A stretch of 64,000 nucleotides of DNA from Candidatus Woesearchaeota archaeon (GTDB taxonomy: Archaea > Nanobdellota > Nanobdellia > Woesearchaeales > UBA10216). Where the stretch lies: assembly GCA_016180065.1 (NCBI GenBank), contig JACPBY010000005.1:5541-69540 (forward strand). Reading direction: 5' to 3'. The notes beneath the pieces were generated by a model. It made no database searches and was not told where the DNA came from. It worked only from the letters and a program-made list of their open reading frames with translations. The position numbers and the translations under genes are program-made. Of this stretch, positions 1 through 64,000 are shown one piece after another (within the stretch, counting starts at the first letter, position 1; each line of letters opens with the position of its first letter).

Positions 1-3000
1 AGCAGCCTCTTCCTCGTCAGAAAGCTTTGAAGAACTGCTTCTTCTCCTGCCCTTGCCAAACTTCCTAAACAGGCTTGTAAAGCCGGACTTCAGGCTGCCA
101 AGGCCGCCACCGCCTCCCTTCTTCATAATCAAGAAAGCTCCTCCTCCAATAGCTGCAGCAACAACCAGCCCGATGAGTATGAACAGCATAGCCTTGCTGC
201 CGCCTGCGCCTTTCCCAGCGCCTTCCCCTGTTTCGTTGCCTTTTGACTCGTTAGCTGAAGGAGAAGCACTGATATTCACAGGCGTTTCATCCGCCTTCGG
301 CTTCTCCTCAACAGCAGCCTTTGGCTTGAGGACAATGGCAAACAGGGATAATCCGGGAGATGTTGCCTCAAAATAGTTGTGCGTGGTGTCCGAGCGCTTG
401 AAAGCAGTATCAAGGCTGGTCCACATTTCGTTGAAGTAGCGCTGCAGGACTATGTCCTTTACCGAGCCTTGGTTCTGGTCAAACCATTTCTTCTCAACAC
501 TAAACTCAACCTTGGCTTCTGGAACGTCAGCATCCCTCAGGCCGGTCTTGTCAATCTTTATGTACTGGTAAACCTTGCCCTGCACCTCGCGCTTGGTTGC
601 AGGCTTTTCATCAAGCTTTGTAACAGCGATTTCAACGTTTGATGCAGCATTGGCTACTGTGAAGTCCAGCACTTTGATGCCAATCTTATCGTTGGCAATC
701 TTCATCGTTGCCGTGCCGGCAGGCAGCTCTGCCCATTTCTTTGAGACCTTCACACCCGTGCTAGGCACAGGAGTGCCACCTCCCCCGCCGCCACCACCCC
801 CACTACCGCCAGATGTGGTGGTACTGCTACCACTGCCGGTTATGGCGACTGTCACGTTGCCCTGGTTGCCCCCTGCGCCAATCGCTATTGAGATGTTCTC
901 ATGTCCTGCATCATCCAGTGTTGTAACAATATACTGGAAGGTGCCGTTGCTTGTAAGGGTATCTGTTGTTGAGTTGGCTGGCGATGTCTGGTTCTTCACG
1001 TTCGTCAGGTTAGCGGCTGCCGTGATGTTGCCGGAACTTAGCGTGATTACCGTGCTATTTGAGCGGTAAACCTTGTAAACCAGGCCGTGAAAGTCAGCGT
1101 ATCCGGCCGCATCCCTGGTAACGTTTGCCCATGAAATTGTGACCGTGATGCTGCTGCTGCCTGAAGTGGTAAGGTTAAGGTTTGTCGGAATTGAAGGAAC
1201 AATGGTGTCGTTGGCTGTGGCGTTAATGCTGTTTGAGATGTTAATGCCAAACGTGCTGTTCTGGAGGTTGCCGGCAGAGTCAACGGCAGCAACCGCATAA
1301 TAGTACACTGTGCCATTAAGGGTAAGGTTGTCAACAAATGAGCTGACTCCTTCCGGAATCCTGACAGAAGTGAGGTTTGTAATGTTGATGGGCGAGTTTA
1401 AGCCAGAGTAGTTGCTCAGGTTGCCTGCAACCTGGCTGATGTCGAAGCTGGCGCGGTAGACAATGTAGCTTTCCCCTGTCTCGTTTGAAACCTGCGTCCA
1501 GTTAACCATGACTGTTCCTCCCAGGGTTGCTGAGACGTTAACGCCTCCGGGAGCGGCAGGCGGGCTTGTGTCAGGCTCTCCCTGGGGCCCTCCTTCTCCG
1601 TCACTGAAGTGCGGCAGGCTTATCCAGACATAGTTGGTTGTCCTGTTAATGAAACAAGTGGCATTTGTTGAATTTGCATCCTCAGTATTGCTGCAAATCA
1701 TGCCTCCTGAAGTTGTGTTAAACCACCTCGTGTCGTAATCAGACCATTCTGAAGGAATGCTTGAATTTGGAGTGGAAGTGCCGTTCCACACCATAATGCC
1801 GTTATCGTCAAAAAGCCCCTTTATGGTGAAGTTCATCTGCGCTGCATCGTTGACAAGCGAATGGTTGTACGGAATGCCGACAAAAACCTTGTCGTAAATG
1901 TTGGGCGCGGCGCTGCCGAACTTGAAAATCTCCTCGTAATTGCTGACGTTCCTGTTCGACCTCATCGCGTTCTCGCTCATAGACGCTTCCGGAGGGCCGG
2001 ATGCAAGCATGTCAACGCCAAGAAAGTAAATCTTTACCCCTGTCGTGTTGATTTCCATGAGCATGTTGACCTTGCCGGTAGCCATGACCTTAAGGGGATT
2101 GAAACTGCCGGCATCAAAATCATTCGGGAAAAGCCTGCAGCTTTCAAGGCTTGCGTTAAAAACATTGCAGGCAGCGGTATTCCTCAGGAAGGTCATCCTG
2201 TACTGGCCGGCCTTTGTTCCTGAGAAATCCTCAGAGCTGCCGTTTGCGTGGAACTTCCTGGGCTTGAATGCGTTCAGCGTAAGCTGGATTATGCCATTGG
2301 ATTCCCTTGAGGCGTTGGTAACGTTGAGCTTGAACTTCAATGGAGCAAACCTCCTGTTGAACACGAGCACAGTGGCGTTGCTGTCATTAATGATGGGAAG
2401 CCTTATCAGCCCTCCGGAAAGCTGGTCAGCCATGTACCTGAATGTCGGAAAGACAGACCTGTGGCCGACCATGTCAACCTTGATTTCAACGTGGGCGTCA
2501 TCCAAAGGCAGGCCGGAAGAATCAGATATGTTTACGGTGACATAGCTTGTGTTAAGGCTGGTGATGCCGGTTACAGTAGAGTAGTTGCCTGCAAGCTTCT
2601 TTAGAGTTACATGATGAGTCATATTGCCTGTAACGGTAAAGTTGCTGAAGTAAGCAGAGTATTCACCGGCGCCAGAGCTCATGGCAGAGGAATTTGCGCC
2701 GTAAAACTCCAGAATCTGGTAAATCCCGCCAGCAGAGCCCATCACAGTAATGGTATAATTTGCAAGGTTCTGGCTGCCACCACCTGAATTCGGAGTGATT
2801 ATTGAGCCGCCAGGTATCTGCACGTCAGAGTTCGGAGGCACCAAGCCTGCAATGCCAAGCTTGACAAGTATCTGGGTAAGGTTAATGGGAGTGGTGTTCC
2901 CTTCAACAGAAACATTGCCTGTAATGTTAAACATCGAAAAAGAAAGGTTCTTGTTGAAGTTAAGAACAAATTCTGTGTCAGAGTAGTTTGAAGCGTTCTG

Positions 3001-3738
3001 AACTACAATGGTCTGGGGAGGAAGGGCAGTTGCAAAAGGGTCCTGCACGCCCGGCCCGAACTGCGGCGTCCTCATCATCATAATGGTGAAATTCTTGTTC
3101 TGGGGAACAACAACTGAAGCATTCCATACTTGGGTCTGGAAGTTCTCAGCAACAGGGAAGCCCAGGGAGTCGTCAAAAATGACGTAATTGAAGCTTATGT
3201 TGTGAGTTGAGTTAACAGCGGTAAGGTTGAGTGTGGCAGCGGGCTGGAGGTAAAGGGTTGTGTTGTCAAAAAAGCTCGTCAGCGCGGTTTTTGGCAGAGG
3301 AGGAAGCGATGGCCCTGTCTCATAGGCATTCCAGCTGGAAGCCCTGTATGCCACAACAGCCAGCGTGTACAGCGTATCACAGTTGCCTGAGCCAACCTTA
3401 AGGGTGAAAGAACCGTTGGATGATGACGTAGCAGTCTGGTTTATGAATACCTTTTGAGGCTCTCCAAACGATGAGAAGCTCATGTTAAATATGGAAACAT
3501 TGACTGAAGAGTTCCCTGAAATATTCCAAAGCGAATGGTTAAAGGATGACGCATTGTTAAAGGTGCTGTTAAGCACTGAACCCTGAAGCACAAAACTGCC
3601 TGGCGTGCATGCCGGAGGGCCCTCCTGGCCAATGCCGAGGGAACTGAGAAGAAGCAAACCAATGGCTGCCAATACCGCGACAGCCAACAAAGAAGCCACG
3701 CCAAACAAAAGCCCTGATTTACGGGTTATACGCATCAT
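1..3738 (-). CDS. Large surface glycoprotein with PGF-pre-PGF domain and C-terminal TM anchor (runs off the left edge)
   Basis: ATG at 3738 after GAGGTG; signal peptide MMRITRKSGLLFGVASLLAVAVLAAIGLLLL. The same frame at the far end gives a Gly/Ser linker, YFEATSPGLSLFAI (PGF-pre-PGF motif), a TM helix and a basic tail. Absent from the ORF track because the stop lies outside the window. Confidence 0.85.
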   Translation of the reverse strand, partial: MMRITRKSGLLFGVASLLAVAVLAAIGLLLLSSLGIGQEGPPACTPGSFVLQGSVLNSTFNNASSFNHSLWNISGNSSVNVSIFNMSFSSFGEPQKVFINQTATSSSNGSFTLKVGSGNCDTLYTLAVVAYRASSWNAYETGPSLPPLPKTALTSFFDNTTLYLQPAATLNLTAVNSTHNISFNYVIFDDSLGFPVAENFQTQVWNASVVVPQNKNFTIMMMRTPQFGPGVQDPFATALPPQTIVVQNASNYSDTEFVLNFNKNLSFSMFNITGNVSVEGNTTPINLTQILVKLGIAGLVPPNSDVQIPGGSIITPNSGGGSQNLANYTITVMGSAGGIYQILEFYGANSSAMSSGAGEYSAYFSNFTVTGNMTHHVTLKKLAGNYSTVTGITSLNTSYVTVNISDSSGLPLDDAHVEIKVDMVGHRSVFPTFRYMADQLSGGLIRLPIINDSNATVLVFNRRFAPLKFKLNVTNASRESNGIIQLTLNAFKPRKFHANGSSEDFSGTKAGQYRMTFLRNTAACNVFNASLESCRLFPNDFDAGSFNPLKVMATGKVNMLMEINTTGVKIYFLGVDMLASGPPEASMSENAMRSNRNVSNYEEIFKFGSAAPNIYDKVFVGIPYNHSLVNDAAQMNFTIKGLFDDNGIMVWNGTSTPNSSIPSEWSDYDTRWFNTTSGGMICSNTEDANSTNATCFINRTTNYVWISLPHFSDGEGGPQGEPDTSPPAAPGGVNVSATLGGTVMVNWTQVSNETGESYIVYRASFDISQVAGNLSNYSGLNSPINITNLTSVRIPEGVSSFVDNLTLNGTVYYYAVAAVDSAGNLQNSTFGINISNSINATANDTIVPSIPTNLNLTTSGSSSITVTISWANVTRDAAGYADFHGLVYKVYRSNSTVITLSSGNITAAANLTNVKNQTSPANSTTDTLTSNGTFQYIVTTLDDAGHENISIAIGAGGNQGNVTVAITGSGSSTTTSGGSGGGGGGGGGTPVPSTGVKVSKKWAELPAGTATMKIANDKIGIKVLDFTVANAASNVEIAVTKLDEKPATKREVQGKVYQYIKIDKTGLRDADVPEAKVEFSVEKKWFDQNQGSVKDIVLQRYFNEMWTSLDTAFKRSDTTHNYFEATSPGLSLFAIVLKPKAAVEEKPKADETPVNISASPSANESKGNETGEGAGKGAGGSKAMLFILIGLVVAAAIGGGAFLIMKKGGGGGLGSLKSGFTSLFRKFGKGRRRSSSSKLSDEEEAA

Positions 3739-3748
3739 ACACCTCTTT

Positions 3749-3773
3749 CAAAGTTCTGCTTCGCGGAATTTTG
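3749..3773. repeat. REP-like 25-bp palindrome, copy 1
   Basis: CAAAGTTCTGC-TTC-GCGGAATTTTG; 16 nt are the exact reverse complement of 21631-21646. Confidence 0.6.
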
Positions 3774-3921
3774 GGTTAATACAACGAATTATCACCAGCT
3801 TAGACCCAGCTCAAGCCACAATCCCTCTTACGAAAGGGGGCATATTTAAAGTTTTCTGCCGCAGCGGGCCGGCAAGCGGCAAAAACATTTTAAAAACAGC
3901 CCAAAAACAGCTGTGATTGAG

Positions 3922-4179
3922 ATGGGCACCTTTGACGTTCTTAAGCCGCTGAAGCCTCTGATAAGGCCTTTTGAGCTTGTTGGCAAAAAGGTGGCAATTG
4001 CAGTGAACTATGTGCTTCTCACCCTTGTTTACTTCACGGCCTTCGCAGCAACAAAGGCAGTGGCAAAGATTGCCGGAAAGAGGTTCCTTGAACTCAAGCC
4101 AGACCATGCAAGGAAAAGCTACTGGGTTGAAAGGCAAAAAGAAGATCCCAGCAAGGCAGAGGCCTATAGGCAATTTTGA
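3922..4179 (+). CDS. SxtJ-like small membrane protein (C-terminal half of the family)
   Basis: One TM helix followed by SYWVER...YRQF, typical of SxtJ-family C-termini; adjacent to a carbamoyltransferase. Confidence 0.7.
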   Translation: MGTFDVLKPLKPLIRPFELVGKKVAIAVNYVLLTLVYFTAFAATKAVAKIAGKRFLELKPDHARKSYWVERQKEDPSKAEAYRQF

Positions 4180-4190
4180 AAGGTGAAAGA

Positions 4191-5918
4191 ATGAACATTC
4201 TCGGTGTGTCCTGCTTCTACCACGACAGCTCAGCAGCGCTTTTGCAGGATGGAAGAATAACGGCTGCCGCACAGGAAGAGCGCTGGACAAGGAAAAAGCA
4301 CGACATACGCTTTCCGGAAAACGCCATAAAGTACTGCCTGGAACAGGCTGGAATCGGCATTGACAAGGTTGACGCTGTCGGCTTCTATGAAAAGCCGCTG
4401 CTCAAGTTTGAAAGGCTGCTGTCATCGCACATTGAAACATTCCCGAAATCTTACAAGGTGTTCGTGCAAGCTCTTCCAAGCTGGATAACTGAGAAGCTCA
4501 GGATACCAAGCATACTCAGGAAGAAGCTCAAGTACGACGGGAAAGTGTTCTTCGTGGACCACCATATGGCGCATGCTGCCAGCTCGTTCCATATTTCGCC
4601 ATTTGAGGAAGCGGCGATATTCACTGCTGACGGCGTCGGTGAGTGGACAACAACAACCCTTGGCTACGGCAAAGGAAATGAGGTAAGGCTGCTCAAGGAG
4701 CTGCACTTCCCCCACTCGCTTGGCCTGCTGTACAGCGCAGTAACTGCCTACCTTGGATTCAAGGTTAACAATGACGAATACAAGGTAATGGGCCTTGCAC
4801 CCTACGGCAAGCCAACATACTACGGCGACTTCAAGAAGATTATAGACATAAAAGAAGACGGCAGCTACAGGCTCGACATGGACTATTTCACGTTCCATTA
4901 CGGCGCCAGGATGCTCAGCAGGAGGTTTGTGCAGAAATTCGGCCCTGAACGCCAGAAAGAAGAGCCTGTAGAGGAAAGGCACAAGGACATAGCTGCATCA
5001 CTGCAAAAGGCAGTTGAAGAAGTGATATTTGCTGCCGTAAACCACCTGCACAGAATCACAGGAACAAAAAACCTGTGCCTCTCAGGAGGGGTTGCGCTCA
5101 ACTCTGTCGCCAACGGCAAGCTCACAAAGATGACGCCGTTCAGGAACATATATGCCCCGCCAGCGCCATCAGACCCGGGAGCAGCAATAGGGGCAGCAAC
5201 CGTTGTTTACCACATGCTGCTCGGAAAGCCAAGAGCCTTTGCAATCGACAGGCCGGATCTGGGGCCGGGATACAGCCATGACGAAATAAAAAAGTTCCTG
5301 GAAAGCCGCAGCATTGCGCACAGGGAACTGCCGGAGAAAGAGCTTCTCAAGGCTGTTGCAAAGCTGCTCTGGCAGAACAACGTTGTAGGCTGGTTCCAGG
5401 GCAGGATGGAGTTCGGGGAAAGGGCACTGGGCAACAGGAGCATACTGGCCAACCCCTGCAACCCCAAAATGAAGGACATCCTGAACCTGAAGGTGAAGCA
5501 CAGGGAGCAGTTCAGGCCATTCGCGCCGGTTGTTACTGCCGAGGATGCCAAGAAATACTTCGAGGCTGACATAGAAGTGCCGTTCATGTCGTTCGTTTAC
5601 CCTGTGAGGAAGGAGAAGCAAAAGCTGCTGCCAGCCATAACCCACGTTGACGGCACAGGAAGGCTGCAAACCATAAGGCGGGAAGCAAACCCGAGGTACT
5701 ACGGCCTCATAAAAGAATTTGAAAAGCTGAGCAAAGTGCCAATACTTGTCAATACATCCTTCAACATCAGGGGAGAGCCAATAGTCATGACGCCGGAACA
5801 CGCCTACCGCTGCTTCACAGGCACAGGCATAGACTACCTTGCCATGGACAACTTCCTCATAAGCAGGGAAGACAACAAGAAAGACTGGTGGGACTGCGAA
5901 AGCCTGGCAAAGGACTAG
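4191..5918 (+). CDS. O-carbamoyltransferase, NodU/CmcH family
   Basis: Motifs YHDSSAAL, AQEER, HHMAHAAS, DGVGE, SLGLLY, EYKVMGLAPYG, GGVALN, RALGNRSIL, FRPFAP, HVDGTGR, NTSFN. Confidence 0.95.
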   Translation: MNILGVSCFYHDSSAALLQDGRITAAAQEERWTRKKHDIRFPENAIKYCLEQAGIGIDKVDAVGFYEKPLLKFERLLSSHIETFPKSYKVFVQALPSWITEKLRIPSILRKKLKYDGKVFFVDHHMAHAASSFHISPFEEAAIFTADGVGEWTTTTLGYGKGNEVRLLKELHFPHSLGLLYSAVTAYLGFKVNNDEYKVMGLAPYGKPTYYGDFKKIIDIKEDGSYRLDMDYFTFHYGARMLSRRFVQKFGPERQKEEPVEERHKDIAASLQKAVEEVIFAAVNHLHRITGTKNLCLSGGVALNSVANGKLTKMTPFRNIYAPPAPSDPGAAIGAATVVYHMLLGKPRAFAIDRPDLGPGYSHDEIKKFLESRSIAHRELPEKELLKAVAKLLWQNNVVGWFQGRMEFGERALGNRSILANPCNPKMKDILNLKVKHREQFRPFAPVVTAEDAKKYFEADIEVPFMSFVYPVRKEKQKLLPAITHVDGTGRLQTIRREANPRYYGLIKEFEKLSKVPILVNTSFNIRGEPIVMTPEHAYRCFTGTGIDYLAMDNFLISREDNKKDWWDCESLAKD

Positions 5919-5967
5919 AAGCAGCAAAACAGTAAATTATTAAAATCACAGTAAAACCACAAAACAT

Positions 5968-6195
5968 ATGGAAAAGGAAGAGCAGCATGACGAAAGGGCA
6001 GCTGAAATCCTGAAGAAAGATGGCAGCGGGTTTTTCAAAAGGCACTTCTACCTTGTCGGAGAGCTTTGGCATTTCCTCAGAGTCAGGAAGAAATGGTGGC
6101 TGCTCCCGATACTGGTAACCCTGGCGCTCGCAGGCTTCCTCATAATATTCGGGCAGGCAACACCACTGTCCCCGTTCATTTACGCCCTTTTCTAG
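5968..6195 (+). CDS. DUF5989 (SxtK-like) small membrane protein
   Basis: LWHFLRVRKKWWLLP...SPFIYALF matches the family pattern; in its usual position after a carbamoyltransferase. Confidence 0.85.
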   Translation: MEKEEQHDERAAEILKKDGSGFFKRHFYLVGELWHFLRVRKKWWLLPILVTLALAGFLIIFGQATPLSPFIYALF

Positions 6196-9100
6196 AAATG
6201 AAGTCCTTAATCCTCTCCTCCTGCCTAAGCCTCCACCATATTTTCATGAACGCAGCGAATGCAGCAAAAAGGGCCAAAAGCACAGCTAAAATCACGGCTG
6301 CAGCAGCGGAACGGATGAACGGCGGCTGTTTCGCTGCCTGCTGCCCCGGCTGCGAAACACTGCCCTGAGAAGAAACATCAGCCACAGGAGCTTCCATGGG
6401 AATTTTAACAGCAGGCATGGCTGATTCGGTTTCTGAAGCATCCTCACCCTGCCCTTTTTCAGCAGCAATTGCAAACAGGGAGAATGCCGGAAGCTCAGCA
6501 GAATAATAGTAGAAGCTGTTGTCTTCTGAAAACAGCAAAACAGGCATACTGTCCCAGGAAGAAGCAGAATAGCGGAAAAGCGAAACATCCTTCGGCTTAA
6601 AGCCCCCATCCAGAAGCCACTGTTTCGGAACCCTGAACTCAACACCGGCCCATGAGATATCAAGAAAGGCTAATCTAGTGCGTACCATGATATACTGGTA
6701 AACTGAAGACTGCACCATATAAGGGAGTGAAAGCCCTTCTGAAACAGCTGAGGCATCAAGGAGCTCCACGTCAATGTTAACACTTGACAGGCGGTAGGCT
6801 GCGATGAAGCTGACGTTTGTAAAAGCCATGCCTGACAAGTTAATCCTCATAACTGCTGTCTCACCTTCCCTAAGCAAGGTAAAAAACCGTGATGCCTTTA
6901 CCCTTGAACTGTTGACAGCAGTCCCTCCGCCGCCACCGCCTCCACCACTACTGCTGCTTCCCGCAGCAGGGCTGTTGCTGCTGCTTGAAGAAACAACCGC
7001 CTCTTCCCTTGCCGCTGTAAAGCTGACATTCGTTATCCTGTAGAACCGGCTCTCACTGACTATGGAGCAGTTGTAGCCTCCTGCAACCCCGGGGCAGGAA
7101 AGAAGGGTCTCGTTGGCGCTGCCGCATCCGCTGCTTACGCTACTGAGCGAGGCAACATCAGCATTCTTCAGGCAGATACGGTTTGAGCTGCTAATCCTGT
7201 CAAGGGTTATGTTTTTGGTTTGACCCTGCTGCAGCACAAGCCCCCTGACAAGTATTGAGCCAACAGAAGCTGAAGCTTCCTGAACATCAACTGTGAAGTT
7301 AAGCGTGAGGTTGCTGAGGCTGAAATTCCAGTAAAACCCTGCAAGGGCTCGGCTGCCATTCGTTACGTTCACAAAAAGGGCATCGCTAAGAAGCCTTGAC
7401 ATGTTCGATGAGCCATTAATCGTGACATTAATGGCCGAAAAGGGCAAGGTCGAGGAATTCAAGCTGCTGAAGTTGCCAAGGATTGAGTCCTGGCCATCAG
7501 GAACGCCGTCATTGTCGTCGTCAGAATCGTAAATGTCAGGCACCCCGTCACTATCAAAATCAGTGCGGTCCACGACGGTAACATTAAAGAATCCTGCGCT
7601 GCTGGTGCCAAAGTCAGTAACATTAACGCGGAAATGGAAGGTTCCTGAATCTGAAATGCTGGTCTTCCAGCTGAAGTTTGCGGCAGACTGGTTTTTATTC
7701 GAGAAATTGAACCTTGCCGTGTCATTAACAGTGAAATTAAGCGAATCACCCTCTGCATCATCGGCAACTGCCGTGAAGTTGACGAAATCAGTCTCGTTAA
7801 CGGTAAAGTTGCCGAGCCTGAAAAGCGTCGGGGTGTCATTAACCGCGGTTATGTTCACAAAAATCGTTTCAGAGGCATTAGCCAGGCCGTCCGAGGCATT
7901 AACAGCCAGGTAAAAAATGCCGGAAAAGTTGGCTGCTCCTGACGTGTTAAATGTTATGTTGCCGCTGCTGGAGTTGATTGTGAAGTTCACAGTGTTGTTG
8001 ATGAAGTAAGCTATCGAGTCGTTGTCCAGGTCTGTTGCGGCCACTGTGAAGCTAAACTGATTGTCCTCTGCGGATGTTATGTTTGAAATGCCCGCCCAAA
8101 CCGGAGCCCTGTTGGTGTTGTTAACAACCAATGTCCAGTTCACCCGGGCGGTGAGCGCCCCGTCTGAAATGACTGCGGTGATGTTATAAGTTCCGTTTGA
8201 CTGCTGCGATGCCTGGCTGAAGTTGCCCGGAAAAGTGAAGTTCGTATTCCTTGCGCCCGGCTGGATTGTGCCGTTGACATACCAGTCAAGAGCCACAGCA
8301 TCATTTTCTGTGTCAGCAAAGGTTATGTTAAAAGTCTGGTTGCCGGGCTCGGCAATATTGAGGGTCATGGCTAAAGGAATGAAAGCATCAATCCTTGGAG
8401 CAGTGTTGTTCACCTGCACTGTCCTGCGCCCTGCAACGCCCCAGTTGCCTGCTGAGTCGTTGCCCCACACCCTATAAGTTATGACACCAAGGCTGGCAGA
8501 GCTGTGGTTCCTTGCCCACGCGAGGGCTGAGCCGTTCTGCACCATGCTGTAGTTGACAGCATGGCTTACGTTGTTCCACTCAAGAAATGCTGTGTGGAGA
8601 ACCTCACTGCCCGTGATGTTGACAAAGATGTTTGCCGACGAGGAATTTGAATTGTTTGCCAATGTAGGGGCAGCGTAGGTGATGTTCGGGGGGTCATTGT
8701 CAAGGCTGTTCAGGGCTGCAAAAACATTAACCCGCCTCAGAGTAAAGCCATCTGAGGCGTTGACAATGGCTGTGCCCGTGCTGTTCAATGCGCTGAAAAG
8801 AAGCGATGAATTTGCAGTCATGTTCTTGGACACCTTCAGGTATTGCCTCAGAAGGGCCATTGCAGCCGAAACATGGGGGGTTGATGCGGAAGTTCCATCT
8901 GCTGTTGCAACTCCCCCGCCAATCCAAAGCGAGGTGATACTGGAGCCCGGGGCTATGAGGTCAGTAATGCTGTTCCTGTTGCCAAAAGATGAAAAGCCAT
9001 CAGACTTAGTGGAAGAGGCAACTGCTGTGACGTTCTTGATGCATGCCGGAGCTGCAATCTCAGCAGTGCTGCCAGAATTTCCAGTTGCAGCAACAACAGT

Positions 9101-9988
9101 AATGTTGCGAACAGTGGCGTTGTCAACAGGCCGCCTGTAAGCTCCAGCAGCCTCATCATTATCGCACCATGCAGAATAGCCTCCCCCTCCCAGGCTCATG
9201 CTTATGACTGAAACATTGTAAATGGATGCATTAGCAATGCACCAGTCAATCGCTGAAACAGCATCTGAAGAGTAGCCGCTGCCTGAGCTGTTAAGGACCT
9301 TGACCGCAAGGATATTCGCGCCAAAAGCAATCCCCCTGTAAGTTGAGTGCTGGGAAGCAATTATCCCTGAAACAAACGTGCCGTGGCCGTAGTCGTCCTC
9401 GGCACTGGAATCTGTGGACTGGCCGTTAGGGCAGCAATTTGCGTTGTTGAGGTTGATATTGCTGCAAAAGCAGCCCTGCCCGACAATCCTTCCAGAAAGG
9501 CTTGGATGGTCAGTATCAATGCCCGTGTCAATAACGCAAACAGTCTCTGCATTGCCTGTGATGTTTGTGCTGTTATGCACCAAAGCCCACACCCTCTGAG
9601 CGTTAACAATGCCGGCAGAATCAGACAGCGAGGCTTCTATGGCGCTGTCATAATACACCTCCAGCTTAGGATTGCCTTTCAGGCGCTCATACTCTGCCCT
9701 GCTAACTGTTGCAGTAAAGCCGTCAAAAGAGCTGAAGCGGCGCTCTTTAACGATTTCACCATCAGGGATTGACTCAAGCACAGATTCTGAATTTACAGCA
9801 GCAGACACAGGCACAATGCCCCTGGCAAGCTGCCTCTGCTGGCTGCCTTCTTTCACAAAAACAATAACCTTCACAGGCTCCTCGGAAACAGCAGAGGCCT
9901 GCAGAAAAAGCCTGCCAAAAAGGGCAACGAAGACTACCCCAGCAACAACTGCCGAAAAAACAAGCCTCAACACCGCTCTGCCTTCCAT
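6176..9988 (-). CDS. Membrane-anchored S8 subtilisin-like protease with Ig/cadherin-like repeats and PGF-pre-PGF domain
   Basis: Catalytic motifs VIDTG, HGTFVSG, GTSASTPHV; signal peptide; DxDxD Ca-binding repeats; Gly linker; ELPAFSLFAI; C-terminal TM. Confidence 0.9.
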   Translation of the reverse strand: MEGRAVLRLVFSAVVAGVVFVALFGRLFLQASAVSEEPVKVIVFVKEGSQQRQLARGIVPVSAAVNSESVLESIPDGEIVKERRFSSFDGFTATVSRAEYERLKGNPKLEVYYDSAIEASLSDSAGIVNAQRVWALVHNSTNITGNAETVCVIDTGIDTDHPSLSGRIVGQGCFCSNINLNNANCCPNGQSTDSSAEDDYGHGTFVSGIIASQHSTYRGIAFGANILAVKVLNSSGSGYSSDAVSAIDWCIANASIYNVSVISMSLGGGGYSAWCDNDEAAGAYRRPVDNATVRNITVVAATGNSGSTAEIAAPACIKNVTAVASSTKSDGFSSFGNRNSITDLIAPGSSITSLWIGGGVATADGTSASTPHVSAAMALLRQYLKVSKNMTANSSLLFSALNSTGTAIVNASDGFTLRRVNVFAALNSLDNDPPNITYAAPTLANNSNSSSANIFVNITGSEVLHTAFLEWNNVSHAVNYSMVQNGSALAWARNHSSASLGVITYRVWGNDSAGNWGVAGRRTVQVNNTAPRIDAFIPLAMTLNIAEPGNQTFNITFADTENDAVALDWYVNGTIQPGARNTNFTFPGNFSQASQQSNGTYNITAVISDGALTARVNWTLVVNNTNRAPVWAGISNITSAEDNQFSFTVAATDLDNDSIAYFINNTVNFTINSSSGNITFNTSGAANFSGIFYLAVNASDGLANASETIFVNITAVNDTPTLFRLGNFTVNETDFVNFTAVADDAEGDSLNFTVNDTARFNFSNKNQSAANFSWKTSISDSGTFHFRVNVTDFGTSSAGFFNVTVVDRTDFDSDGVPDIYDSDDDNDGVPDGQDSILGNFSSLNSSTLPFSAINVTINGSSNMSRLLSDALFVNVTNGSRALAGFYWNFSLSNLTLNFTVDVQEASASVGSILVRGLVLQQGQTKNITLDRISSSNRICLKNADVASLSSVSSGCGSANETLLSCPGVAGGYNCSIVSESRFYRITNVSFTAAREEAVVSSSSSNSPAAGSSSSGGGGGGGGTAVNSSRVKASRFFTLLREGETAVMRINLSGMAFTNVSFIAAYRLSSVNIDVELLDASAVSEGLSLPYMVQSSVYQYIMVRTRLAFLDISWAGVEFRVPKQWLLDGGFKPKDVSLFRYSASSWDSMPVLLFSEDNSFYYYSAELPAFSLFAIAAEKGQGEDASETESAMPAVKIPMEAPVADVSSQGSVSQPGQQAAKQPPFIRSAAAAVILAVLLALFAAFAAFMKIWWRLRQEERIKDFISRKGRK

Positions 9989-10077
9989 TTTTGCAAATAC
10001 CTTCAGAAAGAAGCAAATCCAGCTTTATAAATCTATAGAAAAGCTTATATGCCAAATATGGCACTTAAGTACTAAAA

Positions 10078-10587
10078 ATGGCACTAAAGAACCTAAAATG
10101 GGACAAAATCCTGTGGCTGCTCTTTGAGCACCCCGAACAGAAGTTCACCATAAGGCAGATTTCCGGAAAGACGAGGATTCCTGCTTCCAGTGTCCAGAGA
10201 TATGTAAAAGAAATAAGGAAAGAAGGGCTTATAAGAGAAGGCAACAGATCTGCCAACAGCAATTACGCGAAATTTACAAAAGCTGTTTTCATGATAGACC
10301 TGCTGTTCCAGTCCGGCTTAATAGACTACTTGGACAAAAAACTGATGGCATCTGCCATAATAATTTTTGGAAGCGCAAGAAAAGGGGAGTACGACCATGA
10401 AAGCGACATAGACCTTTTTGTAGAAACAACAAAAGAAGCAAAAATTGAACTACAGGAATTTGAAAAGCGGATTGGGCATGCAGTACAGCTGTTCATGGAA
10501 AAAGACATTAACGACCTGCCGCCCCATCTTTTCAACAATGTAGCCAACGGCATAAAGCTTACAGGCTTTTTTAAGGTGAAAAAATAA
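10078..10587 (+). CDS. HTH-fused minimal nucleotidyltransferase (MNT antitoxin)
   Basis: N-terminal wHTH; FGSARKGEYDHESDIDL fits GSx10DxD. Confidence 0.88.
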   Translation: MALKNLKWDKILWLLFEHPEQKFTIRQISGKTRIPASSVQRYVKEIRKEGLIREGNRSANSNYAKFTKAVFMIDLLFQSGLIDYLDKKLMASAIIIFGSARKGEYDHESDIDLFVETTKEAKIELQEFEKRIGHAVQLFMEKDINDLPPHLFNNVANGIKLTGFFKVKK

Positions 10588-10595
10588 CTGACATC

Positions 10596-11018
10596 ATGGA
10601 CTGGAAGGACTGCGAGGAAGGATTTATCAGGAAAGTTGATATTGACAGAGAGAAAGCTGAGTCCATAATAGAAACGGCTGAGGCAAGGCTGGGATTCATA
10701 AGGGGCATTCAAGCGGACAAGAAAAATGCATCATTTATAGTGGAAGGTTACTATGAGGCCATAAAGGAACTGCTTGTTGCAATGCTTCTGTCAAAAGGGC
10801 TGAGGTCAAAAAACCACCAGTGCCTGATTTCTTACTTTTACCAAAATCACCCAGAATACGAAGCAGAAGCCCACTTAATCGCACAAATGAGCTGCCTGAG
10901 AAACCAGCTGGACTACTATGGCGAAAGCATAGATTTTGCATTTTACGATAAGAACAAAGGGGAGTTTGACAAAGTGGTGGAACTGCTTAAAAAGCTAATA
11001 CAGAATAAAGAAAAATAG
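10596..11018 (+). CDS. HEPN-domain protein (toxin partner of MNT)
   Basis: GYYEAIKEL...KNHQCL...RNQLDYYG pattern; 8 bp after the MNT gene. Confidence 0.8.
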   Translation: MDWKDCEEGFIRKVDIDREKAESIIETAEARLGFIRGIQADKKNASFIVEGYYEAIKELLVAMLLSKGLRSKNHQCLISYFYQNHPEYEAEAHLIAQMSCLRNQLDYYGESIDFAFYDKNKGEFDKVVELLKKLIQNKEK

Positions 11019-11039
11019 ACGCCATATCCCTACCGCATC

Positions 11040-13064
11040 TCACGGGTGGTAATTGCCTTTGCCAGGGCCTTTCTTCCTGCCCTTGATAAACATCCAGGCA
11101 CCAACTACTGCAACCAAAATAACAACGACAAGCACAAGGCTGTTTACCAGGGACGGCTTCTTAACCTCAACCGGAGGCTTCTCCTCTCCCTTTTCAACAA
11201 CTGGAGCAGGAGGGGCTGGAGGAGCCTCAGGAGCAACAGCAGGAGCTGCCTCAGCCCTGCCCTGAACCGCAACAGTGCTCGTGCCAATGTTCCTGATGTC
11301 CTTGTTGACTGTATAGCTCATGTCCTTCTTCTGGCCCCTGGCAACCTGTGAGAAGAACCACTTGACAACAGGGTCAGCCTCAAGCACAGTGGGCTGCTCG
11401 CCCTTGAACATAACCTGGTTCACGTTGGAAGCCGCTGCCTTCGGAATGACCTCCACAACCTCAACGTTATTCAGGTCCTTGTTGGCAGGTGCAACAACAG
11501 AAAGCTTGACAACCGAAACAGTCACTTCTTCCTTTGTGGCCTTGTTCGTAGCCTTGACGACCTCAATAGTCTTCTTGACAGAGCCGCCGGCAGACTGGAC
11601 AGTGGTTGCACCGCCCGAGGACACTGCCTGCTCTATGGCGCTAACTGCCTGCTTCGCCTCAGCTGTCTTAACAGCAGTTTCCACCTGCACAAGAGCGGTG
11701 GCAACCGCCTCATCAGCTTTAGGAACATCCTTAATCTCAGGAGCAGCAACTGCCTTGTAATCTACATTGCCAGCATCAGCAGCGACCTGGAAAGTCGCAG
11801 GCAACGACTCCTTTACAACATCAATAGTTTCCTGGGAAGGAGCAGCAGAAGCACCACCTGCACCGCCACCTCCACCGCCACCTCCAGCGCCGCTGCTTCC
11901 TCCTCCGCCGGAATCAGGTGTAGTTGAAGCTGCCACCGCTGTGACAGTGAAGTTCATATTAGCTATAACTGTAAGGTTGGTTATGCTGCCGTTGTCGTTA
12001 ACCTGAATAGCGGTTATGTTGTAAGTGCCTGCAGTAGCTGTCTCAGCTGAGTTAAATATCTTGTAGCTGAGGTTGAAGTTCCTGCCATTGGATGGGATGG
12101 TGAAGTTCCTGCTGATGTTGCCCGAAGGTGTCAGCAATGTAAAGTTTGCTGCCGTGATGTTGTAATAGGTATCGTTCAGGTTTACTGTGAAATTAACTGT
12201 CTGCGCAGTTGTTATGCTTGCTGCGCTAAGTGCTAAATTCGGAATAGTTAATCGCGAAGTAACCGTAAAATTCAGAGTGGTTATGGTAGTTAGGTTACTT
12301 ATGCTCCCGTTATCGTTAACCTGCACTGAGGTTATGTTGTAAGTGCCCGGGATTGCTGTTTCATCTGAGTTAAATATCTTGTAGCTTATGTTAAAATTCT
12401 TTCCATTGGAAGGTATGGTGAAGTTCCTGCTCAGCACTCCTGTTGGAGTCGCCAATGTGAAGTTCGCCGCAGTAATGTTGTAGCGCAGCACGCTGCTTAT
12501 GTTTATCGTGAAATTCAGAGTTTGCGTGTTTATTATACTGGTTGAATTAATGACAAAGCCCGGAATTGATATGCCTGTGCCGCATGCGGCTGCCTGGCAC
12601 ACGCCGCTGCCACTGGACGTGTTTATTGCCGTGCTGCCGGAGCAGCAGAAGCCGCTTGAGCAGGCGTTTGCATAGCTGCATGCGCCGTCATTCGCAACCA
12701 ACGAGACAGACATGTTGGTATAGTTAACCAAAAGGTTGCTGCATGTCTGGGTTGTGGCGTTAATGCCCCAAACCTTAAGGAAAGCCGTGCTTCCTGCACC
12801 ACACGAAATGTCCATGCTGTATTCAGGCAGCGGAAATGTTGTGCCGACTGTATAGCTGTCTGCGGCAGAGGACGCCCCGCCTATGAAAGCCTCAACTACC
12901 GCGCCCCCTGAGGCTGAACTGCTCCCGCCTATGGAAACATTACCCCTGAAAGAGTTGAGATCCGCTGGCTGGCCTAACGCAACTAATGAAAAAATCAATG
13001 ACAACGCCAGAACTAAAGCAACCAGTGCTATCTTTTTAACATTCCACATTCGGATTCTCCCCAC
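11040..13064 (-). CDS. Surface protein with Cys-rich module, two ~103-aa repeats, Gly linker and TM anchor
   Basis: Signal peptide, CSYANACSSGFCC, duplicated domain, poly-Gly, C-terminal TM followed by KGRKK. Confidence 0.85.
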   Translation of the reverse strand: MGRIRMWNVKKIALVALVLALSLIFSLVALGQPADLNSFRGNVSIGGSSSASGGAVVEAFIGGASSAADSYTVGTTFPLPEYSMDISCGAGSTAFLKVWGINATTQTCSNLLVNYTNMSVSLVANDGACSYANACSSGFCCSGSTAINTSSGSGVCQAAACGTGISIPGFVINSTSIINTQTLNFTINISSVLRYNITAANFTLATPTGVLSRNFTIPSNGKNFNISYKIFNSDETAIPGTYNITSVQVNDNGSISNLTTITTLNFTVTSRLTIPNLALSAASITTAQTVNFTVNLNDTYYNITAANFTLLTPSGNISRNFTIPSNGRNFNLSYKIFNSAETATAGTYNITAIQVNDNGSITNLTVIANMNFTVTAVAASTTPDSGGGGSSGAGGGGGGGGAGGASAAPSQETIDVVKESLPATFQVAADAGNVDYKAVAAPEIKDVPKADEAVATALVQVETAVKTAEAKQAVSAIEQAVSSGGATTVQSAGGSVKKTIEVVKATNKATKEEVTVSVVKLSVVAPANKDLNNVEVVEVIPKAAASNVNQVMFKGEQPTVLEADPVVKWFFSQVARGQKKDMSYTVNKDIRNIGTSTVAVQGRAEAAPAVAPEAPPAPPAPVVEKGEEKPPVEVKKPSLVNSLVLVVVILVAVVGAWMFIKGRKKGPGKGNYHP
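11940..12568 (-). repeat. Intragenic tandem duplication of a ~103-aa beta-rich domain
   Basis: YNITAANFTL.TP.G..SRNFTIPSNG.NFN.SYKIFNS.ETA..GTYNIT..QVNDNGSI.NLT occurs twice. Confidence 0.85.
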
Positions 13065-13128
13065 TCTGCCAAAAATAGAAGCTATCCAAGCCTCCGGAAG
13101 GCATTGGAATAGCCCGATTTTTAAATTT

Positions 13129-16100
13129 TTAGTTTATCTCCAGCCTTTCAACTGCTGTGACGTTAATCCAGTATGTTGTCTGGTTGGTAAAGTTGACAAG
13201 GCTGTTGGCGGTTTGCCCTACTACAAAGCTTTCCCATGAGTTGGTGCTTGCGGTGTATGCATATACCCTCGTGAAGTTACCGGCTGCTGTGCCCTTCAGC
13301 AGGGATGCCAAAACATTTGTAACATTATAGCCGCCTATGGCCGATGCCAAAGTTGTATCAGCCAAAGCGCCAGTTGCAAGCGAGAAGCTTGACCAGCCGT
13401 TGGCGCTGCCTGCCGCAGCAGCCTGGAAGTAGTTAGGCCAGCGGTTATCTGTTTTCCCTGGTATTGTGACGTTCCAAAGTGTTCTCGTATCCACATTGAA
13501 TGTATCATCCTCTGTATTGTTGCCAGATAACGGCATGCTGCTGCCGGCAACGTCAAAGCAGCTGTAGTAGATTGTGTGAACACCGTCCCGCAGCGGGCCA
13601 AGAACGGCATTGTGGCTCTTGCTAACATTGTTGCTCGCAGTATTCGGCAGGTGCTGATACTTCTGGTACTGGGTGTCTATAGAATATTTACATGTGGCGT
13701 TTTCTGACGTGTTGAAAAGTATCTTCGGCGTAGAGTTTGCTACCGGATTTGTCAGGTCACTGCCACTTATAAAGCCGCCAACAAAGCTCCAGTTAACCGT
13801 CGGATTGGTCGCGCCGTTCTGTATCGTTACCCTTACGAACTCAGAGCTGTTGACGTTGCCGGACTTGTCAGTGGCATTAATGAAAATCTGGTAGTCGCCG
13901 TTCGCGATGGCAGTTGTGTCAACAGAAGCATTCCACCTCTCGCGGTCCCCTGGCGCAGTCATCATGTAGGAAGCTGCGATGCCCGCGGCGCTTACAAAAG
14001 TGACGTTGACAGATGCGTTGTCAATGCCGTTCGGGTTAATGCCAATGTTGTCATTAACTGATGCATTGATTATAACAGTTCCGCCAATCCCTGCTCCGCC
14101 TGAAGCGGCAGGAGTGGTGTTTATAGCCCTTACCATTGGAACAGTGTTGTCAAAGGTCACGTTTGCGATAATCGTGTAGTTTATGTTGCCTGCAGTGTCA
14201 TTGACTGTCACGTTGATGTCGTAAACGCCATTTGGCACAGAGGCAAACGTGAAAGACGCATTGGAATAGTTGCCACCATTGCTTGCCATCGGCAGCTGCA
14301 TGCCTGTTGCACCAACAATCACATTGCCGGTTATGTTGTCACTTGAATTGGTCTTGGTCCTGTTTATGAGCTGGTATGATGTGGCATTGATGTTTGTGGC
14401 TACTATAGCTCCAACACCAAGCGGCGGCGTGTTCAAGCTGCTGGTATCGTTAATTGTGACGTTAACCACAAACGAAGTTCCTGTGCCGTTGTGGAACGTG
14501 CTGCTGGCAACGCTGTTCTTGCCAACGCCCACAGCGGGGATGGTCTTGTCAAGCACAAGCTGGATATAAGCCGCTGTGCTCCAGCCGGCCTTGTCCGTGA
14601 CATTGACTCGGATGGTGTAGTTGCCGTCCAGGAAGCCGACAACAGTGGTCATGTTGTAGAATGTTGCGTTCCAGTTGTTAGCCCCTCCAACATTGTTCAT
14701 CGGGAACCACGAGCTTACGTTCCGCTGAACGCTGTTCCCATCAACATCGGACGCGTTCTCCCACCTGTATGTGACAGTGTCAAAGTTTGACTCAACCGCT
14801 GAGATGTTTATGGTAAAGTTCCTGCTCTGGTTGATGTTGTTTGCGGGATTAATGAACGTGACTGAAGCAGGGGGAACAGTGTCTATGGTGACATTTATAG
14901 TAACGGTCGTGTTCTGGTTGCCTGCAGTATCTGTAACATTAAGCCTGATGGTGAAGTTGCCGTTTGACGCATTGATAAGCTCTCCGCCCCAGTGGGTAAG
15001 GTTGACATTTTGCGGGCTGTGCAGAACGCCGTTGGCATTGATAGCAAAAGCACTGGTGGCGTTTGAAGGCACCCACGGCCAGCTGAAGCTGCTGTTCTCA
15101 AGCCTGAAACTCACATTTTTAATGCCTGACTGGTTAGCGTTCGCAGAATTGCCGGACTCGTTTGCCACAGCCCGTATGGGTGTTGCACCCCAGCTGCTGA
15201 AGGTCGTGTTGTCCTTGTGGAACGAGTTTGCAGCAGGCAAGGTTATGCTCACGTTGTAAGGCCTTGTTGAGTCAAATATGACGTTTGTAACATTACTGGT
15301 AGCGTTCTGCCTTCCTGAACTGTCTGTTGCATTAATTTCTATAGTATAGTTGCCATCAAGCAAGGAGCTTATCGTGAGCGAGGCTGACCAGTAGCCCTGG
15401 GTGTTGAGTGGGCTGTTGCTGCCCGCGTAGAGCGACATCGGGAACCAGCTGCTTACGTTGGCACCATCAGGGTTTCCAGCATCTGTTGCTGCAGTGGTGT
15501 TCCTCCACCTGAACGAAACGTTCCTCAACGGGCCAACAGAGTCGTTGACTGACGCATTAATCGAGACCGTAGTTGAGTAGTTGGTTGTCTGTGAAACAGG
15601 GCTGAGAATCGTAACATTCGGAACCAGCCCATCCACAACAATCGTCAGGTTAATTGAGTCGTTAACCCTTCCCATCACGTCAGAGAAGTTGAAGCGGAGG
15701 TTGCACTGCTGCCCGTCAGCAACTATTATATTACAAAAGTCCCTCGTGAGGTTAACAACAGTGTAGTTCCATACCGATGTTCCTGAGGGCGTCCCGCTTT
15801 CCTTAGTAAAGTTAAAGACAAGTCCCAAGTTGCCAAATACACTTATGTTTCTGGTCACATTGTTAACATTATTGCTTGTTTGCAGCCTGAGCACAACAGA
15901 CTCATTAAGAGTGGAAAGAGCCTGGGTCGCGTTTCCCTCAGACAAATTGCCATTGACAGTTATGTTAGTGAAGGCAGCGCCTGAAGGCCCAACGTCGTCA
16001 ACCTCAACGCTGAAGTTGTAGTTGAGGACGTTGCTCACATTGTCAGTAATCCTGAAGCTTAAGTTATAGAGGCCGTCACCGTTGAAGCCGAGGCCGCTGC

Positions 16101-17361
16101 CACGCCGAGCCAGGTCTGTTATGTTCCAAGCGTCGCGACCAGTGAAGTTCAGATTCCATGTTGTTTGCGTGCTTGAGCCATTAGTGCCGGCGCCGGTGAT
16201 GTTTTGAAGTGGCATGTAAGTGCCTGACCTGTTCATAACCTCTACATTGACAACGCCTGAACCGCCATCGTCCCTCACAAGGATGCTGATATTCAGCAGC
16301 ACGCTGCTGTTTACTATGTACTCAAGCCCTGCCAAGCTGCCAAATGTCTTTGTTGTGTTAATGGCGCTGCCATTGCCGTTTGTATTGACCTGGGTGTAAT
16401 TGGCAATCTGCACATCCACCACAGCAGGGGCAGCGGCGTCAATTGAGAAGTTGTAAGTCCTTACCTCACCAACTGACGTGTAGTTGCTCACATTACCCGT
16501 CCTGACAGAGTCGTTGGCAACAACGGAGAAGAGTAATAATGTGCCGTTCTTAATCAGCTCGCCGCTTAAAGACGCATTGTAAATTGAGAAATTGCCCATG
16601 CTGCCATTGCTCATGGTGACTGTTGTGTCGTAACTGGCTCCGGTCCTGTGGTCAACCGGCACAATCCTGTTTGCCAAATCAGTAGAAGATGCGTTTGTAG
16701 CATTGTAATAAAGCACAACCTGCTGCATTCCTGACTCGTTATCGGTTGCGAGGAAGACGAAGTCAATCCTGCCTGACGCGTTGCCCAGAAACCGCAGGCC
16801 GTTAAAATTAGTGCCTCCTGTCAGGTTCCTTGTGCCGTCGGAAACATTCAGCAGGTTAAGCTTTGGGGCGAGGGTGTCAATAGAAACTGTTGATGTGGTG
16901 GTGTTGACCGGGTTTGAGTCATCAGTTGTCCTTACTGAGAAATCATTTTCACCTGCGCTGCTTGCAGTAGTTGAAGAGATGTTAAATGATATAGAACTCC
17001 CAAGTGCCAGAGTTCCTGTTGTAAATTCAACATATAGCTTGCTAGGATTCTCATTCGTGCCGTTAGTTGTGCACTGCCAGCCTGCAGGAACAGGTGAAAG
17101 GCAATAAACATCTACAAAATTGGTTGGCTTTGTAATCCTTACTTCAGTAATGGTGCCACCGTTTACGTTGGTGACCGAAAAGTTATAAGTTTGGTTTGCA
17201 AAGCCTGCACCTGCCCAAGTCGGGGTTACGGTGATTGTCCTCACATAAGCTGCATTTACGGAAAGTATGCCCACGACCATGACAGCAACTGCCATCAGCA
17301 GAACAAGGCTGTAAACAGTGCCTTTTTTTTGCGAAAAAAACAGTTTTGCGTTAAAAGACAA
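13129..17361 (-). CDS. Large secreted Ig-like repeat glycoprotein
   Basis: Signal peptide; repeated DGNYTI.INATD.AGN...IDT.PP units; very many N-x-S/T sequons; C-terminal GW...YW domain seen in archaeal exported proteins. Start codon uncertain. Confidence 0.85.
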   Translation of the reverse strand: MSFNAKLFFSQKKGTVYSLVLLMAVAVMVVGILSVNAAYVRTITVTPTWAGAGFANQTYNFSVTNVNGGTITEVRITKPTNFVDVYCLSPVPAGWQCTTNGTNENPSKLYVEFTTGTLALGSSISFNISSTTASSAGENDFSVRTTDDSNPVNTTTSTVSIDTLAPKLNLLNVSDGTRNLTGGTNFNGLRFLGNASGRIDFVFLATDNESGMQQVVLYYNATNASSTDLANRIVPVDHRTGASYDTTVTMSNGSMGNFSIYNASLSGELIKNGTLLLFSVVANDSVRTGNVSNYTSVGEVRTYNFSIDAAAPAVVDVQIANYTQVNTNGNGSAINTTKTFGSLAGLEYIVNSSVLLNISILVRDDGGSGVVNVEVMNRSGTYMPLQNITGAGTNGSSTQTTWNLNFTGRDAWNITDLARRGSGLGFNGDGLYNLSFRITDNVSNVLNYNFSVEVDDVGPSGAAFTNITVNGNLSEGNATQALSTLNESVVLRLQTSNNVNNVTRNISVFGNLGLVFNFTKESGTPSGTSVWNYTVVNLTRDFCNIIVADGQQCNLRFNFSDVMGRVNDSINLTIVVDGLVPNVTILSPVSQTTNYSTTVSINASVNDSVGPLRNVSFRWRNTTAATDAGNPDGANVSSWFPMSLYAGSNSPLNTQGYWSASLTISSLLDGNYTIEINATDSSGRQNATSNVTNVIFDSTRPYNVSITLPAANSFHKDNTTFSSWGATPIRAVANESGNSANANQSGIKNVSFRLENSSFSWPWVPSNATSAFAINANGVLHSPQNVNLTHWGGELINASNGNFTIRLNVTDTAGNQNTTVTINVTIDTVPPASVTFINPANNINQSRNFTINISAVESNFDTVTYRWENASDVDGNSVQRNVSSWFPMNNVGGANNWNATFYNMTTVVGFLDGNYTIRVNVTDKAGWSTAAYIQLVLDKTIPAVGVGKNSVASSTFHNGTGTSFVVNVTINDTSSLNTPPLGVGAIVATNINATSYQLINRTKTNSSDNITGNVIVGATGMQLPMASNGGNYSNASFTFASVPNGVYDINVTVNDTAGNINYTIIANVTFDNTVPMVRAINTTPAASGGAGIGGTVIINASVNDNIGINPNGIDNASVNVTFVSAAGIAASYMMTAPGDRERWNASVDTTAIANGDYQIFINATDKSGNVNSSEFVRVTIQNGATNPTVNWSFVGGFISGSDLTNPVANSTPKILFNTSENATCKYSIDTQYQKYQHLPNTASNNVSKSHNAVLGPLRDGVHTIYYSCFDVAGSSMPLSGNNTEDDTFNVDTRTLWNVTIPGKTDNRWPNYFQAAAAGSANGWSSFSLATGALADTTLASAIGGYNVTNVLASLLKGTAAGNFTRVYAYTASTNSWESFVVGQTANSLVNFTNQTTYWINVTAVERLEIN

Positions 17362-17657
17362 GCCTCAACACCTCAGTTTTTGACTCAAGCCACAACATAA
17401 CACTATGACTTTGAGTATGGAATCCAACTTTCGCTAGGTTGTATTTAAACTTTTTGGAAAGCCTCTGGAAAACCTTGCCAAAGCCTCACTGAACAGGGGA
17501 ATGCTGGCACCTGCCATGCACCACCCCTCAAAGCCTTTTCAAGCTGTTGAAAGGGGCACTATTTAAATTCTTGTGACCTCTCAAAAGTGAGGAACAGTAT
17601 GACAGGTTATGATGATTTTTGTTGCTTTTCGGCTTTTTACTATCATAATAACAAGCA

Positions 17658-17999
17658 TCATACCGTGACTGCTGCCGCTCTCCTCTGCAAACGCTTATTC
17701 AGCTCGTTAAGAACAAGCTCCTTATCTACTTCAAGCAACTTTTTCACCAAAGGGTTTTTTTCGTTAAGCCTGTAAAGCTTTATCCTGCCAAGTTCCCTCG
17801 TTACTGCCAACACCTCATTCTTTACCAAATCAGGAACTATATTATAATGCAACGTTGTCCTGCTGATTTGGGCATTTTCCGCAATATCTGTTATTGAACA
17901 GTCAAGCGGGTAAACGCTCAACAGATAGTCCAGAACCCTAACCGCAGGGCTTGCGCCGAACATTTCCATAAATATTGACTTTAAAACGGCTTTTTTCAT
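17658..17999 (-). CDS. Winged-helix transcriptional regulator
   Basis: FGASPAVRVLDYL...SITDIAENAQISRTTL...YRLN. Confidence 0.8.
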   Translation of the reverse strand: MKKAVLKSIFMEMFGASPAVRVLDYLLSVYPLDCSITDIAENAQISRTTLHYNIVPDLVKNEVLAVTRELGRIKLYRLNEKNPLVKKLLEVDKELVLNELNKRLQRRAAAVTV

Positions 18000-18110
18000 T
18001 GCCCACCACTCTCACTCACATACATACGTATCACATACTTATTATATAACTAACATATACTAGATAACTAACCTAACACATAGCAACTATTATTTAAACT
18101 TTTCTATAAA

Positions 18111-18126
18111 TGAACAGACTTGTTCA
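18111..18126. promoter_or_regulatory. Putative operator palindrome
   Basis: TGAACA-GACT-TGTTCA between divergent genes, among TATA-like boxes. Confidence 0.45.
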
Positions 18127-18168
18127 AAAAGAAAACTATTTAAAGATAAGCCCAATTTGAGGCTTGCC

Positions 18169-18441
18169 ATGCTAAAAGATGATATTAAAAAGGTGTTAAT
18201 AAGCCGCTTAGTGAGAGGCAGGCATTGGGGAGAAGCGTATACACACAACATAAGAAGATTTTTGCCAAAACACCTAAGGGGCGAGAAAGTTACAGACGAA
18301 GCTATTGAAGAGCTAATCAAGCAGGAATGGCTTATCATCCCGAAGTATAAAAGGGGAGAACCCATGTTCAGCCTTAATCCAAGAGCGGAGAGTGTTAAAG
18401 AAATAATGCAGTCCTATGAAGAATACGGTAATGCAGCCTAA
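18169..18441 (+). CDS. Small basic hypothetical protein
   Basis: RHWGEAYT...LPKHLRG...AIEELIK...FSLNP pattern; AT-rich; divergent from the wHTH gene. Confidence 0.65.
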   Translation: MLKDDIKKVLISRLVRGRHWGEAYTHNIRRFLPKHLRGEKVTDEAIEELIKQEWLIIPKYKRGEPMFSLNPRAESVKEIMQSYEEYGNAA

Positions 18442-18839
18442 GCCTTGCAGACTGTTATTTGTTTCCCATTCGAAAGCTTCTTCTCGACAATGCGAAGGAC
18501 TGCAATCCTGTCGCCAGGCCTTGTCCTGCTCTTGGCTATCGTGCCTGCCGGAACCTCAACCACAAGCCTTGCCTTGCGTCCCGCAGAATATGTGGTGAAC
18601 GGCTGCATTCTTTTCAAGACCTCAACAACCCGCATATTGCCGTCAAGCAAGATGACGTCTATTGGAAAGAACACGAAGAACGTATGCAGGCTTATCACTG
18701 TTTCTCTCGGAAACCTGAGCACCATGGCTTTTTGGGTTGGCCTGGAAAACATCAAGCCCACTGCCCTGCCCATGATTGAGTCCGCTATCTTGGAACTGGA
18801 TGCTATTATCGAGTTCCTGGTAACATTTTTTATTGGCAT
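18438..18839 (-). CDS. DUF192 family protein
   Basis: ADS..RAVGLMF...LHTFFVFFPIDVI...VVEVPAG. Confidence 0.9.
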   Translation of the reverse strand: MPIKNVTRNSIIASSSKIADSIMGRAVGLMFSRPTQKAMVLRFPRETVISLHTFFVFFPIDVILLDGNMRVVEVLKRMQPFTTYSAGRKARLVVEVPAGTIAKSRTRPGDRIAVLRIVEKKLSNGKQITVCKA

Positions 18840-18993
18840 ATATACTCACTCGCGTAACTAGCTGGGCAGCGCATGCTCGCACGTAATAGCAAAGAACACT
18901 CTACGCTCAATCTTTTGCGTTCTTTGCCAGAATCACAGGAAAGTCGGGATTGGGCGGGAGTTATTAAGCTTTGCGGAATGTAAAAAGAATAAG

Positions 18994-19156
18994 TGGGGAT
19001 GCAGGGATTTGAACCCTGGTCCGAGGCTTTCCACTCAGGGATAATCATCGCCTTCCTTTCAGCAGGCTCAGTTCTCCAATCACTGGAGGCCCCCATACTA
19101 CCGGACTGTACCACCTTGTGCCCTGTTAATGACGCAGGTGTTTGTACTACATCCCC
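18994..19156 (-). tRNA. trnW: tRNA-Trp(CCA) with two introns (D-loop 19106-19141; canonical 37/38 19029-19082)
   Basis: Acceptor GGGGATG/CATCCCC+A, D-stem GTAC/GTAT, anticodon arm GGGGC-CTCCAG^A-GCCTC, T-arm CAGGG-TTCAAAT-CCCTG. Removing 36 and 54 nt leaves a 73-nt cloverleaf. Confidence 0.92.
19029..19082 (-). ncRNA. Box C/D guide RNA inside the tRNA-Trp intron
   Basis: TGAT..TTGGAGAA-CTGA...ATGATTA...CTGA. TTGGAG is complementary to the anticodon loop and the D+5 rule lands on C34. Confidence 0.7.
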
Positions 19157-19181
19157 ACGAAGCTTTTTAGCACAGCCAAAC

Positions 19182-19191
19182 ATATTTAAAT
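19182..19191. promoter_or_regulatory. TATA box between divergent tRNA-Trp and permease genes
   Basis: ATATTTAAAT, ~26 nt from the tRNA 5' end and ~36 nt from ATG 19227. Confidence 0.6.
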
Positions 19192-19226
19192 GTTGCTGCA
19201 CAGGCAAAGCAAAAAAGAGGCCATGC

Positions 19227-20372
19227 ATGAACCGAAGATTCCTTGAGGCAGTGGCAACCCTGATAGGCACCACCATAGGAGCAGGGGTGCTTGGGATACC
19301 TTACGTTGTGGCTAAATCCGGGCTTCTCATCGGGCTGCTGCACATCATAATAATAGGCACGGCTGTAATGGCGGTCAACCTGCTGATTGGTGAGGTTGTG
19401 CTTAGGACAAAAGGCAACCACCAGCTGACAGGGTATGCAGAAAAGTATCTCGGAAAGACAGGAAAAAGGCTGATGGCACTTACTCTTGTTGTTGGCATTT
19501 ACGGCGCCCTGCTTGCTTACATAATAGGCATAGGAAACGCGATAAATGCCATTATACCCCAGCTAACCCCGCTTGCAGGCAGCCTCATCTTCTTCGCCAT
19601 TGCAACATCAGTGCTTTACTTTGGCATCAAGGCTGTTGAAAAATCAGAGCTGCTCCTGTCCTCACTTGTTGTTCTCATGCTTGGCACAATAATTGCCATT
19701 GCACTTTCTTCCGGCAGGCTTTCACCTGCGAACTTAACCAGCATAAACATGCAAAACGCATTTTTGCCGTACGGGGTCGTGCTTTTCGCATTCCTTGGGG
19801 CGGTTGCCATCCCTGAAATGAAAGAAGAGCTCGGAAACAAAAAGAAGCTGCTGCGAAAAGCAATAATCACAGGAGGGCTGGTACCAATAATACTCTACTC
19901 GCTGTTTGCTGTTGCAGTCGTTGGCATAAACGGGCTGGGAACAAGCGAAGTTGCAACCATAAGCCTGGGCATGAAACTCGGCGAAACAGTTGCCATAACC
20001 GCCAACCTTTTCGCCATTCTTGCAATGGGCACATCATTCCTTGCACTGGGGCTGGCGCTGAAGGGGATGTATTCGTACGACTACAAGCTTGAAGCAAAGG
20101 ATGCGTGGAGCTTTGCCTGCGGCATACCACTCCTTGCTTTCCTGTTTGGAATGAACAGCTTTGTAAGAGTCATTGGAACAGTGGGAGCAATCGCAGGAGG
20201 GGTAGAAGGCATGCTGCTGGTGGCAATGCATGCAGCCGCCAAGAAAAAAAAGGCAGATGCAAAGCCTGAGTACTCAATCAACCTAAACCGGATTCTTGCA
20301 ATCGCGCTGGCACTCATGTTCCTGCTAGGGATAGGCTATGCGGCAGTTGAAGCGCTTAAGTCTGCTACCTAG
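19227..20372 (+). CDS. Aromatic amino acid permease (Trp/Tyr, HAAAP-like)
   Basis: TLIGTTIGAGVLGIPY motif; ~11 TM helices. Start moved to 19227 because the upstream ORF extension overlaps the tRNA. Confidence 0.85.
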   Translation: MNRRFLEAVATLIGTTIGAGVLGIPYVVAKSGLLIGLLHIIIIGTAVMAVNLLIGEVVLRTKGNHQLTGYAEKYLGKTGKRLMALTLVVGIYGALLAYIIGIGNAINAIIPQLTPLAGSLIFFAIATSVLYFGIKAVEKSELLLSSLVVLMLGTIIAIALSSGRLSPANLTSINMQNAFLPYGVVLFAFLGAVAIPEMKEELGNKKKLLRKAIITGGLVPIILYSLFAVAVVGINGLGTSEVATISLGMKLGETVAITANLFAILAMGTSFLALGLALKGMYSYDYKLEAKDAWSFACGIPLLAFLFGMNSFVRVIGTVGAIAGGVEGMLLVAMHAAAKKKKADAKPEYSINLNRILAIALALMFLLGIGYAAVEALKSAT

Positions 20373-21591
20373 ATGCATTGCCGCCTTTTCCCCTGCGCTC
20401 AAGGAAAAAAAGAAAGGCGATTACAATGAGAAGCGCAAAAATGCCAATGAGAATGTAAAGCCGGTAAGCTGACAGGAAGCCGCTTGCTGCAGAAAGAAAA
20501 CCTGCAACGGCATCAGTAATGCCGGACACCTTTGGAAAGCGAGGTAGTTTAGCTAGCAGCTTAACCGGCAGCCTTGCCTTGAGCCATTCCCTGAACACGA
20601 AAGCCGCAACTGACGCTGCAATGACAGCAACGGCCACTATGCCAAGCAACAGCTTCAGCTTATTTTTTCTAACCAAACCAAAAACAAACGCAAGCCAAAC
20701 AATCCAGCCTTTGCACCACGAAACAGCCTGGCCAAGGCTCCCTGACTTGTACGAATAGAAAACGGCAGAGATAAAAATGGCTGCTAATGCGGCGGCGGCA
20801 GCGCCCTGCCACGCACGCTCAGGCATTCTGCTTACGCGGGATGAGATATTTCCGGCCAGGCCTGCCAGCCCCTTTTTTGCCTTGCTGCCCAAAGCTTTAA
20901 CAGAGCGGAATAATTTCTGTGGCAGACCTGGCAGCGCCTTGGCCTTAGATGCAAACGGCGCAAAAAAATCAGAGGCATTAAATTTGGAGGCGTTGCCTGT
21001 AGCGTTAAGCAGTTTTGCCTCCTTTTCAACACCAGCGATGCCTGCCGTGACATTGGAATCTGTAACACTGGCTTTAGTTGCGTTTGAATCGTGACCAAAA
21101 ATCACGTCCTTAACGCCCGGCGTAACCCTCACCAGAAAGATAAGAAGAATGACTGCTGCAAAAAGGGAAATAACCAATATCTCCTTTGCGGCCTTTGCTC
21201 CGGTAGCTTGCGCCTCAACTTCAGCAGCTTTGGGGCGGGCAGATACCGTTTTGGGCATTGCAGGCTTAACAGGCTTAACCACAGCTGCAGCAGCCTTACG
21301 AAAAACAACAGCCTCCTCAACAGACTCAGGAATTTCAGGGAAAACAGCCTCCCAGGGATAGCGCACAGGCTTACGCTTTGCCATCCTGGCTGCCAGAACA
21401 GCTACGCCAAGAAATACAAAGACAACAGGAAGCGCCAGAAGCACTATCATAGCTATAGTTGCTATTGCACTTAAATCAAGCCCTGAAATGCCTGTAGGCA
21501 GGATGCCAAAGTAAAACGCAAAGAACAAAACAGGCAGCAGCGCAATGAACAGAAAAACGTAAAGCCACAATGCCCTGAGTGAGGATCGCAT
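20365..21591 (-). CDS. Hypothetical multi-pass membrane protein
   Basis: 408-aa ORF with several hydrophobic helices and Lys/Ala-rich linkers. Confidence 0.7.
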   Translation of the reverse strand: MRSSLRALWLYVFLFIALLPVLFFAFYFGILPTGISGLDLSAIATIAMIVLLALPVVFVFLGVAVLAARMAKRKPVRYPWEAVFPEIPESVEEAVVFRKAAAAVVKPVKPAMPKTVSARPKAAEVEAQATGAKAAKEILVISLFAAVILLIFLVRVTPGVKDVIFGHDSNATKASVTDSNVTAGIAGVEKEAKLLNATGNASKFNASDFFAPFASKAKALPGLPQKLFRSVKALGSKAKKGLAGLAGNISSRVSRMPERAWQGAAAAALAAIFISAVFYSYKSGSLGQAVSWCKGWIVWLAFVFGLVRKNKLKLLLGIVAVAVIAASVAAFVFREWLKARLPVKLLAKLPRFPKVSGITDAVAGFLSAASGFLSAYRLYILIGIFALLIVIAFLFFLERRGKGGNASR

Positions 21592-21630
21592 TTCACTACT
21601 CCAGAATAGATTCTATTATTTAAAGGTTTT

Positions 21631-21655
21631 CAAAATTCCGCGAAGCGGGATTTTG
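21631..21655. repeat. REP-like 25-bp palindrome, copy 2
   Basis: CAAAATTCCGC-GAA-GCGGGATTTTG. Confidence 0.6.
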
Positions 21656-21735
21656 TGTTTTAACGACGTAACGAACGCTGCCCACAAAAAAAGAAAATAA
21701 AAGAAAAAAATAAAGAAAAAATAAAAGAAAAGCCT

Positions 21736-23370
21736 TCAGTAGTATGTCTGGGTGCTTTCCTCGCCTTCCTTCGGGCCTTTCATCCTTCTGAAGGCAACAA
21801 CCAGTCCAACCACGACCAGCACAACTATCAAGGCTACCAAGCCAAGCTGCAACAGCTGGGCAAGGCCTGCAACGCCAACGCCAGGTGCAGCAGATGCACC
21901 AACAACGTTAGCTGAAAAAGCCAGCTCCTTGACAACATCGCCTGCCTGGTCCTTGACCCTTACAACAAGAGTCTCTACTCCAGGAGCTGCACTTTTGCCT
22001 GCGGCAACAAACATGTAAACTGTCTGGCTGTCCCCTGGCTTTACTGTAACCACGTTGCTTGGCGAAAGCCTGACAGACGCCCAGTCAGCTGCCGCCACAG
22101 AGAAGCTGTAGGTCCTGGCAGCCGAGCCGTCGTTTGCTATTATCACCGGGTAAGCAACAGCTGCACCGCCTGCCTCAAGGCTCTGCGGCTCAGTGCTGTA
22201 GATTATCTTAACGCCATTCGTCGCAACCGCTGTTGGAGATGCCTCGCACGGGCCTTTTGTGACTGCAATCTGCTTTCTTGCTGAAACAACCTTATCGCCG
22301 TCGTCAAAGGAAACCTCAGCCTTGACATCGTATGTGCCTGGCTTTGCGCACTGGTCAATCCTGAGGAAGAACTCCTCGGAAGTTGCCGAGTCGTCACTCT
22401 TCAGCTCATCTATAAAGTCAGGCGAAGCAGAAACGCCAAGCTCAGGAATGCTAACCTTGACCTTGATATCGCCTTCAGTGCTGTCACCAAGGTTCTTTAC
22501 CCTGACCGTAGCCAGGACTGCCCTTCCTGCCATGATTGTTTCATCAGGGCTGATGCTCAGCTCCCTTATGACAACCTCATGGTCAGTCGGGGTTACCTTT
22601 ATCCTGAAGTTCTGGACAATCTCCTCATTGTCTCGTCCGGCAACCACTACCCTGATTCGGTATGTGTCCTCAGCCGCGCTTTCAGGCAGCCTGAGTTTTA
22701 ATGACTTCACATATGAAACGCCCTTCTCAACATCAAAAGGCCTTAATGAAGCGCTTGTAGGATCCCTGCTTGCTACATCAACACCACTGATGAACGCCCT
22801 TATCTCAACGTTCCCTGCAGTGGCAAGAGCCTTAAGCTTCACCTTAAGCTCAAACTCATTGCCCCTCTCCAAATCACGAACGTTTGTTTCTGAAGAGCTC
22901 AACTCAAAGTTGTCAACCTCAACAGCCTCAATGCTCACAGGCACCTTATTTGACACAGGGGCTGGCGGAACAACAGGAGTTCCTGAAACAACAGCTGTTG
23001 CAATTGCGGTTGCAACCTCAGCTGTGTTCGCGGTTGCCTGCGCAGTCAAAGTGGCAATGGTGCCAACCGCGGCATTGGATGGAACATTAACCGTGAACTC
23101 TGCGACACATGATGCTGTGCTGCATGAAACAGTATTCTGGGGTGTTATCGGCCATGCAACGTTGTTAACCAAGGTCACGGTTGCAATTGTCTGGCCTGCG
23201 GTTGAGTTTATTGCTGTGACCGTTGCCTTAAATGACGTGCCTGCGGCAACATTTGCAGGAACACCTGAAACAGAAACGGTTGGCGGAAGTGCCAGGGTAG
23301 CGGTAGCAAGCAGAAGCATGCTGAGAACAGCCATCAAAAGAACAACAAACGAACCCTTAGACAGACTCAT
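21736..23370 (-). CDS. S-layer-like surface protein with CARDB/Ig-like domains and TM anchor
   Basis: Signal peptide after GGGGTGG; VRVKNLG and PGTYDV motifs; C-terminal TM and QTYY tail. Confidence 0.85.
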   Translation of the reverse strand: MSLSKGSFVVLLMAVLSMLLLATATLALPPTVSVSGVPANVAAGTSFKATVTAINSTAGQTIATVTLVNNVAWPITPQNTVSCSTASCVAEFTVNVPSNAAVGTIATLTAQATANTAEVATAIATAVVSGTPVVPPAPVSNKVPVSIEAVEVDNFELSSSETNVRDLERGNEFELKVKLKALATAGNVEIRAFISGVDVASRDPTSASLRPFDVEKGVSYVKSLKLRLPESAAEDTYRIRVVVAGRDNEEIVQNFRIKVTPTDHEVVIRELSISPDETIMAGRAVLATVRVKNLGDSTEGDIKVKVSIPELGVSASPDFIDELKSDDSATSEEFFLRIDQCAKPGTYDVKAEVSFDDGDKVVSARKQIAVTKGPCEASPTAVATNGVKIIYSTEPQSLEAGGAAVAYPVIIANDGSAARTYSFSVAAADWASVRLSPSNVVTVKPGDSQTVYMFVAAGKSAAPGVETLVVRVKDQAGDVVKELAFSANVVGASAAPGVGVAGLAQLLQLGLVALIVVLVVVGLVVAFRRMKGPKEGEESTQTYY

Positions 23371-23532
23371 TTTCAAACCACCCCAACACGATTTTATCCA
23401 GTTAGCGCAAAACATGCGTCATGCCTGCTGAATATTGTCACCGTTAAAGGAAGCTCCTATATAAACATTTCGCTTTTTTAGCATACAAGAGTAGTTACTT
23501 TATTTTTTAATTTTATAGTGGTTAACTATTGT

Positions 23533-23913
23533 TCACGAGGACAAAACAGGCCTGTGCCTTATCCTCCTTCCCTGCTCGCTGCTTAATACCACCCTGACGT
23601 AAGGGTCAAACATGTCTGGAACAGGAATTTCAAGGTGAACTGTTTTTTTCCCTGACTTTGAAAAATCAACCTTCCTGCCTGCCCTGATGCCGGCCTCAGG
23701 AATGGAAACCACAATCCTGGAATCCGCAAGGCTCTTCTTTGACTCCAGACTAACAAAGACAAAGGCATCTGCCTGCCCCGAATCTTTCACTGCGGTTATG
23801 CGCCTTACATTCATGGGCTTCTCAGCAGCAGCCACATTAGCTGCGGAAGAAATGACCAACACAAAAAAAACAGCCGAAACAAGCAGAAGCCTCAACATCC
23901 TTGACGAAACCAT
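23533..23913 (-). CDS. Small secreted single Ig-like domain protein
   Basis: Signal peptide; IVVSIPEAGI resembles VKVSIPELGV and FVPELDL in the neighbouring proteins. Confidence 0.7.
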   Translation of the reverse strand: MVSSRMLRLLLVSAVFFVLVISSAANVAAAEKPMNVRRITAVKDSGQADAFVFVSLESKKSLADSRIVVSIPEAGIRAGRKVDFSKSGKKTVHLEIPVPDMFDPYVRVVLSSEQGRRIRHRPVLSS

Positions 23914-24042
23914 TTTTGCCAACCCCCCTTTACCCACATCAGCCGCGGTTAACCACCAACCAAAGAACGCTATTATATAAAGTTTTTGGAAGTGACGCTA
24001 CTTTAGAATAGAAACACGACGTGGTTAACGGCTATTGCACAA

Positions 24043-25276
24043 TTAACAGCTCCCACTGATGACAAAGCTCCTGTGGACTGCCCGGGTGAACCTGTTATTG
24101 TTTACCGTAAACCTTAGAAGGTATGTGCCCTCAGGAGCATTCTCAGGAACATCAATTCCCAGGAACCTGGGCAGCTTGTCATCCGAAGCCATCTTCAGAG
24201 GGCCTATCCTTGACCTGAGGTCAAGCTCAGGCACAAAGGCTGAAAACACAACATCCTTCAGAATTGCCCTGCCTGTATTCTGGACCTTGACAGCCAGAAG
24301 CGCAGACTCCCCCGGCTTCACACAGTCAGAATCCGGGAACGAGAGCGAGCGCATGAAAAGCGGCTGTAATGGAAACCTGACAGTAATATCCTGCAAAGGC
24401 CTTGGCACAACACGCTGGACTTGCGGAACAGCTGCTGCACGAGAGACAGCAGGCAAGGGCACAGCAAGGGCTGCTGTTGTTACGCCACTGTCAGAGACAA
24501 AGCCTGACTCCTGATTTACCGAGTCCTTGCTCCTCGCCCTGAAAGTGTAAGCAGTATTTGGGGTTGCCGGGGCATTAACAAGAAATGTTGCACTGCACGT
24601 TGCCTGAATGCCAACGCAATCAAAAGAGGCAATCTTAACATTGTTGGAATTGAAAAGGTTGAGCTCCCTCACATCAATATCGTCAGTGCCTGTAACTGCA
24701 ATGCCAAGCTGAGCGCCGGGAGCAGCTGAAGCAGGAACATCAATTGAAACATGGGGAAGATTGTCAACAACAGGCTGCTGAGGCGGAACATCAGCAGGAG
24801 GGCTGAAGCAGCTGACAGGAACGCTCGGGTCAGCAAAAACTTTCTGGCAGCCAAAAGTGCATGTTTCAATAGTGACCCACTGCTTAGTGCAGTCAGCAAA
24901 CAGCTTTTCCCTCTGCCTGTCAAAGCCATTTGGTGAGCAACGGTAATTGTCAATGAATTTCTCGGTGCAGCCGACTGGCTGTCCACACTCAACAGGATGC
25001 AACAAAGCATAATCATTATCAGCACAACCAACAGCCTCACCACACTCAACAGGATGGGCTAAGGCATAATCGTTGTCACTACATCCAACGGGCTGGCCAC
25101 ATTCTTCCGGATGAGCCAAAGCATAATCATTATCAGCACAACCAACAGCCTCACCACACTCACAATAAAGCATAATCATTATCGCCGCAGTTTGGTGTTG
25201 AGCTGCCAACAGATGCAAAGGCAGGAAAAAGAATAGCCAATGCAAGAATAAAGCTCAAAAGGTTTTTCAGATTCAT
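24043..25276 (-). pseudogene. Secreted Cys-rich repeat and Ig/CARDB protein, frameshifted near 25162
   Basis: Signal peptide MNLKNLLSFILALAILFPAFA from ATG 25276 hits TGA after CGDNDYALL; the rest is in another frame. The first repeat lacks CATCCTGT (8 nt) relative to the other copies. Confidence 0.75.
24965..25190 (-). repeat. Four 57-bp coding tandem repeats (C-x-DNDYAL-x-HP-x-ECG-x-x-VG)
   Basis: Visible in both DNA and translation; GEAVG and GQPVG variants alternate. Confidence 0.9.
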
Positions 25277-25315
25277 GGCAGACACCACTGCTATTACAGA
25301 CCAAGCGCCCCTTCA

Positions 25316-26512
25316 CTACTTGGGCACAATCATCCCAACTTGTGAAGGAGAGAGGGCTGTTTGAAGGAAGCCTGTAAATGCGGCAGGGTCTGTTTCCTCG
25401 AGTTTGATTGTTCTGTTGCCGCTGCCTTCATAAGCTGCCAGAGCAATTACGCCACCCTTGGTTACTTCCAGTGTAACAAACTCGCCGTCATCAGCACTGA
25501 TAGTGTCGTTTGTAAACGTCCTTAAATTGTCTGCTGAAACAACAAGCGCCCTGACAAGGCCGCTTTCATCTGATGCCCTGGCTGCCCTCAGAACAGATAC
25601 CGGAACAACATAGCCTGCATTGTTAAGGTACCGCTGAAGTGTGCCGGCAACCGGAGTTGCTGTCGGAGGCACTGCAGTAGGCATAGCTGTTGGAACTACG
25701 GTAGGCACAGGGGTTGCAGCCGTCTGCAGCCTTGAAGCCAAGTCGTCAACCTCCTGGCCAAGCAGCACAACATCAGAAGCTTTAGCATAGCCGGAATTAG
25801 CCAGGGTAACAGCAACGTAAGCTTTCATTATATCAAGTTGCTTTTCACTGACAACGCCAATCCTGAGTTCCAAGGCAGGCTTAAGAACATCTTCCACATA
25901 CTTGTCAATTGCGGTTGTGACTGCAGTGTTAAGCTGGTCAGGGCTTAACTGTCCTGCACTTATCTCGGCTCTGATTTGAGGCATCAGTGTATTAGCGACG
26001 TAGCTTTCAAGGCCCTGCTGGCTCAAAGGCTCGGCATAAGCGGGAGGAGGGGATGGCGGGGCACTAAGAGGCCTGTGCCCAAAAGGCTGCCGAACCAAAA
26101 GAGAAGCGGCAATAAGAGCACCGCCAACCAAGCCGCCAGCTATGAAAGGCCTTGCCTTTTTCGTTGCCAATCCGGCAACTGCTCCTGTGGTTGCAATTAC
26201 TGCACCAGCAAGGCCAAGGTAGTTGCCTGTGTAGAACTGAACGGCATTTTGCCAAATCGGAATTCCAGGAGTGAGCTTGTCAGCAAGTGCCAAACCAAGG
26301 CCAAGGGTAACAGCGGTGTCAAGGGTACGCCTTGTTGCGCTGCCCGCATTGGAAATCTGGGCTTTTACACCCGGAGGGATATTAGCTGAAGGCGATATAC
26401 TAGCGTGAACCAGATACTGCGCAAGGTCATGGAAGGCGTTTAATGCAACACCGTCAACGGCCCTTGCAGGCGCTAATGCGACATTCTTAACAAAACGCGT
26501 AACACGGCTCAT
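25316..26512 (-). CDS. Hypothetical membrane protein with Pro/Thr-rich linker
   Basis: ATG 26512 after GGGTGG; TM helices; TPVPTVVPTAMPTAVPPTATP. Confidence 0.7.
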   Translation of the reverse strand: MSRVTRFVKNVALAPARAVDGVALNAFHDLAQYLVHASISPSANIPPGVKAQISNAGSATRRTLDTAVTLGLGLALADKLTPGIPIWQNAVQFYTGNYLGLAGAVIATTGAVAGLATKKARPFIAGGLVGGALIAASLLVRQPFGHRPLSAPPSPPPAYAEPLSQQGLESYVANTLMPQIRAEISAGQLSPDQLNTAVTTAIDKYVEDVLKPALELRIGVVSEKQLDIMKAYVAVTLANSGYAKASDVVLLGQEVDDLASRLQTAATPVPTVVPTAMPTAVPPTATPVAGTLQRYLNNAGYVVPVSVLRAARASDESGLVRALVVSADNLRTFTNDTISADDGEFVTLEVTKGGVIALAAYEGSGNRTIKLEETDPAAFTGFLQTALSPSQVGMIVPK

Positions 26513-26694
26513 CAAAAACCACCCCACAAACAACCTGACAAAGCATAATGCTGGCAATGCGTGAATGAAGCAGAATTTAAAAATCTTTCTACTTGTAACC
26601 ATTCTATAATAGAAACAGTAAAGCTCCCTGTGCTTAGTGGCAGCAATCCACGCAGCAACAATTAAAAACAGCCTGGCGTGGCAGCAAGGCTGAA

Positions 26695-27816
26695 ATGGCA
26701 GATTCAGTGACAGTGGTTGGGGCAGGCCCTGCAGGAAGCTTTTCCGCTTACCTTCTGGCAAAAAGAGGGCTTGACGTGCAGGTTTTTGAGGAGCACGCAA
26801 CCATTGGGGAGCCTGTGGCATGCACAGGAGTAATTACGGGAGATATTCTTTCACGGCGGCTTCAACTGCCGAAAGAATTGATTGTGAACAGGATTGCAAA
26901 AGCAAGGATAATTGCGCCAGGCATGGAGCTTATTGAAATAAAGCTCAAGAATGACATAATAATAGACAGGGCAGGCTTTGACAGGCACATAGCGGCAATG
27001 GCCCGGGAGGCAGGGGCAAGGTTTTTCGTGAACCACAGGTTTGAAGGATTTGAGCACAACAACCAGAGAATCGTTGCGGCTGTAAAAGATAAAGAGAAAA
27101 ACGAAATTAAAAAGATTGAGACCACTTATCTGATAGGGGCTGACGGGCCAATAAGCACAGTAGCCAAGGCAGCGGGGCTGTTCGGCAGCAGAGAATTTTA
27201 TACGGGCATCCAGGCAACAATCCGTTTTGCCAACGACAATGCAATTGACTTTTACCCGAGCGAAGACGGAATAGCCTGGGTTGTGCCTGAGAACGAAAGG
27301 ATTGCAAGGGTTGGGATTGCAGCAAGAAGGGAAGCAAGTTCATATTTCAGGAGATTCATCACTGCTGTTGCGGGCGAGGGCTATGAAAAGAGAATCATCG
27401 GGTGGCAGGCAGGGCCCATCCCTCTTTACAGCCCCAGGCTGAAATCCGCAACGAAAGATGGCAAAATCCTGCTTGCCGGCGATGCAGCAGCCATGGTCAA
27501 GGCAACGACCCTTGGCGGCATAAACCAGAGCCTCATGGCTGCAGAAGCTGCAGCAGAATCGATAACGAAAGATTACGGCTACGAAATGCTGTGGAAAAAA
27601 AGGATGGGCAGGGACCTCTGGCTGTCATTGCTGATGAGAAAGGCTATGGAACGGTTTAGCAACAAGGACTATGACAAACTGGTGGGCGTGTTCCGGAAGA
27701 AAAAGAACAGGCAGCTGCTGGAAGAATACGACAGGGATGAGCCAACACGGTTTGCGCTTAAGCTGCTGCTTGGGGAGCCCAGGCTGCTGATGCTAGCAAG
27801 GAAAGTGTTATTCTGA
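26695..27816 (+). CDS. Geranylgeranyl reductase family FAD oxidoreductase
   Basis: VVGAGPAG, ACTG, IDRAGFD, IGADG, AWVVP, LAGDAA...TTLGGI. Confidence 0.9.
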   Translation: MADSVTVVGAGPAGSFSAYLLAKRGLDVQVFEEHATIGEPVACTGVITGDILSRRLQLPKELIVNRIAKARIIAPGMELIEIKLKNDIIIDRAGFDRHIAAMAREAGARFFVNHRFEGFEHNNQRIVAAVKDKEKNEIKKIETTYLIGADGPISTVAKAAGLFGSREFYTGIQATIRFANDNAIDFYPSEDGIAWVVPENERIARVGIAARREASSYFRRFITAVAGEGYEKRIIGWQAGPIPLYSPRLKSATKDGKILLAGDAAAMVKATTLGGINQSLMAAEAAAESITKDYGYEMLWKKRMGRDLWLSLLMRKAMERFSNKDYDKLVGVFRKKKNRQLLEEYDRDEPTRFALKLLLGEPRLLMLARKVLF

Positions 27817-27829
27817 AAAAAAAGAAAAA
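27816..27829 (-). terminator. Oligo-T terminator for the putative antisense RNA
   Basis: Minus strand TTTTTCTTTTTTTT directly after the hairpin CGGGTTC-TGT-GAACCCG. Confidence 0.5.
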
Positions 27830-27875
27830 CGCGGGTTCACAGAACCCGGCTATTCTACTGGTTACCAGACTCTTA
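27830..27875 (-). ncRNA. Putative small antisense RNA complementary to the neighbouring tRNA
   Basis: AGAGUCUGGUAACC pairs 14/14 with 28137-28150. AAUAGCCGGGUUCUG pairs 15/15 (two G.U) with 28098-28112. Upstream TATA and downstream oligo-T are present. Confidence 0.6.
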
Positions 27876-27897
27876 TTATTGATTAAGTCTTAACTAG

Positions 27898-27911
27898 TAT
27901 TTAACATTTTC
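27898..27911 (-). promoter_or_regulatory. BRE-TATA promoter for the putative antisense RNA
   Basis: Minus strand GAAAAATG-TTAAATA, ending ~25 nt before the first complementary block. Confidence 0.55.
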
Positions 27912-28087
27912 TACGATTTCTAAAGTAGCAGCAAAAAATTTCCGAGAAAAACGAAAGTTTTACGTTTTTAAAGCTTAAAAAACGAAATAATTCCGCTGCG
28001 GTCGCAATTATTATTATTTTTTCGCAACATTTTCGTAAAATTCCCGCATAAGCTTATGAATTTCTGGAACAAAGATGTTGTGGGGCT

Positions 28088-28200
28088 GCCGCGGTGGCAG
28101 AACCTGGTTATTGCGCCAGCTTCAGAGGCTGGTGAGGGTTACCAGACTCTCATGTGGGTTCAAAACAGCTGAAGAAGCTGTGAAAATCCCGCCCGCGGCG
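28088..28200 (+). tRNA. tRNA with CAG anticodon, Ser-like body, and a 22-nt T-loop intron (28165-28186, position 59/60)
   Basis: Acceptor GCCGCGG/CCGCGGC+G73; D-stem GCAG/TTGC; anticodon arm CCAGC-TTCAGAG-GCTGG; 7-bp variable stem; T-arm GTGGG-TTCAAA^T-CCCGC; strict BHB (TTCA/TGAA helix, AAA and AAT bulges, CAGCT/AGCTG). Confidence 0.9.
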
Positions 28201-37024: not shown

Positions 37025-38005
37025 GCGGTAGCGAAGGGCAACAGCGTTACAATAATCACTTTCAAAACTGATTTTGATTCCCGGAAACTGCCGAAGAACG
37101 TGGCTGTTGAAGTTTTGGGGATGCCAAAAAACCCCCTGCTGGAAAGGCTATACCGGCTGCTGTTCTTTCTTGACATAAGGAAGGTTGCGAAGATAGTTGG
37201 CAGGCTAGGGCAGTTTGACGAAGCGGTAAGCTTCCTTTACCCCATGACCCTGCCGGCAATGATAGCAAAGAAAAGGATGAAGCAGCGGCTGAAATACGTT
37301 TATTACGATGTTGGCGTTGCATACCCGCAGCTGTTTGAAAAATTGACGGAAAGGCTGTACATGAAAATATTTGCCGCCTTTACAATGATGACCATAAAAA
37401 ACTGTGATTCCGCAATATCAATAAGCAGGTTCCTCAGCGGCGAACTGGAAAAAGAAACCGGCATCCGCAGCGCCGTGAAATATGTAAGAATAGATGGGAG
37501 CAGGTTTAACGGCAACACCACTAAAAAACACAGAAAGGAGATTGCTGCTGTTGCAAAAAAATACGGGCTGAAAAGGCCTGTGCTGCTTTATGTCGGAAGG
37601 ATATCACCGCACAAGGGAATTCATCTGCTGCTTGATGCCTTTAAGCTGGTAAGGGAAAGATTCCCATCTGCAATGCTGGTTGTTGTTGGAAAACACACGT
37701 TCCAGAAATATTCGCAGCAGCTGCGAAAAACGGCTGCAGCGATTGGCGGAGTGGTATTCACAGGCTATGTTGCGGATGAAGAGCTGCCCGCTTATTACGG
37801 GGCATGTGATGTTTATGCTACCGCAAGCATGTGGGAAGGGTTCGGAATGCCGATAGCTGAGGCAAACGCTGTCGGGAAGCCTGCGGTTGCTTTTGACGTT
37901 GGCTCACAGCCTGAAGTGCTGAGGAAAGGACGGCTTGTAAAAGCTGGCGATGTTAAGGGATTTGCGGATGCTGTTGTGAACGTGCTGAAGAAAAGGAAGG
38001 GATGA
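37025..38005 (+). pseudogene. GT4 glycosyltransferase lacking its N-terminal strand and helix
   Basis: YVGRISPHKG and SMWEGFGMPIAEA. The frame extends upstream through AKGNSVTIITF to a stop at 36992 with no suitable start for a full-length protein. Confidence 0.65.
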
Positions 38006-38026
38006 CTCAAGCATTCAAGCCTGCCG

Positions 38027-38548
38027 CTATCTCACCTTCGCGTACAGCAGCGCGTCAAAGAGCCTGCCGCCTTTCTTGTGGAACCTTCTAAGCTTGCCCT
38101 CAACCCTGAAGCCTGATTTCTCAAGAACTCTTGCTGAGGCCTTGTTGCTTGTAAAAACTGTTGCGTATAGCCTCCTTAACCTCAGCTGCTTAACTGCATA
38201 ATCTGTAACCAGCCCGACTGCCGTGGTCATTATGCCTTTTCCCCAGTGCTTTTCGGCAAGCCAATAGCCAAGCTCCGCCTTGCGGCCTTCGATGTACCTG
38301 AGCCCTATGCCTCCTGCAACTTCACCGCCGATGCCAATGGCGAAATTAACTTCGGTTTTTTTCTTTTTCCGATAAAAGGAAATGTTTTTGGCAACCCATT
38401 CCCTTGAGTGCTTCATAGTGTAAGGATATGGTATAAAGACCGTGTGTTTGGTAACATTCCTGCTGTTGATGCTTTTCTGAAGCGAGTGCTCATCACCTCT
38501 CCTGAACGGCCTCAGCGTAAACAGCTTTGACTTAATCACGGGAATCAT
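38027..38548 (-). CDS. GNAT acetyltransferase, RimJ/RimL family
   Basis: LRPF, AELGYWL, WGKGIMT, NKASARVLEKSGF. Confidence 0.92.
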   Translation of the reverse strand: MIPVIKSKLFTLRPFRRGDEHSLQKSINSRNVTKHTVFIPYPYTMKHSREWVAKNISFYRKKKKTEVNFAIGIGGEVAGGIGLRYIEGRKAELGYWLAEKHWGKGIMTTAVGLVTDYAVKQLRLRRLYATVFTSNKASARVLEKSGFRVEGKLRRFHKKGGRLFDALLYAKVR

Positions 38549-38623
38549 AAAAAACAGCCTATGTGCTGACATTTAAAAGCGTTTCCGCAAGATTTATAAC
38601 AAGCCCTGAAGGCTAAGAGAAGA

Positions 38624-40369
38624 ATGAGCAATGGAAAGAAGCCCGCTGGCGACAAGGCAGAAGCAATAATTGAAACTGTGCTGCTCCTCGCATTTTTTTC
38701 AGCAATCCTCTACCTCGGCCCTGCTGCGGCAGCCCAGCATCAAATAAGGCACGACTACCCGGTTGGCTATGCTGCCAGCGACAGCTTCCAGCACCAGGCC
38801 AGGGCTGAATCAATAAAGCAGATGGGGCAGTACAGGAATGAGGCGCCGCACATTGTTGCAGGGCTTACAGACATCATCGGGTTTTATCCCCCAGTCCTTT
38901 ACCACACAACAGTCCTGCTCGCCCACTTGACAGGGATTGAAACGTATGATGCGCTTATGCTACTGATTGGGCTTGCAATGGCCCTTGGCGCACTGGCTGC
39001 ATACTACCTGGCAAGAAGCCTTGGAAAAGCTGTTGCGGTGCTTGCGCTGCCATTAACGCTTTTCATGGCAACGGGAAAGCCTTTCCTTGGAGCTGTAACA
39101 TTCGGGCAGATGCCCTTCTTCCTGTCAGCAGTATTCCTGCTTGCAACAGCATGGGCACTGACTAAAATAAACGAGCCGAAAGGATATGTCCTGGCTGCAA
39201 TATTCCTTGCGGGAACCATAATGACGCACACATCAGAAACTATATTCATCACCATGCTCTTCGCAGGGATAATGCTTGCAGCTGCTGTTGCTGCAACAGC
39301 AAAAGAAAGAAACATCATTGCCGGGCTGAAAGCGGCTGTGAAAGATAACAGGCAGCTCATATTTGCGGTTGGCGGGGCAGCAGCAATAACGCTTTATTTC
39401 ATACCGATGTTCATAGGCATATGGGTGAAGGCACTCCCTTACAAGTTCAGTGTGGAAAGGATAAGCGCAAGCTTCCCTGCAGCAACGGTGTTTCCAAAGG
39501 ATTTCGGCTTAATGCAATACTCCATTGTGGCAGGGATAATAGCAACCGCCATCTTCGCAATACAGAAAAGGGCTGAGCTCGGGAAGCTGCTTCACTCAAG
39601 GCTGTTCCCGCTGCTGTTCAGCGCATATATGCTCATTGCAGGCTACGGCACTTATGCCGGATTCGGGCTCAGGTCTTTCCAGCTCAGGCTGGCATGGCCC
39701 CTCTTCCTGGCGCCATTGGCGGCGTTCGGAACATACCAGGCCGCCAGACTTGCATTAACCCCCTTACTGAAAAGATTTCCGAAAAGCAACGCATACGCCG
39801 GTTACCTTACTTATACCGCCATTGCCATAATACTGGGCGCTGCAGTGGTTGCAAGCCACTACGAGAAGCCGTCACAAGGCTCAATTGATAAGGGAAGATG
39901 GGATGCCATGAGGTGGCTTGCGGAGAACACTCCAAAGGATGCGAAGGCTTACGTGCTTTACAGCCATGTATACAGCCAGACATCAAGCCTGTACAACACA
40001 GAGAGGCAAACATACTTCCTGGAACTGCAGCCCTTCATCAGCATGATAAACCAGCTCAGCAGCACGGGAGAGCTCAACAGGACGAGCTATGTAACCATAC
40101 CCTCCGACAGCGGGCCCGGATTCCCCTACAGGACAGGCCTGTTCAGCTTCGGCAGGCACATCCCGACGACAAAGACAAGCGACCACACAGACATCTGCTC
40201 GGCAGACTACTACCTCATAGACAAGGCATTCCCCGAGCCTGCCCTGACCCAGGCCAACCTTTATTTCATGCAGCAATTCATAAAAGCCAACATGACTGTC
40301 GAGTACGACAGCCCGGCAGCAGCCGTGCTCAGGAACAGAAACAAAGGAGGGAACTGCTTTGCCCAATGA
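38624..40369 (+). CDS. Multi-TM protein, putative GT-C glycosyltransferase (paralog A)
   Basis: TM1 followed by a SDSFQH...YPP loop, ~12 TM helices, C-terminal AMRWL soluble domain. Confidence 0.65.
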   Translation: MSNGKKPAGDKAEAIIETVLLLAFFSAILYLGPAAAAQHQIRHDYPVGYAASDSFQHQARAESIKQMGQYRNEAPHIVAGLTDIIGFYPPVLYHTTVLLAHLTGIETYDALMLLIGLAMALGALAAYYLARSLGKAVAVLALPLTLFMATGKPFLGAVTFGQMPFFLSAVFLLATAWALTKINEPKGYVLAAIFLAGTIMTHTSETIFITMLFAGIMLAAAVAATAKERNIIAGLKAAVKDNRQLIFAVGGAAAITLYFIPMFIGIWVKALPYKFSVERISASFPAATVFPKDFGLMQYSIVAGIIATAIFAIQKRAELGKLLHSRLFPLLFSAYMLIAGYGTYAGFGLRSFQLRLAWPLFLAPLAAFGTYQAARLALTPLLKRFPKSNAYAGYLTYTAIAIILGAAVVASHYEKPSQGSIDKGRWDAMRWLAENTPKDAKAYVLYSHVYSQTSSLYNTERQTYFLELQPFISMINQLSSTGELNRTSYVTIPSDSGPGFPYRTGLFSFGRHIPTTKTSDHTDICSADYYLIDKAFPEPALTQANLYFMQQFIKANMTVEYDSPAAAVLRNRNKGGNCFAQ

Positions 40370-40775
40370 CAATTTCATATGGGCGAGGAAGGAACTTAAG
40401 CTCCTTGCCATAACCTTCGCAGCTATTGCAATAATACTGAAAATAGCCTACTACGCGGAAAACGCAGCTGTTGCTGTAAGAACCGCAGCATCCCTCTACT
40501 GGCTTTTCGCCATACCCGGTTATGCCATTATGCTTAACTGGAAAAGGCAGCTCGGCTTCCTTGAAAGAGTCGCCATTGGAAGCATTGCTGCAATGGCAAT
40601 AACAGGCATCACCAGCTACTACCTCGGCATTGCAGGCTTGAAGCTGCAGAACCAGACAATCATACTGCCGGCAGCAATCATTGCAGTTTCTGTTGCCGCC
40701 GCTGCAAGATTTTCGGCACTACCAAAAACGCAACCAAAACAACAAGAACAAAAGCCGCAACAGCCGAAAGCCTGA
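40359..40775 (+). CDS. Small 4-TM protein (paralog b)
   Basis: LFAIPGY...LGFLER pattern; overlaps the stop of paralog A. Confidence 0.65.
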   Translation: MPNDNFIWARKELKLLAITFAAIAIILKIAYYAENAAVAVRTAASLYWLFAIPGYAIMLNWKRQLGFLERVAIGSIAAMAITGITSYYLGIAGLKLQNQTIILPAAIIAVSVAAAARFSALPKTQPKQQEQKPQQPKA

Positions 40776-41043
40776 AAGAAGGCAAAAGCTGGTTAACGGC
40801 AAAAACAACCAGGGAAAACAAGCCAAGGCCGATGAACAGCGAGAAAAATATTTTTTCCTCAACATCCAAGCTGGTTTTTCCCAGAAACATCAAAGGCGGG
40901 ACAACAAACAGGACAGCAAATGCAATTATTGACCTAAACCCCACAAGCCCAAAAAGAAAAAACGCTGCTGCAGCCATCACAGCAACACCGCATATCCAGG
41001 GAACATAACCACTGCCTATTCTGAAACCGCCCAAGCTGCCCAT
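40678..41043 (-). CDS. Small 4-TM protein (paralog b')
   Basis: LFVVPP...LDVEEKIFFSLFIGL; TGATG-coupled to paralog A'. Confidence 0.65.
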   Translation of the reverse strand: MGSLGGFRIGSGYVPWICGVAVMAAAAFFLFGLVGFRSIIAFAVLFVVPPLMFLGKTSLDVEEKIFFSLFIGLGLFSLVVFAVNQLLPSFRLSAVAAFVLVVLVAFLVVPKILQRRQQKLQ

Positions 41044-42773
41044 CAGGCTGCCACCCCGCCAAAGCCTTCATACTTGTAAAGCCTTATGTTGTTTCCATTG
41101 TAAAGAGGCGCTGTATTGTTGAACATCCGCTGCTCAAGCTGCTGAAGCTGGGAAGCCCAGGCAGCAGCCTGCTGCTGGTACTGCAAAGAGGAAGCGAACA
41201 GCGCAATATCAGAGTAATCAAACAGGAAATAAATCTGGCTTTTGTCAAAAGAGCCCTCGCCTGCTATCTCCCCGCCATCATACCTCCCCACATGCCTCTG
41301 GCTTATTGCAAGCATCCACCTCATCTTCGGATACCTCCACTGGCCGACAATCTTCACAGACGGGTCGTAAACGTATGCGCCTTCAGGCACCAAGCTGTTA
41401 AGGGATTCTGCAAACTCTGCCTGGACAGGAGTAATCCTGTCAATGCTGCCGTAAGCGCCCTTAAGGCTACTGTAAGAAGACTCGCCTGAGGTTGAAACAA
41501 GAAGCAAAACGAGCATAGCGGCAAGGCCGTATTTTGCAGCTGAGCTGATACGGCTGCCTATCTTAAGAAACGACGAAAGAGCCTGTGGAAGCCACACGGC
41601 AGTCAAGGCAATAAGCGAGTAGAAGATGTAGTTCTCAAGCACAAGCATCCTTGCAAGCCTGTTAAGGCCTATTCCAATAAAAACGTCAAGGTGCAGGACA
41701 ATGAAAGCGCTTATAAGCCAGCTTAGCATGAAAAGCTCCTTCAGGTTGTTCTTCACCAGCAGCAGCCGCAACAGCAGCAATACAAGGCCTGCGGCCAAAA
41801 AAGGAAGCAAAACATTCGGGTATTCTGCAGAAAACTCCACAAACGAAGGAGGAAAACTGCCCTGAACCAAAGAAGGTGATATGCCCCACTCAAACAGCCT
41901 CTTAAAGCCCAGCCTGGGCACGTTAATGTCCGCAGAGCCGGCATAGATTGCAATAAAAGGGGCAGCAACAACGGCAAACAATGCAACTGCAACGCCAAGA
42001 TGGAGCAGGCTTGACTTCGAGACAGGAAGCTTCCTGAAACGGACAGCCATCAAGGCTGTTAAAACGGCAATGAACACGGCAGAAGCCACGAATCCCTGCA
42101 GATGAAGCAGGAACTGGGAAGCCAGCAAAGTGAATGAAAGGAACAAGTAAACTTTATTTCCGCTGCCGCCAGTGCTACCCTCGTCACCGCTGCCAGCGCC
42201 GTAAAACGACACCAGGTATTTGTACCATGCATAAGACGCTACCGGAGTAATGAGAACTGCTGTGAGCGTGGGCTGCTGCCCAAAAAGGTAAGTAAGCTGC
42301 TCCCTTAAAGAGAAAGACAAGCCAAGACCGGCAAGGAAGCCGGGAAGCACGCCAAAAAGCCGCGATATCACGAAGAAAACAGCAAGGACGCCAAGGAAAC
42401 TGGCGACTGCCCTGTAAATGAAAACAGGCAGGAAGCGCTCACCCCCTAAGACCTGCATCAGGGCATAATTGGCATGGCTTGGCGGCGGGTATTCAGGCGC
42501 GAACGGCCCAAGGATTTTGTTGAAGCCGTAATACCAAACGCCAATGTAGTAAGGAAGCCTGAAAGCCGCCTTGTCGTTATGCGCAATGCTATCGCCAATC
42601 GCAAAATGCCAGGCAGAATCGCCCTCGCCAAACGGCAGCCTGTTCTTCTGGAACGGCAAGGTCCAGAGGAAAAGGGAAACAATAAAGAGCACAGTGATAG
42701 CAGCCACTGCAACAGCTTTAGAACTCACCGTAAATCCCGCTTTTGCATTCCCAGATGCGGACTCCAACCCCAT
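41043..42773 (-). CDS. Multi-TM protein, putative GT-C glycosyltransferase (paralog A')
   Basis: GDSAWH...EYPP and FGQQP align with SDSFQH...FYPP and FGQMP of paralog A. Confidence 0.65.
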   Translation of the reverse strand: MGLESASGNAKAGFTVSSKAVAVAAITVLFIVSLFLWTLPFQKNRLPFGEGDSAWHFAIGDSIAHNDKAAFRLPYYIGVWYYGFNKILGPFAPEYPPPSHANYALMQVLGGERFLPVFIYRAVASFLGVLAVFFVISRLFGVLPGFLAGLGLSFSLREQLTYLFGQQPTLTAVLITPVASYAWYKYLVSFYGAGSGDEGSTGGSGNKVYLFLSFTLLASQFLLHLQGFVASAVFIAVLTALMAVRFRKLPVSKSSLLHLGVAVALFAVVAAPFIAIYAGSADINVPRLGFKRLFEWGISPSLVQGSFPPSFVEFSAEYPNVLLPFLAAGLVLLLLRLLLVKNNLKELFMLSWLISAFIVLHLDVFIGIGLNRLARMLVLENYIFYSLIALTAVWLPQALSSFLKIGSRISSAAKYGLAAMLVLLLVSTSGESSYSSLKGAYGSIDRITPVQAEFAESLNSLVPEGAYVYDPSVKIVGQWRYPKMRWMLAISQRHVGRYDGGEIAGEGSFDKSQIYFLFDYSDIALFASSLQYQQQAAAWASQLQQLEQRMFNNTAPLYNGNNIRLYKYEGFGGVAA

Positions 42774-42856
42774 ACGCCCTGTGCCAACAGATTATTGCTT
42801 ATAAAGATTTGCTCCAAGAGAACCGCAGCGGACAAAAGGGCTGTGCAGCGGCGAAG

Positions 42857-43372
42857 CTAAGCAGCTTTTTCATGATGCTTTCTCTTGAAAACAAGCACCT
42901 TAGTCACGGCAAAATTCAGGAGGGACAGGACTAGCGTTATTACAAATATTGCCGGAAAATCAGGAAAACGATACCTCCCAACAACCAAGTCAGGAAACTT
43001 GAAATGGCTTAGTGTTTGCCAGCTAATTAACCAATTGAGCGCCGAAATTATAACCTGAATGGGTATGAATTTTATGAATTTTGCTTTCCAGTTGGACCTT
43101 TCATCAAACGTAATGAAAGAATGATACAAAAAGGTAAAAATTATTGCAGGTGTAAGGCCTGCGGCCAAGCTGAATCCCAATGGAATGCCCCTGTTGGCTG
43201 CTAACCGGTACCCTGCGTAATAGAATCCCAGCCCAATAAAGCCTCCGAACACAAACACGCCATAACGAAAAAGCATGCTGTATTGCCCTCTCAGCTTTTC
43301 AGGGACAAACCTTGAAAAGAAATCTTCTGCAGTATCAAGAAATTTTCTCATTTGATATTTCCCGTATGGCAT
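42857..43372 (-). CDS. GtrA family protein
   Basis: FRYGVFVFGG...HSFITF...KFI...LNFAVTKVLVF; four TM helices. Confidence 0.75.
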   Translation of the reverse strand: MPYGKYQMRKFLDTAEDFFSRFVPEKLRGQYSMLFRYGVFVFGGFIGLGFYYAGYRLAANRGIPLGFSLAAGLTPAIIFTFLYHSFITFDERSNWKAKFIKFIPIQVIISALNWLISWQTLSHFKFPDLVVGRYRFPDFPAIFVITLVLSLLNFAVTKVLVFKRKHHEKAA

Positions 43373-44471
43373 TGCATACGAATTTTATGTCAGTTTCAGA
43401 GAGCTTTACAGAGGAAGGCAGGTTTATGCCGCTCCCTGACAGCCTCACCGCAACAGGAAAATCCCTGTCAGAACAGCCTGGCTTGTACGGGGGAAGCTGG
43501 TGTACGGGATAAAAGAACGGCCTGCTGTCAACGCCCTTCCCCTTCAGCTTCGCCATCAGCTCATCCCTGCTGAAGCCGAATTGCCCTTCGTTAACAAGGA
43601 CTGAATGCATCCAGTAAACAGACTTTGCCCAAGGCATTTGCGGCTGAAGGGTCAAGCCGCGCACATCCTTCAACAGCGAGCCGTAAAGCTGCGCGTTTTT
43701 TCTCTTAAGTGCAATAAACTTTTCAACCTGCTCAAGCTGGGCAACCCCGATTGCTGCCTGCACATTTGTCATGCGGAAATTGTATCCAATCTCAGGATGC
43801 CAGTACCTTTTCCCAGGGCTCATCGCATGGTCCCTCAGGAAACGCATACGCTCAGCGAGCTGTTCATCATTGGTTACGCACATCCCGCCCTCTCCAGTTG
43901 TGATTATTTTGTTGCCGTAAAAAGAGAAGCAGCCAACATTGCTGATTGAGCCGACTCTTCTGCCCTTGTACTCTGCGCCGTGGGCTTCAGCAGCATCCTC
44001 AATGACAAAAAGATTGTGCTCTGCTGCAATCCTCATTATGGGCTCCATGTCACACGGATGGCCATAAAGGTGCACAGGCATAATGGCTTTGGTTTTCCTG
44101 GTTATTGCGGCAGCGATTTTTTCAGGGTCAATGTTCCACGTCTCAGGCTCAGAGTCAACGAAAACAGGCTTCGCGCCAAGATACCTCACAGCATTTGCGG
44201 TTGCAACAAAAGTCAGGTCTGGAATGATTACCTCATCTCCTTCCTTTATCCCGAGGGCAGCAAGGGCAAGCTGCAAAGCTACGGTTCCGTTCATCACCGC
44301 AACGCCATATCCTGAACCCGAGAATTTTGCAAAGCCCTCCTCAAGCTGAGGAATAAACTTCCCAAGAGAGCTAATCCAGCCTGTGCGAAGGCACTCGAGA
44401 ACATACTTCTCCTCGTTGCCAGACAAGAAAGGCTCTGAAACAGGGATGCGCTTTTCCGGATGCGGCTCCAT
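43335..44471 (-). CDS. DegT/DnrJ sugar aminotransferase (perosamine synthase-like)
   Basis: GWISS, TFVATANA, VHLYGHP, EDAAEA, FSFYGNKIITTGEGG, GYNFRM. Confidence 0.93.
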   Translation of the reverse strand: MEPHPEKRIPVSEPFLSGNEEKYVLECLRTGWISSLGKFIPQLEEGFAKFSGSGYGVAVMNGTVALQLALAALGIKEGDEVIIPDLTFVATANAVRYLGAKPVFVDSEPETWNIDPEKIAAAITRKTKAIMPVHLYGHPCDMEPIMRIAAEHNLFVIEDAAEAHGAEYKGRRVGSISNVGCFSFYGNKIITTGEGGMCVTNDEQLAERMRFLRDHAMSPGKRYWHPEIGYNFRMTNVQAAIGVAQLEQVEKFIALKRKNAQLYGSLLKDVRGLTLQPQMPWAKSVYWMHSVLVNEGQFGFSRDELMAKLKGKGVDSRPFFYPVHQLPPYKPGCSDRDFPVAVRLSGSGINLPSSVKLSETDIKFVCNAIREISNEKIS

Positions 44472-44509
44472 GCCGGAAACTGCACCAACGGCTATTTAAA
44501 AAGTTTATT

Positions 44510-45352
44510 TCAATCCAAAAACCGCAATTGAACAGCCCTCTTGCCGTAAAGCCATGCATAGCCGAGAAGGAAGCTCAAGCGCTCAGCGGACTTTGACTCG
44601 CCCTCCTCACGGAAGCTGTAAGCAAAAGGAACCTCAGCTGTTTTCAGGCCAGCCTTCTTTGCCCTGTAAAGAAGCTCAAGGTCAAACTCGCCCCACTTGG
44701 CAGGGTACTTGAAGTTCAGGGAGAGAAGCTTGTCACGCCTTATTGCGTGAAACCCCCCTGTCCAGTCAGTTATCCTGCCGCCCATGACAAAGCGGATAAC
44801 GCCGTTAAACAAAACAGTCGCAGCCTTCCTGATGAATGGAGCCTCAATCCTGCCTCCATTTGCAAACCTCGAACCTGAAACAAGGTCAAATCCGCCTTCT
44901 TCCATTCTTTTAAGCAGCTCCGGGACCTTTGCAGGAGGATGGGAAAAGTCAGCATCCATTATGACAACGATATCGCTCCTTGCCACTTTAACACCATCAA
45001 GAATCGCCGAGAATATTCCCCTTACTCCGTAACGGTGAACAGCCGCAACATTACCGGCTGCAGCATATTTATCCATTAACTCCGGCGTTTTGTCCCTTGA
45101 AGCGTCATCAACAACAACAATCTCAAAGTCCTTAACATCTGCTGCCGAAAGGGACGAAGAAACTGCATCCACGAGCCTGCCAATGTTGCCCTCCTCATTG
45201 TAAGTCGGGATGACAACCGATACAGAGCGCTTCTTTGTAGCTGCCACGACCTTTGAGATAAGGTGCTGCAGCTCTGATATGGATTTGGCCTCCAAACCAA
45301 GCTTTCCTGACCTGTAGACATACCTGACCTGTGATTCAGCATCCTCCACCAT
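44510..45352 (-). CDS. GT2 polyprenyl-phosphate glycosyltransferase
   Basis: VVIPTYNE, VVDDAS, MDADFSHPP, GSRF. Confidence 0.88.
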   Translation of the reverse strand: MVEDAESQVRYVYRSGKLGLEAKSISELQHLISKVVAATKKRSVSVVIPTYNEEGNIGRLVDAVSSSLSAADVKDFEIVVVDDASRDKTPELMDKYAAAGNVAAVHRYGVRGIFSAILDGVKVARSDIVVIMDADFSHPPAKVPELLKRMEEGGFDLVSGSRFANGGRIEAPFIRKAATVLFNGVIRFVMGGRITDWTGGFHAIRRDKLLSLNFKYPAKWGEFDLELLYRAKKAGLKTAEVPFAYSFREEGESKSAERLSFLLGYAWLYGKRAVQLRFLD

Positions 45353-45455
45353 ATCAGGAGAGATGAGCAGGAAGTATAAAAAGCTATTTCGCAGCGTGAG
45401 ACATCCGAATCCATTAAAGTTTTTAAATAAACATGACAGCCAAACGACAAGCACC

Positions 45456-46184
45456 ATGAAAAGGCAGACGGTATCCATAGTAATACCAACGTACAATGAA
45501 AGGGGCAACATAGAGAAACTTGTGCCCGAAATATTCCAGAGCTGCAGCTCCCTAAATGCAGCAGTTGGAGTGGTAATAGTTGATGACAACTCGCCTGATG
45601 GCACAGGAAAGGCTGCTGAGGAACTTTGCAAGGGATATAACCTGAAGGTGATTCACCGAAGCGGGAAGCTCGGACTGGCATCTGCAGTGATAAAAGGCTT
45701 TTCGGAATCAGGCAGTGAAATTGTAGGGGTAATGGATGCTGACCTCAGCCACCCACCCAGCGTGCTTCCAAAGCTGATAAAGCCGATACTTGACAACGAA
45801 GCAGACCTTGTTATCGGAAGCAGGTATGCAAAAGGCGGGGGCGTAGAGGTCTGGCCCTGGCACCGCAGGCTGATAAGCAGGATAGCAACCGCACTGGCTT
45901 ACCCCTTCACCAGGGCAAAAGACCCAATGAGCGGGCTTTTCTTCCTCAGAAAGCGTGCAATAGACGGTGTGGAGCTTAACGCAAAAGGGTACAAAATCGG
46001 GCTTGAAGTGCTTGTAAAGGGAAAATACGCCAGGATGCTTGAAGTGCCCTACACCTTCAGGAACAGGTTTGTCGGGAAAAGCAAGCTCACGCCTGAAGAA
46101 TACATCCACTACCTGCGCAACATCATCACGCTGGCTGCCTACAGGATAAGGCGGATAATGCGTAAAAAGCAACGCAGAGAATAA
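45456..46184 (+). CDS. Polyprenol-phosphate mannose synthase-like GT2
   Basis: IPTYNE, VDDNSPDGT, RSGKLGLASA, MDADLSH, DPMSG. Confidence 0.92.
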   Translation: MKRQTVSIVIPTYNERGNIEKLVPEIFQSCSSLNAAVGVVIVDDNSPDGTGKAAEELCKGYNLKVIHRSGKLGLASAVIKGFSESGSEIVGVMDADLSHPPSVLPKLIKPILDNEADLVIGSRYAKGGGVEVWPWHRRLISRIATALAYPFTRAKDPMSGLFFLRKRAIDGVELNAKGYKIGLEVLVKGKYARMLEVPYTFRNRFVGKSKLTPEEYIHYLRNIITLAAYRIRRIMRKKQRRE

Positions 46185-46200
46185 TGCGCAACAACGCAAG

Positions 46201-48150
46201 ATGGAACTCACAAAACTGCACATTGCCCTATCAGCCATAATTGTTGCAGCAGCAGCAATGGCTGTGAATACTGCTGCATACGGGAATGAAAGCATTGCGC
46301 CCATTGCAGGCACAATGGCACTGGCATGGCTGTCATACTCTGCGTTAGCCGCAAAGCTCGCTGCCAGGGATTTCACAGCAGCGTTCCAAAAGGCGCTCTT
46401 CCTTGACAGCCTCACATATGCCCCAATGCTGCTTCTCCCTCTTGCCAAGCTCTACGCCCCCATATCAACCCAAGCAGCAGCCATACCAGCAGCACTTGCA
46501 CTGGGAATTGCGATTGCCGCAAACATAGCAGGAAAGATAATATTTCTGCCAAAGAACATTGATGCCCAGCTTGACAATGCATTTCTTAACCGAAGGATAA
46601 AACTGGCTGTTGCTGCTGCAATTGCGCTTTACTTCATCTTCTTCGCTTCAATAACCGTCATGAAGCATGCCAGCTTCAATTCAACAGCATTTGACCTTGC
46701 AATATTCGACCAGACCACGTGGGGCTACTCGCAGGGCTACGGCCCGGGCTTTTTCAACACGGTAAGAGGCCTTGCGCTGCTTGGCGACCACCTTCACCCA
46801 ATACTGTTTATTTTCTCACCACTCTACAAGTTTTTGCCAATGCCAGAAGCGCTGCTTGTGCTGCAATCACTCGCACTGGCCATTGGAGCGCTGCCGGTTT
46901 ACTGGCTGGCCAAAAAGCGGCTAAACCCCGTAAGCGCAGCAGCAATTGCCGTTTCTTACCTTCTTTACCCTTCGCTGCAATACATCAACCTGTTTGACTT
47001 CCACCCAGAAGCATTCGCAACCCCTTTACTGCTGTTTGCAATCTACTTCGCTGACGCAAGAAAATATTTTTCGGCAGCCGTAATGCTGGCGCTTGCAGGG
47101 CTTAGCAAGGAACACATGCCGCTTGCCTTTGTTTCAATAGGAATTTACGTTTTCCTGCTGCACAAAAAGAGGCTGGCAGGAATGCTCATGGCTGCTACTG
47201 GAGCCATCTGGCTCTTTGCCAACTTCAAGCTGCTGCTGCCGCACTTCTCCGGAGGGCAGGCATACGGCTACATCTCCTGGTTCAGCTACCTTGGAAGCTC
47301 CCTGCCTGAAATCGCAAAGAACGCCCTGCTACACCCACAGCTCATCATTGGACATGCGCTTGCACCTGACAAGATTGTTTACCTTGCACTGCTGTTCCTG
47401 CCGCTAGGCGCGGCCATCATGATTGCCACCGGCCTGCCATACCTCCTCATGGCTGCACCCTTCTTCACAATAAACCTGCTCAGAAGCCAGAACCTCACCA
47501 CAGCAGCCCTGTACCAGTACAATGCAGAGCTGATTCCCTTCATTTATTTCGCGGCAATAATAGGAATGCAAAACCTCATGCGGCTCCTGAAACTGCTGAA
47601 GCTCAGCAACACAAAAGCCGCTGTTGCGGCTTTTGTGGGCCTGACTACCGCTGCTGCACTGGTGGCTTACGGGCCTTTTGCAACGATATACGACGTGAAA
47701 GACTTTGTGCCAAGCCAGCACACAAAGGCTGGAAAGCTGCTGCTGAAGGAAATACCGGCTTATGCTGCTGTCTCGGCAGACCCATTCCTCCTTCCCCACC
47801 TCACACACAGGAAAGAGGCATACATGTTTCCAAACCCTTTCAGCAACTTAATGTTCGGCTCAAAAGAGCCACAGCCATACCCTGAATATGTAGTCCTTGA
47901 CCTCAGCAGGGCAAGCCCCACATATAATGCAGAGCAATATGCAAAGTTCCTGTCAGAGTTCCTTAACAACGGCGATTACGGGCTGGCAAAGCTTGAAGAC
48001 TCCTACGCCCTGTTCAGGAAAGGCGGCAATTACAGAGATGGGATATGCAAGCTAAACACACTCTTCACAACTTCAACATCTGCGGCTATGAAAATAAACC
48101 TGGGCACTGCGCTGAATGAGGAAAATAGAATAATTTTAAAACAATGCTGA
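46201..48150 (+). CDS. DUF2079 membrane protein (putative GT-C)
   Basis: AFDLAIFDQ, LGDHLHP, LLVLQ, FDFHPE, KE, YQY. Confidence 0.85.
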   Translation: MELTKLHIALSAIIVAAAAMAVNTAAYGNESIAPIAGTMALAWLSYSALAAKLAARDFTAAFQKALFLDSLTYAPMLLLPLAKLYAPISTQAAAIPAALALGIAIAANIAGKIIFLPKNIDAQLDNAFLNRRIKLAVAAAIALYFIFFASITVMKHASFNSTAFDLAIFDQTTWGYSQGYGPGFFNTVRGLALLGDHLHPILFIFSPLYKFLPMPEALLVLQSLALAIGALPVYWLAKKRLNPVSAAAIAVSYLLYPSLQYINLFDFHPEAFATPLLLFAIYFADARKYFSAAVMLALAGLSKEHMPLAFVSIGIYVFLLHKKRLAGMLMAATGAIWLFANFKLLLPHFSGGQAYGYISWFSYLGSSLPEIAKNALLHPQLIIGHALAPDKIVYLALLFLPLGAAIMIATGLPYLLMAAPFFTINLLRSQNLTTAALYQYNAELIPFIYFAAIIGMQNLMRLLKLLKLSNTKAAVAAFVGLTTAAALVAYGPFATIYDVKDFVPSQHTKAGKLLLKEIPAYAAVSADPFLLPHLTHRKEAYMFPNPFSNLMFGSKEPQPYPEYVVLDLSRASPTYNAEQYAKFLSEFLNNGDYGLAKLEDSYALFRKGGNYRDGICKLNTLFTTSTSAAMKINLGTALNEENRIILKQC

Positions 48151-48166
48151 ATCGGCAAAAGCGAAC

Positions 48167-49216
48167 ATGAAAATCGGAATGGTAAGCAAGTACCCGCCAG
48201 AAGAAGACGGGATTGCCATATATGCAGAGAACTTGTGCAGGGAGCTGGAGAACGCAGGCGTTGAAGTGATAAGAATAGGGGACAAGGAATCGGCAACAGC
48301 AAACTACAAGGCTGATTTCAAGTCATTCTCACTAAAATCCCGGCTAAGGCAAATAACAGAAAAAGAAGGGCTTGACCTGCTGCACATACAATACATAGCG
48401 GCATATTTTGGAAAATACACGCTCAACCTTAACCTGCTGCTTGCGCTAAGCCAGAAAATCCCTGTTGTTGTGACATTCCACGAAGTGCACACCACGACAT
48501 CAACAGCCAAGGAAAAAGTGCTTTCATGGCTGCAGAAAAAGATATCCGGGAAAGCCTCAGCCGTGATTGCACACACACGGCAGCAAAAGGAATTCCTGCA
48601 GATGAAATGCGGCAAAAAACAGGCTTATGCCGTGCACATGGGAATCACTCTCAATCCCATGCACAGGCAGAAAGGCAAAAACATCCTTTTCTTCGGGATG
48701 CTTAACTACGGAAAAGGCGTTGAGCATCTCATAGCAGCAATGAACTACCTTCCCGGCTACAGCCTCACCGTAGCAGGGAAGGCAATAGGCAAGGATTACG
48801 AAGCAATAATAAAGGCAGCGGCAGCGGAAAACAAATTCGGCAACGTAAAGCTGGACATAAGGTGGGTGCCGGAGGACGAAAAAAGAAAATACCTGGAAGC
48901 GGCAGACGCCATGGCTTTCCCATACACATGGGCGCCGTACCAGTCAGCGGCAATGCACGATGCGTTTTCCTACGGCATACCTGCGGTTGTCACTGACGCC
49001 GGAGCCATAGGAGAAGTAGTGAAGGAGTTCATATGCGGAAGGATTGTTGAGCAAAGAAGCCCGAAAGCCATAGCCGCAGGAATAAAAGGAGTGTTCAGCA
49101 ATTATGAGACTTACCAGCATGGAATAACAAAATACAGGAACGAGGCAAACTGGGAAAGGACGGCAAGAAAGCATGCGGAAATTTACAACGAAGCCATGGG
49201 GGAAAGGCAGGCATGA
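48167..49216 (+). CDS. GT4 glycosyltransferase
   Basis: YPPEEDGIAIY, FFGML.YGKG, FPY...QSA. Confidence 0.9.
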   Translation: MKIGMVSKYPPEEDGIAIYAENLCRELENAGVEVIRIGDKESATANYKADFKSFSLKSRLRQITEKEGLDLLHIQYIAAYFGKYTLNLNLLLALSQKIPVVVTFHEVHTTTSTAKEKVLSWLQKKISGKASAVIAHTRQQKEFLQMKCGKKQAYAVHMGITLNPMHRQKGKNILFFGMLNYGKGVEHLIAAMNYLPGYSLTVAGKAIGKDYEAIIKAAAAENKFGNVKLDIRWVPEDEKRKYLEAADAMAFPYTWAPYQSAAMHDAFSYGIPAVVTDAGAIGEVVKEFICGRIVEQRSPKAIAAGIKGVFSNYETYQHGITKYRNEANWERTARKHAEIYNEAMGERQA

Positions 49217-50139
49217 CAGCAATGAGAAAGCCTTTCGTCGACATAATACTCCTAAACTGGAACAATTATGAACTCACAAAGGACTGCCTTGAATCACTGG
49301 AAGAAGTTGCCTATTCCAGCTTCAGGACAATTGTTGTTGACAACGGCTCTGCAAGCGACGTTCCAAAGCTGAAGGCGCTCAGGAAAAAAGGCTTCAGCTT
49401 CACGCTTATAGAGAACAGCAAAAACCTTGGCTTCGCAGAGGGCAACAATGTAGGGATAAGGCATGCGCTTGGCGGCAAGGCTGACTACCTCCTGCTGCTG
49501 AACAACGACACGGTTGTGCACCCTGATTTCCTAAGCTGCCTCGTAGCCGAGGCTGAGAAGGACAAAAAAACAGGCATAGCCTCGCCCCTGATATACTACT
49601 ACGACGAGCCAAAAAGGGTATGGTATGGGGGCGCAAGGTTCAACTTCTGGCACGGCGATGCAAGGCACGAGCACCTGAACGAGACAGACACCGGCCAGTT
49701 TGGCACAGCAAGAGAAACAGGCTACGGCTCAGGCTGCGCAATGCTTGTAAGACGGGAAGTGTTTGAAAAAACAGGAGTCCTGGATGCCTTCTTCTTCATA
49801 TACTATGAAGAAACAGACTTCTGCACAAGGGCAAGAATGAAAGGCTACGCCATCAAACTGGTGCCCGAAGCGAAAATCTGGCACAAGGTATCGGCCTCAA
49901 CGCAAAAAGCAAGCCCGTTCATGATAAGGCAGAACACCAGGAACAGGCTTATTTTCATGAGAAAGAACTCAAAGTGGTACCACTGGCCAAGCTTTCTTGT
50001 TTTTTATCTTGCAGAGCTGGCTGCCCTGATACTCTACAAGCTGCTGCGCGGCCAATTCCAAACGGCAAAAGCGGCAGTTGAAGGCCTGATACAAGGCATC
50101 AGGTACAGGAAAAGCCTCTCAGGAAAGATGCCCTGGTAA
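49213..50139 (+). CDS. GT2 glycosyltransferase (rhamnosyltransferase-like)
   Basis: LLNWN, VDNGS, NLGFAEGNN, LLNNDT, FFIYYEETD. Confidence 0.92.
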   Translation: MTAMRKPFVDIILLNWNNYELTKDCLESLEEVAYSSFRTIVVDNGSASDVPKLKALRKKGFSFTLIENSKNLGFAEGNNVGIRHALGGKADYLLLLNNDTVVHPDFLSCLVAEAEKDKKTGIASPLIYYYDEPKRVWYGGARFNFWHGDARHEHLNETDTGQFGTARETGYGSGCAMLVRREVFEKTGVLDAFFFIYYEETDFCTRARMKGYAIKLVPEAKIWHKVSASTQKASPFMIRQNTRNRLIFMRKNSKWYHWPSFLVFYLAELAALILYKLLRGQFQTAKAAVEGLIQGIRYRKSLSGKMPW

Positions 50140-50144
50140 AACAC

Positions 50145-50816
50145 ATGCCCCTCAAAAAAAACAACAAACTGGCTGCCGAAGCATACAACCAGATATTCCC
50201 CGGCTACCCAAAAGAGCTTGAAAGGGCTGTTAAAGGCTGCAAAACCCTGCTTGACATTGGCTGCGGGGAAAACTCACCGGTCAGGCACTTCTCACAAAAA
50301 CCTTACAGCACAGGGGTTGACGCGTTTGGGCCGAGCATAAAGAAAAGCAAAGCCGAAGGGATACACGACCGATACTGCAGAATGAACATCCTTGAAATAG
50401 GAAAGAGATTTAAGCCAAGCTCCTTTGACTGCGTGCTTGCCTCAGACGTCATTGAGCACCTGCCCAAAACAGAAGGGCTGAGGCTGCTGCGGATGATGGA
50501 GAAGATTGCGGCTAAAAAAGCCATTGTGTTCACGCCAAACGGCTTCCTGCCGCAGGGGGAATTCGGCAACAACCCCTGGCAGAAGCACAAGTCAGGCTGG
50601 ACTGCCGAGGAAATGAAAAGCATGGGCTATAGCATTACCGGAATAAACGGCTGGAAACCCCTCAGGGGAGCCTATGCGATGATAAAGCTCAGGCCAAGGC
50701 TTTTCTGGAGCCTTGTTTCAGACCTCACCCAGCTATTCACCAGAAGCCATCCCAAGCAAGCATTCCAGATTTTGTGCGTAAAAGAAAAAGGCGCAAAGCA
50801 TGACATCAGACTCTGA
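50145..50816 (+). CDS. Class I SAM-dependent methyltransferase
   Basis: LLDIGCG, FDCV, DVIEHL, FTPNG. Confidence 0.88.
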   Translation: MPLKKNNKLAAEAYNQIFPGYPKELERAVKGCKTLLDIGCGENSPVRHFSQKPYSTGVDAFGPSIKKSKAEGIHDRYCRMNILEIGKRFKPSSFDCVLASDVIEHLPKTEGLRLLRMMEKIAAKKAIVFTPNGFLPQGEFGNNPWQKHKSGWTAEEMKSMGYSITGINGWKPLRGAYAMIKLRPRLFWSLVSDLTQLFTRSHPKQAFQILCVKEKGAKHDIRL

Positions 50817-52254
50817 AACAGTTGTGCAGAACACAGGCTTCCTCCTTATAGGAGAGGTAACGACAAGGGCGCTCTCGCTCATGCTCGTATTTGCGATAGC
50901 AAGATACCTAAGCAATGTCGGGCTTGGAGCCTACTCGTTCGCATTCGCATTCACAGACCTCCTGCTTAACCTTGTTGACCTCGGAATACCGCTCTACATC
51001 AACAGGGAAATGGCCAGGGACAGGGCAGTAGCAAGCTCCTACCTGAGCAACGTGCTTGGGCTGCGCCTACTGATGGCACCGGCCGTGCTTATCCTTGGCG
51101 GCTTAGCGGCAGCGGCAGCGTTCTTCCTTGGCTTCATAACATTTGAAACGCTGTTCATAACAGCAGTTGCCATACTTGGCATGACACTGAACTTCGCAAC
51201 AGAGCCGTTCAGAAGCGTTTTCATGTCACATGAAAAAGGCTCATACTACTCAGGGCTGCTCATCTTCGAAAGGCTTCTGTTCACAGGCACAGGGCTCGGG
51301 CTGCTGGCTGCCGGCTACGGCCTCAGGCATGTCATAGCGGCGTACGCGTTCTCGCAGCTCGTGGCATTCCTCACAAGCACCTACCTTGTCAGAAAAAGGT
51401 TCTTCAGGTTCACGCCAAAGCTTGACCTGGCAGTTGTGCGGCACATAATCGGTAACTCCATGCAATTCTGGATGACGAGCCTGCTGCGGATGATTTCCCA
51501 GAGGGCAGACATAATAATGCTCAGCGTCATGCAGGGATTCGCAGCAACAGGGCTGTACGGGGCAGCTTACAAAATAACAGAAGCCCTCAGGCTCATACCT
51601 CTTGTCATAGTAACAGCATCATTCCCCACAATGAGCAGGCTGCACGCCCAGGCAAAAGAATCAGCCAAGCTGCTGTATGAAAAAACGTTCTACTACCTGC
51701 TCATCGCAGCAATACCCGCAGCAACAGGCCTCTCCCTCATTGCGGACAGGCTCATGCCCTTCCTTTACGGGCCAGGCTTCGCATCATCAGCAGCGGCATT
51801 GAAGCTGCTCATATGGGCAGAAGCACTCATATTCCTGCACTACCTCATGGGCTTCATGCTGAGCGCTGTCAACAAGCAGCACCTGTTTACCATAGTCACG
51901 GCAACATATGCAGGGGCAAATATTGCGCTGAACTTCCTCCTGATACCAAAGTACAGCTTCATCGGAGCAGCGGCAGCAGCGGTTGCAACCCAGGCAGTTG
52001 CTGTCCTGATGCTTTACCATTTCTCTGCCAAAAGCGGGTATGGCATAAGCCTGCCAAGGCTCATTTACAAGCCCCTGATTGCGGCAGCAGCCATGGCAGC
52101 AGCCATACTGGCAATGAACCAGCTGCACCTGTTCCTGGTTGTGCCAGCAGCGGCAGCCGTCTACCTCGGAGCGCTTACAGCCCTCAAAGGCATAGGAAAA
52201 GAAGAACTGGGAATTGTCAAGGCAATGATAGGAAAGGCAACGAAGAGACAATAA
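50800..52254 (+). CDS. Wzx/MOP flippase
   Basis: IARYL...G.Y, DLGI, DIIML, GLYGAAY, NFLLIPKYSFIGAA; ~14 TM helices. Confidence 0.92.
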   Translation: MTSDSETVVQNTGFLLIGEVTTRALSLMLVFAIARYLSNVGLGAYSFAFAFTDLLLNLVDLGIPLYINREMARDRAVASSYLSNVLGLRLLMAPAVLILGGLAAAAAFFLGFITFETLFITAVAILGMTLNFATEPFRSVFMSHEKGSYYSGLLIFERLLFTGTGLGLLAAGYGLRHVIAAYAFSQLVAFLTSTYLVRKRFFRFTPKLDLAVVRHIIGNSMQFWMTSLLRMISQRADIIMLSVMQGFAATGLYGAAYKITEALRLIPLVIVTASFPTMSRLHAQAKESAKLLYEKTFYYLLIAAIPAATGLSLIADRLMPFLYGPGFASSAAALKLLIWAEALIFLHYLMGFMLSAVNKQHLFTIVTATYAGANIALNFLLIPKYSFIGAAAAAVATQAVAVLMLYHFSAKSGYGISLPRLIYKPLIAAAAMAAAILAMNQLHLFLVVPAAAAVYLGALTALKGIGKEELGIVKAMIGKATKRQ

Positions 52255-52340
52255 CTCTGGGAAAATTTCGCAGGAAAGTCTGCTGTAGCCCACCTCTAAC
52301 CTATTAAAAGAGATAAAGATAACTGGAAAATTCTTAAATA

Positions 52341-52500
52341 AATCAACAACCCAACCACAGCAAGCTGCGGGGTATGTAATTCGTTGGGTTCAGGAGAACC
52401 ATGCAGGTTCTCCGTGCTCAGAACCGCTGCGGTTCTGACAGTTGGTTCTTCACAAATCGGGATGCGCCCCAGAGGGGCGAGGTAAACACCCATTGAAGAA
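52341..52500. repeat. Cluster of nested palindromes (REP/IS200-IS605-end-like, or a structured RNA)
   Basis: AACCCAAC/GTTGGGTT, GGAGAACC/GGTTCTCC, TCAGAACCGC/GCGGTTCTGA, CGCCCC/GGGGCG, TTCTTCA/TGAAGAA. Confidence 0.7.
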
Positions 52501-52747
52501 ATTTTACGTTTTGTTTCAACCTCATCGCATTTTAGCCTTTTCCCTCAAATTTTTCATAACCACAACCATGCAGCACAGCCCGCCTCCCAGGCAGCGGGAT
52601 CTCCACTGGTTTCTGAGGGCGTTTTTGCTGCTATTGTGAGTAAAATTCCGTAAAGCTTGCGGCGGTGACTGGAAGAATTACGTTTTTTCAATAGCATTGG
52701 ACACTGGACAAATGTGCGGCGAGGGTTTCTAAATAGGGGATTATAGC

Positions 52748-53595
52748 ATGATAAGAACAATGGACTCCAATCGAGCAGTCGCGGCATTTCAGGGAAAAGG
52801 CATCAGGAGAACGTGGCACAATGATGAGTGGTGGTTTTCTGTCTTTGACATTGTCTCAGTTCTTACGCATAGCGCTGATCCTAAACAGTATGCCAAGAAG
52901 ATGCGGAGCCGTGACCCTGTTCTGAATGCGAACGGGGTTACAATTTGTACCCCCTTGAGCTTCTTGCTCCAGATGGCAAAAAAAGAGAAACGAACTGTGT
53001 CAACACAGAAGGGGCGTTTAGGATCATCCAATCGATTCCCTCACCTAAAGCCGAGCCATTTAAGCTATGGCTGGCTAAGGTAGGCTATGATAGGGTAAAA
53101 GAGATTGAGAATCCTGAATTAGCCCAAAAGCGAATGAAAAAAATATGCCAAGCAAAAGGATATTCTGATGATTGGATTGAAAAAAGAGTAAGAGGCATTG
53201 CTATACGAGATGAGCTTACGGACGAATGGCACAAGCGGGGAGCAAAAACTGACACCGAATACACTATCCTCACCGCAGAGATTTCAAAAGCTACTTTTAG
53301 CATGACTCCGGATGAATACAAAAGATTCAAGGGGCTGAGAAAAGAGAACTTGCGTGACCACATGAACGATTTGGAGCTTATTTTCTCAATGTTGGGAGAA
53401 AGAGTATCTACTGAAATTACAAGGAAAGAAGATAAGCAAGGATTTATAGGAGTTGAAGATGCCGCTAAAAGAGGCGGAAGAGTGGCTGGCAATGCAAGAA
53501 AAGATACAGAAAAAGAATTAGGTCGCCCAATTACATCAAAGAAAAACTATCTTTCTGGACCAGAAAAGAAGAAAAAAATTGAAGACAAGAATTGA
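52748..53595 (+). pseudogene. Bro-N domain protein, frameshifted at a C5 tract (52950-52954)
   Basis: IRRTWHNDEWWFSV in one frame and RIIQSIPSPKAEPFKLWLA in the other; one extra C restores CTPLELLAPDGK. Confidence 0.85.
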
Positions 53596-53600
53596 ACTTT

Positions 53601-54734
53601 TCAGCCGACCAGGCCCTTGGACTTCAGCTCAGTGGTTGCCTTGTCAACCATGTCAACAGCGCTTGCCTTGTCTGCCCAGGAAATAAGCTCCCTCATGCCA
53701 TCCTCGAAAGAAACTTTCGGCTCAAAGCCAAGCCTGCTCTTTATCCTGCTTATGTCTGCAAAGCAATGCCTCACATCGCCCTTCCTGTAATTGTTCGTAA
53801 CTGTCGGCTTAATGCTCTTGCCGTAAATCCGGGCAATGGCCTCTGCAACAGCCATAATGGTTATGGGCCTGCCTGTGCCCACATTAAAAATCCCGTAATC
53901 TGCAGCCCCAGACTTCATGGCAAGCATGTTGGCTGCGGCAATGTCATGGACAGAGACAAAGTCCCTTGACTGCATGCCATCCTCAAAAATTATGGGAGGG
54001 CTGCCATTCTTGATGCGGCTCATGAAAATAGCAGCAACACCCGTGTACGGGTTTGAAAGGGACTGCCTTGGCCCGTAAACATTAAAATATCTCAGGCTTA
54101 CAGCAGGGATGCCATAAGCCCTGCAAACGCACAGAACCAAATCTTCCTGGGTTGCCTTGGTTATCGCATACACGCTTGTAGGCTGGAGCAGCTTGGACTC
54201 TGAAGCCGGAACAGGCATAAGAATGCTGCCGCAACCTGAACAGGAAAGCTCCCATTTCCGCTGAGACATCTGCTTCTCAGAGCGCAGCTCAGGAGAAACA
54301 GGCCCGCACTTTGAACAAGTGTAAGCGCCCTCCCCATAGCTGCTCATGGAAGCCGCAACAAGAACCTTCTTAACGCTGTGCTTCTCATTGGCGAGTATGT
54401 TAAGCAGGTTTGCAGTGCCATTCGTGTTTGTATCAACATACCTGGAAACCTCATACATGCTCTGGCCAACCCCCACTCTGGCCGCCTCATGAAAAACAAC
54501 ATCAACATCCTTAACCGCTTCCCTGAACGCGCCGTAATCAAGCACGTCCCCCCTGACAAACTCAACCTTCTCGCTCTTGTTCAAATAATCAGGAATTTTT
54601 CCCGCAGGGCCATGAATCTGCGGCTCAAGGCTGTCAAAAACCCTTACGGCATGGCCATCCCTGACAAGCTCATCCACAATGAAGCTGCCGATAAAGCCTG
54701 CCCCGCCTGTAACAAGAACCTTTTGCTTCACCAT
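53601..54734 (-). CDS. NAD-dependent nucleotide-sugar epimerase/dehydratase
   Basis: VTGGAGFIG, YAITK, RYFNVYGP, RDFV; carries a CxxC...CxxC insertion. Confidence 0.93.
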   Translation of the reverse strand: MVKQKVLVTGGAGFIGSFIVDELVRDGHAVRVFDSLEPQIHGPAGKIPDYLNKSEKVEFVRGDVLDYGAFREAVKDVDVVFHEAARVGVGQSMYEVSRYVDTNTNGTANLLNILANEKHSVKKVLVAASMSSYGEGAYTCSKCGPVSPELRSEKQMSQRKWELSCSGCGSILMPVPASESKLLQPTSVYAITKATQEDLVLCVCRAYGIPAVSLRYFNVYGPRQSLSNPYTGVAAIFMSRIKNGSPPIIFEDGMQSRDFVSVHDIAAANMLAMKSGAADYGIFNVGTGRPITIMAVAEAIARIYGKSIKPTVTNNYRKGDVRHCFADISRIKSRLGFEPKVSFEDGMRELISWADKASAVDMVDKATTELKSKGLVG

Positions 54735-54763
54735 ACAGCCAAATCCAGCAAAGGAGCAGTTTT

Positions 54764-55579
54764 TTAAATGTTTCTGTCACATCTCGCAAGAACCCAGAAC
54801 TTGTAGCCAGCCCTGCCGCTGTTGACTGAAGGATACTGAACCCTGCCATCCGGGCCTGCAGAAGCCCTTAACAAAGAAAAGCCTGCTGATTTCAAGCAGC
54901 CTATGAATTCCTCAGGCTCGTAATAAGCAAAAAACCTTGTAAATTCAACGCCATTCTCATCAGAGGTTTCCATGCACTCGTAAAGGTCTCTTGGCTGCCT
55001 GTCAAAAGGCGCCCTTGTCTTCACATACAAAATCCCATGAGGCGCAAGAAGAGCTGAGGCCTGCGAAAGGAAAGCAGGAAGCTGCGCTCGCGGAACATGC
55101 TGGACGGCTGTAACAACCCACAGCCCGCCATACGAGCCTTCCTCAAAGCCTTTCCCGCCCATGGGAAAATCACCAATCGATGCCTTGTAAAACATGCCCT
55201 CTACAGCATCATCTATTGAGCCAGCGTAGCCCCTTGCGCCAAGGAAACCATCAGGGTCATCCAGCGCTTTAAGAAACTGCGTAATCCGCGCTCTGCCCAG
55301 CTGAAGCATCCTTGCAGAGATATCAACGCCAACAGCCTGATACCCACGCTGGAGAATTGTCAGGACATCCCTGCCAGGGCCGCACCCAACATCCATAATC
55401 TTTTTTACAGGAATGCTGCCTGCAAAATCATCAAAAGGAGAGGCAATGCCAATCGCGTCTGTCCTTTCCTGAAAAAGACCGGCTGCCCTGTCGTAAGCCT
55501 CCCTGTTAATCCCCGCAACATCAGCACCCTTCCAAGGCTTAACCTGCCTGAATGCGCCTTCTGAGCTGTTTCCTGCCAT
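54764..55579 (-). CDS. Class I SAM-dependent methyltransferase
   Basis: IMDVGCGPGRD, GVDISARML, LAPHGIL. Confidence 0.85.
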   Translation of the reverse strand: MAGNSSEGAFRQVKPWKGADVAGINREAYDRAAGLFQERTDAIGIASPFDDFAGSIPVKKIMDVGCGPGRDVLTILQRGYQAVGVDISARMLQLGRARITQFLKALDDPDGFLGARGYAGSIDDAVEGMFYKASIGDFPMGGKGFEEGSYGGLWVVTAVQHVPRAQLPAFLSQASALLAPHGILYVKTRAPFDRQPRDLYECMETSDENGVEFTRFFAYYEPEEFIGCLKSAGFSLLRASAGPDGRVQYPSVNSGRAGYKFWVLARCDRNI

Positions 55580-55743
55580 TGCAATACCACCTCATGCCAG
55601 AAGCGCTGCCGCACTTTTAAATTTTTCGATATTTTAACCACTTGGCAGTCAATAAATAATTGGCTTTGCTGGCTTTAGGCAGCACAAAGGGAACACAGCA
55701 CCGCAGCAAAAGATATTTAACAGCAGCCGGATTGTTTTTCCCC

Positions 55744-56568
55744 ATGCAGTCAATAGCGTTCATTTACCGCTCAACCGGCAACGAAAGCAGGGAGCAGATG
55801 CTGAGGAAGAAAAGGCCAGCCTATTTCTCAAAGCTTGCCTGCCTCAAAAGCTTCCTTAACGCAGCCAACAGGCTGAGCGGCAGCGGATGCAAAAAGGCGT
55901 TCTACTTCCCGAACGACTCTCCCATCCCTGAAGACAGGCTGAGCCTGATGGAGAAATACGGCAAAATCATTGACATAGGAGGAAGGGGAAATGTTGAATC
56001 ATGCAGGTTCATATACGAGCTTGCAAAAAAGCAGGATACTGAATTCGTTTACTTCTCGGAAGACGACTACATTTACTGCGAAAATGCGTTTGAGTCAATG
56101 CTGGACGGCCTGAACAGCGTAAAAAGCGCCGACTACATAACGCTTTACGACCACCCCGACAGGTATGCGAACATACGCACAGAAGGCATGAAAAAAGCAA
56201 AGGTCTACACTGGCAGCTATAACCACTGGCGCACTGTTTCCTCAGCAACCATGACCTGGGGAGGAAGAGCAAAGGCATTCAGAAAGGACTGGTGGAAATT
56301 CCGGCTGTTCAGCCTGGGGGTTGAAAAAAAAGACGGCCCTGCCCTGAAGCTGCTTAATGCAGCGCTGTCGCTTGGCTACCTCTACCCAAACTGGGAGCAG
56401 AACGCATGGCACTTCATCCAGGGAATAAAGCCGTTCTACCTTGCCTTCCCGAAAAGAAAGCTCATAGGCAGCATACCCTCGCTTGCAACGCACTGCCACT
56501 CTGAATTCATGGCTCCCCTGGTAAACTGGGAGAAAATAAGCAAGGATGCTGAGAAGCTGAAGCTATGA
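55744..56568 (+). CDS. Putative GT-A fold glycosyltransferase
   Basis: VYFSEDDY, YDHPDRY, HWRT..S.TMT, PSLATH. Confidence 0.7.
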   Translation: MQSIAFIYRSTGNESREQMLRKKRPAYFSKLACLKSFLNAANRLSGSGCKKAFYFPNDSPIPEDRLSLMEKYGKIIDIGGRGNVESCRFIYELAKKQDTEFVYFSEDDYIYCENAFESMLDGLNSVKSADYITLYDHPDRYANIRTEGMKKAKVYTGSYNHWRTVSSATMTWGGRAKAFRKDWWKFRLFSLGVEKKDGPALKLLNAALSLGYLYPNWEQNAWHFIQGIKPFYLAFPKRKLIGSIPSLATHCHSEFMAPLVNWEKISKDAEKLKL

Positions 56569-56661
56569 ACCTGAATCATCGCTTCAAAGCCGCCATATCA
56601 AAATGTTTAAATAACAACCTCCCAATAAGCACAGGGTTAAGTTGTTAAAGAAGGGAAGTGG

Positions 56662-64000: not shown

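Follow-up and report, generated by a model that had tools for sequence, protein, structure and literature searches.

Serine-type tRNA genes with leucine and other non-serine anticodons in a Woesearchaeota genome, and a putative antisense RNA gene upstream of them

In the CUG-clade yeasts, CUG has been reassigned through a tRNA-Ser(CAG), which carries G33 and m1G37, and the codon stands there at Ser-type or variable positions. The nematode nev-tRNAs are eukaryotic class II tRNAs that combine Gly or Ile anticodons with a Leu body and are charged with leucine; to our knowledge they have no known antisense partner. Small antisense RNAs that are encoded opposite to or divergently from a neighbour and are specific for it occur in the type I toxin-antitoxin system hok/sok and in ColE1 RNA I/RNA II, which are patchy, multi-copy and mobile, and in which the toxin is a peptide mRNA or the target is a replication primer, not a tRNA. 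A literature search of limited reach found no paper on antisense RNAs against tRNAs, no example of an archaeal antisense system targeting a tRNA and no paper on Ser-type tRNAs with non-Ser anticodons in archaea or Woesearchaeota. Bacterial allo-tRNAs (Mukai et al., 2017) have Ser identity elements and highly diverse non-Ser anticodons, including those for Leu and Ile, which SerRS ignores, and according to the available part of the source they are defined by a 12-bp acceptor/T domain arranged as 8/4 or 9/3 (PMC7609411).

The tRNA gene described here lies at 28088-28200 (+) of the window, the whole 64,000-nt stretch of DNA analysed from a Woesearchaeota (DPANN) genome, and is best placed in a multi-copy Woesearchaeota family of putative "missense" Ser-type tRNAs. 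It resembles the yeast tRNA-Ser(CAG) in its Ser-type body, its CAG anticodon and a possible Ser/Leu ambiguity at CUG, but here CTG stays Leu, a normal tRNA-Leu(CAG) coexists and the candidate has U33 and A37. With the nev-tRNAs it shares the disagreement between a class II body and the anticodon, although the nev body is Leu and that of the candidate Ser. The likeness to hok/sok and ColE1 would lie in a putative antisense element specific for its neighbour and in a patchy, multi-copy occurrence, with loop-loop complementarity possible where the upstream copy described below spans the anticodon loop. A Ser-type body with a non-Ser anticodon is common to this family and the allo-tRNAs; however, the latter are bacterial and 8/4 or 9/3, whereas the Woesearchaeota family is archaeal, has 7/5 arms and often T-loop introns, and the candidate, at 7/5, falls outside the allo definition. 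The strong A35 bias and the antisense-type partner belong to the Woesearchaeota family, and the available part of the allo-tRNA source mentions no such partner (PMC7609411).

The candidate is a real, intact, intron-bearing archaeal class II tRNA gene with a standard 7/5 cloverleaf (acceptor/T arms). Exon 1 (28088..28164, +) holds the 5' strand of the acceptor, the D-arm, the anticodon arm, the variable arm, the 5' strand of the T-stem and the T-loop TTCAAA, and matches RF00005 with 38.7 bits and the model R1 with 101.9 bits. The acceptor stem pairs GCCGCGG (28088-28094) with CCGCGGC (28193-28199) and is followed by the discriminator G73 at 28200. The anticodon stem CCAGC/GCTGG, which gives G30:C40, closes a 7-nt loop TTCAGAG (28121-28127) with U33 and A37, and the anticodon CAG (28123..28125, +) reads CUG. 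The long variable arm (28133..28153, +), the segment duplicated upstream, has 21 nt and a stem of 7-8 bp including one G.U pair. After TTCAAA the T-loop contains a 22-nt insert (28165..28186, +), hand-read from the sequence as an intron at position 59/60, with a bulge-helix-bulge motif whose central helix TTCA/TGAA is flanked by a 3-nt bulge on each side (AAA and AAT) and is conserved in 9/9 aligned paralogs. Exon 2 (28187..28200, +) comprises T60, the 3' strands of the T-stem and acceptor, and G73. An AT-rich GCATAA-type box about 28-41 nt upstream (28047..28064, +), seen by eye at several paralogs, is weakly suggestive of a tRNA promoter.

Across the window, ARAGORN at default settings reported 0 genes and Rfam at gathering score 0 matches, plausibly because of the T-loop intron. 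In a whole-genome run, the Rfam tRNA model RF00005 scored the candidate at 38.7 bits (cut-off 29), and once the intron was removed in silico, ARAGORN recognised a tRNA of 91 nt (anticodon cag) and RNAfold produced a five-arm cloverleaf. ARAGORN with introns allowed produced partly wrong models that ended within the T-loop intron, so a custom scan for T-loop, intron and 7-bp acceptor was used. In a nine-paralog alignment, 99.5% of cells are paired, compensatory changes occur in 8/24 pairs and the splice-motif helix is paired in 97% of cells, which bears out the intact stems and splice motif described in an earlier note on this DNA; a splicing endonuclease gene is present (PF01974 match, 99 bits, C18:30644-30904). 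A single groundwater study provides 4 DNA runs whose contigs contain the stretch with zero differing letters, the anticodon included; these runs may include the source of the window itself and are thus not independent support for the letters; a sequencing error is unlikely. A shifted anticodon (33-35 = UCA/UGA or 35-37 = AGA) was rejected, as no other register gives a 5-bp stem with a 7-nt loop; that idea had rested on missing Ser(NGA) genes, and all four true tRNA-Ser were then found. The variable arm was likewise ruled out as the true anticodon arm, its loops being of 4-6 nt without U33.

Identity features of the candidate, the family genes, tRNA-Ser and tRNA-Leu were compared by hand. All ten family genes and 4/4 tRNA-Ser of the genome start with GCC, end in GGCG and have G73, and the acceptor of the candidate (GCCGCGG/CCGCGGC) is identical to those of tRNA-Ser(GCU) and tRNA-Ser(UGA). 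The genome's tRNA-Leu (5/5) start with GCG, end in CGCA and have A73, as do L094 and L164 among the tRNA-Leu of relatives with respect to A73. The variable loop reads TACCAG in the candidate vs TTAG in 5/5 tRNA-Leu, and neither A73 nor a TTAG loop occurs among the family genes (0/10). The anticodon CAG is that of leucine, not a serine anticodon (NGA or GCU), and the conflict between CAG and serine identity that the earlier note had described (GCC/GGCG, G73, G30:C40 and a long arm, as in tRNA-Ser) therefore stands. That note had also considered that the ordinary tRNA-Leu might carry G73, and here 5/5 have A73; the normal tRNA-Leu(CAG) for which it had asked is found at C18:153477-153658, with A73 and G37 (A37 in the candidate), within a complete A73 set. 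As given in the available part of the source, G73 and G30:C40 are strong SerRS identity elements, G73 is a LeuRS antideterminant in Haloferax volcanii and Escherichia coli, and tRNA-Leu of H. volcanii follows a variable-loop rule, A47c/G47d (PMC9976931). The genome encodes a single SerRS (C21:22821-24086, a full-length TIGR00414 match) and a single LeuRS (C4:11711-14383) of bacterial type (1007 bits with the bacterial model vs 310 with the archaeal one). A bacterial-type LeuRS is unusual for an archaeon. On these features the candidate is probably charged with serine by SerRS. Position 9 is a purine in 9/10 family genes, as in tRNA-Leu, vs C in 3/4 tRNA-Ser, and the variable arms are longer in the family genes than in true tRNA-Ser; the family genes may carry antideterminants against SerRS.

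Ten such genes were found in this genome, with anticodons CAG (five genes), AAG, GAG, GAU (two genes, one with a 6-nt loop) and GAA; the 6-nt loop of the candidate's near-twin on contig C8 looks defective. A sample from relatives comprised 78 distinct G73 class II tRNAs with intron-free 7-nt loops, drawn from the best model scores, so that the following frequencies are not unbiased: CAG 25, GAA 14, AAG 10, GAU 9 and the rest in smaller numbers; Leu anticodons in 42/78; A35 in 71/78; U33 in 72/78; and a purine at 37 in 77/78. Most family anticodons correspond to hydrophobic NUN codons (Leu, Phe, Ile), and Arg (CCU), Glu (CUC) and Asp (GUC) anticodons also occur on the scaffold; for example, the L020 loop CTCCTGA gives the anticodon CCU, and at one orthologous locus the anticodon has switched from CAG to CCU. 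Charging of the tRNA with a hydrophobic amino acid would also be consistent with this bias towards Leu-type or hydrophobic anticodons. Further out among the relatives, the loops look like those of genuine Phe and Ile tRNAs. The gene type occurs in dozens of genomes, with 2 to 16 model matches per genome within the genus.

The codon read by the candidate retains its usual meaning. The RpoA' CTG codons (n=20) align to L at a frequency of 0.74, then to I, M and F, and the 54 CTG codons of two flanking genes, compared with orthologs, align to Leu codons in 62% and to Ile in 15%, with Ser not among the six commonest residues (each at least 2%); in all three genes these positions are hydrophobic, of L, I, M, V, F type. 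These alignments agree with the earlier note, which had placed CTG at conserved Leu positions and had argued against a code change, and a canonical tRNA-Leu(CAG) is present; with CTG still used as a leucine codon, the genetic code has not changed. Among the Leu codons of the flanking genes CTG is the most frequent (54/117), and it is not avoided at conserved sites, so any Ser insertion must be rare or tightly switched.

The candidate stands in a block of about 410 nt (27817..28226, no strand assigned) that comprises the predicted antisense RNA gene, a spacer and the tRNA gene, and sits between the stop codon of an FAD-oxidoreductase gene and the AglB/STT3 gene promoter, which is conserved. In six genomes of the same genus the block is absent, the two genes being adjacent with no R1 match between them, and an R1 match was found in 1/23 syntenic loci searched, that one being G000 itself. 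No synteny of the candidate tRNA gene was found in relatives, and no recurrent neighbouring protein genes were found across the ten family loci.

Upstream of the tRNA gene, at -228, is a copy of its variable arm (14-nt exact and 17-nt near-exact), which is the only sequence evidence for any "conditional" element. Read on the opposite strand, the copy looks like a small antisense RNA gene in divergent orientation to the tRNA gene. The predicted RNA of about 60 nt (27817..27878, -) would begin with a 5' segment complementary to the variable arm (the plus-strand copy being 27860-27876), followed by a predicted hairpin (27832-27848, -) and a T-tract (27817-27829, -), and a BRE/TATA-like box (27897..27912, -, regex match GAAAATGTTAAATA) faces the antisense segment and ends 21 nt before it. 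The region folds with -18.4 kcal/mol (z -3.1), and Rfam gave only chance-level matches on it. Relatives share the same layout of copy, hairpin and tract, with compensatory changes in the hairpin; L040 and L042, whose upstream flanks are shorter than 100 nt, were dropped from the comparison of upstream regions. The copied segments comprise the D-arm and the variable arm and, in some loci, the anticodon arm too.

The copies are specific to their partners. The best match of the upstream flank among the family tRNAs (own vs 33 others) is the core of its own tRNA at 29/34 loci, and that of the downstream flank at 2/34; this count and the tract and BRE/TATA counts cover family loci only, with L037, L039, L041 and L043 left out. 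In a census with several anticodons assigned by hand, and with L159 and the tRNA-Leu(CAA) gene at the start of contig C5 dropped for having less than 150 nt upstream, an upstream copy score of at least 22 was reached by 28/41 genes with non-Ser anticodons, 0/24 with Ser anticodons and 0/5 A73 tRNA-Leu, and in the downstream control by 0/41 non-Ser genes; the 13/41 below the threshold include some with weaker copies visible by eye. At one syntenic locus, the variable arm differs in each of three species and the upstream copy changes alongside, and similarly, two base differences between the variable loops of the candidate and its C8 near-twin are both mirrored in their upstream copies. Left of the copy, an A-tract occurs at 26/34 loci and a T-tract at 1/34; the BRE/TATA match is minus-oriented at 22/34 loci vs plus-oriented at 1/34, and 20 of these 22 minus-oriented boxes stand 18-24 nt from the copy. 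Across 35 copies, the minus strand folds more stably in 16, the plus strand in 17 and the two equally in 2. A duplex-energy matrix ranks the own tRNA best in 10/10, a result that is partly circular since the copies were found by similarity to the tRNA. The partner-specific copy, the orientation and spacing of the BRE/TATA box and the T-tract suggest an antisense-controlled module, whereas the folding energies of the two strands are neutral; the antisense RNA is probably transcribed, and that it restrains its partner tRNA is possible, with the balance leaning against. Retroposition was rejected as the origin of the copy, since on neither strand does the A-tract lie at the end where a poly(A) tail would be, and a silent cassette or gene-conversion donor was ruled out, the upstream copy being equal to the expressed arm.

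The best reading, which falls a little short of an even chance, is that of a SerRS-type missense tRNA which its own antisense RNA keeps in check. After transcription, the tRNA would lose its T-loop intron by splicing and receive a CCA end, and if folded it would be charged by SerRS, because this enzyme does not read the anticodon, and would put Ser at CUG. The partner antisense RNA would pair with the variable arm (the main SerRS handle) and the D-arm, blocking the folding and charging of the tRNA, which would then act only once the antisense RNA falls away, and the module would behave as a toxin-antitoxin pair or a conditional-mistranslation switch. A more specific version, which is rather doubtful, is an RNA-only toxin-antitoxin or abortive-infection module: a Ser-charged tRNA "toxin" would misread the abundant codons CUG, CUU, UUC and AUC, a back-to-back antisense "antitoxin" would mask the variable arm and D-arm with a private, fast-evolving match for each pair, and the modules of about 0.4 kb would move and multiply in Woesearchaeota.

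Integration sites typically carry partial direct repeats of tRNA genes, and the foremost alternative, in itself unlikely, is that the tRNA-shaped RNA is a selfish or regulatory element outside translation (uncharged or off the ribosome) and that the upstream copy is an att-like scar of duplication or integration and not an RNA gene. The repeats, the insertion of the candidate block, the 2 to 16 model matches per genome within the genus and the near-even split in folding energy between strands (16 minus, 17 plus, 2 equal) are all in keeping with it. However, the anticodon loops are canonical (U33 72/78, purine 37 77/78), the anticodons are strongly non-random and the loops of distant relatives are like those of true Phe and Ile tRNAs. 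Furthermore, the fixed arrangement of tract, hairpin and promoter box, the compensatory hairpin changes and the tracking of the partner's variable arm by the copy at syntenic loci are not expected of a decaying scar.

A quite improbable alternative is that the family consists of extra leucine tRNAs: the bacterial-type LeuRS of this lineage would tolerate G73 and load them all with Leu, so that those with CAG, AAG or GAG would simply add harmless isoacceptors, and those with Phe or Ile anticodons would lead to no more than mild swaps between hydrophobic residues. The 42/78 Leu anticodons and 71/78 A35, the unavoided CTG codons, the tRNA-Leu-like purine at position 9 and the unusual LeuRS (1007 bits, bacterial model, vs 310, archaeal) would all suit such tRNAs, but A73 or the TTAG loop is found in 0/10 family genes vs 5/5 tRNA-Leu, and in the available part of the source G73 is reported as an antideterminant for the LeuRS of archaea as well as that of E. 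coli (PMC9976931). In addition, a full A73 tRNA-Leu set is already present, the same scaffold carries Arg (CCU), Glu (CUC) and Asp (GUC) anticodons, and a partner-specific antisense element would be left without a reason.

That the gene is a pseudogene in decay, or an artefact of assembly or sequencing, as the misses by default ARAGORN and Rfam gathering score in the window and the defective-looking 6-nt loop of the C8 near-twin might suggest, is close to refuted by stems that are all intact with compensatory changes among paralogs, identical letters in contigs of 4 runs (one study) and the same gene type in dozens of genomes. As far as the selected meaning of the codon goes, a true code change to CUG = serine, for which five Ser-bodied tRNA(CAG) genes stand vs one tRNA-Leu(CAG), is refuted: in RpoA' and the two flanking genes, also in codon-level comparison with orthologs, CTG falls opposite Leu, Ile, Met and Val and not opposite Ser, and the canonical tRNA-Leu(CAG) is present.

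For the reading as restrained missense tRNAs, what is new is the partner-specific upstream arm copy that reads as a putative antisense RNA gene, and together the family tRNA and its matching antisense gene hint at a deliberately restrained mistranslation. If the tRNAs are serine-charged, a whole archaeal lineage would have up to about ten genes per genome of about 1 Mb that could turn Leu, Phe and Ile codons to Ser, which would be a natural, widespread and built-in form of missense decoding beyond bacteria and yeasts. The paired element offers a concrete idea of control, in which an RNA would mask a synthetase identity element, and raises the possibility of a new class of addiction or defence module made of RNA alone; tRNA-antisense pairs with private matches could also serve as orthogonal parts in engineered translation. 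Automatic annotation presumably calls the family genes ordinary tRNA-Leu, -Ile or -Phe or misses them via the T-loop intron, and such misannotation would distort DPANN tRNA inventories and the inference of genetic codes.

Bulge-helix-bulge tRNA introns at 59/60 are known in Thermoproteales, and the T-loop intron of the candidate, with its 4-bp helix and 3-nt bulges, resembles them. Similar T-loop introns are common among the other tRNAs of this genome (e.g., Lys and Asp), absent in some family copies and present in some true tRNA-Ser of relatives, so that they are not specific to the family, and the intron of the candidate is ordinary for its lineage.

The candidate tRNA gene (window 28088-28200 (+)) reads as a class II fold with the acceptor stem GCCGCGG/CCGCGGC, the discriminator G73, a D-arm containing A14, G18, G19, and A21, an anticodon stem CCAGC/GCTGG that gives G30:C40, a 7-nt anticodon loop (TTCAGAG, with U33, anticodon CAG, and A37), and a 21-nt variable arm with a stem of 7–8 bp. 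In the T-arm, TTCAAA is followed by 22 extra bases and then T60. These bases form a textbook bulge-helix-bulge motif, in which the outer helix is the T-stem, the central 4-bp helix TTCA/TGAA is flanked by the 3-nt bulges AAA and AAT and closed by an intron hairpin, and cuts falling two bases into each bulge restore the loop TTCAAAT; a splicing endonuclease gene was found in the same genome. ARAGORN with default settings and Rfam at the gathering score returned 0 genes and 0 matches, respectively, in the window, and their misses of the candidate are plausibly explained by the T-loop intron. Run on the whole genome, the Rfam tRNA model gives the site 38.7 bits (cut-off 29); with the intron removed, ARAGORN calls a 91-nt tRNA (anticodon cag) and RNAfold produces a cloverleaf. 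The gene is real, and its anatomy as described in the earlier note was right in every detail checked.

A custom scan for class II tRNA genes in the genome (1.06 Mb, 23 contigs, 88% complete; RpoA' homologs named Woesearchaeota, a DPANN lineage) recovered the full ordinary set of tRNA-Leu and tRNA-Ser. The tRNA-Leu genes (UAA, CAA, UAG, GAG, and CAG) each begin with GCG, end with CGCA (A73), and have the variable loop TTAG; the tRNA-Ser genes (GCU, UGA, CGA, and GGA) begin with GCC, end with GGCG (G73), and each contain an intron adjoining the anticodon. A normal tRNA-Leu(CAG) with A73, whose existence the earlier note had raised as a question, is present, and its proviso that ordinary tRNA-Leu of this lineage might all have G73 falls away because all five have A73. 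Ten more class II genes have G73, Ser-type acceptors (GCC...GGCG in all ten, as in tRNA-Ser), and anticodon loops without an intron, and constitute a family of putative missense tRNAs with the anticodons CAG (five, including the candidate), GAU (two), AAG, GAG, and GAA (one each). All ten carry a T-loop intron, and that of the candidate is ordinary for the lineage. In nine aligned members 99.5% of cells are paired, with eight compensatory pairs, and position 9 is a purine in nine of the ten, as in tRNA-Leu. One of the GAU genes, at C8:24339-24452 (+), is a near-twin of the candidate whose anticodon loop, TGATAA, is 6 nt long. L016, the gene at the syntenic position in another genome of the genus, has a CAG loop of normal form; the near-twin may have been disabled recently, or it may be partway through an anticodon switch.

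Nine paralogs were used to build a covariance model. It has matches in 41 of 41 related genomes, which is not a family count because the model also matches ordinary tRNA-Ser and tRNA-Leu. Eighty among the matches listed were fetched, plus loci with flanks, and 101 matches were aligned to the model; these included 78 distinct G73 class II tRNAs with 7-nt intron-free loops, a sample biased towards high model scores. Their anticodons are CAG (25), GAA (14), AAG (10), GAU (9), CCU, UAU, and GAG (4 each), CAA and AAC (2 each), and GUC, UAA, CUC, and UGA (1 each), with A35 in 71, U33 in 72, and a purine at position 37 in 77 of the 78. In a class-wide sample of 121 genomes, the top matches beyond the order were mostly ordinary tRNA-Ser, and non-Ser copies also occurred in three further families of the class.

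Upstream of the candidate is an FAD-oxidoreductase gene, orthologs of which are present in 23 of the 26 genomes of the family (the candidate's own counted), and the model matched at only one of the 23 syntenic loci searched, the candidate's own. In six genomes of the same genus, the AglB/STT3 gene comes immediately after the oxidoreductase gene; the candidate's genome has a block of ~410 nt (27817-28226) between the oxidoreductase stop codon and the conserved AglB promoter. Synteny between genomes was found for other family loci; for example, at one locus two species have CAG and another has CCU, with the intron and 3' part nearly identical and the D-arm, anticodon loop, and variable arm different. 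For family loci of two relatives, the corresponding positions in the candidate's genome lack a tRNA, and no recurrent protein gene was found beside its ten family loci. A 393-aa ORF (window 32076-33257 (+)) that closely follows the AglB and glycosyltransferase genes has weak matches to AAA/STAND-type ATPases, including a BrxC/BrxD-like one (E 1.7e-5), and may be defence-related.

Six of the ten family genes have, 48–228 nt upstream on the same strand, an exact 11–22 nt copy of their own variable or anticodon arm (at −228 in the candidate; 14 nt exact, 17 nt with one mismatch); in the remaining four the copies are weaker, one being a 58-nt degenerate version of the tRNA 5' part, and none of the four tRNA-Ser genes of the genome has one. 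Compared with 33 others, the own tRNA core was the best match of the upstream flank in 29 of 34 family loci and of the downstream control flank in 2 of 34. Under a uniform threshold, the copy was found in 28/41 genes with non-Ser anticodons, 0/24 with Ser anticodons, and 0/5 A73 tRNA-Leu genes, with 0/41 non-Ser genes in the downstream control. Independent class-level loci, chosen by model score only, gave 5/7 non-Ser genes and 0/17 tallied Ser-anticodon genes. At an aligned syntenic locus in three species, each upstream copy tracks its own tRNA through three different variable arms, and both variable-loop differences between the candidate and its near-twin are mirrored in their upstream copies.

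The layout on the tRNA strand is constant, with an A-rich tract, a GC hairpin resembling the D-arm or anticodon arm, and the variable-arm copy, so that the opposite strand reads antisense segment, hairpin, and T-tract. An A-tract (9 or more A per 11 nt, within 80 nt) lies left of the copy in 26/34 loci and right of it in 2/34 (T-tracts, 1/34 and 4/34), and a BRE/TATA-like box (a purine-rich box then an A/T octamer, within 55 nt) points at the copy in 22/34 and the opposite way in 1/34, with a gap of 18–24 nt to the copy in 20 of the 22. Where the copy includes the anticodon arm, the stem shows compensatory changes and the loop is kept, which on the opposite strand would present the matching codon. 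The minus-strand RNA predicted for the candidate (27878 to 27817) folds at −18.4 kcal/mol (z −3.1) and matched no Rfam family. A duplex-energy matrix, which is partly circular, placed the own tRNA best in 10/10, and folding energies at 35 loci (16 vs 17) were neutral between strands. A non-translational selfish RNA, with the upstream copy as a duplication scar, is a rather unlikely alternative. The spacer that separates the antisense element from the tRNA (window 27920-28045) contains several partly palindromic TTTCCG/CGGAAA- and TTCG/CGAA-type repeats, which are conserved between paralogs (C17:49210-49440, C19:25590-25807, and C10:4032-4260); a regulator might bind to them.

This predicted partner-specific antisense-type gene is confined to genes with non-Ser anticodons. 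By pairing with the variable arm and the D-arm, its RNA would open the tRNA fold and mask the principal feature that SerRS recognizes, and could in this way restrain the candidate. By analogy, the patchy multi-copy spread and the private, fast-changing matching sequences suggest a toxin-antitoxin-like arrangement. Literature searches of limited coverage returned no account of Ser-type tRNAs with non-Ser anticodons in archaea, nor of antisense RNAs that target tRNAs; the coupled predicted antisense module would, if real, be new in kind. Among the closest known counterparts, bacterial allo-tRNAs similarly combine Ser identity with diverse anticodons but have 8/4 or 9/3 arms (PMC7609411).

The genome encodes one SerRS, a full-length match to the standard model, and one LeuRS (C4:11711-14383 (-)), which scores as bacterial-type. 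Strong SerRS elements include G73 and G30:C40, G73 is a LeuRS antideterminant in H. volcanii and E. coli, and archaeal Leu identity involves A73 and specific variable-loop bases, according to a review (PMC9976931). By every identity feature compared, the candidate is a predicted SerRS substrate with a Leu anticodon; that it is instead charged with Leu, by a LeuRS of bacterial type, is unlikely. The LeuRS gene (TIGR00396, 1007 bits; archaeal model, 310 bits and only over the C-terminal 370 residues) may encode a transferred or mosaic synthetase, and a tRNA-Leu(GAG) gene lies 2 kb away.

The candidate's letters are identical in contigs from four DNA runs of one groundwater study, possibly the window's own source. 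A pseudogene or an assembly or sequencing artefact is very improbable. At the 20 CTG codons of RpoA', 119 homologs have L (0.74), I (0.08), M (0.07), and F (0.06), and TCN codons align with S. Opposite the 54 CTG codons of the candidate's two flanking genes, aligned in 17–19 orthologs, are Leu (62%), Ile (15%), Val (6%), and Met (6%) codons, with Ser outside the six commonest residues (each at least 2%), and CTG is the commonest Leu codon of these genes (54/117). The earlier note's view that CTG sits at Leu-type positions is borne out by both alignments, which, with the CTG frequency, indicate that selection maintains CUG as a leucine codon, without avoidance; a genetic-code change to CUG = Ser is extremely unlikely. 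In CUG-clade yeasts, another of the closest known systems, tRNA-Ser(CAG) accompanies true CUG reassignment, whereas there is none here. If freely active, the candidate would direct Ser to the most frequent Leu codon, and since there is no sign of CTG avoidance, it is either not Ser-charged, or its activity is rare or switched.

Ordinary tRNA genes (four tRNA-Ser and an Asp gene) share another leader, made up of a GGGTTGATAAGGG-type box, a short hairpin, and, immediately ahead of +1, CCCTTATT (e.g., C13:11440-11485, C11:77320-77366, and C6:12600-12783); upstream of tRNA-Ser(GGA) this leader occurs three times. Since the missense family is without it, tRNA promoters or leaders in this genome seem to fall into two classes. 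Non-canonical tRNA introns are abundant: tRNA-Ser(GGA) apparently has two, both in the anticodon arm, tRNA-Leu(UAA) has one in the anticodon loop and one in the T-loop, and tRNA-Lys and tRNA-Asp have T-loop introns at 59/60 (C6:12784-12908 (+), C6:11742-11917 (+), C17:69115-69211 (-), and C17:69278-69387 (-)). A second tRNA gene missed by ARAGORN (default) and Rfam (gathering score) lies at window 18994-19156 (-) (C14:24534-24696), with a 7-bp acceptor, A73, a normal T-arm, and ~90 extra intron bases. Archaeal tRNA-Trp has an intron encoding a C/D-box guide RNA, and the intron of this gene, with CTGA- and GATGAT-like boxes and a weak C/D-box match (SNORD38, 18.8 bits, E 0.27), may also encode one.
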